From contig MEDX01000006.1 of NCBI GenBank assembly GCA_001724245.1, positions 1-64,000 on the forward strand: DNA of 64,000 nucleotides, read 5' to 3'. Both the position numbers and the translations under genes were made by a program. The notes beneath the pieces are model-generated. The model was given only the letters and a program-made list of their open reading frames with translations, did not search any database and had not been told where the DNA came from. This document shows positions 1 to 64,000 of the stretch, piece by piece (position 1 is the stretch's first letter; every line of letters begins with the position of its first letter). The stretch comes from Fonticula-like sp. SCN 57-25. Taxonomy: Eukaryota.

Positions 1-167
1 ACGACGGAGATGTGCAAATGGACGATCGGGGCGTTCGGCATCGCCAGAGTGACAGCGAAGAAGAGGAGGAGGAACAGGGTAGCCGCAAGTCTAAGAAGAG
101 TGCCAAGAGGGGAAAGGGAAGCAAAGGAAAAGACGTGTCATCTCGCTTCTTTGATGACATTTCATAG
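1..167 (+). CDS. 3' end of a gene starting upstream of the window; acidic/basic tail ending ...SRFFDDIS*, possibly WDR55/JIP5-like
   Basis: Frame from position 3 is open: DGDVQMDDRGVRHRQSDSEEEEEEQGSRKSKKSAKRGKGSKGKDVSSRFFDDIS, TAG at 165-167. A terminal FFxD(L/I) after a K-rich tract resembles WDR55/Jip5 tails (recall only). Confidence 0.55.
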   Translation, partial: DGDVQMDDRGVRHRQSDSEEEEEEQGSRKSKKSAKRGKGSKGKDVSSRFFDDIS

Positions 168-339
168 ATTTTTATCGTGCTTCCTTACATCCATTGTTGT
201 ACATTGCATTGCATTCGTTTACTTATTGGCTTGTTTTTACCGATTCAATGCATAAGAGGACAAATTTCGGACGACGGTTTCATTCATTGTTTGACGGGAT
301 GTCTGTGAATCGAGTCGGTCGCGTTGAGTCTTGCTGGGG

Positions 340-1080
340 CGTGTACCGGTACTGCGTACAAAAGGGAACAACACAAAAGAACAGTGCCACGAGGCACATT
401 TCACACTATTTTACAAGTTTTGACCAGTTGGGGATACCTAAGAGGCGCGTGCGTTGTCCTGTTGGCGTGGGCGTCCTGCCAGCCAGCTGTAGTGCGCGCT
501 ATTGGTCTAGCGGCACGTGTGTGCGCGTGTCCTGGCGTTGACTTGATCGAGGGCGTCGTCTGGACCGATGGTCGACCACCGATAAGGGGTGGGGTCGGAC
601 GACGATTACTGATGACCGTGTGACAGTGTGCCGAGCTTGTATTGCGACGCAAAGGAAAGAACACAAGAGAACAAGGTGCCACGAGGCAATTCACAGTACT
701 TATACAAAAGGCTCAACCAGTCGGAGATAAGCTACGCGGCGTGTACGCTTTCATACTGGCGAGGGCGTCCTGCCGGTCAGCTACAGTGCGCGTTATTGGT
801 CCTGCGTGTGAACGTCCTAGTTAGTTGCCTAGCTCGTGTGCTGGGTCAGCGATGGTGTCGACTCGATCGAGAGGCCGTTGTCTGGGCCGATTGTTGACCG
901 TGACGGTGATTCCTGATGACCGTGTGCAGTGGGTGCTCATATCTCCGCGAATACTTGTCGTAGAGCGATGGTTCAGGGGTCATTCGAGAGCTCGCGACGA
1001 GACGAGTCGAGTGGTATCGCTCAGGAGGGCGGTGCGGGCGGTGCGGGAGGGCACCGGCATGTGCAGGGGTGTTGGAGTTT
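340..1080 (+). repeat. Left arm of a modular inverted repeat (two diverged ~290-bp tandem units plus an inner module)
   Basis: 340-620 and 620-925 share motifs (AACACAAnAGAACA..GTGCCACGAGGCA, GGGCGTCCTGCC, CTGATGACCGTGTG). 738-819 is an exact reverse complement of 2561-2642. Confidence 0.9.
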
Positions 1081-1949
1081 GTTCGTTTGGAGTAGATTTC
1101 GGTTCACTTTGGCAGCTGCTATCGTGGTAGCCCTGGATTGGGGGAACTTCGGGGCTAAGGTTTACTTACACATGGGCGGCAAAGTAACTGAGAAGCAACA
1201 ACACTCGTTTGTTGTAATAGCATACAGTTCTTGAGCGCCTATGCAAGCATAGTGTCCCTTCTAATGCACTTAGTGTCCAATGTCATTGCTTTTGAACGTA
1301 ACTTTTCTGTGGGTGAGTGGCCTGGTTTAAGAGGTAGATAGGTATGGGCGGAAATTTTTGTGCGAAAGTGTGGGAGCAAAATAAACGCATTCCCGCGGTA
1401 TGTGGTATCGGTGGGTCTAGGTCAAGCTGGCGTCAAAGTCTGACTCAAAGACCGGCCACCCTGTTCAACAACAGCTTGGCCGAGAATATTGTCTCTACTA
1501 ATACAAAGTTTCGTTCTATATGACGAAAAGGGAATCCGATGCACCTAGTGCCTCTTAATTTGGACCAATCGCGACGATTGTTTCTTCGTCAGATTATGGG
1601 GATTGGTTGATGACAAAAATACTGATGCATTGAATTTGTTCATTAATCCACATCAAAATAACACGTTTCAAACCTCGAGTATGGAAGTGAATGAAGGTCT
1701 CTCGTCCCGGGAAGCCAGCTAGTTCCACGCTGCTTCACTACTGTTCAGTGCATGACTCGAGAAGGATGCCCTCCGTCGGGATGTCTTTGCCTATGAATAC
1801 GGTGTTGAACGGGGGTTTCGTGCGAGCATTTTTTACCCAATTTTACCCACCCAACAGACCGAGAGGTTCTGAAGGCGCCACCATCAATCACCATGTTCTC
1901 TTTGCGTGATTCCGAACGACACTCAGCGAGAACTGTCAGGCGCAACACC

Positions 1950-2855
1950 AATCACTCCTACACCCCCTGTACCACGCGCGACTCTGTCCTGAGTGGCATC
2001 ACTTGGCTCGTCTTGTCGCGAGCTCTCGAACGACCCCTTAACCATCGCTCTACGACGAGTATTCGCGGAGATATGAGCACCCGCACACCGGGTCATCAGG
2101 AAGCATCGCCCGACGCCACCCCTCATCGGTGGTCGACCAGCGGCCCAGACGACGCCTTCGATCGAGTCAACACCAGGACACGCGTACACACGTGCCGCTT
2201 GTCAGGACATTCGCACGAAGGACCAACAACGCGCATTACAGATGGCAGGGCGTCTACAGCATTAGAACGACTGTCAGGAATCACCTCTACCAGTCCTGCA
2301 CGGGTCGCGCCCTCTGGCTTCACGCACAGCACCTCCATAAGCGATATCATTCGACTCGCCTCGTCACGAGCTCTCGAACGCACTGTGAATCATCGCTCTA
2401 CGACAAGTATTCGCGGAGATACGAGCACCGGCGACACACGGTCAACAGGAGTCGCCGTCCGATCCCTTCACGGTCAACAACCATCAGCCCAGGCAACGGC
2501 CTCACGATCGCGTCGACACCATCGCTGACCCGGCACATGCGCACACACGTGCTAGGCAATTAGGACGTTCACACGCAGGACCAATAACGCGCACTGTAGC
2601 TGACCGGCAGGACGCCCTCGCCAGTATGAAAGCGTACACGCCTCGTAGCTTATCTCCGACTGGCTGGGCCTTTTGTATATAGCTGTTGTGTTCTTTCCTT
2701 TGCGTTGCAGTACAAGCTCGGCATACTGTCACACGACGTACACGACTCGCAGCTTAATCTTCGACCAGTCGAGCCCCTTGTGTATGCCTCGTACCATGGC
2801 ACTGTTCTTTTGTGTTCTCTCCTTTGCGATATTATACAAGCTCGGCACAGTCACA
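1950..2855 (-). repeat. Right arm of the modular inverted repeat
   Basis: Reverse-complement matches: 1987-2082 to 931-1026, ~2091-2199 to ~510-618, ~2341-2735 to ~620-1020, plus a partial extra module at 2735-2855. Confidence 0.9.
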
Positions 2856-2975
2856 CTCTTCCCATAGAAATCGGACACTCAAAACTCACTCGCCACCCTG
2901 TTCGTAGAGGCTTGCACAAGCGACTGGGACAATAATAATCGGGAACATCAATAATTCATTGAACAATAAAAAGTG

Positions 2976-4539
2976 CTAACTCTCAATGAAGCGCGCAAGC
3001 ACTCCTCTAACGAGTCCGCTCACAGTATCGGTTTCATTCTCATAATAGTGCATTACCACGGCCATGGCAGCCATAAACATGGCGGTCTCTCCGTGCTTAA
3101 CGCGGGCAAAAAGCTACGAAAAAAGTAAGCAAATGGTGCAGTGAAGAAAGTAAGTCGCCGAACCTTATGGTCTGCCAGAATATGGAAAAGGCTGTCTGCA
3201 CCGCGGGGAAGCGCATACATAGCAAGCTCCGCACGTCGGCTCTCCCTCTCAATGAAGATCGACAATGACGAGAAGATGCCTGCAAACCAATACACAAACT
3301 TGTGGTCCGTTTTCACATCGGCAAACCTATGAAAAGTCACTGGTGAGGCAAATCAATAGCGATAACGGCTCTTACCCAATACCAAGTAGGCGCCGGTGCG
3401 CGCTAATGAAAAACATATAAAGTGCAACGAATGCAGCCAAAAATGTTGTCGACCTTGCCGCTGACAAGACTCCCTTTACAAGCATGCCAATTGGATCTTT
3501 AAATACTCGCGAGGTCTGCATGAGCATCACTGGGACAAAGGTCAGACTCAAGTATAGAGGAATAACCTTGCCAAAAGAGTCCAGGAAAACCTTGACGGCT
3601 AAAAAGTTGTCAGCAAAGAGCAGTGAGACTTGAGCCCAGCGAACCATTGAGGACTATGTTGGCCTGAGCTGGATGTAGGATGTAGTTGGGAATATACTTT
3701 GGGAACTGGTCAGTTATCATGCGTGTTCCACCCTTCTTGAGAGCGTAGGCGTTCAGGCGATCCACGTCGATAGGCTGTCCTCGAATGTTCTTCCGCACAT
3801 TCTCAAGAACCATGCCGTCGATGGGTCCACTATAGAAATCACCGTCAGCACTTCGACAGCAAGCCAATACAATACGCACGTTTTGACGATGAATTTGTAG
3901 TAGGATTCTGGGATCGACTCGGGCCGAAGCACGTAAGCATACATAACCTGAGCGGATGCAAGCATGAAAAGTAGTGCGTCGCCATGACGGAGGGTGTCCG
4001 GAAGGAATGAAAACTTGCCACGGCTCTCTAGTGCATTGAACCCGCACTGCAACGCCCTATGTCCCACAAAATCAGCTGAGCCTCGTCTGACCGCAAAGCA
4101 AAAACAAGGCATGTCATTGCCTCGTGCGCAAATGAAGAACGCACCTGACAACCATATACTGAGCAAGAGTGACCCTTGTGTCCGGGTCGAGAGCTAGAAT
4201 GGCCAAACCTGCTACAGATCCTGCGATAGCGGCGTTCGATTTCGCTTGTTCTCCACGCGCTCTCCGAACGACTCCGAGGGCGGCTCGATAAATACCCGCA
4301 AACCCACCAACAAAGGCGCCGAACCGCACGCACTCGGTGTTCAGAAAAGACTTCTGCAGCGCGGCGAGCAGGGACACCTTCCCACGCAAAACCGACGTGA
4401 TCTTGAGCAGGAAAAAGAGCACCGAGCGCGCAGTGTAAGCCGTCAATGCACCTTTGGCACCGGTGATTACCCCGCGCAGCACGTCTGAAGCATACGATCC
4501 GCTGCCAGGAGCAGGATCTCGCTGCTTTGATAGAGACAT
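2976..4539 (-). CDS. TMEM135: TMEM135/PMP52-like multi-pass membrane protein (5 exons)
   Basis: Spliced ORFs give VRFGAFVGGFAGIYR, AIAGSVAGLAIL, HGDALLFMLASAQVMYAY and SIFIERESRRAELAMYALPRGADS. ATG at 4539; last exon ends ...ARFIES*, TAG at 2976-2978. Confidence 0.8.
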
Positions 4540-4909
4540 TTCCTCCAACAGCTAAAGCTTGGCAACACTGTAGTGGTGTGTGTTGGTGTTGGTGTGTGTG
4601 TGACTGGCCACGTGATCGTCAATTCGATCAATGCGGATCACAGCATCCCATATGGATGGATAATGGTTTACTGACGTTCTAATGCCTATTATACTGCTAC
4701 GGCGACGGCACGCAATACGACCACTTTATTCCCACAGACCGTGCAAGTTGCTCAAACCACAAATGCGGTTTCACAATTCTGACGCGCTAGCAATGGGTCC
4801 AAGCTGCCTCCATCAGATTCATGCATATTCTGGATTAATTCATTCATTACAGTACAATATGGGTTGAATTGCCTAGAAAAGATCGGAGCAAAACTATCTA
4901 GGGAGATGT

Positions 4910-7089
4910 CTAATCGCTAAAAGCGCTCATTCTCTCTTTCTGACCTGCCTTTTCTTGGTTCCTGGTATACTTAATAATAGTCATGATGTGTGCAGGGGTG
5001 ATGCCTGGTATCCTGCCCGCAGCACTGATATTCGCCGGACGATGTTTGCTGAGCTTTTCTCTGGCTTCGGAGCTAAGCCCCCCAAGCAACGCATAGTCAA
5101 TGTCGCTGGGAATCTGCATCGCAGCGTCCTCACGACGAAATTGCTCCACCTGGGCCTGCTGCTGCACCAGGTAGCTCGCGTATCTTCCCTCGAGCATCAC
5201 ACGCTCAAGCACTTCGTCTGAAAAGGCGGCAGCGCCAGGAATCGCGCGCACAAGGCTCTCGCTGGTGATGTCATTGTACTCGAGAATGCGCAACCCACTG
5301 CGACGTTGCCCGTCTCCACGAACAGTGACGCCAGCGGCTGCCCACTCCCGTGGCGTTAGGTGAGTCGAGCCGAGCAACGAGCGAAGCTCCTCGACAGCAC
5401 TTGACAATGCTGCAAAGCTCGTCCAGCGATCTTCACGAATCGCGCCAAGCGCGCGACCGAGGGGTGTGAGACGAAGATCGGCGTTGTCAGCTCGAAGCGA
5501 TAGCCGGAACTCGGAGCGACTGAGGAAAAGTCCACTGTCAAAATCGCTACCCATCACTGAACATGTTTTGCGTACCTTGTAAACATACGATACGGCTCCT
5601 CAGTGCCAAACGTCACCAAGTCATCTATCAGCACGCCGATGTAGGCATCTGCTCTATCAAGAACGAATGGCTTTTTTCCGAGCACGCGCAGTCCTGCGTT
5701 GATGCCAGCCATGATACCCTGCGCGGCTGCCTCTTCATATCCCGTCGTTCCATTGATTTGCCCCGCGAGATATAGATTCCCAAGTCGCTTTGTTTCAAGA
5801 GTGCGATGAAGACCCCGCGGGTCGATAAAATCGTACTCAACTCCATACCCTAAGGAACGCTCAAACCGTCAGCGAGAAAGCGTAATAAACCACGCGAAAA
5901 ACACACCGGGTTTGACCATTTCAACGTTCTCAAGACCCTTAATGCATCGCAAAGCTTGCAGTTGCACCTCTTCTGGCTCGGAAATACTGATACCATTCGG
6001 ATAGATCAAATCCGAATCCAGTCCTAGTCCCGAGCGTCAATGCCATCAAACCAACAAAACATTCGTCGCACCTTCGGGTTCCAGCCAGATTATGTGGCTG
6101 TCTCTCTCCTTAAAGCGAGTAATCTTCGCTTCAAGCGAAGGGCAGTAGCGCGGCCCTCTGATCTCTTCTTTCAGATGGCAGCTCAAATGCATGTTGTCCC
6201 GAATTATCGTGTGAACACGCTCATTGGTTCTCGTCTGGTAGCAGGGCACAAGCTTGCCCTCACGCTTCATGCGCGGCGCATGCCGCGGCGTCAAAAAACT
6301 AAGAGGCATTATAGCATCATCGCTATACTGTGGCTCAAGGTCGGTAAAGTCAATGGATTTTGCGAGCAGTCGTGGCGGCGTCCCAGTACGCATGCGTCCT
6401 AGCGAAAAGCCCCGAGACAAAAGAGTGTTGGAAAGGGCCGTCGCCGCCTGTTCGCCCATTCGGCCGGCAGGGAACGATTTCATACCAACATGCACTTCAC
6501 CTCTGAGAAACGTCCCTGTCGTGATCACCACGCTTTTGCTCGAAATACGCGTGCCGTCCTCAAGGACGACTCCTGCGACGCGTGTCTCGCATGGAACATC
6601 GGGCGTGTTCGAGGGAGCCGACGAGCCTGTCACTGGCTCCTCAACAATAAGATCACCCACACTGCCCGCTTTCAGCGACAGGTTGGGATATGACTTTAGT
6701 GTCGCCTGCATGCCTTCACGGTATAGCTTGCGGTCAACCTGTGCACGCGGTCCCCACACAGCGGGCCCCTTCGAAAAGTTCAGAACGCGGAACTGAATTC
6801 CTGCGTCGTCTGCTAGCTGACCACAGACACCACCTAGCGCGTCCACCTCTCGGACAAGGGTACCCTTGCCAACGCCGCCAAAAGAAGGGTTGCACGACAT
6901 CTCGCCAAGCGTGTCGAGACGCTGAGTCACCAGTAGCGTCCTCGCGCCGATGCGGGCAGCCGCCGTGGCCGCTTCACATCCTGCATGTCCTCCTCCAACA
7001 ACAACCACGTCAAAGTCATATCCGCTCGACAAAAATGACCGACATCGCAGGCTAGCGGGCACACGCCTCGCGGCCTTACCCAGCAGCAT
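4910..7089 (-). CDS. MTO1: Mitochondrial tRNA U34 modification enzyme MTO1/GidA (MnmG), 4 exons
   Basis: [70 protein letters not shown]. Arg-rich N-terminal presequence-like segment; three GT-AG introns. Confidence 0.95.
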
Positions 7090-7296
7090 GACACGCGCGC
7101 CGAAGGCTGCTGATGGTGCCAAGGCTCACCTCGCCGCGAGGATGCAAACCAGGCTGCAAACTGTTGATAACCATCATCGAACGATGTTTTATGTCCATCA
7201 AGAAAGTGTTTGGCGGCGGAGACACAGCTGTGTGTGTTGCTGTTGGTGTACGCGCTGTGACGTTGAGTGTGCGCAGGTGGGCACTAGAAAGTCACC

Positions 7297-10200
7297 ATGC
7301 ACACCGCGTTTCACGCGTACGTGGTGCTTGAGAAGCTTCCACTGAAGCTCGAGTGTATCGAGGCGTACAAGTCAATCCTGCTTGTCGGTACCGCCGAAGG
7401 CGTTGTTGTTGTCGTCGATGTAAAGCAGGCCACGGCAAAGGAACCGTTCTCGTCACGGATTGTCGCGACGCACAAGAATTTTGGCAAGAAGCCCATTGAG
7501 CAGCTTGCAGCTATCGAGGACCTTGATCTGTTGCTTGCGCTCTCCGATGGCGTCATTTCGATCCATGAGCTTTCATCGGGGAGCTTCCGCGCCCAGATGG
7601 CCAAGACGAAAGGAGCCAACTTGTTCGCGGTCGATGTCCAGAAGAGCGAAGGAAAGCCGCCGGTTGTCAGACTTTGCGTTAGCGCAAGAAGGAAGCTCAT
7701 CATGTTTGAATGGGCCAACAACGACTTTGTCGAGGTCAAGGTGCGCTCTCTTTTGAGGTTAGCAACGTGAAATGGTTTTGACGCGCGTTCTTTTATTTTG
7801 CAGGAGCTGGCTGTTCCCGACAAAGCGCGCGTGATTCTCTTTTGTGGAGACAAGCTGTGTGTTGGATTCCAGAAGGAGTACAGCATGATTAGCATCGCCA
7901 CCGGTAATTCGGTCGAGATTTTCCAGACAAGCAAGAGCCGCACGATGGCTGTAAAGCTACCCAACAACGAAATGGTTCTCGGAAGGGATCATACTGGTAT
8001 TATCCTCGGCCAGGATGGACGTCCCGCAAGGAAGCATGCTCTAGTGTGGTCTGAGCCGCCCGAAATGATCGGTTATTGCTTCCCGTACGTGATCGGGCTT
8101 GTGTCACGCGGAGTGGAGGTTCGCTCCATCGAGACACAGTCGCCGATTCAGGTGATCAACCTGCCGAAACCGCGCATTCTTACCGAAGGTAACAATGTTT
8201 ACGTCGCTTCGGCAACCGGCGTCTGGCGTCTTCAGCTTGTTTCTCTGCTGTCGCAGGTTCGGTTTGAAATTTTCTGTTGTATACCCCTTTTAACCTTGCG
8301 CATAGATTGAGCAATTGGTTGACGAGAAAGAGTTTGAAGAGGCCATCTACTTGCTCAACAAGATAGATGATATTTCACCCAATGAAAAGGTTAGTTTCTT
8401 GCTTGTTGTTGCATGTATATGCTGACGATTTGTTAGAATGAACGTCTTCGTGGAGTTCGCCGCACGCTTGCGTTCAACTTGTTTGCCAAGAAGGAGTTTG
8501 AGAAGGCCATGAACGTTTTCCAAGAATTGAACGCAGACGCAGCGGAGGTGATTGGTCTTTTCCCCACTCTTATGGGAGACGTCCCTGCCAATTTTGACTA
8601 CCCTATCAAGGTTCCGAAGCTCGGTGCGAGAGACTATCGGTTGTTTTTTCGGGTGTACTGATTATTTTTTTTTGCAGAGGGACCGGATTTGGAGCGCGCG
8701 CTTGTCGCATTGGTTAGCTTCCTCACCGATCGACGCCTGAACCTTAACCAGCTCCAGCGTCACGACGAGGACGCCTACTTTGACCAGTCAAATGTGGCAG
8801 CGGGCTCAACCGGGCCCAAGAACGGTAGACCGCACGACGACGACGATGCCCAGGCCAATTCTTTCCGAGAACTTGGCCAGATCATCGACACCACTCTTCT
8901 TAAAGCGTACCTGCTCACCAACAACAGCACGCTTGTCGGGGCACTCCTACGTGTGCCGAACCAGTGTCATGTAGCCGAAAGTGTCAAGATGCTGCTCCAG
9001 TACAAAAAGTACGGCGAATTGGTCGAGCTGTACCATGGCAAGGACATGCATTTGGACGCCCTGCAGCTTCTGGCAAAGTACGGGAGTCTTCCTAATAATG
9101 CCCTGCACGGTGTCGGCCCAACCGTCGCCTACCTGCACCGTCTCAACGCAAACTACATTGAGCTCATCTTGGAGTTTTCCAAGTGGGTCATCCAAGCGGA
9201 CGAAGCAGAGGGTCTGCGGGTATGTGCTGAGGTTTTTGTTGATATGTGCGGGTTACTCAATGTTGTCTAGATTTTTACTGAGCACCCGCATATCAACGAC
9301 TTGCCTCGTCAGCGTATCCTGGAACACCTGGTCAAGCTCGGTGGGCCCAAACTGGCGATCCCTTTCCTCGAGTTTATTGTCAATGTCAAGGGTGAAAAGA
9401 AGGAGGAGTTTCACAACCAGCTTTTGTTATTCTACCTGGGCGACGCCGAGGAACTGCTGCGCAAGTCAGAAGCAGGTATTGGCAGCTGGCAATGATTCAA
9501 CGAGTGCTAACTATGTTGCAGAGAAATCGCCGTCTCCGCCGTCGTCGCACCCAGTTAGGGTCAAGCTTCTCAACTTTTTGGAGCGATCGCAGTACTACAC
9601 GCCGCAAAAGATGCACCGCAGCTTCCCCCCGAACAGTGCGTTCCCCGCGACATGCTGCGTGTTGCGTTCTAACGTTTGTTAGGCCTTTACGAGGAGCGTG
9701 CGATCCTTCTCAGTCGTCTCGGGCAGCATGACCAGGCGCTTGCCATCTACGCCCACAAGCTAAAGAGCTTTTCGCTAGCCGAGGAGTACGCCTACGGTCA
9801 GCACTAATTTGCCCTGGCTAATCACTATATTTCAGGTACTGTGGTAAACACTATGACCCAGAGAAGGAGGACGCCAAGGACGTGTACTTGTCGCTTCTTC
9901 GCGCGTACCTCAAGCCAGAGGGCGAATCAGCCGAGCCTCTTATTGCGCCTGCCATGGACCTCCTTAAAAAGTACCACAGCAAGATGAACGCCGCCAAGGT
10001 ACGATGCGGATGCATTGTCTACGTTTATCGTTTTCAATGTTTTTCGCTTTTGTTGACGCGGGCTTTCTTTAGGCACTTGATCTGCTTCCTGCCGATTCGA
10101 CGAAAATCAGCGGTATTTACTCGTTCATCGAGAGTGTTCTTCGCGAAGACAGCATGAAGCGCTACAACAACCAAGTCGTCAAGAACCTTCTCAAGAGCGA

Positions 10201-10378
10201 GCATCTGCAGGTGCAGGAGCAGTTGATCCATTATAGAAGCAGGAGGGTTGTGATTGATGCTGACAGGACGTGCCCCGTTTGCAACAAGAGGATAGGCACA
10301 AGTGTTTTTGCGTGCTATCCGAACGGTGTAGTAGTGCACTACATCTGCTGCAAGGATAGAAACGTGTGCCCTGTCTGA
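7297..10378 (+). CDS. VPS39: HOPS subunit Vps39/Vam6 (CNH domain, CHCR repeat, C-terminal zinc finger); multi-exon
   Basis: N-terminal CNH-like region (LLVGTAEG, KKPIEQL), IIDTTLLKAYL, YEERAILLSRLGQHDQAL, C-terminal CPVCNKRIGTSVFACYPNGVVVHYIC. About 10 canonical introns. Confidence 0.93.
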
Positions 10379-10562
10379 TTGGTGTATACTTTAATGCGTA
10401 CCAGTTTGTATGGACATATCATACATGAGATGTTTGGTTCCCAGAGGAGCGTGATTCCTGTACACGGTCATGAACGAATACTATTATTTTTATTGCCAGA
10501 CATTCCGTGGTCTAGATATCGCAAATTGCACTTGTAGTAGTAGTAGGTTCCGCACTCGGCTC

Positions 10563-11426
10563 TTAAAACATCGTCTTGGCCTTCTGCATGAGCGAGTCGC
10601 CTAGCATCTTGCCCATTGCGTTTCCAGCCATAGAGCTAAAGCCTCCGTCGCTGACGTCCGCGTTGGTGTCCCGCGCCTTTGCCTTCTCCTTGGCATTGGC
10701 ATGGCAGCGGCGATAGGCAAGCACGTTGGCCATGTTGAGCGTGAGCGCCACCGCCACAAGAATAAGCCACGTCGGCGACAATGTCAGAATGCACACAATG
10801 CCCAGGAGCAGCCAGATGAGCGGGAAAATGTAGAGCGTCCACCAGAAGACGCGCGAGTCCGACACATTGGCAATAACCGAAGGCTACAGTAGAAAAAGGA
10901 AAGCAAACCAAGCATTAGATAAGAGTAAAGCGGCGCTTTGAGCGGTGACGCACATCGCGAGATTCATAGATCCACGTTCCGCGGCCCTCTTCGTCTACCT
11001 CATTCCACCACCTGAGTCCGACGAGCAGTCTCCCCGATACGTTCTTCACCGTCCAAAAGTCAAAAGCAAGGAGAAGAATAGTGACCACAAACACCAAAAC
11101 AAAGTTGGACGTGAAAAGGTAAAGGAATAGATACATGACCACCGCCAATGTCCTGAACAGTAGGTGGAAAATCACTGCCACAGGATGACTAGGAAAGGGA
11201 GCGCGTGAGCAATGAAACAAGCGGCATAAGAGAGCACACCTCGACTGCTGAATAAAGGCGGGCGTGGAGCTCACAGGAGCCGCAGCTGATCCCGCAGGCG
11301 CGGCTGATGACGAAGCACCGGCGTACTGTGCCTCGACGTCATCAAAAGACGCGTTGGGTACAGCCGTCGACTACCATCGAGACCAATTAGCATCCACCGC
11401 TTCTCTCGCTCTCAATATCGTACCAT
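10563..11426 (-). CDS. TVP23: Golgi membrane protein TVP23/FAM18
   Basis: HPVAVIFHLLFR, DFWTVKNVSGRLLVGLRWWNEVDEEG, DSRVFWWTLY. The ATG (11424-11426) is immediately followed by intron 11423-11371. Confidence 0.92.
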
Positions 11427-11795
11427 TCTCGTTTAACTACTGGTTATCTATCCCTCCGAGCGCGTTTGCTTAACAAGATGGCCCACTCCCTCTGAGATTT
11501 AGCAATCCTACTCCGCGTGTTCGAGCCAAGATCGATCCACGACGCGGTAACTTCCCACTTGTGGGATTTGCAAATTTGCTACGTCAATCTGCACCAATCA
11601 AAATACAGTGCAAGGCTTGCATGCACGAGTAGTTTGTCAACAGGCGCTCCTGAAACGCGTGTAAAGGGGAGCTGACGACGAATAGCCCGCAGGGACACGC
11701 ATTGCTTGAGCAGGAGCGTGCGGACAAGTGTAAGGTGGTTGTATCCGTGATTTATTGTTTCACGATCTCTGCTGCCGGCGCGCATCGTTCTCGAA

Positions 11796-12227
11796 ATGCC
11801 GCCTTTCAACATCCGGCCTCGTAGTATGACAGGCATCGTGGGCATTGTGCTGACGCTTTCTCTTATGGTGTCATGCCTCGTTATGGGCACCGAGGAGCCG
11901 TGGCTGCTGCTTTTCCACCTCTTGGAGACGGTCGTCCAAGCGGTGTTGCTGTGCGTGCAGCGCTACTTTGATGCGTTCATCATTTGCTGGAACGTGACGG
12001 GTGAGTGGCTTGTTGAGATGATCGTGGCATACATTGACTTTTTGGGTTATATGTGCTCGCTCATGCTTGTGTGGCCCACCAACCTTGTGCTCACAACCGC
12101 GCTTAACTGCGCGCTCTTCTGGGCGTGGTTAATTGTGAGAACCGTGTGGCCGCAGCGCAAGGAGAGAGGCGAGCCGCTTCATGAGTCGCCTGCAGGCTAC
12201 GTCAAGTACAACGATATCAAAGTGTAA
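11796..12227 (+). CDS. Hypothetical small membrane protein (143 aa, intronless)
   Basis: ATG-initiated ORF with GC-rich third positions and several hydrophobic segments, followed by AT-rich UTR-like sequence. No family recognised. Confidence 0.55.
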   Translation: MPPFNIRPRSMTGIVGIVLTLSLMVSCLVMGTEEPWLLLFHLLETVVQAVLLCVQRYFDAFIICWNVTGEWLVEMIVAYIDFLGYMCSLMLVWPTNLVLTTALNCALFWAWLIVRTVWPQRKERGEPLHESPAGYVKYNDIKV

Positions 12228-12602
12228 GCCGGTCAATAACATTTTTTCACTGTTATTCCTCATTTACCTGCCTCATTACTGGCCAAGGCTCATTCGCTGC
12301 CCGTGGTACAGTTCACCTAGGAATACCATGCGGATACTCTTGGTTTTTGGCCATAGTACTGTGTGGACAACATATCAGGCAAAGCGCCGCATTTATATGT
12401 ACCATGTAGCGGTATCCTCGCAAAATTAGTCGCCTGCCCCTAAAACATAATCAGACAAAATTAGTCAAATCAGAGCAATTTTTTGTCTCATCACGTGACT
12501 TGATATTGTTGAATTGCCGCACTTTGGCGCGCAAGTACGGGCGTCGGCATTGTGGGCGAGGCGGGCGCTTGGCGACCTTTCTTTACCGCTCCCGCTCCCG
12601 TC

Positions 12603-15600
12603 ATGTCGTCAGGTGATCCCGCGTTGTCTGACGCACTTGGCCGTTCGGCGCTACTATCTTCTCTTTTGTCTCAACCGCAGCTTTCTGTCCCTGATCTCGC
12701 TTCGTCGTTTCCAAGCAGCGGACCCCATGTTGAAATCGCTCTTGATCCGCTCCCTTCTAGTCAACTAAATCAGTTTGCGGTGGAAACGGAGGCGTGTAAA
12801 GATGACATGGAAAGTTTAGTTTTGTCTGCGAGTCCCATTCCTGCCGAGGGCATCGACGTCTCGACGTGCCAATTTTTTTGCGCCGCTCGTCAGTGCACGA
12901 GCAGCACGGCCGCGTCGTACCGCTCCTTTGCCGCTCTAATGGACCACGTAAACAAGGACCACAACATTACGCCCTCTACAAATATTTTTCGGTACTTTCG
13001 TATAATTTGCGGCGTGGACGGATGTCGCCGGTCATTCAGCGGGCTTGATCAGATCCCTCGCCACCGCTTTTCGTCGCATACACGGTGGGAAGCAGAGCGC
13101 ACGGCTGCCGTCAAGGCTGAGTTCTTGGACAATTCCAGCGCCGTGGTCAACAGCTCCAGCGACATTATTCCAACTCGTGCACGTTACGAGGAATTGTGTC
13201 ATGTGCAGGATCTGCGCGCACGGCTAGACACGCGGAAGCATAGCCGGGCAGATAATGCCAGCGGTGTCCTGGACGTCGAGGCGGAGGACGAGGACCCGCA
13301 AGGACCTGCACAGCAGATTAGAGCGGTTCAGGCCAAAACCCCCATCCGCAGGCCTAATGCGGTCAAGAGCGGAGGGGGCGCCGCCGTCGCCACTGTTGAT
13401 CTCGTCGCTCCGCTCATGGTCAGTAGCCCTTCCTTGAAGACCATCAAGGCGAGTGGAGTCAAGGCTGTCAAGGCTACTCCCCCCAAGAGTGTGAAAAAGG
13501 AGAGCAGCTTTGAAAAGGACACCACGATGGTTTGTGACGTCCAACTTTCTGGGGGGCCGATGCATCCGAAAACAGGTTCGAAATCCCTTTCACCTGTAAC
13601 CTTTTAGCTTATGCCGCCGTTTTAGAATCGTCAAAGGTGATTATTCAGGGCGCGCCAATGATGCAGCGTCCTTCCAAGACAAAGCCAAAGGACCTTTTTG
13701 CCTTGTTGAGCGACCCGTCGTCAGACTTGACGCTCGTCAGTCTTCGGGACATAGTCAACCTTGATGTTGTCAATGTCATGCTGAACGACCAGGAGCGCGC
13801 GCATCTTTTGAGTTTTTTGCCAGACGTCGATCGAGCAAATTCTAGTACGCGGCTTCCTTGGCCATACCATCGGCTTGCTAATGTACGTGTCTATTTAGCC
13901 GAGGAGACGTATGATCGATTGTTCAAAAGCAACTCGTCCTTTATGCGCGCCGTCGCAGAGTATCCGCGGCGTCTTGCGCGCGGCATGTACGATCCCGACA
14001 CAATGTCGATGTACAAAACCCGAGCAGAGCGGGCGCTGAAACGGCGACGTGATGTGTGGAAGGCGGAGCAGTACGAGGACTACTATGGCCAGCACCTTGG
14101 GCTGTCCAGCGAGGAGCAGTCGATCATTGCAGGGCACCTCAAGTCCACCGCCTTGGAGGGCGGAGGACCATCGCCCGCTGACTTGATTCGTATGCAGACG
14201 GCAAAGCAGGCGCCGTCCATATCCACTCCCGCCGCTGAGTCTCCAATGAAGAGCGTGACAATTTGGACTTCCAGCTCGAAGGGGTCCAGCTCCAGCAGCA
14301 AGAAGAAGAAGAAGAGCAGCAAGAAGCGGGACGGATCGGCACCGGCTGCTATGTTAGTCAAAACGATACGGAATCCGCCGCCATCGACTTCTTCCTCCAG
14401 CTCCAGGTCACGCCCGGTGTTGTCGCAGCCTCCAATGCCTACAGCCACGTTTACCAACCTCCCCCCTGAAGCGGCTGCACTTGCGCGACAGTTAGTTCAT
14501 GATCAGGAGGTGTGGGATGCTTCGTTCAACCCTTCAGCGCAAGTAGGGTTTGCATCCACGTCGTCCCAGTTCAAGAATGCAGAGAGTGCGGCGACGGAGG
14601 CAGATCCGGCGCTGGCCGCGGCTCTTTCTGTCCTCTTGGAATCATTCCGGTTCAAAGCGGCTCCGAGCGATCATTACTACACGCGTCGCAGTGCAGTACT
14701 AGGGGAAAAGTATGAGCGGGACCTCAAGTCGCACGTTGTCAAGAACCACCATGCCAGAAAGCTCGAACTAGTCGACACGAGCGTGAATTTGGACGCTTCA
14801 ATTAGTGTGTCAGAAAGCGTCGGGGACGATGATGTTTGCACCGTTAATGTGGACTCGGCGGTTGATTTAGTGGAGGCGGGAAGCGACGCCGGCGACAGTC
14901 ATGGCGTGGTTGTTGCAGCCGATAGTTATTCAAGCGATGAGAGTAACGAGTCTGATGGCGAGTCTGATGACGACGCGGATGCCGAGGCGAGCAATGAAGA
15001 CGACGACGACGATGACGACGACGACGACGACGACGACGGCGATTCGGAAGCTCAGTCGGAAGATGAGGAGGAAACCCGCGATGGCCACATTGCTTTTGAT
15101 GCAGTGGAACAAGGTGGTTTGAGCGACGATCTTGGCTCCATTGAAACCGACGACCGCAGCGCTGCATCAGCAAACTCTGTTGACCAAGAAGAAGCGGTCA
15201 ACTCGAGGGACATGAGTATCGATGATTCAATGGAAGAGAGTAGTGCCCCCCAACCGGCGTCGATTGCATTCGATCGTGATTCAATGTCGATCGCGGATGA
15301 GTTACAATTCGCGACGGCAGGAGACGACTATGAGGACGGCGACGGCCTTGGCTCTCGTACTGTGCCCCGAAGTGACGACGACGAAGTTGATGAGATCCAT
15401 TGTCTTTTAGACAGCAGCGCGGCTGGTCCCAGTTCCATGCTATCGGTGACAGTATCCACGCCCGCTCCGGTTCCCCGCGCCTCTCCGAGGAGTCTTCTAT
15501 ATTCACGCCCTCCTGATGTTTCGTCAAGGCGCATTGACACCCAAGAAAGCAGCAACCTCAAACGTTTATCGGACCAGGAGGAGACTCAAGAGTCGCAGGA

Positions 15601-16951
15601 GATTGATGTGGTGGGTGACTTTTCCAATCTTTTTCTTCCGTACACGTCGTCGAGGGTTGATAAGCCGGTAGAGGAGTCCCGTATGGGTGCCCTTTCTGCG
15701 CACCACACTGACGGTCGAGCCGAACTTGATGCTGGACCACAGAGCAGCAGTAACAAGGGACTTTTGGCCCCTCCGGCTTCGTCGCCCGTTGTTCCGTATC
15801 GCGTGTCTCCTCGGCGGCACGCCTCTGCTGCCTCTGCTGCTGCCACTGCTGCCGCCGCCGCCGCTGCTGCTGCTGCGGCTGCTGCTGCACCCAGTACAGC
15901 TAACGCGACGGCGGACAATATGGAAGGATCTACTTCTGTCGAGGACGTCGTTTCGGTCGATGCGGTGGCAGATCCTGAAAGCGAAACGATAGACATTCTC
16001 TCTGTGACGGCTCCGTCATCTCCCATGGCGCCTGCCCTTTCGACGCATCGTGCGGCATCGTCGCGCAAGCGAGTTTCAGCGGATTCCAAGACGGACGATG
16101 TTTTGCACCTGGATGACGTTCCTTCGAACAAGGGCATTGGTGAAGCTGCAAGCAAGCGCAGCCGCCGGCGCACGGGGGGCGGGGCTGACGTGCAGTCCTC
16201 TACGCCAAAGAGTACTCCTCCGCCGAATGATCCATTGGCTGAGGAGACGTCTGTGAGCAAGCCTGCGGGTACCCGCCAAGCCAAGAAGACGCTCAACGCA
16301 GACGCCACGCGCAAACGCAACAAGGGGGGTCCCGCGCCTTTGGCGGATCCCGAAGCCGTTTCGCCGTCGCCTCGGTCGCCTGTACCCACTGCTCATACAT
16401 TCATTGAACACACGCCGCCTGTCAAGCCTCCGTCGTCACCCAAGCCGTCACTCGCCAAATCATCTGCAACCGTGTTTGCTGCGCCCATCGCGACATACCC
16501 TGCGCAACAGGACTCTTTGCGTTTTCATCCCATGCCTGTTGCGCAGCCACGCCGAATGACTGGTTTGCAGGCGGAATCTCAGGCAGGCGCGGGGCCGTTT
16601 GGTCAGTTTCACGTGAGGAATTTCCGGCAGAACGACGTGCCACCTTCTGCCCCTTTGCAGCATCCTCAGTCGCAGGGCTTTGAGCGGCCGCCGCCCATAG
16701 CGCGCTATTCTTCCCATGAACAGTTCGCTCCGCCGCATCACCCGCAAGCGCTACCTGCTGCTCATTATTCGGCATCGTCTTCGCTACCCCTCGCTTCCCC
16801 GCTTTCAGCTCAGCAGCAAGATATTGTGCCTTTCCTAGATCGTCTGGTGCAGAATCCGGAGGCGCTGCGGATGCATCTACTCAACTTGCAGCAACAACAC
16901 ATTCAGCAGGTCCAGCATCTGTTCCGCCAGCAGCAACAACAGCGGCTCCAG

Positions 16952-16983
<32 letters not shown>

Positions 16984-16984
16984 A

Positions 16985-17021
<37 letters not shown>

Positions 17022-17374
17022 GTTTTCACTCCCTCCAAGCTCCGCATCAGATGCAGCACGAGCATCACGTTGTAGGGGACGGCGGGGATTTGGGTAGTTC
17101 TATGAACGGCAACGGCATCTTGTCGGTGGACTCTTCGTGGGATCCCATCCCGTTGCACCTGGCGCAGTCTCACGAGCTGATTCCGTCTTCATCGGCCGCG
17201 TCTTCGCAGACCCAATTGCTTTCGCATGCATATTCATCCATTAATCACCTAGATTTTGCACCAGCCCAGCCGCAATCTTCGTTTTCATCTGAGGACGAGC
17301 CCAGATCCTCCATATCTTTATCTCAAATGGAACAGGATCAAACGAGCAACATTGGTTTCATGCCACCGTCCTGA
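12603..17374 (+). CDS. Large chromatin protein: two C2H2-like zinc fingers + ASXH/DEUBAD domain + acidic, poly-Ala and poly-Gln low-complexity regions
   Basis: C-x4-C...H-x4-H motifs (CAARQC..HVNKDH; CGVDGCRRSF..HRFSSH). DEUBAD signature LLSDPSSDL..LNDQERAHLLSFLPDVD..F..AVAEY..RLARGMYDP..DVWKAEQYEDYYGQ. Introns 13576-13607 and 13845-13898 join the ORFs in frame. Confidence 0.8.
16949..17020 (+). repeat. CAG/CAA microsatellite encoding Q24
   Basis: Uninterrupted run of CAG/CAA codons inside the DEUBAD gene. The gene also has a (GAC)n poly-Asp tract near 14999-15037. Confidence 0.95.
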
Positions 17375-17629
17375 ATACTACCAAGCAGCGTCGTCTGAGA
17401 CGTTTCAATGTATAATTTAAGCTGTTGTATAATTACAATTATAACCGATAGATACAAAAAAATACAGTCGTTTTGAGTCTTCCGATGGTCAAGAGGCATA
17501 AATTACAGAGTAAATCAATCTTGAATACCATAAAGTCGGCACGACCAACATAGCACAGCCGTCACCATGACAAGAACATAATTATCACAATCCAAACAAA
17601 CATCATAATAGAATTGAATGCCATCACAT

Positions 17630-19031
17630 TTAGCTGAGTTTTCGTTTCTGGCTTGGTCTCTCGTGTTCAGAGCTTTCCCTGCGCACACGGCTCTCTCGCC
17701 GCCTTGCTCGTTCCTGCTCTCCGGCCGTGCTCACTACTGTGGTTGCAGGCGGCCTTGCCTTCATGACGTGCAAAAAGCTGCAGTCAGATCCCCTCGGGCA
17801 GACCCCTCGCTCGAATTGGCCTTGATTCCACTGGGTCAGCACGCGAGCAATGCAGCATATTCGTGCGTACCGCACACCGCCACGCGCCAGTCGGTGACGT
17901 GAGTAAGCTGGCACGAAAGCGGCTGTCCGTCATAAAAGCGCCCATTCAAGGCTTCAAATGCCGCCCTGGCCGACGCCGCCTGATCATACTGCACGAAAAC
18001 CGTCCCTCTCAAGTGTGCAGCAGAATTGCGGCAAACCTTTTTCCACACGCATTGTTGGTATGTCGAACAGGGCTATAGCGCGAGCGCACCTTGATAACCA
18101 GAATGGGACCAAAAATCGACATTTCTGGGATTGCATCGTCATAAAACACATCAAAGTCTTTGGCCAGCGCGGCTTGTGCCGCTTCGTCGCCCTCCTATTA
18201 GTGCACGAAAAATGTGAGTCGAGCGCTCGGTATCGCGCGGGAATCCGTACCGATGCCGACAAATGAGGCGACCTAAACATGTTGGAGACAACTAGTGTCA
18301 CCGAGGGATGGTCCGCAGAAATTTCATGTCGCCGCGTGCACTGCGCCCCCCGTCGGCAAAGGCCAGTCTTTTCAAAGAAGGCGCACACCGGCGCATTCTG
18401 AGGTGGCAATGCGGTGGTGGAAATCGCCGCCTTGCGAGCCGCAAGGTCGAACAGTGCAGCAGCCAAAGCAGCACTTTTCTGGCGTTCCCGCTCCTCCTCT
18501 TTCTGCAAAGGAAAGAACAATGTTACCACGGGCATAGCAGCACTTGATTATTACGTACCTCCCGCTTCGTTTGCTCCAGTGCCTCATCGCTCATCTCGCG
18601 CTGCTTGCGCTCCTCTGCTGCAATCAAAAAAGCGCGCTCAGCAGCCTCCCATTTCCTGCGGTCTTCCTCTCTACAGGGTACAGACACAGCGCGTGAGAAC
18701 CAGAGATGCCTATGATCATCCATAGAAACGCACAGTTGGCGTCGCTCCGCATCGGCCGAAGCGGCAAGCGCATGCTGCTTTGCAAGGTCAAGCAAGTCAT
18801 CTTCTCGTCGTTAGAAACACACAAAAATGCAAGCAGAAAATGAGCTATACCGTCTTCTCGATGTCGCCGTTGCTCAGCTGCTGCGCGGCGGCCTTTCTGG
18901 CGGCGGGCCTTCTTCCGCGCCGCTCGAAACTCGCGGCGAGGGAGGCGTGGCCTCACCTCGGTCCCAATGGCGGAGGCATCAGACTTTGCTTCACAAAGAC
19001 CGTCCAATGGCACACCCGCCGCTCCAGACAT
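17630..19031 (-). CDS. ZRSR2: ZRSR2/URP, U2AF35-related CCCH-UHM-CCCH splicing factor
   Basis: Basic N-terminus (REFRAARKKARRQK) and coiled coil; CAFFEKTGLCRRGAQCTRRH; VCRNSAAHLRGTVFVQY..ALNGRFYDGQPLSCQLTHVTDWRVAVC; CPRGSDCSFLH. Six GT-AG introns. Confidence 0.85.
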
Positions 19032-19301
19032 GCGCAACGGTTTCTTTCACAAGCAGCAGGCGTGTGATCGGCGTCGTGATGCGTTCACTAGACACCAACA
19101 GGACACCAAAAAACCAAACGATGACAAGGAGATTGCGCGCTGGTTTGCACCGATATTACAGTTCTTTGAGATTGCAGGCATTTTTTCTGGGCCTTCTGTT
19201 CAGCGAGTTTGTTAGCGGCAAACTGTTCCGTCTACGTGAAAAAGCGAAACTACAGACAATAAAATGTGTATTGCATGGTACAAAGTAAGGTTGCCTAAGC
19301 T

Positions 19302-21025
19302 TTACTGGTTCGCCGCGGCCGGCGATTTCGAGAACCCCTTGGACATAATTTCTACATCCTCCTTGCTCTCATTCAGTGTCTCGACGAGGCACCGGATACC
19401 ATCCTGGTGCTGAGCAAGCGACTAGACAAAGCCAAACATGTGAGACGAGCAGCCAAAACAGAAAATGCCACAGCGTACGCTTGAGATCGCAGCGAGGGCT
19501 GTCTCATCAGTAATATTAAATGCTTCCTCGTTGCTTCGGCTCCCGCGCATCGACTTTTGTACATCAACAAATGCTTCGAGCTCCCTAATGCGGCCCTCAA
19601 AGACGGTAGGCTTGTTAAGCTCTTGATGAAGTGTTTCAAGCTGTAGGCGAAGGGCCTCCTCCTCGGGCTGAAGCACGTACACGCGATTGCGATGAACTTC
19701 TAGCATGCGCATGATCTTTGCCAAAATTGTTAGCTTTGCTCTATCGCACGGCCAAATGTGGCAGCCGCGGCATACCTTGATAAAGCGCTGGAAAAACTCC
19801 TGATGCCGCTGCCGATACTCCTCAAGCTTAATGACAGTTTTCTCGTGCATCTTCCCGATGGATTCTAGCTTTTCATCAATGGTCTAGATCGCCGTCCGTT
19901 AGCGCGGTACATTAGCAAAACGATAAAGACGCACTCGTAGCCCGCCCAAATGCTTCTGGGTCTGCTTGTCCTGCATATCAGCCCGCTTCTTCAGGTCCTC
20001 AAACCCAGTCGCCGCCACCGGATAGAGCCGCTCGGGGTCGGGATTATTCACATTGGCATGCTGCAGCATGGTGGGATCCATATTGGCGTGTTGGTATGAC
20101 ACGCCTGGCTCGCGCACATTGTAGAAAAAGCACTGAAAAACCAGAACAGTGAGGAACACGCAAAAATGCAGAGGAGGCATACGCGAAGGCGATTCTTGAT
20201 ACGTGCCGAATCAAACGTCATCAAATCGAGATCTGTTATGCTATCAGCCGGAATGACGGGCGCAGCAAGAGGGCCCGCGTTTCCATATGAAGGCGCAACG
20301 GCTCCAGCTGCGGTCGATCCGAACGCACCACTGCCGGCTCCAAAACTGCCAAAGCCCTGTTGTCCGCCAAAAGATGCACCACCAAAACCACCACTTGCAG
20401 GGGCAGCACCAAATCCTCCAGCAGCGGGTGCAGCACCAAAGCCTCCAGCAGCGGTCGAGGCACCAAATCCACCGGCAGCAGGTGCAGCTCCAAATCCTCC
20501 AGGTGCAGCCGATCCAAAGCCTCCAGGTGTGGCAGACCCAAATCCTTTATTGGCAGGGGAAGCACCGCCAAATCCTCCAGTAGCACCAAAACCGCCAGTA
20601 GCCGAACCAAATCCTCCTGTAGCGGGCGCAGCACCAAAACCTCCGGCAGCGGGAGCGGCACCAAAACCTCCAGCAGCGGGAGCGGCACCGAAACCTCCAG
20701 CAGCAGGCGCAGCACCAAATCCTCCTGCAGCAGGCGCGGCACCAAAACCTCCGGCAGCAGGCGCGGCACCGAAACCTCCAGTAGCGGGAGCGGCACCAAA
20801 ACCTCCTGCAGCGGGAGCGGCACCAAAACCTCCAGCAGCAGGCGCGGCACCAAATCCGCCGGCAGCAGGTGCGGCACCAAATCCACCGGCAGCGGGTGCG
20901 GCACCAAATCCACCGGCAGCGGGTGCAGCACCTGGCTTGCCAGCAGCAGAACTAGCACCAAAACCGCCTGCCGCTGAGCCGCCAAACCCCCCAAACCCGC
21001 CTGCGGGAGCTCCAAAGGACGCCAT
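19302..21025 (-). CDS. NUP54: FG nucleoporin Nup54/Nup57
   Basis: Long GGFG repeat N-terminus, CFFYN..NNPDPERLYPVAATGFEDLKKR, C-terminal coiled coil ending ..HQDGIRCLVETLNESKEDVEIM..*, TAA at 19302-19304. Confidence 0.9.
20609..20932 (-). repeat. 12 x 27-nt coding tandem repeat (GAAPA[A/T]GGF)
   Basis: Translation shows (GAAPAAGGF)5-GAAPATGGF occurring twice. Confidence 0.9.
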
Positions 21026-21158
21026 TTTGTTTGGCTGCTTTACAGCAGTCGCAACGACACGGCGCGGTGGATTGGTGGTTGGTTATAGTCGGTTTGCGTC
21101 GGTTAGGGGTCGGTTTAAATCTCACCCTTGTTGGAGCCATCACCAGCCTCTGAGCAAA

Positions 21159-21841
21159 ATGGCGACTGCGATGGCTGGACAGCGGCCTCAGGCACAGTTT
21201 GTGGTACGGGCGCGCTTTTATTATCTTTTTTTATTTAAGCCTTTTGTGGTGCATTTTTGTTTGGTTGCTTACGCTTCAATTTTTAGCCTGATGTGGACGC
21301 TTTCATGGTTGGCAAGGACGTCGACAGCGTTCTTCGTTCGCTTGACAGCCAGCATGGAAAGTTCAAGTTTATGGAGAGCAGCATGATGCAGCGTCGCGCT
21401 CAGCTCAAGTCCAAGCTTCCCGAGATTGAAAAGGCGCTCCAGAGCGTGGAGCAGCTCATCGCCCACAAGGACGACGAGGAGCCGATGGAGACGCGTTTCG
21501 AGCTTTCAGACACCCTTTTCGCCACTGCCAAGGTGTCGAAGCCCAAGTCGGTTTGCCTGTGGCTCGGCGTACGTCATCGCGCTCTTTTATTGGGCCTTTA
21601 TGGCTACTCTTTGTGCATACTTTCTCACCCGCATCGCGCTTTGTAGGCGAATGTCATGACCGAGTATTCCCTTGATGCCGCCCTCGCGCTCCTCACCAAG
21701 AACCGCGATGCGGCCACCGCGCAGATCAAGGGCCTTAACGAGGATCTCGAGTACCTTCATGACCAGATTGTCGTAACAGAAGTGAGCATTGCGCGCATCT
21801 ACAACTGGGACGTCAAGCAGCGGAGGCTCGCCAAAAAGTAG
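21159..21841 (+). CDS. PFDN3: Prefoldin subunit 3 (VBP1/PAC10)
   Basis: KFKFMESSM..LKSKLPEIEKAL, TRFELSDTLFATAKV, VCLWLGANVMTEYSLDAA, IVVTEVSIARIYNWDVKQRR. Two introns. Confidence 0.95.
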
Positions 21842-22217
21842 AACGGGAGATTCAGAAGCAATGAAACATCCATTTGAACTGTAATAAACACTTTTCTTTT
21901 CATGGGCTGCGTTGAATAACCGGGTCAATTTCCGTAATTTATAGCATGCAAACAAAAAGGCATAATGTCAATCAATATAAGGACGGCGTGAAAAATTGGA
22001 TTCACGAGCGGACCGGGGCGAAAAGAAGAGCAAACCAAAGGGCAATTGAGGCGATAAAGTAGCAAGGCGTATTCAGATAAATGCCATCAACGTAAACGCA
22101 AACGCAGCGTACAGACCAAATTTAGTGCCCGGACCAACACTTCATAATAAACTATTTCTCAACTCAGCTGTCAGTACTATGTCGCAAAGTGTCCACAGGG
22201 AGCACAAAAGGCCGGGG

Positions 22218-23293
22218 TCACCCTCGAATGTCCTCCTTGCTCGCCTCCTGTATAAGAACTGTAGCGCGATCACGTTGCTTAAAGTCCGAGGGGTTCTCAT
22301 TGAACCGACTTAGCAGGCTCGAAACATGGTCATCGCTTTGCGAGAGGTCCACCAGGAACGGGATGAGGTCGAGCAATTCCGTGTCGCTGGGATCGTCCAG
22401 CCTGCAGAGCACGAATGCGCGTTAGATAAGCAGTAGCTTTAGCTAAAGGATGCGCACCAAGTAGAGATGGAGAGCGCGTGCTCCGGATGAAATATGTAGG
22501 ACGCAGGGGAATTGTCAATAATGATTGTACTAGGAAGAATCCGGCCAAGCTTGGAAAGATCTTTAACATAGTTGCCGCGGTGAAAGTGGCACGATTCCCT
22601 GAACAGCCGATGATGTACAGCGCGGTGGATGTCAAGCTGATCCAACACGGGATCCGCATACTTTGACAGGCTCGCGGTAAAGACAACGATTTCGAAATAG
22701 CGACCCATGACAAGAAGGAACTCGTCAACAAAGGGGCGCTTGAGGACGTACACCTGGTGTTCTTGCCCATCAATCTCCACAGGAATAACAAAGTCCGCAT
22801 TGTCCACATGCTAACGGGCAAGAATTAGCATGGCAGAAACAAGAAAGAAGCGCCAAGGTGCGACTTACCTTGAAAGAGCTGTGAATAAGTGTCTCGTCCA
22901 TGTCGAGGACAAGGCACTTTTTATGCATCAAATGTGCGTCCTGGGCCCTCAAAAGCGAACGCTCCGCAACCTGTACAAAGAAATTAGTACTTACGAGCAC
23001 AGCTCCGAATATGGGCGCACGAGAGTCGTCGGCGCCTTTTCCCTCATCGGCGCTGTTTGGTTTTCCGACGTGCATCGTAGCCAATTGTACAAGCGCGATA
23101 ATACAGACTTGGTGTGCTTCTTCTTGTGCGGCTTCGAACGACCTAAAAAACAAAGTAAGCCTCGCACAATACTCGATGATTGCTACGCACCAGCGTCATT
23201 GTCTAGTGTTGTGACTTGAGTAATAATTCCGCGGGTTACATCGTCTGGGGTCTGCACAATGTAGCTCTGCGCGGTATTCGAAACAGTCGCCAT
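22218..23293 (-). CDS. Small CTD phosphatase (CTDSP/SCP, Psr1/2 family; HAD DxDxT)
   Basis: [72 protein letters not shown]-terminal IITQV motif as in CTDSP proteins. Confidence 0.93.
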
Positions 23294-24287
23294 TTTAAAG
23301 GTCGTTTTGCTTGGTGACTATTCCTTAGTCAAGAGCACCGAAGGAAAACCAGGAGAAAAGCAGATTGGCTGCTGGGGCCGCCCCGTCGAATCTTGGATCG
23401 ACGGTAACACAACAGGAAAACAAAAAAAAGACCGAGAAAAGAACTTCACTCGCTCCTCCTCTCTGAAGTGCAGCAAGTCCACGCTACGCAGACCGTCTTC
23501 CTACTCCGTGTCTCTGCAGCACGCGCACCCGACACACGCAGGCCAGCTGCCTTGGCCACCTGGGCACTTACGGTCCTCCCAACAAATGGGCGCACAGGTG
23601 CCACAGGAGCACCCCACCCACCAGTGCCAAGAACCAAGAGTCTGGGGTGGATTATAGGCGGATGGCCAATCACATTCGTGCTCAACTTCCCAAGAAGGAA
23701 ATGTTTTGTACAATCCAAATGACCACGGGTTCAACTGGTTTCAAAGTGTTTCAAAGGGAGGGGCGTAGTGGTTCTGCCGCAAATCAATCGCATAAAAAGA
23801 TAAATCACTCACACAGCCTAGCCCAAGCCAAGGACTGCCTGATAATGAGCAAATTCTTGTAATGCAAGGACATCGGCTCATTGGGCAAGTCCTCGTTATG
23901 CATGTCCGCACCATCCGTGTTATTTGCTTCTGGTAGGGGCTGAAACAAAGCGAAGCAAAAGTTATACCATCAGTGCTCCATTAAGAAACCATATTTTCTG
24001 CGATTACCGCAAAAAGTAGTGGGAACTTGTAAGACTCGAATATATATGGTCGCTATAATGGTGTATTGTTTGCCGCCTGAACAATGTGCGCTGACGCTAA
24101 AAAGACACGCAGTTATGAGATTGCGTAGTATCCAAAGCTGTGAGCCCGCCCACCGCTTCATGCTAGCAAGAGTTGTCGCGCTCGCTGAGCATTGCATGGG
24201 CGCCGTCATCAGGTCAGATCCGGGTCGATCCAGGTCAGATCCAGGTCAGATCAATATGATGTGTCAGCATCAAGACGATGACCGCGG

Positions 24288-24338
24288 TTTGGCGGGAAGC
24301 CGCCTGCGCGTCAAAATGGCCGAAGGGTGTTTTCGCGC
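24288..24338 (+). promoter_or_regulatory. Two E2F-type sites upstream of REC8
   Basis: TTTGGCGGGAA at 24288-24298 and TTTCGCGC at 24331-24338, 65-115 bp before the ATG. Confidence 0.45.
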
Positions 24339-24401
24339 GCACATTATTCGCGTCTGGTTGCCAAGGCTAGCGAGCAAGCGAAAGTCAAGGAAAAGGGAAC
24401 T

Positions 24402-26405
24402 ATGTTTTATTCCACCGAGATCCTCGGTCGCAAGAAAGGGGGCTTCTCCGTCGTGTGGTGCGTTTTACACTCCCTCTCGTAACCCAGTGGCTCACGAAGA
24501 TTGGCTAGGTTGGCGGCCACATTGGGTCCACGTTCGTCTGCCAAGAAGCTCTCACGCCGAGACATTGCGAGTGTGAATGTGAAAGAGGCATGGTATGAGC
24601 GCGGCCTTGCTAGCATCCTTGCAATCCGCTAACGTTGCTATTCAGCGAGCAGGTCATTTCGCCCGCTGCCCCGATGGCGCTTCGACTTCAGTCGAATCTA
24701 ATGCTTGGCGTTGCTCGCGTTTACAACCAGCAGTACTACTACTATGGGAGTACGTTTGGTTGACTCGCGTGGGCTGATCTAATGGCTGTTTTTTGCAGTG
24801 GACGTCAACACGGTTCTGTATCGGCTCCGGCACATGAACTCGACTTCCAGCGAGGATGCTCAACTGCTGGTTGTACCGAAAGCGCGTTTTGATGCAATTA
24901 CCCTTGCCGACATTAATGTGGACGAACTTGCCGCAACCTTTTCTCCTGATGCGTTGCTTATGCTCCCGCCTCCTTCCCGCCCGGGCAGATTGGAAAAGGC
25001 GCGCGGTGGGTCCGGATCGTCATCTTCGCGCATTTCCCTTTCACCGTTCAATTCATATGATCACCCCCGCACGCCCTTTTCGTCTAGCAGTCATGGTATG
25101 ATACATTCTTGATTGTGAATTGACTAATGTGAGTTTTACATAGACTCTGCTTTCCAAGCGGATCCTGCGAGCATCACGCTCACCGACGGCCAACAGTTTG
25201 GCGAGTTTCGCCTCGAGGATATGGCCGTTGAAGAGGGCGGCTTTGGCGACGAAGGTGACACTGCGGGCCTTTTGCCGCCTGTCTATGATAGTGCCAACAA
25301 GCGCAAGTCTGGTGAAGTCGACGCCGACGACGTCTCACCCACTGGCCGGACCAAACGCACACGGGTTGCGGTAGTTGACGAAACCTTGCAGTTGTCCCAC
25401 GCGCAGATGCGAGCTCAGCTGGCAAACACGAGCGACATTTCTCGTCCTCATGGATCCACCATTATGTCGTTGGATGGCGAGCCCGCTCTCGGTCGTCTGG
25501 TCGATCGTCGTGAGTGGACCGCATTGCTCGCGCGCCCGACCCTTCCTCTCACGTTTGGAGTCTTGGTGGACACATACAAGCGTGTAGCTCTCAGCCATAT
25601 TGACGTTGAGACTCAAGCTAAGCGCGGCAAGCGTCTGCAGAGCCGTGCTGACGACGAGGCTGATTCGCCCCCTCGCCGGCGCCGCGCACTATTGGTGCCC
25701 GATACCAACAACTCTTCGTCGTCCTCGCAGCTTTCTGCGGGGTCGGGCGGCTTTGGCGGCAACTACGACGGGTGGTTTCATGATGCCCTCGAACAGCGTC
25801 CGGGGCAGGACACTGAGGCTGCCAACATTGACATTGGTCGCGCGCTTGCTTTTGCAACCCCTTCGCCAGTTTCACGTCGGACGATGCCTTGGATGCTGAG
25901 TAGCAGCACCGACTCGCCTGTATCCCCTTCAATGGCAGCGGCAGCTCGGCGGCGCACACCGTCGACCGCAGGGACCGTTGGATCGCTCATCACACCGCGC
26001 AGAGAGAGCGGGACAGTTGGCCTGGATACACCGGCCACCCCGACTCGCTTCATGGACGAGCGCCTCGCCAACGTCCCGCTCGGAGAGGGCGCCACCATGT
26101 CCAAAGAGACATCTCAGTTTTACCAGTACATATCTAGCTTTTCTTTGCTGTGTTTTTGACGTTGGCTTGATAGGTATATCATGCACTCTTCTGGCGGCGT
26201 CGGGATGGTCTCCTTTGACGACCTCGCTCCTCGAGCTGCCGGGCGCAGCGTTGGCGCCGAAGCCTTCTTTCAGACCATTCGTACGTATCGTTCAAGTTTT
26301 TCGTATGCGCTCACCTTTACATTTGCAGTTCTCGCTGCTGCCGGCCTTGTCCGGCCTGAGCAGAGTGGTGCCTTCCAGCCAATCCACATTGCAATCACTG
26401 CTTGA
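24402..26405 (+). CDS. REC8: Kleisin of the Rad21/Rec8 family, Rec8-like (meiotic cohesin)
   Basis: Spliced N-terminus MFYSTEILGRKKGGFSVVWLAATLGPRSSAKKLSRRDIASVNVKEACEQVISPAAPMALRLQSNLMLGVARVYNQQY closely follows my recall of S. pombe Rec8. C-terminal winged-helix AEAFFQTILLAAAGLVRPEQSGAFQPIHI. Six introns. Confidence 0.85.
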
Positions 26406-26461
26406 TGCAAATCTTTTAAAATCGTCTCTATTTGATCTTTATGGAATATAATTATTGAGAG

Positions 26462-26532
26462 TTTGAAGTGAAATCATGATCGTGAGACGAAAATCAAACT
26501 GCGTTTTTGGCGGTTATTTTTCAAATTGGCGC
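26462..26532 (+). promoter_or_regulatory. E2F/CHR-like elements upstream of SMC4
   Basis: TTTGAA 26462-26467, TTTGGCGG 26506-26513, TTCAAA 26520-26525 abutting TTGGCGC 26526-26532. Confidence 0.45.
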
Positions 26533-26632
26533 CTCAACCGCCACACTTTTCTACCCGCGCTTTGGGTTGCCACGAGTGAAGTGTGTGCTGCTGCGCGTTC
26601 GTGTGGCGGCTGCGGAACATTCACTCTTGGCA

Positions 26633-29600
26633 ATGTCGGCGCCTTCGAATGAGAATGACCCGCCGGTGGGCAGCGACAATGCGGCAACAAAGGACACCAA
26701 GAATCGCCGCATGATTATCAGCAAGATTGTCATCGAAAACTTCAAGTCGTACGCGGGTGTTGTGGAGATCGGCCCGCTGCACAAGGTAGCTACTCGCAAA
26801 TTTTGTTTTTCAATTATGTTTGACCTGTATTGACGCTGGTTCCTAGTCCTTTTCTTCGATTGTTGGCCCGAACGGCAGCGGCAAGTCCAACGTTGTCGAT
26901 GCGACGCTGTTTGTGTTTGGTAACCGTGCCAAGACGATGCGCCAAGGCAAGCTGAGCGAGCTTATCCACAACTCGGCAAAGTTCCCCAATGTGGAGCAGT
27001 GCCGCGTTTCGGTTCACTTTTGCGACATTGCTGATCTCCCTGGCCGTACCGACTATGATGTGATCTCTGGGACGGAGCTCGTAATCTCGCGCACGGCCAA
27101 CCGCCAAAACAAGAGCCAGTACTACATTAACGACCGCTCAAGCAATTTCACCGAGGTCACTGACCTTTTGCGCGCTCGCGGTATTGATCTGGACCACAAG
27201 CGTTTTTTGATTCTGCAGGGCGAGGTCGAGTCGATCGCTCAAATGAAGCCAAAGGCCCCCAACGAGCACGAGGACGGCCTGCTCGAGTACCTGGAGGACA
27301 TTATCGGTACTTCCTCCCTCAAGCCCGCTATTGAGGAGGCCGGTAAGCAGGTCGACGCCCTTAATGACGAACGTGCCGAGAAGCTGAACCGTGTCAAGAT
27401 CGTGGAGAAGGACAAGGACGCGCTTGAGGGCAAGAAAGACGAAGCGCTGGCCTACATTGCGCTGGAGAATGACCTTTCGCGCGTGCGCAACCAAATGTTT
27501 CAGCTCTACGCCGCCGAGTCGCAGACGGTTCTTGAAACCGCGCAGACGCGCGTGAACGATTTGACAGCGCGCCTCCGCACCGAGCAGGACCGTAACGCCG
27601 AGCTCACGGCGGCGATCAAGCAGAAGGAGTCGGACTATAACCAGCATCTCAAAGAATACGAGGAGCTCGGCGTTGAGGCCAAGCGCGCCAAGAGCGATTT
27701 TGCAGCATACGAGCGTGAGTACATTCAGCTCCAGGAGAACACGAAGCATCTCAAGGACAAGGAGAAGAAGTCGCGCAAGAACCTCGACAAGGAGCGCCTG
27801 CAGGTTTCCGAGCACGAGTCCTGGAGCCAGAACCACACTCAGGATCTAGCCAAGCTGAAGGCTGAGACGGAGCGCTTGACGGGTGCTCTCGCCGCCGCCG
27901 AGAGTGAACTTGAGACGATTCGCGAGAGCCTTAAGGGTGAAACCCAGGGCTTCCAGCTTGAGATTGAGGAGAAGCAGCGCGAGCTTGCCCCGTGGGCGGA
28001 CAAGCGGTCTCAGATTTCTTCCACCATTGACGTTGCGCAAGCCGAGGTGGACCTGCTTCGTGCCAAGGTTGCCGCCACCGACACTGCGCTCGCAGAGCTG
28101 GCGGCGCAGCGCACGCAGATCGCCGAGATGATGCAGAGTCGCAAGGCCTCTCTTAAGCAGCTCGCAGCCGACAAGGCCGCCACTGAGACCAAGGTGGAGG
28201 CGTCCCGTTCGGAGATTGCCTCTTTGACCGAGCAGGAGCCCGCGCTTGCCAAGAAGTGGCGTGAGACGCGCGAGGCAGTGGAGGAGGCCAAGTCGTCGGC
28301 GTCGTCCGCGCGCGATCGCGGTACGATGCTCAGTGGTCTGCTGAAGCTCCGCGACAAGGTCAAGGGCATTCATGGTCGCCTCGGCGATCTCGGCGTCATC
28401 GAGTCCAAGTACGATGTGGCTGTCACTACGGCTTGCCCGGCGCTCGACAACATTGTGGTCGACACCACGGAGACCGGTCAGAAGTGGTACGTATTTGAGC
28501 GCATTTTCCTACTGTTTGCTGACGGCTGGTTGTACAGCATTGAGCACTTGCGCAAGCACAACCTCGGTCGCGCCACCTTTATTATTCTCGACAAGATTGA
28601 AAAGGTGGCGTTTTATTTGTGGCTCTTTTCATTTTACTAATTGCTTTGATAAAGGCACGTCCGCGCTTTAAGACGCCGGAGGATGTTCCCCGTCTGGTGG
28701 ATCTGATTACGCCCAAGGATGAGGCGTATCGTTCTGCGTTTTACTTTGCGATGCGCGATACGCTTGTGGCCTCGGACATGAACCAAGCGACTCGCGTTGC
28801 GTTTGGCTCACAGCGTTTCCGTGTGGTGACCCTCGACGGAAAGGTGATTGACGTTTCCGGCACGATGGCTGGTGGCGGCTCTTCCACTGCCAAGGGCGGT
28901 ATGTCGTCCACGTTTAAGGCGACCGACTCTGTCAGCGATGAGGAGCTGAGGCGCCTTGAGCGCGAGCGGGACGCGGCCAGCGATGCGTACAACAAGCACA
29001 AGTCCAAGCTGGAGGCCGCTCGCGCCGTTTTTAGCAAGGAGGAGGCCAAGCTCAAGGCACTCCTTGTTGAGATTCGCAAAGCCGAAATGGAGGTTTCGTC
29101 CAACGAAGCGACGCTCGCCTCGCTGGAGAAGCAGGCCAAGGACGTTCAGTGCGTTTTTTTCTTGATTTTACGTCGTTCAGCATTTGCTAACACCACGTAA
29201 TAGGGCGAACGCGCAGTCGACCGAGAAGGAGTCTGCCCGCATTCTCGAGCTGGAGAAGACGGTGCTTGTTCCTCAGCGCAAGGAGCTTGACAAGGTGAAC
29301 GCCGCCGCCGGCAAGGTGGAGGAAGCGATTCGCGTGCTGCAAGAGAAGATCATGGAGGTCGGCGGTGTCCGTTTGCGCACGCAAAAGGCGCGCGTGGACT
29401 CTTTGACTGAGGAGATTGAGTCTTCGAATGAAAAGGCGACGCGCCTGCAGGTTCAGCAGAAGACGTCTGCCAAGGCCGCAGCCAAGGCTCGCGACACTGT
29501 TACCAAGCTGGAGGCCGAGCTGTCGAGTATCACCGAGCAGCTTGCGACGACGCAGCGCAAGATTGAGGAGAAGACGGCCGTAGCAGCTCAGCTTCAGCAA

Positions 29601-30557
29601 ACGTACGAGAAGGCCGAGGCGACGCTTGAGGCGAAGCGCGAGAGCCTCGCGTCGCTCAAGGCGGCGTTTGAGGACACCAAGGCTCGCCTTCAGAGCGCTC
29701 GCGGAGTCGAAGTCGAGCTGCAGCAGCAGTTGGAAGACGACAAGCGCGTCCTTGACGAGCACACCAAGAAGGTTCAGCACTGGTCTGTAAAGAAGTCTGC
29801 CCTGAGTCTGCAGGACTACTCCAGCTCTGGCGGTCGTGTCGAGGAACCGCTTCGTGACTATACCCCGGAGGAGCTCGCGAAGATGGACGGCGACAAGCTC
29901 AAGACTCAGGCCACCATCATGGAGGAGAAGCTCAAGGAGACGAAGCCGAACTTGACCGTTATCCAACATTATGCTCAGGTTGAGTCTGACTACCTGGCAC
30001 GCGTGGGCGAGCTGGACGCAATGACCGCCCGCCGCGACGAGGCCAAGGGCGCGTACGACGGCCTCCGCAAGCAGCGCCTCGAGCGCTTCATGGAAGGGTT
30101 CTCGCTGATTACCCAGAAGCTTAAGGAGATGTACCAGATGATCACGCTTGGTGGTAACGCGGAGCTCGAGCTGGTGGACAGCCTCGATCCTTTCTCCGAG
30201 GGCATCATGTTTAGCGTAATGCCGCCCAAGAAGAGCTGGAAGAACATTGCCAACTTGTCGGGTGGAGAGAAAACGCTCAGCTCGCTCGCGCTCGTGTTTG
30301 CTTTGCATCACTACAAGCCCACGCCGCTCTACATCATGGACGAAATCGACGCCGCGCTCGATTTCAGGAACGTGTCAATTATCGCAAACTATATCAAGGA
30401 GCGGACGCAGAACGCCCAGTTCATCATCATTTCGCTTCGCAATAACATGTTTGAGTTGGCCGACCGCCTCGTGGGCATCTACAAGACCGAGTCTTGCACC
30501 AAGAGTGTCACTATCAATCCAGAGAAGATGGCGGTCGTTCTGCAGGATCGCCATTAG
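26633..30557 (+). CDS. SMC4: Condensin ATPase SMC4
   Basis: ENFKSYAG, Walker A VGPNGSGKSNVVDA, GIDLDHKRFLILQGEVESIAQMKPK, hinge GIHGRLGDLG, MPPKKSWKNIANLSGGEKTLSSLAL, Walker B YIMDEIDAALD. Confidence 0.97.
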
Positions 30558-30807
30558 ATAATAGCATTTTGTAACAATAGAAACGTAGGGAAAATTTATA
30601 GCGGGTTTTATTGAGTTCAGTTAATACATCATTTGATGAAAATAAGCACAGCATCTAAACATGGTTTTATGGATATTGCCTGCAGGAGGCGTCGTCAGGG
30701 CGTCGTATCTTGATGGAAGCCTGACCGCAAGCTGACCGCAAGTATCCAATACTTCCAAAAAAATAGTGGATTTATAAAGAAATGTTTGCTAACCGCTTTC
30801 ACCAAAG

Positions 30808-30879
30808 TCCCCTTTGGTCTAGGGGTTAGGATTCAAGACTCTCACTCTTGAGGCCCGGGTTCGATTCCCGGAGGGGGAA
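30808..30879 (+). tRNA. tRNA-Glu(CTC), followed by genomic CCA (30880-30882) and a T6 Pol III terminator
   Basis: Acceptor stem TCCCCTT/AGGGGGA, A box TGGTCTAGGGG, anticodon arm CAAGA-CT CTC AC-TCTTG, T arm CCGGG-TTCGATT-CCCGG; 72 nt. Confidence 0.97.
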
Positions 30880-31088
30880 CCATTTTTTGGTCTTTTTTTT
30901 GCTCATTGGGACAACAGACAGCACTGGGATGAAAGTACGGGTAACTGCTCCAGCGGTGTGAACTTTTTTATTTGCATCAATCCTCTGTGGTAAAAAAAGA
31001 CTCTGAAAAGCGTCGCAAAAGATTTTTGTCTGCTGCAGAAAGCTGCAAAAAATCTACTACTATCACTAAAAAAAGTGCAAAAAAATGG

Positions 31089-31160
31089 TTCCCCCTCCGG
31101 GAATCGAACCCGGGCCTCAAGAGTGAGAGTCTTGAATCCTAACCCCTAGACCAAAGGGGA
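31089..31160 (-). tRNA. tRNA-Glu(CTC), identical second copy with genomic CCA (31086-31088) and a T7 terminator
   Basis: Exact reverse complement of 30808-30879. Confidence 0.97.
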
Positions 31161-31614
31161 CTCTGGTGAAAGTCATTGAATTTTTAAACTATTTAAACGT
31201 TGTGCTAGTTTGTGGAGACTATTTCTACAAGGTCATGGAAATGGTCGTAAGCGGTGTACTTGCTAAGGCCATGTCACAAATGACCAATGCTGTTCATACT
31301 TGGAATAATTGTTTGGACCGAATACTTGGTCTGCGCATGTGTGTTTTAAGTTTTTTAGCTACTGTAAAGTATGACTGTGTTGCAATACATACTTGCTTTG
31401 ATGGGATGGCAGAGGGACGGTGACTAATGTGACGAAGCTGCGGCCCACTGCGAGTATTCCCTCTATCCTTTTTATTTCCTATTCACCAACAACATGCACG
31501 CATATGCGCATTATGCCACACGTCCCTCATATGCCATAATTCGGTGCGCCTGAAGCACAAAAGTGCCGTCATAAAGGAATCAACCACGTGGCCAGATCGC
31601 CAGGTGAAGTTGAA

Positions 31615-34600
31615 ATGTCTCAAGGCCATCTGGGCGGGACGTCGCCGGATGGCGACGTTCCACCGCCTGCTTTTACGGATCTGGACGATGAAGAGCACGC
31701 CCCTTCTACGGAAGCGGCTCCGTCTCCCATTTTTGACGTCTCAGATGCCGAAGAAGATGAAGCACCGCCCGTCTCGCCGAAAAAGTCATTTCGTGACAAG
31801 CTGCGTCATTTGCGCGGGACGGTCCAGATCGCCGTCAACTATGTTATTAGCGACAACCGCAAGCACAAGCGTTCGTTGTGCATAGGCATTTTGACCGTGT
31901 TTTTGGTTGTCTGCTTTCTTGGCCTCATTCAAAACGTCCTTGCCCGCTCGCCAACCATCTTTCTCAAGCTGTCCGAGAACCAGGTTGGTCAATACGACAT
32001 TGTGCGCCGGTCCCCTCTCCTAATCTCTCCACCTTTTGCTCACCCTTTTCCGGCGTTATTCTTTTAGCTTTACGTCCCGACTGTTACAAATGCATCCACA
32101 AACTTCTTTTTCAATTACACACAGTTCAACGAAACACTCTCGGACGTCGTCGAGGTGCAGGGGTCCGCCCCTCGTTGGCTCGGGTTCGCCGATCTTTCGA
32201 GCGTGGACCAGCCGGATCTCAACTCGTCCGTCGTCCTTCTAATCATTGACACTGTGCTTGAGAAAGTGCGTTTTGCTGGCGCAAACTTTGTGTGTGACTA
32301 ACGCGGCCACGCAGTCGGTCGGTGTCGGAGCGCCATGGACGCATCGCCCCCTCGGTGAAAATGAGATCCACTTGACCGCCAGCACATGCCGAGCGATGGC
32401 CATTGAACCAAACTCCGGAGACAGAGTGAGTATTTCCATCAACCTCTACAAGATGCTTATTGTACGAGCCGTTCTTTATCCACAATTTCTTGCTCACGTC
32501 CGCTCTAGTCGATGGGAGTTATCCCCGAGCTGGAGCTTAATGAGGAAGGAATCCCCGACCTGGGCGCTCTGCTGGACGAGGCACTAGCGGCCAATCCCAA
32601 TTTCACCATCAGCATCGACTTGGCAGAGTTCCTGGACCGCAACGTCACCGTGCCCATCGGCGTCGGCGACCTCAACGTCACGGTCGACCTGTCGCGCCTT
32701 ATCCCTTTCCTCAACACCACCGAGCTGTTCTTGAACACAACACAGATTGAAAGTGCGATTCGGCCGCGTGTGCGCATATCTAGCTAAATAACGGGTAGAC
32801 TTTTTGAACGGGACCGCCAACTTGACCGAGATCCAGACGCGGTTTTTGAATGTTTTCCGTTCCAACGTGCAGGCGCTCACTTCGGCGCTCGTGTTTGAGC
32901 AAGAGTACGCTGTTGTCGACTGCATATCCGACCCGCAGTCAAAGTACCCCATCCTTCTCGGCAACGTCGCCACGATGGAAGCGCTCTATTTTGAGGAGAT
33001 GCTAAAGTCTGCTCTGCGCGTCGTGGTGCAGAACCCGCTAGCTCCTTCTTTATTCAGCCGAATACTTGGCCGAAACGTGACCGAGGCTGACCTGCTTGAG
33101 GTCGTGGACGGGTTCAAAATGTCCGAGTACGCGCTCACGCTGGTGGCGACGCTCGCGGACCGCCAGAACAGGTACCTGTTCACTGGCTCGGCGCTGCAGT
33201 CGTCCATGGTCCGCGCGACGGACCCCATTGGCGAGAAGCTCGGCGTCGAATTCGCCGGGCAGCCGACGTACCCCGTCGCGACTGGCCTCAGCGCCACGTA
33301 CTTTATCAGCCTCTTCCTCGACCAGATCTTTTTCATGGTGAACGGCGTCCTGGCGCTGCTCGCCATCATGCTAATTTATTCGCTCCTCCTCTCGGACGTG
33401 GATGAAAAGACATTCGAGTACGGCATGCTGCGTTCGCTCGGCCTCCCGCACCGAGTCCTGGTGCTGCTTCTCTTTTTGCAGTCCCTCTTCTTCTCTGTCC
33501 CGGGCATCCTCCTCGGCTTCCTCGTGTGCTTCATCATCTACGTTCCAGTCGATCTCTTCTTCTCCGTGTTTGCCACCGTCGACACGCGCATGACGCTCCA
33601 GTCAAGCGCCATAATCTTGGGCGTCGGTGCGCATCTCGGCAACCTTTTTGTCCTGTATGATTGACGGCTTTTTGTGCCTTTTTCAGTTCTTGGGCTGCTG
33701 ATGCCCGTGGTGGGTCTTGTTCTCCCGATCCGGCGCGCGCTGAGCCGCACGCTGCGCGACTCGCTCGATATGTACCACAACGTCGTGCACGACTCGGTGG
33801 TGACCGTGCGCCGCCTGTCGGATCTCGGCTTTGACTTTGGCGAGTCGTTTATTGCGCTTTTGCTCGTCGTTATCGGCGTGATCGTCTACTACATGGTCCC
33901 CCTGTCGTTCATTTTCAACGAGCTGGGCATGTTCTTCAACATTATGACGACGATTCTGCTCGGGATGGTCGTTGGCCAGACCATGGTGACGCAGGTGTTT
34001 GAGCACTACCTCGAGCGCGGCTTTGTCTACCTCATCATGTGGGGGCGCGACCGCATCCTGACCAACGTCGTCATTACCAACCTGTCCGCGCACCGCCCGC
34101 GCAACAGAAAGACCGCCGTCATGTTCACCCTCTGCCTCGGCTTTGTCATCTTTGCGGCCGCCCTCTTTACGCTCCAGTCGCGCTCCATCCCCAACAACCT
34201 CGAGTGGGCGTATGGCGCCGACATTGTACGGCCACCTACCGCTTAATTTTTGTGTGTCTTTGTCTTGTTGCTTACCATGGTTGCGCAGGTCGCATCGAGC
34301 TCGCAGTACGAGCAGCCTCTTCCCGAGGACGACATTCGGCGCTACCTTGATTCTGTGCTGTACGAGAACCGCGACCAGCTGTCGGAGCTCGAGGCGCGTT
34401 ACGCTGTGGTCGAGTCGTACGCGTTCAGCTCCTTCCCGCTGCGCAACTACGACCCGGTCTCCAGCGTGCGCCTCCAGGCCGTCACGTCCATCAACAGCCG
34501 AACGGTAAACCTGATTGCCGTCGACGACAACTACCTCGACGTGGCGTTTAACGAGTACGTGATTGTCAGCGAGGTGCGCGAGGGCATCGAGCTCAACACG

Positions 34601-35826
34601 ACCGCCGGCGGCGTACCCGACGTCATCCGCGGCGTCTACGCAGACCCCGTGGACCGCGATCTCTCCCAGGTGCCGCCGCAGATCACGACGGATATGAACG
34701 CGCGCGACCCGCAGAAGAGCGAGCAGCAAAAGCAGGAGAACGCCAACTACACGACCACAGTGTATGGGTCAGTGTACCCGTGCATCTTTGCAGAGTCGAT
34801 GCGGAACGGTGCTTTCATTGACACCGACACAAAGCTCACGCTGCACGTTGTCCACCGGTACAATTACGGCGCGGACGTACGGTCGTCCTTCCTCTTCAAG
34901 GGCACAAGCATGGTCAGAAAGTGCGCCTCTCGCTTTCGTTCTTGAGCGTGCGTATTAACGGACGGTAGGCTTCCGGCATTTACGAGCATCAATCGCCTCC
35001 AGAGCAGCGGCTCTGACATGATTGTGCCGACGAGCGTCTATCGTGAGGTGCTCCGCCAGGTGCACGAGAACACGGCCGAGGCCGACCTGCCGCTCCCCGA
35101 GGTGCGTTGCTCAGTGGTAGATAAAGGTTCATTTTTCTGACGCGTGTGCGCTTGCAGAGGCTGCCGCAGCAGTGGCTGTACGTGCGCATCCGGGCCGGGT
35201 CGTCGGCGCTGCAGATTGAGGGTGTCGTGAACGGTCTCAACTCGATCGTGGCCGAGACGGACGGCACCGAGGTGGTCAACCTGCAGGACTTTTTGTCGCA
35301 GACCGAGTTTGCGTCCGAGATGATCATGCTCTTCTTCTACGTCGGTACGTTTTATTTTTAAATGTTTTTGGTTTTATGTGCTAAGGGTGGGCGCGCAGTG
35401 GCAATTATCGGGCTCATCTTTTGTTTCTGCGTCCTCTGGCTGTCCTTCACCGCAAACGTGCGCGAGAACGCGTGGGAGTACGGCGTCCTTCGCGCGATCG
35501 GTCTCGACGCCTTTACGGTGCTGCGTCTTTACATTTACGAGGCCCTTTCCATTGTGCTTGCGTGCATTGTGCTCGGGTGCGTTGCCTTTTCTCCTATGCT
35601 TGTCAACTAAACCGCCTTCCGTAGAACAATTCTCGGCATTGTCACCGCGATCGTGCTTACCCTGCAGACAAACCTTTTCTCCGACAATCCGTTCGAGTTT
35701 GTCTTCCCGGGCAGTGTCTTTGCTCTCGTCGCCATACTGGCCCTCGTGGTCGCCGTCGTGGGGTCTTATATTCCCGCAAACAAGTTCAGACACAAGGATA
35801 TCGCCATCGCGCTCCGCGGTCTGTAA
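31615..35826 (+). CDS. Eukaryotic FtsX-like (MacB/type VII ABC, ABC3) permease with two FtsX domains; multi-exon
   Basis: Two FtsX-type motifs: DVDEKTFEYGMLRSLGL..LLFLQSLFFSVPGILLG and NVRENAWEYGVLRAIGL..LYIYEALSIVL. N-terminal KHKRSLCIGILTVFLVV helix, second-half NLSAHRPRNRKTAVMFTL, large luminal loops with NxT sequons. TAA at 35824-35826. Confidence 0.85.
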
Positions 35827-36034
35827 GCGCGCGACGAAATGATGGCATAATATTTTGCAGTTTTATTGTTGTTGGTCAAATTTTGTGTAGTTTTATGTCT
35901 GTTGAATACATTCAATATATATTGATCGCGTTTGCCAAGGTCGCCAATGAGTAATTCAGGTCACCAAGGTCACAATCCAGGGCAGATCCAGGGCGGGTAA
36001 CTTTGCACGTCACAGCAATCACGTGGCCATTAAA

Positions 36035-37966
36035 ATGGCGTCCTGGCACCCGACGGCTGAGAGCATCGTTCGCCGCCTGCTGGGGCCGACGGACAGCGCG
36101 TTCCAGTCGCTCCTGGCCGAGCAGCAGCAGAAGGTGTTTAAAGATGTGCGTTTTTTAAAGTCTTTTGTTTGCTCTATTGGTTGACACGAGGATAACAGGA
36201 TGACTTGTCCCCTGATGTCCTCGCTCGGCATGCTCAGCGCACCCTCCAGGCATCGCGCGAGCAGCATGACCGCCGGGATCCCCTCGGGCTCTACCGCAAA
36301 CTGAGCGATCGCATTGAGCGGTGCGCCTTTACTTTACCTCATTATACTGCTTTGCTGATTGACATTTAGGCACGACATTGCCGACTATGGTCGCCATGTC
36401 TCCCGCTTCCTCTCGCGCGATGCATCGTTGGAGGCGTCACTGCGCGAGCAGATCGAGCGCGCCATTGATGACCTTGAGGCGGAGCACGCACGCGAGGAGG
36501 AGGCGCTGGCAGAGTCTCGGCGCGCGGAGGCGCGCGCGCAAGTCCTGGCACGGCAGCAGCGCGAGGCGGCCAAGGCGCAGCTCCAGCAACAGCAGCTGCA
36601 GCAGCCGGTTCGCAAAGAGTCGCCCGCCACAGTCCTTCCGACCGTCGCCGCCATAGCAAAGCTGGAGGGGAAGCAGGACGCGCTGCAATTAGAGTCGAGC
36701 ACGGGCAGCGGCCCGATGGATATTTCGCCGTCTCCCTCTCTGGCCGACTCGGCCTCGGCCCTGTCGGTCGCCTCAGGGTCACTGTCTGCTCCTTTGGCAG
36801 CATCTGCTGCGGCTCCTCTGGCCTCTTCAACACCAACAGCACCATCCATTTCAGCTTCGGTCTCTACAGTGTCGGCTTCTTCAACCCCGCCGGTCTCTTC
36901 TGCGCCATCAGATGCGCCGCAGGTGACTCAAGTTGCTGCCCTTGCTGCTACTGCGGTCCCAGCTGCCTCTTCTCCTGTCTCAGTGCCATCAGAGTCGGTT
37001 GCCGTGACAGCGCCCGTGGAATCCGCCGAGCTTATTGCGTCGGCGTCCGTGCCTCTGCATACCGACAAGGAGCATTCCGTGCCTGTCGCCCACGTCGACC
37101 CGGCGCCTGCCCCCGCACCCGCCGCCGCCAAGGCCGACCTCGAAGCGTCGCCGGCGGCCTCGATTACGCCCAAAGCCGCCTCGCCAAAGGCTGACGCGCC
37201 CAACGACGCCGACAGTCTGTCGTCTTCCGAGTCGTCGAGCTCGGACGACTCTCTATCGGACACATCGTCCGATTCGTCAGATTCGTCCGACTCCTCTGAT
37301 GATTCACTATCGTCTCTGTCGTCGTCAGAGGACGAGGAGGACGGCCCGGAGAGCGACGCAGAGGCGCGTGTCGTGAACCAATCAACGACAACGAAATCCG
37401 GCCGCCAGGCGCGCCCCCGCCGGCGGGATATCGAGGATGCGACGCCGGCCGCGGCGGGCAAGGAGAGGGCATCCAAGCGGGCCGCCGAGGGCGCGCAGCC
37501 AGAGCGAGCATCCAAGAGGCGGCGAGGCGGCGACACCGAGGCGAGCGGCACACAAGATGCAAGCGGTTCTTCAAAGCGCCGAGAATCGAAATCGGAGCGC
37601 GGCAAGGCAAAGCAGGAGACGAAATCAGAGCGCGCCAAGGCCAAATCAGCGGCCAAATCGGCGGCGAAATCAGCACGCGGAAAGGCCAAGTCAGAGGCCC
37701 AAGAGACGAAATCAAAGCGCAAAGAGTCAAAGGCGAGCGGCGAGTCGAGCGGCAAGGCAGGCAAGCGCAAGCGTGGCCAAGAGGACGACGCGCCCTCGAC
37801 GCCAAAGAGGCAGCGGGCGTCCGGCCAGGCTGGCGGCAGCGGAGCATCGACAGACAGGTCTGCACGAGCGAGCCGCCGCGCGGTGAGCCAAGGCGACGCC
37901 GGTGCAGCAGCTCAAGGAACAGAGGGCGAGTCGACGCCGCGCCGCTCAAGCCGCCGCAATCAGTAA
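36035..37966 (+). CDS. Hypothetical nuclear protein, possible BOD1/Shg1 (COMPASS-associated) N-terminal domain followed by disordered S/A-rich, acidic and basic tracts
   Basis: ATG 36035 in AAAATGG context; two GT-AG introns link to the 535-aa ORF. The helical N-terminal part ends LREQIERAIDDL, resembling BOD1 ..RPQIERAI.. (recall only). Confidence 0.6.
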
Positions 37967-38234
37967 AATGTAAAACACTGTTTTGTACAATACACCTTGT
38001 TTAGACCCTTTTATAATGATATCCAAACTTTATTGACAAGCAACGCTGGGAATGTGCTCCATTACCTTTATTAATATTGTGTTTGTGAGCTATATAGCGG
38101 CATTTCAAGTAATAAGCCATATTACGTTGGCGTCCCCGCAGTTCCGTTCAGTCCCGGCAACGTGATTGGTCGATTTTGATCCCGGACGCGGGAAACCCCT
38201 AGCTACCGCCGTTGCTTCGACCGTTCAGGCAGCC

Positions 38235-40043
38235 ATGTTGACGACGGTGTGGCTCACCGTGGCGGAGGCCCTATGGATCCTGAGCCCCACCACCTACATG
38301 CTACTGGTACTTTGATGCTGCTCTGCTGGGCCTTCCCTGGCGATCACTCACACGGCGTCGTTGCTAGATCAGCGAGCTGGTCAACTTGATTTACTCTGCG
38401 TATCGCGGCAAGGCCCGCCCGCTCACCCACTTGATCATGCTCTGCCTCATTTTCCTATTCGAGTCTCAGTTCTTGCGTCACTACGAAGTTGTACGCAATT
38501 GGCGTTTGTACCCATCCTTCGGGCTCCCACTCATCCGTGATCTCATTCCGCACAGCCGTTCGCCCTTGCGGTCGGCGCTTCGTCGCTCCCCTTGCCGCAG
38601 CGCCTGCTCTTCCCGCCGGACTACCGCCGCAACCTGACGAGTTATGCCGGCAATGTTGACTTTAGCTCTGCTGCCTTTGCGATGCCCTCGACCGAGGAGG
38701 AGCTTGCGTCGCTTGTGGCCGCGTCCGATTCCGTCAAGGTGGTCGGATCGGGGCACTCGTTCAGCGCGATCGCCGCGCCGACACCGTCCGGCCTGCTTCT
38801 CAATCTCGACAACTATGGCAAGCTGCTCAACGTGGACCTTCCTGCGCGCAGGGCGACGTTCGAGGCGGGTGTTCGTATCCGCGACATGCACGCGATGCTC
38901 CAGCCGCACGGCCTCGCTCTGCCGACCACTGGCGCCATCCACACGCAGTCGTACGCTGGAGCAATGAGCACCGCCACGCACGGAAGCACGCGCCTCTACG
39001 GTAGCTACGCGAGCCTCGTCGTGGGGATGCGAATCATCGCCGCCAACGGAACCGTCATCGAGTGTTCCGACGTGCGCCACCCCGAGCTCTTCCGCGCTGC
39101 CAAGGTAGGGCTCGGCGTCGTCGGTGTCATTTCTACCGTCACGCTGCAGCTCGTCGAGGGCTTTTACCTCACCAAAGTACGAATATAAGTTTGACTTTCA
39201 CGCGTGTTATGTTGGTCATGTTGATGCGCACGGATGGCAATGAATGTCGTGTGTGCCGTCTCTTCCATGGAATGTTGCTCACCCTTTCCTTCCAAGACCG
39301 AGTCGTCCCCCACGCTCATGTCCGACCTCCTCTCCTCGTTCGAGTCGGACCTCTCCTCCAATGACTACTTTTTCTTTTACAACTTTCCCGCGACGGACCA
39401 CGGCCGCACCGTCAAGTTCAATGTCTCGCCCATTGCTCCGTCGTTTGGCGACCACGCGCGCCGCTGGGTGAACAACGCCCTTGTGAATGTTCTCACGACG
39501 ATTGCATGGGTGGAGACAAAGCTTCCCTCGATGCGCCCTCTTCTGCACGGCTCCCTTGTGACGCTCTCGTCCGAGACGACGTACGCGGGCGACTCGCACG
39601 ACATCCTGCTGGTCAAGTCGGCGAGCAACTATGGCATGGACATTGAGTACTACTTTCCGCTCGAGCGCTGCCGCGAGGCCATCTCGACCGCCTTTGCGGC
39701 GCTGGAGAACGAGCCTTTCCTGCTCAACGGCGTGAGCGCCGTCAGGTTCATCCGCGCCGAGGACGCCTACATGTCGCCGTTTTACAGCGAGCAGCAGGAC
39801 CAGGTGTTTTGCGCGCTCGACCTCTTCATGTCGAGGGCGTACGACGAGCGCCTTATTGAGTTTGCCGACAACCTCTTTGCAAAGTTTGGTGGGAGGCCGC
39901 ACTGGGGAAAGAACCACAACCTGACGGCCGACACGGTCAGGAAGCTCTACCCAAAGATGGACGACTTTTTGGCGCAGAGGGAGGCGATCGACCCCAGTGG
40001 AAAGTTCCTCAATAGCCACACGAGGGCGTTGCTCGGGTTGTAA
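38235..40043 (+). CDS. L-gulonolactone / D-arabinono-1,4-lactone oxidase-like FAD oxidase with hydrophobic N-terminal extension
   Basis: VKVVGSGHSFS (covalent FAD His), QSYAGAMSTATHGS, PELFRAAKVGLGVVGVISTVTLQ, C-terminal FGGRPHWGK..YPKMDDFLAQREAIDPSGKFLN. Three introns. Confidence 0.9.
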
Positions 40044-40694
40044 TTGCGCATGTAGACCGAAATACAGACAGTAAGCTGAATATTTATCAAATTAATGCTT
40101 GTCAAGGGCCAGATCACGTGTGATTTTTGTCGATTTTCGTGAAAGTCATTACGTGTATTGCAGTTTTTCTCTACGTGCAAATGGCCAAAAGAAAGAATAT
40201 GCTACAATAAACGATGTAGTAATGGTAGAGTACGCTAGACGAAATGGAAAGATTGTTTCTCGGTTACATAAAGACGAATTTCGGTTCCACGAAGCACACT
40301 AGCAGATTGGATCTTTTGAAATCTCGGTGCTATTCCCTCCTCGGACGACTAATAAAAATTTTAATTCTTTCCTTTTCATTACTTTATTACTCTAAATAGG
40401 CTAGTCACATTCTTTTCTTTGCATCGTCTGCAAAAAATGCACCAAATAGCATCATTGTATAGCGGAGAGTCGATTAACAGACTTTGTCAAATATCGCGGT
40501 AGTCATTCTAACACGATAAAACCGCCAAATTATAGCTCAAAAGGTGCAGGACGCTATGACAAATTGACTGATATATGGTAGTGCCACACTTTACCTTCTT
40601 TTCGGCATAGAGTTATATTGCCTTTGTGGCAAAGTCCATTCGATTCTGTCACCGTTTCCCGCCAAATCGATTGTCACGTGTACCCGCCGCCAAG

Positions 40695-41917
40695 ATGGAC
40701 TGGGACGATGTTCTTGCTCAGATGGAGTTCCCGGACGACCCGGAGGCTGCGTTTGCCAAGGCACAGCGCGAGGTCCCTCTCCTAATGAATGAGCTTCCCG
40801 AGAACCCGCTTGATAATCCGGCCATCGCGGCTCTCCAGTCGCTGATTTACGATGAGACGCCCGAAGGTTCGCACATCCTTGAAATGATCCCGTCTGGATG
40901 TTAACGCGCGCTGCCCTTTCTCCTTTTCCTACCTCCTTTATAGCGGTGGCGGAGAACTTTAAGGCGCAGGGAAATGAGGCGTACCGCCAAGGCCCTCTCA
41001 AGCTCCGCGACGCGCTAGAGTTTTACACACGCGCGCTGGCAGCCAAGAGCAGCGACGTCAAGCTGAACGCCACGTGCCTGTTGAACCGCGCGCAGGTGCA
41101 TCTCGACCTGAAGAACTACGGGAGTGCTAAGCGCGACTGCCACGACGCGCTGCGCCTTGATCCCAGCAATGTGAAGGGACACTACCGCCTGACGCGGGCG
41201 CATCACGCCCTGGGCCAGCTGGATGATGCGCTGGTGCACTGCATGCGCGGTCTCGATCTCGAGGCGGACAATTCTGCGCTGCTCACCGAAAAGGGCCGCA
41301 TTGAGCGCGACTTGGCCTCGCGGCGGGCCGAGGAGGAGAAGAAGGCGGCGGCGAAGGTCAAGGCCGAGGCGCAGGCCAAGGCCGAGGCGGACGCTCTCGC
41401 CGGCGCCCTTCGCACGCGCAAGTACCGGTTCACGACCGAGGCGGATCAGATGCGCTTCAGGTCAAAGGCCGACGGCGACAAGAAGGAGGAGCGCACCATT
41501 GCCTCTGCCATTGGCCACACGGTCACGCTGCACGAGGACGGCACGCTCCACTGGCCTGTCTTTTTTGTGTACCCCGAGTATCAGGTGTCCGAGCTCGTGT
41601 CCGACTTTGGCGAGGACGACACATTCGCCGAGCACTTGCAGATGATGATGAGTGAGAGGGCGCCATGGGACGTGCGGGGAACGTACAAGGCGGACAAGCT
41701 CGTCGTGTGCTTCGAGGCCCGGAAAGAGGAGCAGGGCAAGACGGTAATTGCGCTCGCGCAGATCGGGCAGGCAACAAAGCTAAAGGACGTGCTCGCGCAC
41801 AAGTCATACTTTATCGTGGACAGGACGCCCTCTTTCCTTATTATGGAGAAGGACTCGGAGTTTCACAAGCATTTCGTCGCAAAGTACAAGCAGCCGATTG
41901 TCGCCGCCAGCCGGTAA
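40695..41917 (+). CDS. CNS1: TPR co-chaperone CNS1/TTC4
   Basis: PLLMNELP..ALQSLIYDETPE, AENFKAQGNEAY, three TPRs, wheel domain LHWPVFFVYPEYQVSELV..APWD. Confidence 0.92.
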
Positions 41918-42068
41918 CCGGCACTCTTTTTTATCATATGTACCATATCTATCACTCTACCCCCAATACAGCTTCTTGTCAACCATTATAACCCCTATGT
42001 GCATTTTGAAAATCACAAGAAAACTTTTGCTTTACTACGAATGTACAAGAACAAAAATCATCGTATTC

Positions 42069-44977
42069 TCAGCGGCGGCCTCCCCGCCCGCGCTTGTTTG
42101 GCCCGCCGCGCTGGTGTGACGACGAGCGCCCACGCTTCCCGTGTCCGCCGCGTCCGCCGCGCGAGTATCCGTTGCCGCGCCTTGGCGCCTCGTCCTCATC
42201 CTCATCGTCGGACGGCGGGCGCTCGGGCTCCTCGGTGGCGTCGAGCACCGCGGGCATCTCGATGCCGTCCATATCGTCGTCCTCGTCGTCGTTGTCGCCG
42301 AGACCAGCATCGGGGGCAGCAGCAAAGTCAATGTCGTCGCCGGACGGCGCGACGGCGCTCTCGGCGGCGGTCGCCGAGGTGGCGCCCGCGAGCCACCGCA
42401 CGCCCGACTTTTCGACCATGTGGGCGCGCTGGGTCGCGGCGATGACAGCCGCGGACGCCGCCTCGTCCGCCTCGTCGTCGAGCGGCGCAATGTCGGCCAT
42501 GGCAGACAGCGTGTAGTTTGTAATGTAGGAGCGCGTGAGCAGCTTTTGCACGCGCGTATAGTGCCGCTCCGTGTAGGGGATAATGGCCTCAAAGAGCTGC
42601 TTGAGACCGGGCATGGCGAGGAGCTCGTCGGCGGTGCGCGTGCGCAAAAAGAGCCCGAGGACGCGCTGGGCAATGTCGGCGGAGCGCGCGTTCGTGTTCC
42701 AGTCACGTACGTACTTTAATGTCTGCAGGGTGCGCTCGGGCGAGAGGCCGGCAAGCGCCGCGTCGACCTTTTCGCGGGCGGTGGTGTCGTCGGCCTCGAC
42801 GACCTGGCGGAGGACGTTGAGCAGCCTGCGAGGCTGGTCGAGCTCGAGGCAGAGCAGCACAGCGCGCTTGTAGTCGCCGCGCTGCAGGCTGTTGGAGAGG
42901 TCCTGCGCGCACAAAAGCTCGCGCTCCTCCTCGGCCGCGCGCTCCTGGTCCTTGGCGGCGGTCTGGTCCTCCCACTCCTGGATGACGGCGTCGGCGCCGC
43001 CGGTCACGACCAGCGAGTCGTCGCGGCGCACGGCCAGCGCCCACACTTTGTCCTCGTGCGCGTCCATTGTGTCCACGCACTCGCTCGACCGCAGCGTCCA
43101 CAGCTTCACAAGGCCGTCCGAGCCGCTCGAAAGCAGCTGGAGGCCAAGCGAGAGGAAAGAAACGCGAACGACAGAGTTGGTATGACCCTCCAGCGACTTG
43201 ATGCACGTGTTGTCAATGAGCGACCACAGCTTGATCGTCTTGTCGCCAGAGGACGATGCGAGCAACTGCTCAACGGGCGAGAACGCGACGCTCCACACAC
43301 CGCGCTTGTGGCCGCGCAGCGTCGTGACGGCCGAGCCGTCCTCCACGCGCCACACCTTGACCGTCTTGTCCTGCGAACCGCTCGCCATCAGCTTGTCGTT
43401 CGGCGCTACAGCAACAGAGTTGATGTCCTTGTCGTGCGCGCGAATCGTCGACCGCGCAGTAGGGTTGCTCAGCGTCGAAATATCCCAGATCTTGATCGTG
43501 CGGTCTTCGCTGCCCGTCACGAGGAAACCATGCTCGCGGCGCGAAAGGGCCACAGCGCCAATCGGCGATACGTGACCGATGCACTCGCCCACATTCTCAA
43601 AGCGCTTCACGCCGTCGGCCGAGTCAAACAGCTTCCAGAGCCGAGCGGAATGGTCCTTGGAGCCACTGGCAAGCAGCGTGCCATCCCGGTTGACGTCCAG
43701 GCACAGGACGAGATCAGTGTGACCGTAGAGAAGGTCGCAGTCGAGCGTCGCCATCGTGTACACGCGGATCTGCTCGCTGTTTGACGCCACCGCCAAGAGA
43801 GACTCGTCCTTTGCAGCAAAGCGAACGTCAAGCACAGAGTCATTCGTCCCGACAATCTGCTTCGTGCGAGCAAAATCGCTGATGCGGTAGAAGAGAAGCG
43901 TGCGGTCAACCGAAACGCCGATGAGCGATTTGAGCGACGTCGAGTAGAGCGCCATCACAAACGACTGCTTGTGGCCCTCGGGAAGCTGCTCAAACGCGCA
44001 CACGCCCGTCTCAGCATCCCAGATACGGAAGATGCCCTTCTCGCCGGCCGTGTAGATATACTGCGGCTGGTCGCTCTGCGCCTCCTCCGCGGGGGCGGCA
44101 GCCTTGCTCTTTGATTTCTTTGATTTGGTCGGCGCGACGGCCTCCACCACGGGGCTGCCCGGGAACGCCGTACCCGCCTCGAGGAAGCCAACCGTCTCAA
44201 GGGTTTCATAAACGGGGATGGTGCGGATGGGCTTGTCCGTGCGCAGGTCCCAGAGCACGAGGACGCGATCGCGCCCACCGCTGAGGAGGCGCCACCCGTC
44301 CGCCGACACGTCGAGGGAAATGACCGCACTTACATGGTTATTCAAAACTGCAGCGGCTCCGCCGGCGCGCGTCAAGTCCCACACGCGGATCGTGCCGTCG
44401 TCGTAGCCAGAGTACAGCGTCCAGCGTTGCGCGTTGGGGTGGAACATGAGGGACGTGACGACCGAGCGCGGCCCAACAAAGTTGTGCGTAGTATACCCCT
44501 TGTCGAGGTCAAAGACGCGCGTACCGCCGTCACTGCTACCCGTCGCAAGGAGAAAGCCGGTCGAGTCGATGCACATTGAGATGACCGGCGTGTCGTGCGC
44601 CTTGAAGCTGCGAATCTGCTCGCCGGTTTCGGCATCCCAGACACGCACCTGAAGACTGCGCGACGCAGTGAGAATGCGGCGGCCATCGGGAGTCATAGCA
44701 AGCGCCGTCACGGGCTCGCTATCCTAAAGAGTGCACATAATTGAGCGGTTCCGTCGAATGCGCGTGCGAGAGAGCGTACTCCAGGAAGCGTCAGGCGGAC
44801 ATGCCCATCGGCAACCTGCACAAGATTAACAGTATCGCCGCAGGCGCACAGCAGGCAGCTCTGGTCGGGCGAAAGCACAACAGCGCCACCCAAGTAGACG
44901 CTGCTGATCTTGCGCGCTGCCCCGTACGACGTCTTGAGCGCGTGCGCGGCCGCTCCGCCGCCAGCCGCCTTGCCCAT
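42069..44977 (-). CDS. UTP13: SSU processome WD40 protein UTP13/TBL3
   Basis: Many WD repeats (AHDKDINSVAVAPNDKLMASGSQDKT, LRGHKRGVW) and Utp13 C-terminal domain (QDLSNSL, VRDWNTNAR, IPYTERHYTR). One intron near 44723-44779. Confidence 0.95.
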
Positions 44978-45078
44978 GATCGCGTTACACTCCACGCGGC
45001 GACGCAAACTGCAAACTGGCATAATATGATTGTCACAGCCTTGTCACATGGAATTCTGTTCGAACTTGGCGGCAGAAG

Positions 45079-47405
45079 ATGGGGCTGGACCGACCTAGTC
45101 CGACGATGGGCGTCGGCGGGGCGTCGTCCGGCAAGCTCCGCCACTGGCCTGTCTTATCGCGGGCTCGTACCTTATATCAATTTTTTGTACGACACCGCGT
45201 CTTGCAGCTTCTTGTGGTCACATCTTTGATCTTTGCCCTCGACAACCTGTTGTCGTACCCGGTGGAGTGGACCTTTGGCCTGTTGACCACGGCGATGGCC
45301 GCGGCACACGCGTACCAGCTTGGCGCGTCGGTCCTTTTCCTCTACATCACCTTTACAATTGCCCTTGACTATATCGTACGCATCGCGTTTGGTCGCTCTT
45401 ATTGAATACTTGTGGCCGACGGTGCTCACACGTCATGCGTGTCATCCAGGTGTTCATGCGGATCCCCTATGAGACGGCGGCCTACCTCGCCACGACGACC
45501 GTCTTCCTCCGCCTTGCACACCGGATAGTGGGGCTGCGCTCCATACCGGGGCTGCTTTTCGCGATCGCCTGCGTTGTAGGGTTTCTCTATCGGCCCAGCA
45601 TGCTGTCGATGGTCCACATGCCTCTGGCTGCCAGCCACTGCACAGGTACGCAGCCGTGCTCTCCTCCCCTCGCTCAAACTCACGCGCGGCCCGCGAACAG
45701 TGTATGGCGTTGGGTGGATCTTACTATCGCTGTGCGCGCACATGTACTCCATGTTTGACGACTATTGCATGTCGTTTGGGGTGCAGTCGATAGAGCGGCC
45801 AGTCGTCTACCTCGGCGACGTGTCGAGCACATCCCTATGTGTGTATTGGTCGCACGGTTCATTAAGCAAGTCATTTGTACAAAACTATCTTATCCAGATT
45901 AACGGCGAGAGCGCCGGCAAGGTATCCTTTGATGAATCAACGTACGCCAGGCTTTGCGCCGCGCACGGTAACTGACCCGTCCTCCGTTGCAGCGTTCTGC
46001 TTCAACACTTGACGCCGTCCGAGCTCTACAAAGTGTGCATTATTGCAAAGTCGCCGCGGAGTTCGATATCATCACTGCCGCTCTTTGTGCGCACCGCGGC
46101 TGCATCAACGTCGCCGCCGTCCCCCTCGTCCCCCCAGCATGAGCCGGCGGCTGACGCGGTCGCTGAAGCGGACCCCGCGACCCCCGCGGCGGACGAAAGC
46201 CCCGCGCCAGAGTCGCTCGATGATTTGCGCGAGGAGCAGCGGGTGCTCGTGCAGCAGCGCGCCGAGCTCGAGCAGTCGCTCAAGGACCTCGAGGCGGCTT
46301 TCCACAAGGAGACGGAGGAGCTGCGCACCGACATTGCAAAGGTGCGCTTTGTCGGCACTGTTTCAGGCAAAGAGCTAACTTGTATTGTTTGTGTAGCTGA
46401 GGGATGCGCGCAAGCCCGACGAGGACAGCAAGCAGCGTCTCAAGCGGATGAAGGCCCTGGAAGAGGCCAAGGCAAAGTCGGACATTCAAAAGGCGCGGCT
46501 GGAGCGCGAGCTCAAGGGCGAGGCGGACCACGCGGTGACGCTTGCCCAGCGTCTCAAGGACCTTGAACAGGAGGAGATCGCCGACAAGGAGGCGCTCGAG
46601 ACGCTCTCAAGGGAGCAGGCGGACTCGACAACCTACTTTGACGAACAAGTTGCCGCTCTCATGACGCGGTTAGAGGTACGCTTTCTCTCTTTTTTTTATG
46701 CAGATTCTCAATGGGATTGCTGCTTTGTAGGCTGCTCGCAAGCAGCTCGTCAAGCTGAACAGTCAGCTGGCGACGCGCGCCGCACAGCGCGAGTCCTCTA
46801 AGCGGCGCGCGGCCGCTGCACTGGAGGAGCGTGACCGCGAGCTGGCCAAGCTCGAGCAGCTCACGAACGCGCACAACGAGGCCGAGGAGCGCAAGCTGGC
46901 GTCGGCGCGCGAAACGTCGCTCCTGTACCTCGAGTACCAAAAGCTCAACGAGGAGAACAAGAAGCTGCACCAGATGCTCCGCGAGGAAACGACGCGCAAG
47001 ATGATGCTCATGGCCGAGCTGAGCAACGCCCGCAAGGCGCGCCAGGACGCTTTCTGGGCGCCCTCGTCGTCGGCGTCGTCCACCTCGTCGTCGCCGGCAC
47101 CGGCCCAGGGGCAGCAGCCGTCCTCGTCGTCGCCCGTGTCGAGCCCGTTCCACGACAGCATCCTATCGTCCACTTCGTCGCAGTCGGCCTTTTCGCGGCC
47201 GTTCGGGCAGGGGCTCTTTGCGCAGACCGCCTTTTCGCCCGTCGTCTCGCGATCGATGTCGCCCTCGTCGTCGCCCCCGATGGACCCCATCGATTCGCTG
47301 CCGAACTCGGCGTTTGCGAACGGCAACCAGCCGCCGTTTCCACCGGCGTCAAACGACGGGGGCGGGATGAGCTTTTTCCGCTCGCCCTTTGCCTGGGGCA
47401 GCTGA
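45079..47405 (+). CDS. Multi-pass membrane protein with a macoilin (TMEM57)-like TM domain, an FN3-like domain and a long coiled coil
   Basis: QLLVVTSLIFALDNLLSYPVEW..LDYIVFMRIPYETAAYLATTTVF..PLAASHC parallels the macoilin N-terminus as recalled. FN3-like VSSTSLCVYWS..NYLIQING..LTPSELYKVCIIA; E/K/L-rich heptads; Ser-rich tail. Confidence 0.7.
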
Positions 47406-47554
47406 GACGGCAAATTTTAGGCATCAACCTTATGCATGATTACTTTGTACATTCTTTTTGTCATAATAGAGCTCACAACGTAAACCGGCGCAAGGCCTGC
47501 TCTACACCATTTCACAGTTTATTACAATGGGCCAGTGAAACACAATTCTACACA

Positions 47555-48633
47555 CTAGATGCCGAGGTTGGTGTTGCCGTCGAGGGGATTGTGGGCCGTC
47601 GCCTCCCCGCCTGCGCCCTCCTCCAAGCGATACACGGCGCTCCTCCTGTGCTGCATGACCGGCATCGCCGTCCGCACCTTTTCAAGCGCATCCAAGTCTA
47701 TATCCGCCGTGGCCACGTCCGGCTCGCCCGCGCCGCCCAGCGCGGCCACAATCTTGCCCCACGGGTCCACCACCTGGCTCGTCTGTAAGAACCGCGCAAG
47801 GAAAAAGTAACGCGCCGCGCACCATTGAGTGCCCGTAGCTCTGCCTGTTTTCATTGTGCCGCCCCGCCTGCGCGCTCGCAATGACATAGCACTGTGTCTC
47901 TATCGCCCGTGCCCGCAGCAGCACCTCTGCATCATCACGTCAGCCAAACGCAGTACAATTAGAGGCAGTACCCCAGTGCGCCTCGCCCGTTGGCACTGTA
48001 AACGCCGAAGGAAAAGATAGAAGCTGCGCTCCAAGGCTGCGCTGCAGCAGAGATAGTTCGGCGAACCGCAGGTCGTAGCAGACCTGAAGGCCGAGCACGC
48101 CCATGGGGGTTTCGATTGGGCGGTGCACCTTGGGGCCGGGGCGGACGCCGGCAGACTCTTTCAGCGGCGACAGACCCGCAAGCGATATATCAAATAGGTG
48201 CTATCAAAGTGGGAAGAAATATAGTGGTGAGCGGCGCGCGCGTGCCAACGACGCTACGCACCACTTTGCGGTAAACATCGACGACGGATCCCGTCGAATC
48301 GATGAGGACGTGCGAGTTGTAAAAACGCGGGTCGCCGTCGTCGGGGGAGACGCGCTCGTGCACACCAATGGCAACCATGATCCGGTGGCGCGCAGCAGCG
48401 GCGCTGATCACTGAAAGAAAGGGGCCGGTGAGAGGCTGCGCGAGGGACATGGCTTCCTCGCGCGATGTCGAAATGTAGTCGGATGCCTCGGGGAGGAAAA
48501 CGGCGAGGCTCCCAAGCGATGCTGCACGCTGGATAAGCGACTCGCACACCCGCAAGTTGGCCTCCACATCATTGGAAGAGCACATCTGCGCGACGGCGAT
48601 GCGCCGAAGTGCCCGAGGAACCGCCGCCGCCAT
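47555..48633 (-). CDS. NIT1: Carbon-nitrogen hydrolase NIT1 (deaminated glutathione amidase)
   Basis: [80 protein letters not shown]. Confidence 0.93.
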
Positions 48634-48824
48634 CACACCTGCACGGGCGATTCGTGGCGGGAAACAGTGTGATTGGTCAATTTTTACTCTCTGCTGTGCA
48701 TCGATGTTCAAAAATTGTGAGCAGGACAAACGAGTATCCACTTTCCACATTGCATTAAGAAAATCTGACAAAAACGTAACAACATAAGGTATAGGAACTG
48801 GTCGGCGCGTGCATAGCGTCGCTC

Positions 48825-51727
48825 TCAGTTGGCTGACTCCTCCGCCTTGTTGGAGCCCCACTTTGTCTTGTGCTGCTCGTGGCCAAAGCCCTCGTCGTAG
48901 TTGCCCTTGAGCGCAAAGAGCTGCTTAAAGTGGGGCTTGCAAAAGTAGGTGCCGCGAATGGCGGCGTAGCTGCCGAGAGATAACGTGCGGTTGCACTCGT
49001 GGCAGCGGAGGCACGTCTTGTGGAAGACCTTGCCGTCCGCGCGCAGCTCGTCCATAGGATAGACGGCCTTGTTACATACCTCGCACGACGGCGACGCAGC
49101 GGCGCCGTACTTGCGGGCGGCCACGGGGGCCTTGGTCTCGGCAGCGGCGACCGCGGCGGCGACCGGCTTGCTGGCGACCTCGGGCTTCACGGCAGCGACC
49201 GTCGGCTTGGCGGCGGTGACCGCGGGCTTGGCCGCCGTAACAGCGGGCTTCTCGGCCTTTTCGGGCTTCTCGGCGACCTTTTCAGCGGGCTTCTCCGCCT
49301 TGGGCTCGGTGTGCACCACGGCATCAACAACCTTCTGCTCCTCAATCTCTGCCTTGATATCGGTGTGCTCGTGCTTAATCTCGTGCTGCGGCGGCGGCCA
49401 CACCTTGCCAGCAATGCCGACGGGCTTGGCCACGGGCTCCTCCTTCTTGGGCTCCTCCTTCTTGACCTCCTCCTTCTTGACCTCCTCCTTCTTGGGCTCC
49501 TCCTTCTTGGGCTCCTCCTTCTTCACGACAACCTCCTCCTTCTTGGCGGGAGCCGTCGACGTCGGCACAAAGCTCTTGATGGCGGCCGTGACGATAACTT
49601 CAGGCTTGGCGTCGGCGTGATCGCCGTCCTCCTTGCCCCACTGCGTCTTGTGCTGCTGGCGGCCAAAGCCCTCGTCATAGTTGCCCTTGAGCTTGAACAG
49701 CTGCTTAAAGTGCGGCTTGCAGTAGTACTGGCCGCCGAGCGCGGCAAACTTGCCGAGCGACAGGACGCCCTTGCATTCGGCGCAGCGGAAGCACGCCTTG
49801 TGGAAGACAATGTCCTCGACCTTGATCGAATCGAGCATGTAGGCGGCCTTGTTGCACACCTTGCACAGAGGGTTGGAAGGCGCGGGCTGAAAAATGCAGT
49901 GGGTTAGAAAATCGCAAACAGAAAGTAACCAAGACAAAAGCGCACCACGCGAGAGAACGCAGCGACGCGCTTGGCCGTGATCGACTCCTCAGCCGCGGCG
50001 GGCGCAGCGGCGGCAGGGGCGGCGGCGGCGTCCTCGACAACGCTCGTGGGGCGCGCGGCAGTGGACGACTTGAGGCGGCCACGCACAGAGGCAAACTCGC
50101 TCGCCTCCTCGGCCTCCTTGGCAGCGTGATCCGCCTTGGCCTTGACCTCGGCCTTGCGCTCCTCCTCGCGCTTGCGCTGAGCCTCCTCGGCCTCCCTGGC
50201 CTTGGCCTCGGCCGCGGCCCTCTCCTCGGCCTTCTTCTGGGCATCCTCGGCCTTCTTGTGCTCGTCCGACTCCTTCTTGGCCTTCACCTCAGCCTCAAGG
50301 CGCTCCTCGGCCTTCTTCTTGGCCTCGGCCTCCTTCTTGGCCTTCTCCTCGGCCTCCTTTGCCTTTGCCTCGGCCTCCTTCTTGGCCATCGCCTCGGCGG
50401 CCTTTGCCTTGGAGCGCTCAAGGGCGGACTCCTTCTCCTTGTCGGCCAGGGCGGCGGCGGTCGCGGCGGACGCCTCAGCCTCCTTCACCGATGCATCAAT
50501 CGCGTGCTGCTTCTCAACAGTGGCGTAGTCGGCAGCGTCAGTAGCCTGGGCCTTGGCGATCTCGACGGCATCATCGATGGCGTGCTGCTTCTCGGCATCG
50601 GCGTAGGCGGCGGCGTCAGTCGACTCGGCCTCGGCATAAGAAAGCTTCTGCTGAGTCTGCTCGTCCTTCTCGGCGACGGCGAGCGAGGCGGCACGAGCGG
50701 CCTGGAACTCGGCAACCTCAACAGCCTCGTCAATAGCATGCTGCTTCTCGGCATCGGCGTAAGCAGCGGCGTCGGCAGCCTGGGCCTCAGCGTTATCAAT
50801 CTTCTCCTGAATCTGCTCGTCCTTCTCGGCGACGGCAAGGGAGGCGGCACGGGCGGCCTGGAACTCGGCGACCTCAACAGCCTCGTCAATAGCATGCTGC
50901 TTCTCAGCATCGGCGTAAGCAGCGGCGTCGGCAGCCTGAGCCTCAGCGTTGTCAATCTTCTCCTGAATCTGCTCGTCCTTCTCGGCGACGGCAAGGGAGG
51001 CGGCGCGGGCGGCCTGGAACTCGGCAGCCTCAACAGCCTCGTCAATGGCGTGCTGCTTCTCAGCATCGGCATAGGCAGCGGCGTCGGCAGCCTGTGCCTC
51101 AGCGTTGTCAATCCTCTCCTGAATCTTCTCGTCCTTGTCATTGACAAAGTACGACGCAGCGCGGGCGGCCTGGAACTCAGCCTCTTCGATGGCATGCTCC
51201 ACGATCTCCCTGCGAATCTCCTCCTCGGCCTCCACCAGCTCGTAGTCGTCCTCAATCAAGTGCGCCTCGATGGCGGCCTCAACCTCGGCCTCCACGGCCT
51301 CCTCGATCTCGCGGTCGTGCTCGGCATCGAGATTCTCGTGCAGCTCAAAGGTCTCCTCCTCGTTGGTCTCGGCGACCTTCTCAAGCGAGTCGGCCTCGAC
51401 AATATCGTCGGTCGACTCCTCGACCTCGATTTCGTCGTCGTCGCCCTCGAGCTGCTTCTCGATCGCCTCGCCGATCGCCTCGCCGACGACGCCCTCGACG
51501 GTCTTGATGATCTCTTCAGAGATCTCGACGCGCGACGAGTCGGCCTTGGGTGCCTCGAAGGGATCAGCATCCTCGTCGGCGAAAAGCTCGTCAAACTTGG
51601 CAGACGACTTTTGCTTGGCCTGCATCTTCTTGGTCTTGGGCGCCTCGGCGACGACCGGGCTGCTCATGACCTCCTCTGCAGCAGCAGCGACGTCGGCAAT
51701 CAAAGCGTCGTCCTCGTGTTGCGACAT
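48825..51727 (-). CDS. Two-LIM-domain (EPLIN/LIMD2/XIRP2-type) protein with long acidic, repetitive helical N-terminus
   Basis: Two LIM domains, each followed by [20 protein letters not shown]; KVWPPP motif between them. One intron (about 49888-49944, GTGCGC..CAG) joins the 607-aa and 370-aa ORFs in frame. Confidence 0.88.
50520..51200 (-). repeat. 156-nt (52-aa, 2 x 26-aa) coding tandem repeat, about 4 copies
   Basis: Identical DNA words recur 156 nt apart (for example TCCTGAATCTGCTCGTCC at 50805 and 50961). Unit: [52 protein letters not shown]. Confidence 0.92.
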
Positions 51728-52029
51728 TCAAACAGATACGGCAAATACGCAGCGCTCTCTCTGAATTACGAAAAAGGTGCAAAAATTACGGGGGAGCCTC
51801 GAGAGAAGGTCGTCTGTCCTCTTTCCTCTCCGCAGCAAAGGCCACCTGCGTAGCTGTCAACACACGAAAAAATGAGAAATTACAATGGTCTTGATTGGCT
51901 CGACGCGTTAAAACTTTGCGTGTTATTGGTGGATACCGCACAAGGTAATTTCTCTGTGAATCGCGGTTCAATTGCAAGAGAAGTGATTGACGCAGTGACT
52001 GCTTCGTTTGACCGGCCCAACCCGCCGCC

Positions 52030-52487
52030 ATGATCCTGAGCATCTACATTATTAACAAGGCAGGAGGCCTAATATTTCAAAGCGACTTTGCCAAAATGAC
52101 GGGGAAGCGGTCAGCGAACGACTACCTTGTCCTTGCCGGCACTTTTCACGGGTTCGGCTCTCTCTTGCGTTCTGTTTTTGTCGATGTTCACCGGCGCCCC
52201 TGCTTGTTAGCGTCCATGCGATTACAGCAAAGATCTCGCCCGAGGTTGGTTCGGGCGGCATAGAAGTCCTCGAAGCGGACACCTTTACGCTCAACTGCTT
52301 CCAAACGCTGACCGGGACAAAGTTCCTTGTCATCACGACGACGAATCATCCCCACGTAGACTCGTTTATCCGCCGCCTGTACGAGCTGTACGCCGACTAC
52401 GTCCTAAAGAACCCGTTCTACACACCCGAGATGCCCATCCGCTGCAGCCTCTTTGACGCCAACCTCTCAAAGATCGTCAAGACGTGA
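52030..52487 (+). CDS. TRAPPC4: TRAPP subunit TRAPPC4/Trs23 (sybindin)
   Basis: SIYIINKAGGLIF, NDYLVLAGTFHG|VHAI, CFQTLTGTKFL, YELYADYVLKNPFYTPEMPIRCSLFD. One intron. Confidence 0.95.
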
Positions 52488-52639
52488 GGTTCTTTCTCTC
52501 TGGCGCCCCGCTATCCTCTTAACTTTCCGTGTATATTTAATGTAACATTATTGTGCTTACCTTCAACTATCCTGTACATATAGTACGCCGCCCAAATTGC
52601 GAAATCTAGACGACGAATTCTTGACCCGCAAAGAGAGTG

Positions 52640-55600
52640 TCACGTCGTAAAGCGCAGGCTTGAAGACCGCGACGGCCCCCTTTCGCTGACAGCGCCCGAC
52701 GCGGACGGCGTGAGCGCCCCGCCGCTCCCCTTGATGAGCTGCGCCTTGCGAAAGTCGAGCTTGATCGTCGGCGCCGGGGCGGACGTCATCTCTGGCGAGT
52801 GCATCGCGCTCTGCTGGTGACTGGCGCTCGCCTGCGCAAGGCTGTCGCTTTCGAGCGTCTGCTGCTGCTTGACCACCTCACACAGGTACTGCGCACCATC
52901 CGAGGTTAATCAGTGCCACATCAAGGCGTGCATGCGTACCTCGATAATGTCCCTGTCGTTGGGCGCCACGTCAAAGGTCGACCAGAACGCCTTGGCGCGC
53001 TCCACCATTGGCGGCGGATACTCAAACGACTCCCTTTCAGGCGCGCTCGTCGTGGGCGACTGCGGCCCTCTCTTGAGCGACGACGAGGACGACGTCCGGC
53101 GCGGGTCGTCCGCCGTCCCCATCGTCGTTGTCCGCGTCTGGTAATTCGGCGAGTCAAATTGCAGCGCCTGCTGCTCGAGGACGTCCCGCCGCGACAATCC
53201 AGACGGCTCGCGTGACAGCATGGCGCTGTGCGGGGGCGACGACGCGGGCGCCTGCACCTCGGGGGTGAGCGGCTGGCTGATGGCGCGGTCGCGCGACGAC
53301 GATAGCAGTAGATGACTGCTTAGGGACGCCGGCGGCGGCGCCCGCGTTTGACTCGGGACCGCGGCGGGCGGCGGCGTCGGCTCGACGGCGCCCACACAGC
53401 ACAGGTGATAGTAGAGGTACGCGCGGTGGCCCAGCTCAAGGAGGATCCGGTGGATGTGCGCCTGAAGGCCCTGGTCAGCCTGCCACACGCGTCAGCACAC
53501 ATGAAAAAAGCGTAAAAGCTCCTCAGAACGAACCTCCATCTTGGAAAACATTGCGTCAAGGTAGTGGCCGTGCGCGTACGGCGGCGCCATGAGTGTATCC
53601 GCCTCAACGTCCCAGAGCGACACGTACGGCTATCAAAGGCGGGTTAGCACGGCCATAAAGAAAAAGAAGCAGCGCACCTCAACGACCCGGGGCACTCGGT
53701 GGCGTTTGCTTAGACCGACGAGCTTGACCTTTGATAGCTCGTGGAGCGTCATGGACGACGTGCGCCACGGGATAATCTAGGCAAGGGGCGTCAGCAAAGG
53801 CGGGAATGAGAATGGCGGCGCACAGTGCTGATCTGGGTGTGCCCGGGAACAAACATGGACAGCGCCATCACGTACGAGCGCACAATCCTGCAAAACGGCA
53901 GCATCAGCAATGCAGATAATAAGTAAAAAAAGGCGCACATTTCGCTTTCACTCGACCCATAAATGACTACCGTGCGGCCCTTTAGCAGCGAGTACACCAG
54001 CGGCTTGATGAACGACGAATGGCGGCGGCGGAGATCGGCGATCCCGCAGCCCATTTTGTGATCCAGCGACCGATGGCCCACTCGCTGGCTCGCTCTGTGG
54101 TCGCAAAACTGCCAAACGTGGTTCGAGTAGCTGGTGCGCAAAAGGGTTAGATCAACTCGAGCGGGAAAAGTGTTAATACCTTTGAATTGGCATCGGCTTA
54201 TTGATCGTAAACCTTAAATTCTAGAAAGACAACACAAAAGTAATAAGCATTCACGCCCCCTTTCATTAAAAAACGGACCTGAATGTGCCGCGAATAGTCG
54301 ACGTGTTCAAAGGACTGCTTAAAAGCAAAGCTCCCTGTCCTCGACGGCGCATTCGAGCCGTACGGGTCCTCTGCCGCTCGTCCGTGAGCACTCTACAAAG
54401 GAAAGTAAAGCGCGTACCATCCCAGACATAATTCGAATACGGGTGCCGCTCCGGGTCCTCGAGCGCGTCCTCATACGACGACAGCGACGAGTAGTCACTC
54501 TCCTTGGCCGACGTGAACGACCCAATTGGCGACCCCCCATCAGCATACTCATCCGGTGGCCGCTGCAAGACATTGGAATAATTGCGTAAGCAAGGCGGTC
54601 CAATCAACCAATCAAAGAGGACGAACCGAAGGGAAAAGCACATTTCGCGAGAACGTAAACTCGATTGGCGACGCGTGTCCACGATCAACAGGTACATTGC
54701 TACAGCGCACCTAAGTCACACATACATATGGCGAGTGTACGTACCGGTACTGCGGGTCTATAAAATTGTTCACTATCGTCCGCCCTATCGTCAGCAGCCC
54801 CGGCGCCGGCGCTACACACAACATCAGCCACACCCAAAGCACACACGCGCGCGCGTACTCATCATCGCCGCCTCTTCCTTCTCCGCCTGGATGACCATTG
54901 TCGGCCTCCTGAATGTCATGAGGATACGGTGCAGCTTGTTGACCGCCTGCCGGTACCCGTGGCCGCAGAGCAGCTCGATGGAGCGCAGCCGCGTGTCAAA
55001 GCGGCTGGCCCGCTGCAGGTAGTGGAGGAAGCGCGGCGGCGTTGGTGGCGGCGTAGAGTCCTTGGCGGCCTGCAGAGCTTGCTGGTCCTCAAGCGAGATG
55101 CTGCTGCGGCCCGCAGGATTGGCTGCAATTTCACAGTTAGGTGAAAAAGATGTATGCAGTGAGCGCGTACAGGTGCCGAGCGCGCTGGCGCTCTCCGTCA
55201 GCTCCAGCGGCGAGCTCGAAGACGACCCGAGCGCGCCGCTGCCGCCAAGGAACGACGCTGAGGACGCCATACGGCGCGAGGGAACACGCTGCCGGTACCG
55301 CGCGCGCTCCTGCTTTAGGCGTTCCGCAACACTCCGCTATCAGTCGGGTCAGCGGCGCAAAAACACGCAAAGAATGGCGCGCACAATCATCACTTCCGTC
55401 TCGCGGATGAACGTGTCGATATTCGACGCGTCAATCTTTTGGTCGCCCTCCTCTGTCTCCTCCTTCAAGACCCACACCGTCAGCAGTAGTTAAAAAACGC
55501 ACACGCATCGTACCTCGGCAGGGATGCTAGCCTGAACTTGCGGGTCTTCCGACATGAGGATCGACTTTGTCAAGGTCAGGTCCGCCAGCCGCCGCTCAAG

Positions 55601-56397
55601 GTCTTGCAAAAACGCTTGGTGATTCTCGTACTTTAGGTAGAGCGTCGCGCGCGAAAACTCAGTCAAAAGATCCTCAAAAAGAGACATGATTTTGTGCGGC
55701 TCGCTCGTGATGTAGCTGAGGCAAAGGGGGCGAACGTAGCCGCGCGCCTGAATGTCGCTCAGCGTGCAGTAGTGGACCTTTACAGCCGCCAGTTAAGTAA
55801 ATACATAAAGAGCACAGGGCAACAGCGCGCGTACATAGGCATAGAGCGGCGGCGCCTTGTCGCTTCCCGCGCCCCGGCCGCTGGCGGGCTCCCCTGCGCC
55901 CTTGGTAGCGTTCTCAGTCAGAAAAACCTGCGAATCTTCCGGGATCTGAAAGTAGTCCGGCCTACGCGATTGTCAACTGTGAGCAAACGGGCAGGGGATG
56001 GGGCGTGCTGGTTGCTCGTACGTGTGTTTGATCTGGTAGTCCACCGTCATGATGCGCAGCACAAAGGCATTGGTGTCGAATGGGGGATCCAGCAGCGCCG
56101 ACTCTGGCAGGGAGAAAAGGGGAATTGGACCCTCATGCTCGGAAAACTCTGATACCAGAATAAAGTCGTCGCGCGCGGGCGTGCGCTTGGCCGACGACGA
56201 GGAGGCACCGGTGGGTGACGAGGCGGTCACAGGGCCGGAAAACCGATCCTCGGCGAGCTGCAGAGTAAAGGCAAACGGAAGAAAAGTCGCGTCAGACAAA
56301 AAGAGAATGAAAGAACACTAAATTAACACAAAAATGAAAAAGGATCACGCACGAAGCCAGACGCCTCCGGCTCGCCAGGGCCTACGCCGGGATCCAT
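52640..56397 (-). CDS. SMCR8: SMCR8 (folliculin-like DENN protein, partner of C9orf72); many short exons
   Basis: RDDFILVSEFSEHEGPIPL..FDTNAFVLRIMTVDYQ and HYCTLSDIQARGYVRPLCLSYITSEPHKIMSLFEDLLTEFSRA..LERRLADL match the SMCR8 longin/uDENN region as recalled. Internal exon boundaries are approximate. Confidence 0.85.
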
Positions 56398-56600
56398 TGG
56401 CGCTCACCACCGGCCGACGGTAGTTTGCAGTTTGCACTGTTATGGGTTCTGATCTGTTTCTGATAATTATGGCCTCAATTATGGTATGAATCACATTCTA
56501 CAAGCAAAATAGCAAATAAAACTATGTACAGCGCGTGCAAAACAGCAATAAAACACATACAAGTATATGCTGTCCGCACAACACAAAAGGCTAGGGCGAA

Positions 56601-59600
56601 TTACGAGTACGGATGGGCCTTTGAGATCTCGCCGAGGTAGGAGAGGACGTCGTCGTGCGAAAAGCCGACGAGTTCCTGCAGCGGCTGCGAGTAGCAGCGC
56701 ATAGCGAGGTCACCGAAATGCCTCACGCGGTCCATCAGCTCGTTCTGCACATGATGCCACACGACCTGAAACAGGCCCTCTTCCTGCGAAAAGTGCTTGG
56801 CAATCCCCTTGTACGCCAGCTCGAGCGTCTTTTTAAGCTACACGACGCACAGGCGCGCGTGAGTAAAAACAAAGACAAAGTCTTTTCAAATCGTACGTCT
56901 TTGCCTGCATTCTGGCCAACCGCCTTGCTCAGCGCCTGCTTATTGAACGCGAGCTGGAACGCCACTTCCTCGTCCTTTTTGGACACGAGCAGCCTGTCTA
57001 CCCCCTCAAAGAACTCTCCGAGCTTGCCCGCCGCACCCTTGGCCGACCACTGCACGTAGGCAGCAAGGTACTGGTCGTACAGCAGGCGCGCGTCCTTGAT
57101 AAAGGGCTCCAGACACGCCACCTTGAGGCCATGCAGGCTGCTGAACAGGTGGTGGCAATTTTCTGCAACCATAATGTTTGCGTTCCGCAGCTCCTTCTCG
57201 TCCAAGCCTGCCTTGTCCCACGTGGGCGTAGACACGGTCGGCGTCGGGGCGGTGCCCTTCATGTAGAGCGGCAGCGCGCGCAGGAGCGCCGCAGTGATGG
57301 TTGTGTACGCGTTCTCCACCAGCTCGCGCGCCTCGCTGTGCCCCTCGCTGCCGAGGAAGCTCTCCAGGCGATGCACCAGATGCTACCAGCGCCATAAGTG
57401 TCAGCCAAAACAAAAACAGGCAGCGAGCCGTACGGGAAACGTCTTGAAGGACGCCCACACGCCGCTGCGCTTCCTGAGCCCGCCGACGCGCGCTTCGGTG
57501 ATACTCGTCGTCTCGAGATGAACAAACCGCTCGAACGGCGGGATACACTTTGCCTTGACGAGCTGGTTCATCGTGGCACCCAGGAACGACGACGGCGAGC
57601 ATAGCGCGTGGCGGCCCAGTTCGTCCACGCACACGGAGAAGGCGACCGCAAGCCTGCACGGGACGGGTAAGAATGCGGCAACGCTACCAAAAAAGAGCAC
57701 TAAAACGCACGTTGGGTCCAGCTTGATGCTGCCGTCCATCAGCGCGCTCAGCTCCACAATCAGCGCCTCAAACAGGCTGCCCATCAGGGCCATCAAGTGG
57801 CCATTGATCTGCGTGCCGCCGGCTTCCGTGTCCTCGTGGTGGAAAAAGTCCACCAGAAGGCGGCGCTCACTCTCGGCGATGGGCAAAAGAGACTCAATCA
57901 GCGCACGAAAGGCCGCCGGCGCGGGTGGGAGGCGCTCTAGCGAGGAGGCAGACGCGCCAGTTCGATACATTACGTCAAAATCTATCGAGGAATTAGGAGA
58001 GTGAGAGCACAAATCAATACGCACCGCTGTCGGCCTTGGTGATGGCGCGCCGCTTGGCAATGGCAGATAGGGTTGTCGTCATCTGAGTCGCAAAGCCTAT
58101 ATTTGACCATTAGCGCCATTGCACGTAGCCAAACGCCCACGCACTGTATTCCGTCGTATCTTCCGACGTTCTCGAGAGCCTCGCAAAGTTCAGAATATCA
58201 ACCAGTTCCTTGACCTGTCGCTTGTAAATGCGGCTCATCTGCTTCACATAAAGCTACACAAAGCCATGAGTTTGCATGCACAAAAAACAGAATCGTATTG
58301 CTATCGAAATAGAGCACAGCACAAAACGCAACAACAGAGGATATAAAGCGTACATCTTGAATAGCCACGAGCATCTGTGGGTCCATTGCTTTCATCCACT
58401 CGGTGAGACTAGACATTGGCAACAGTCGATTATGGACCGTCACATCGTGCATGGTAACCTTGATCTTTTTAATCAGCGAATGGGTCGACGACGCGCCGAC
58501 AAACGTCATTGGGTCGCCGCCCTCGGCTAAGCCGCCCCCGCTCTCCTTGAGCACGCCCAGGCAGCTGTCCACCAGCATTTCTATCGTCGCCTCCAAGTGG
58601 TTCCGCAGGCGCACGCTAAAGAGGCGCCGGTACTCTCGGAACTCGTTCAGGCGCTCGGACACGGCCAGCATGTCCTCGAGCCCTTCCATGTCGGCCGAGA
58701 GCGCCTCCTGGAGCGCCTTGGCCGCCGTCGTCAGCTGCGCCAGCGAGCTGGGCGAGTTGAACGACAGCGTTGTTGACGTGAGACTCACAATATACTCGGG
58801 CGCCAGCGTCAACGCATTCTACCCGGTGGTCGGTCAGGCGTCGCAAGCAAGAATAGAATGCATACCAGCACACGCGTCAATTCCGCCATAAGCAGTCGCT
58901 GATTCGCCGCCTGACGCCGCATGTCAACGTGCTTGGACTCTATAGTTCCCATATCCACCGCGAGCGCCTACACGAACCGTGAGCCCAGTTCCAACCATCG
59001 TCAGTCTGCGCACCTGAAGCCGGTCCTGCATCGAGTGCAGAATGCCGTCCAGGGAGTCGAGGTGCCGCAGCGTCGCATCTGTCCCGTCCAGGGTGGCGTG
59101 AAGTTGCTGGTCCGACTGGACGAGCGCATACACATTCGCCTAGCAGAGGGTGTGAGCAGCCGACGGGCACGGGAAATAGCAAAGTACCGATTCGAGGCCG
59201 ATGAGCTCGGCGATGAGCCGCCTCTCCAGCGCAGCCGCGTCTGTGGCCTCCCAATCAACCTCTTGGAATGGCTTGGTGATCTCTGCCGAGAGGGCGCCGG
59301 TGCCGGTCTGGCCAGCCGCCATGGTCGATGCCGCGTCCTCGGCAAATGTCAGGTGCTGGTACCGATCTACAGGCAGCGCAATGAGCGACGCAGAGAGACA
59401 AGGCGCGGCGCACCTTCAAGCCGCGTCAAGTCTACCATTCTCACTTGCGGGGTCACATGCAACAAATTCCGTGACATGGATATAAGGGCCCAGAGGAACG
59501 CATCGCGCCGGGTGATCGAGTCGGTCGAGAAACGATGCGCATAGCGGTCGATGAGCAGGGTAAAGTAGTACCGCTTCTCGCGGCCACTGTCGCCGTCAAT

Positions 59601-59880
59601 GCGGGAAAGATCCTCCATCTTCCACACTTTATGGAGCTTGTAGCCTCCATGGAGTAGGATCTTGATTGTGACGATCCTCGGCTTGCCGTCACGCACTACA
59701 GTCGCTGAGCAAAAACAAGCGGTGATGAGGCTGCGTACACGCAATGCCGACGAGGCGGAGCTTTGTAGTACGCCGGGCCCGCTTCACAAGGTGCTCCATC
59801 ACCTTGACAACCACGGGGAGCGTCTCATTTGGCCCTAGGACTTGCTGCGCGATCGTCGCGCGCACCGCCGGCTCGTCCAT
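56601..59880 (-). CDS. SEC3: Exocyst subunit SEC3/EXOC1
   Basis: N-terminal PH-like region (KVWKMEDLSRIDG), AAALERRLIAELIGLESANV, IMVAENCHHLF, LGEFFEGVDRL..EEVAFQLAFNKQ, C-terminal FSHDDVLSYLGEISKAH. TAA at 56601-56603. Confidence 0.9.
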
Positions 59881-60067
59881 CTCTGCCGCCTGTCTGCCGC
59901 CCTGGCTCCGTCAACTGGTTTGCAGTTTGCACCACACTTTTGCAGTTTGCATCGATTTCGATTGTTCGATTGTGCATGCATTGTTTGCACTTGCATACGA
60001 ATATTCAAAGCTTTGTTGTTTTTGACAGCCGTTTCGCCATTTTCGCAGCAATTCCGTGCGTCACGCC

Positions 60068-61237
60068 ATGGCACCGTGGGAGCGCTGGAGGGTGGCTGGA
60101 TATATAGCCAGCCATGTGTTCCAGGCATCGCAGATCGCATGCACCGTGCTTGCGGTCTACTATACAATGCAGGGGCCCGCGGGCGCCTTTTACGGCGGCA
60201 CGCCGCTCTACTTTGAGCTTGCAAGCAGTGCCGCCCCCACACTTGCAATGCCAGCGCAGCCTTGGCTTGACAATGCAACATGCGCAATCGTGCGTACCGA
60301 CGCGCCGCCAGCGGACGCGAACGCGTACTGCGCTGCTGCCGCCGATTCGTGCCTCGCCGGGATCTGCAACACGACGATGGCGGCCGGTGCTTCCTGGTCG
60401 GGCATATGGCAGGCCGAGAGTGCGCCATTGTTCTTGGCAAGCAATTTGCAGGGGACGTGTCGGATGCCGGCAGAGGGTCTGGACGGCTATGCTGCGCTGC
60501 TGACGATGAGCGCCCTTCCGGCGATCCTTTATGTCTACATCGGCCTGAGCGGGGCGGCATTTCTGCTCAGCGCGGTTTTCCGCAGGCGGCAAAAGGACGA
60601 CGGCAGCCGCTCAATGTTTTTATTTACCGTCGCGCTCATGATATCGGCCATGTCGTACACGCTGCTTGCGATGTGCCTGGCGGTCACCCTGCAGGCCGGG
60701 TGCGTCGAGTGCATGCGGCTCGCTGCGTGCCCGCCGGGCAGCCCGCTGACGTGCAACGCTGCGCTTCCGATGCCACTCGCGGTGGTCAGTCTTGCGCTGA
60801 CGGTCGTCGTTTCAGTGCACTGGCTCCTGTTCATGGTGTACGTGTACGAGATGGGCGGCTGCGGCGGCCGGGGCGTCCGCAGCAGCAACGCGTGCGCGCG
60901 GCGCAGTGCAGGCTGCTCGATATGTCTTTTGCTTCCGTGCACCGCAGTCGTGCTTCTTGGAAGTCCGTTTATGTTTTCGCTTTTGCTATCGACTCCCGAC
61001 AAGGCGGTCGTTTTCTTTGGCGTCATCGAAGAGCAAGCCTGGACGTCGCTCATGCTGGCCATTACACTGACAGGCACCATTTCGCAATCCCTAATCTTTT
61101 TCATTCCCATTTTCGCGCAGTTCATGTGCTGCTGCAGGTGTGCGCGGAGGCGGCAGGCGCGTGTGGGTGTGGAAAAGGGGTCGGGGTCCAAGATCGAGCT
61201 CGGATCGACAGACAATATCGAGGTCAATTCAAAGTAG
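60068..61237 (+). CDS. Orphan Cys-rich multi-pass membrane protein (about 6 TM, intronless)
   Basis: 389-aa ATG-initiated ORF with about six hydrophobic segments, a Cys-rich loop after TM1 and a CCC cluster after the last TM. Confidence 0.7.
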   Translation: MAPWERWRVAGYIASHVFQASQIACTVLAVYYTMQGPAGAFYGGTPLYFELASSAAPTLAMPAQPWLDNATCAIVRTDAPPADANAYCAAAADSCLAGICNTTMAAGASWSGIWQAESAPLFLASNLQGTCRMPAEGLDGYAALLTMSALPAILYVYIGLSGAAFLLSAVFRRRQKDDGSRSMFLFTVALMISAMSYTLLAMCLAVTLQAGCVECMRLAACPPGSPLTCNAALPMPLAVVSLALTVVVSVHWLLFMVYVYEMGGCGGRGVRSSNACARRSAGCSICLLLPCTAVVLLGSPFMFSLLLSTPDKAVVFFGVIEEQAWTSLMLAITLTGTISQSLIFFIPIFAQFMCCCRCARRRQARVGVEKGSGSKIELGSTDNIEVNSK

Positions 61238-61332
61238 CGCGGCTGCTATCCAAATATTCATATATCCATATGTATACAGTACAAATATAAACACGAGCAA
61301 AAAGGCCCTCAAAAATGCAACAAAACCAATGC

Positions 61333-62096
61333 TTAGCCGCGCGGCCTCTCGCGCCTTTGCGTCCTCTTCCGTTCCTTTTCCTTCTTGAGCCTGTCCAATT
61401 CCTGCATCTCCTTCATCTTTTCCTTTTGCTTCGCCGACTCTTCCTTGGCACGCTCGCGCTGCGCCTTTTCGCGATCGTGTACGTCCTTTGCGTTCCGGTT
61501 CTCCATGAGGGCGGCATCCGCGCGCCCCGCCGCGGAGCGGTCCTTGACGCGCACCTCCATGGACCCGTCGGCGCCCTCGACCAGCTCGTCCATGTCGTAC
61601 GCGTACTTCATCAGAATCGCCTCGCGCTGCTTGCGCTCCTGCGACGTCAGCTGCGGAACGCTCCCGGGCGCACTGATGCCGTCCCGAATGCTGCCATACC
61701 CGTCGTCGTCCGCCGCCGGCGCGTTGTCTACCGCCAGCTGCTGCAGCGATGCAAGCACCTCCTTCTCCTTTTGGCGCGCTGTCTCAAGCGCCGCTTCACG
61801 TCGCTGCTGCTCCAGAGCGTCCGCCTCGGCCTCTGCGCGCGCAAGCTCCGCCATGATCTCGTCTACAACCTCGTCCATGGGGCGGCCGGCCACCTCCTCG
61901 AGGAATCCGCCGACGGCATCACGCTTGTCGTCCGCGTCGGTCGTCGTCTGAGAGCCGGGGTTAATGACGGCCAAGGCAACTGTCCAAAAGCGCGTACGTC
62001 AGAAAGGATACCGCTAATATACTCCTGGAACGCCTCGTCGGCGAGCCCGACCGACTGAAGCTTGCTCGCGAGCCACGCAGCGTCCACCTCGGCCAT
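61333..62096 (-). CDS. CCDC43: Coiled-coil domain-containing protein 43
   Basis: N-terminal WLASKLQSVGLADEAFQEYISGIL, REAILMKYAY, ENRNAKDV, C-terminal KKEKERKRTQRRER. One intron. Confidence 0.85.
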
Positions 62097-62170
62097 CACC
62101 ACGGGAATAAGAGCAAATCAGAAAGGAATCAGCACCGATCAGTCACCATTTGGGCGGACGCGCAGCGGAA

Positions 62171-63781
62171 ATGGCGGGAAGGCCCGAGATGCCGGGGTTC
62201 GTGTACGACGCGGAGCGGAATAGATACTTTAAAATAGCGCGATCAAACAATGCTCCCCAACACCCGTACCGACTGGACAACTTTATGAAGCGCAGCGAGC
62301 CGCCACCGACCGTGTACCGCGATCCTCGGCCCCGCGACACCCTCTTTCGACTCCTCTACCGACGAGAGGCCGCGCAGCCAAGCGGCCGCGCGCCAAGGTA
62401 CGCGCATGCGCCGCATCGTATGTTGCTGACAATGTTAAATAGCCGACGCGATGCGGCGCGATGCGTATTGGCGCAGAGTGATCTCGTGTCGCAACTACAG
62501 CTGCGTGCGCCAGGCGTCGATTTCATAGAGGTACCGCCACTCTGTTGCCGCTGCCGCGCCTAACTCGTGCTGCCAGTATCACGAAGAGTCAAAGTACTTG
62601 TTTGTGAGCACAAAGCGAAGCGAGGAACGTCCGTTTGCGTACGGCCTGAGCCTTGTCGCACGCTGTACGCTAACTTGCCCCCAGCTGCTACACCCTTTCG
62701 AACGGCGAATCTCTTTTAACATCGGACCGCGCGCGATTTCGCGGTTTCCCTAACGTACGTAGCCTTTCATTGATAAACCAGAGCGCTTATAGCAGCTGTC
62801 CAGTATGGTTTCAAGTGTGTGTCATTTTCACCGATGCACGGAGCCAACTACTCCTGTGTCTGGGTCGGCATTCCAACGACAGAGGACATGATCGCGACAG
62901 TTTATGTACCGCCAGAAGGCGCCGCCAACGTGACCACAATGAAATTCCGAGGCGAGGCGACCTGTTGCCACTATGCGCCAGACAGCGACCAGGTTGCCGT
63001 GGGCGCGTCGTCGAGGGTGGTCACCTTCAACCACGGCCGCCCGTCCCTATTTCAGACCATCCCGACCGTCAAGAGCTACATCTACGCCGTGCGGTGGTCA
63101 ACAAGAGTGCGTCTGCTTTGTTATTGAGCGGTAGCTTACATTATGTGCGCGTGCACAGAGCACCGGCGTCCTTGCCGTGGCGTCCCGCGACGCCCACGTG
63201 CGACTTTTTGACCCGCGGGTGCCGCAGCGGCCGTCCGCAATGCGCAAGTTTCACTCTTCCGTCTGCGACGTCCGCTTTGTGGAAAAGGGGGGCGCCAGCG
63301 GGGTACTGGTGTCCACCATGGAGAACGGCGTACGTTCCTTTCTTTGTTGTGTACTTCTGGCTCACTCGCGCAGCTCCAATACTGCGACATGCGCAATATG
63401 GCGTCGCCCGTGCACGACTATGGCGGCCACGTTAACGATTTTGGCGTCTTTTCGATGGCCGTCGACAAGGACGCAAACTTTGTCGCCTTGGGTGCGTCAG
63501 AGCGCCATACGTCTCTATCACTAACGCATATAAAAGGTGGCTCCGACAACCGCGTGCGGCTGTGGGACATTGACAGCGGGCAGCTCGTCTTTTCGTCGCG
63601 GACGCAGACACATCCGGTCACCGGTGTCGCTTTCGCCACGCATCCTGGAGGGTGCGCTGCTGACAATAGCGCCGTGCGCGGCTAACGAAGCGATAGGGAA
63701 AGGCCGCTGCTGTTTGCCAGCACAGGGAACCGCGTTTTTGCTCTGCTGAACGTCGCCTTGGACGCGGAGGAGGAGGACTAG
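62171..63781 (+). CDS. DCAF4/WDR21-like WD40 protein; multi-exon
   Basis: N-terminal PEMPGFVYDAERNRYFKI motif; WD repeats with DxR boxes (RLFDPR, YCDMR) and GGSDNRVRLWD. TAG at 63779-63781. Confidence 0.8.
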
Positions 63782-64000
63782 ACTTTCGGCCCGGTAATGT
63801 AAAGCATTGTATTGTATAGTATTTGTACAAGTAGTGTGGAAATTATAATACAACATGACATGCATCAGCAGTATTTACAATACGCCAAAATATGTGGTGA
63901 TCTTACGAGCTATAAAAACAATTCACGGTGGCAAAGCGTGCCATGCAAAATGCGCAATGAATAACCTGTCAAGCACCTTGCGGCGCAAACCAAGCACATA

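Follow-up and report, generated by a model that had tools for sequence, protein, structure and literature searches.

The intergenic island described here occupies positions 168–2975 of the window (the whole stretch of 64,000 nucleotides that was analysed) and is made up of two arms in inverted orientation around a unique core, with the coordinates collected in Table 1. As the preliminary description had pointed out, the gap is unusually large, exceeding all 231 other non-coding gaps measured (median of 372 bp, maximum of 2251 bp). The convergence of the flanking genes, also reported there, stands on the right side, where the gene lies on the minus strand and matched PF02466 with an E value of 5.4e-5, short of the curated cut-off, whereas the left gene is only an open frame ending at 167, for which the Pfam search gave no match. 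The inverted arms and the unique core were found to be real. The inverted match 738–819/2561–2642 is perfect (82/82) and is the longest perfect one in 1–3300, and the block 931–1026/1987–2082 is identical at 86 of 96 positions. The third block is also real (509–622/2084–2199, 88% over 116 columns), but as first described, at 510–618/2091–2199, it was one base out of register, with an identity of 20/109. Overall, the arms are only about 79% alike over 445 columns (617–1036/2323–2735, E = 7.5e-114) and are internally rearranged. The core had been said to lack a recognisable ORF, and no coding segment was found in 1080–1950 with a codon model trained on the window, which recovered 12 of its 13 training frames; within the 749 contigs (9.5 Mb) of the assembly (G000), this segment matches only itself. 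The core had likewise been called AT-richer, which holds against the arms (46.8% vs 57% GC), but its GC is only slightly under that of ordinary non-coding DNA (48.6–50.4%). Three long frames over the right arm were treated as spurious, none giving a Pfam match better than E = 0.02, and no Rfam family was found in the island or in 7 other loci. Elsewhere in the window, two tRNA-Glu(CTC) genes at 30808–31160 form an inverted pair (96% alike over 105 nt), and degenerate tandem repeats at 20380–20993 and 50430–51181 lie within long open frames that have no Pfam match.

Table 1. Features of the island and of its flanks, in positions of the window.
Feature	Positions	Strand	Details
Putative left host gene, 3′ end	1–167	+	open frame 3–167, TAG at 165–167
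Old truncated module A copy	343–618	-	profile positions 22–327, E 8e-57; sense strand outward from core
Module A copy (putative solo LTR), left arm	619–1085	-	E 9e-132; outer end intact, inner end decayed
Left partner of probable arm-to-arm gene-conversion tract	701–822		includes perfect 82-mer 738–819
Core, unique and non-coding (about 0.85 kb), a candidate for CENP-A binding	1086–1933		single assembly match, single-copy depth
Old module A copy, inner part, right arm	1934–2271	+	profile positions 134–450, E 2.5e-74; TGTCAGG start at 1934
Target-site duplication CGAC, left copy, 4 bp	2268–2271	+	
Young module A copy (putative solo LTR), 462 bp, TGTCAGG…CTGTCACA	2272–2733	+	inside older copy, same orientation; perfect 4-bp duplication
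Right partner of probable conversion tract	2558–2679		97% complementary to 701–822
Duplication right copy (2734–2737) and outer part of interrupted old copy, GTCACA end	2734–2855	+	profile positions 8–137, E 7e-18
Right host gene, spliced, 3′ end toward island	2976–4548	-	minus-strand coding segments from 2982; weak Tim17/Pmp24-family match

Module A and the other mobile elements

Both arms are stacks of a module of about 470 bp with TGT…ACA ends, termed module A. The BLASTN comparison of the arm with the assembly that had been proposed as a check was run, and the left arm gave at least 46 matches, spread over 28 contigs; the module always lies in similar islands free of genes. A profile of the module recovered 53 pieces, with one island per contig. 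Outside the islands, it gave a single match of E = 0.087 in 519,045 bases of island-bearing and control contigs, and 10 LTR queries gave none in the same non-island bases, so that the LTRs are confined to large intergenic clusters. The module measures 456–495 bp and has sharp ends (TGTCAGG…GTCACA), with 9 of the 12 listed copies starting TGTC and 10 of the 12 ending GTCACA, and it carries near its 3′ end what we take to be TATA-like and AATACA signals. The left-arm copy at 619–1085 matches 11 other full-length copies at 71–87%, the truncated copy at 343–618 finds its best non-self match in the old right-arm copy (88% over 116 columns), and the young copy at 2272–2733, which is 95% alike to the one on C492, splits an older copy cleanly, with CGAC on either side. 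Perfect 4-bp target duplications were found in 1 of 14 two-ended copies, and 3 of the 4 bases agree in 2 more. Many copies have a partial copy after them, a pattern that would fit nested insertion followed by recombination. When the left copy was compared with the young right copy, 4 mismatches were counted in 122 sites (701–822 vs 2558–2679, boundaries picked after the fact) against 54 in 312 over the rest of the pair, which suggests recent arm-to-arm conversion; local assembly collapse at the 82-mer alone may be an alternative source of this tract.

LTR families B–G are also present in the islands. The LTRs of families B and E start with TGTGAC, end with TCACA and contain AATAAA, and 4-bp duplications were read by eye in 3 of 4 whole copies. 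In C492 and C118, the family E LTR is followed by a TTGGCGAC-like primer-site motif, with gag next in C492, and the same TTGGCGAC-type motif follows the LTR of the intact gypsy element C710. Remnants of gypsy gag or pol were found in 4 islands, and these match elements with the protease-RT-RNaseH-integrase order, not Ty5/copia. A reading of family B as pointing inward was reversed by the primer site, AATAAA and the position of gag. Because another island LTR family carries the primer-binding site and gag of a Ty3/gypsy element, module A itself is very likely a Ty3/gypsy solo LTR, with the link to an internal domain resting on the sister families and not on A. Such solo LTRs share with the island copies the TG…CA ends, TATA-like and AATACA/AATAAA sequences near the 3′ end, 4-bp duplications and nested insertion, and the difference is that no primer site, polypurine tract or internal domain is attached to the module A copies. 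Module A shows a weak resemblance to family B in sense orientation (mean z of 2.1, maximum of 5.1). The full-length module A element may be absent from the bin; a metagenome scan for the module gave 6 loci, 3 of which are the same islands at 99.9%, and no full-length element, and 0 matches were obtained in viral contigs. Copies in another assembly (L080 and L082) have no near-identical match among the G000 loci examined and would be either additional islands or differences between strains.

Open gag and pol are present in two Ty3/gypsy elements (L070 on C500 and L071 on C710), each assembled as a circular contig of about 5.9 kb; Pfam matched no chromodomain in them, module A was rejected as their LTR since no match was found, and the LTR of C710 occurs nowhere else in the assembly. 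Gypsy sequence is also present outside the islands, as a C466-type remnant lies mid-contig in C2 (L134, G000:C2, about 32 kb), in a piece with a GC at fourfold-degenerate sites (GC4) of 0.763. In another metagenome, a transposon with a 782-aa frame (L081:832–4490; DUF7869, E = 4e-9), which its motifs lead us to presume Sola-like, lies on the core side of module A at a distance of 270 bp, and its relatives occur at 27–49% identity on 6 contigs of G000. Module A was also rejected as the TIR of this element, which has its own 44-bp TIRs, and tRNA-targeted insertion was rejected after ARAGORN found no tRNA gene in 34 island or element loci. Frames of about 1600 aa on C727 (L074) and C700 (L075), with a protein-primed type B DNA polymerase beside an integrase-core match, are Polinton-like, and TACTG-type short repeats lie within the family G element of the C431 right arm (L039:3880–4100).

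Recurrence, polarity and synonymous GC

Some 17 separate cores can be made out, and island pieces occur on up to 31 contigs. In ten two-armed islands, the cores measure 548–1726 bp (mostly 0.55–1 kb), and in C38 and C117 only 177 and 89 bp, respectively, lie between opposed LTRs. No core matches another, the window core giving no BLAST match at E < 0.05 to 12 other core segments, and a search for a shared core motif yielded nothing convincing beyond a mild enrichment of GA repeats and CACCTA/CCACTCA. The arms, mosaics of 0.5–1.2 kb, are about 66–79% alike across the core and are shared between loci. Module A stands on both sides in 5 islands, with an arm likeness of 66–78% in the four besides the window, and several islands pair module A in one arm with another LTR family in the opposite arm. 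Two islands on one contig were not found in the sequences examined; the 749 contigs of the assembly, of which the island bearers reach at most 73 kb, are short for counts per chromosome.

In a polarity table built by hand, 12 of the 13 contigs with LTRs in both orientations were strictly divergent, all left-pointing LTRs lying left of all right-pointing ones (p = 0.002). Relative to the assigned core, 79 of 82 LTR pieces point outward and three inward, a count that is partly circular for one-armed contigs and in which tandem pieces are not independent, and a pol remnant in C118 points inward. As a check, the 16 one-armed module A contigs were followed in both directions: outward, a called gene is reached in 15 of them; inward, 13 continue to the end of the contig and 3 cross 1.7–3.7 kb. 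The genes flanking the islands face either toward or away from them, and the polarity therefore follows the core, not the neighbouring gene. With the LTR sense strands running outward from the core, the two arms consequently form inverted repeats. The window holds one of some 17–31 islands built of polarised, probable Ty3/gypsy solo LTRs, the LTR identity, the recurrence and the polarity all being absent from the preliminary description.

GC4 was found to rise with distance from the island, with values of 0.664 within 2.5 kb, 0.717 at 5–10 kb, 0.772 at 20–30 kb and 0.80 beyond 45 kb; it was 0.809 in 8 control pieces (long island-free contigs) and 0.77 at island-free contig ends. All 14 contigs with sufficient data had lower values near the island than far from it (p = 1.2e-4), and the gradient persisted at three score cut-offs and under a model-free ORF rule (rho 0.33–0.44), where the farthest bin falls back to 0.664 (8 ORFs). 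C479 and C166, which were found via other LTRs and lie outside the fit, gave 0.666 and 0.619, respectively. The trough is uneven, with a positive slope in 13 of 17 contigs and none on the right side of C5 (0.79). It spans 30–45 kb around islands of about 3 kb, and non-coding GC is flat beyond 2 kb. In several yeasts, according to the accessible text of PMC2997560, GC3 troughs with retrotransposon clusters mark centromeres, intergenic troughs are much weaker, and C. albicans is without them.

A candidate centromere and its alternatives

The host is an intron-bearing eukaryote. Over most of its length, the C-terminal frame of its SMC4 shares about 49–55% identity with zoosporic fungi and Mucoromycota, with ascomycetes and equally with cnidarians. 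A tree was built from this query together with 32 of the 120 matches listed, chosen for spread and none named Rozella, aphelid or nucleariid; the query lies on the fungal side, unplaced. The 18S rRNA was not found, and a search for Vps39 homologues gave no placement of the organism.

The island is considered a probable small regional centromere, with polarised LTR stacks as its inverted repeats and predicted CENP-A binding, in a deep-branching opisthokont of the fungal side. The centromere idea of the preliminary description gains from the GC4 trough centred on the islands, from unique cores of similar size, from the confinement of the repeats to the islands and from a CenH3-like gene, but the arms are not near-identical. 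This gene (L141, G000:C32:15141–15509, +) encodes a divergent, intron-split H3 variant with a longer loop 1 and 62% identity to H3 over 71 residues, a putative CenH3 by the features known from such variants. The number of islands weighs against the centromere reading, as 17–31 of them in 9.5 Mb would mean many small chromosomes.

In the mechanism proposed, Ty3/gypsy retrotransposons would integrate next to the core, often within LTRs already there, and would be reduced to solo LTRs, the clustering and nesting being visible in the islands. Their integrases would seek centromeric chromatin, and the core of about 0.55–1 kb would carry CENP-A. The most likely cause of the polarity would be selection on an essential core, purging inward LTRs; transcription from an inward LTR would enter the core, and such an LTR and the other arm would make up a direct repeat through which the core could loop out. 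Occasional arm-to-arm gene conversion would renew the symmetry, one probable tract lying in the window. Suppressed crossing-over would weaken GC-biased gene conversion and so produce the observed GC4 trough, a cause proposed by analogy with yeasts.

At the same centromere-like site, polarity may instead be set at integration, the integrase being steered by a polar cue such as forks from an early core origin or asymmetric kinetochore chromatin, a possibility held more tentatively. Single copies of families B and G, which have no recombination partner, still point outward, as this explanation would have it, and within 2 kb of the core the skew of non-coding DNA is symmetric on its two sides (-0.04 to -0.10); however, the skew fades by 3.5–6 kb, may be decayed LTR sequence and has the sign opposite to that of the C. 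albicans centromeric origins in the available portion of PMC2924309. Tn7 and IS608 are known to have an orientation bias coupled to replication forks, and the insertion of Tf1 requires polar fork arrest, as stated in the part of PMC5371812 that is accessible. Patches of non-centromeric heterochromatin, or transposon sinks, in which recombination is reduced locally appear improbable as a reading of the islands. Such sites would accommodate the gathering of several unrelated mobile families, including the Sola-like DNA transposon, an island count that is high for a chromosome number and the trough missing on one side of C5. Nevertheless, a unique, repeat-free core of similar size would not be expected of a plain sink, nor would LTRs polarised about that core whichever way the genes run, nor troughs that extend over tens of kb around islands of 3 kb. 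The 34 loci scanned hold no tRNA gene.

The foldback idea of the preliminary description, taken here as a non-autonomous element or long-TIR DNA transposon whose terminal repeat would be module A, would suit the inverted modular arms and the 5 islands with module A on both sides but is largely refuted and now scarcely credible: the arms are stacks of separately inserted LTR-like units, module A inserts alone with its own duplication, the cores are unrelated, no shared element-level ends were found, several islands have another LTR family opposite A, and the Sola-like element beside A has TIRs of its own. Subtelomeric repeats are very unlikely as well, despite the many module A copies near contig ends and the low GC3 also reported at C. 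lusitaniae telomeres in the accessible text of PMC2997560, as genes lie on both sides of the islands in C5, C14, C75, C76 and C431, and the TTAGGG arrays (probable telomeres) on 3 contigs, G000:C561, C608 and C699, accompany no island. There is equally little likelihood that the inverted structure or its 82-nt perfect match is an assembly artefact. This is a short-read metagenome assembly whose contigs often break at island repeats, and no single run contig crosses the whole island, but the divergence between the arms is about 20%, another assembly contains three other islands at 99.9%, and in run X1, possibly the source sample, one contig covers 983–2036 with both arm/core junctions at single-copy depth and another bridges the insertion junction, both without differences. 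Parts of the core were also found in runs X4 and X5 from two other studies (the runs are labelled bioreactor, aquatic and fungus metagenome), with differences of 10/508 in the core vs 5/1506 in flanking gene pieces for X4 and 1/302 vs 1/1225 for X5, counts too few to use. Three opposite-strand joints across runs bear on a core-orientation polymorphism between strains, and paralogous copies could also give them.

Relation to known centromeres and significance

The IR centromeres of Komagataella phaffii, Candida tropicalis, C. parapsilosis and S. pombe are described, in the accessible sections of PMC5010909 and PMC12711049, with inverted arms around a non-repetitive core and with signs of arm-to-arm conversion, as found here. 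The cores of K. phaffii are similarly unrelated between loci, but its arms are 2.0–2.7 kb long, virtually identical within a centromere and unrelated between chromosomes in the same portions of these sources, whereas the arms here are LTR-like mosaics of 0.5–1.2 kb that are not near-identical. With the Ty5-cluster centromeres of Scheffersomyces stipitis, Debaryomyces hansenii, Ogataea polymorpha and Wickerhamomyces canadensis (LTR-Wc), the islands share nested LTRs in one large intergenic region at the bottom of a GC3 trough, to the extent given in the available text of PMC2997560 and PMC12711049. They differ from them in being of gypsy type, not Ty5/copia, in their size of 2–4 kb and in the polarisation of the LTRs about a unique core, and the O. 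polymorpha clusters are described, in the same available text (PMC2997560, PMC12711049), as without IRs. The polarised LTRs of the islands contrast with a 325-species atlas (10.64898/2026.09.17.752431), the accessible part of which describes a tendency of the repeats in transposon clusters to occupy both strands. The proto-point centromeres of Saccharomycodes ludwigii, in the text available from 10.1101/2025.04.25.647736, have a small core and flanking LTRs and fragments 62–95% alike, with flanking motifs described as inverted; the core there is, however, a short AT-rich CDEII and the element Ty5, whereas the core here is longer, with about 47% GC, and no shared motif was found. This comparison was made by text, and the LTR maps of Sa. 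ludwigii could show the same polarity, in which case the novelty would be lower. In layout the islands resemble an IR centromere and in content a Ty5-cluster centromere, but they miss one defining feature of each, namely near-identical arms and Ty5 identity.

A literature search confined largely to papers outside subscription gave no description of polarised LTR arms around a core or of centromeres in zoosporic fungi. The islands bear on the origin of IR centromeres and on their relation to retrotransposon-cluster centromeres; in the accessible text of a 2025 yeast survey (PMC12711049), IR centromeres have no visible link to LTRs. The islands may, with about even chances, represent a candidate centromere type of a deep lineage on the fungal side in which several gypsy families continually generate inverted repeats, with LTRs pointing outward from a sub-kilobase CENP-A core, as a living intermediate between transposon-cluster and IR centromeres and possibly through centromere- or origin-guided oriented integration. 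Inverted repeats apparently built of LTRs would point to a testable route, consisting of centromere-seeking insertion, a polarity filter and arm-to-arm conversion. The trough hints at meiotic recombination in the host organism. For this uncultured, early-diverging lineage, the finding would give candidate centromeres and a rough chromosome number, and the combination of polarised LTR islands and a GC trough would offer a way of finding centromeres in fragmented eukaryotic metagenome assemblies.
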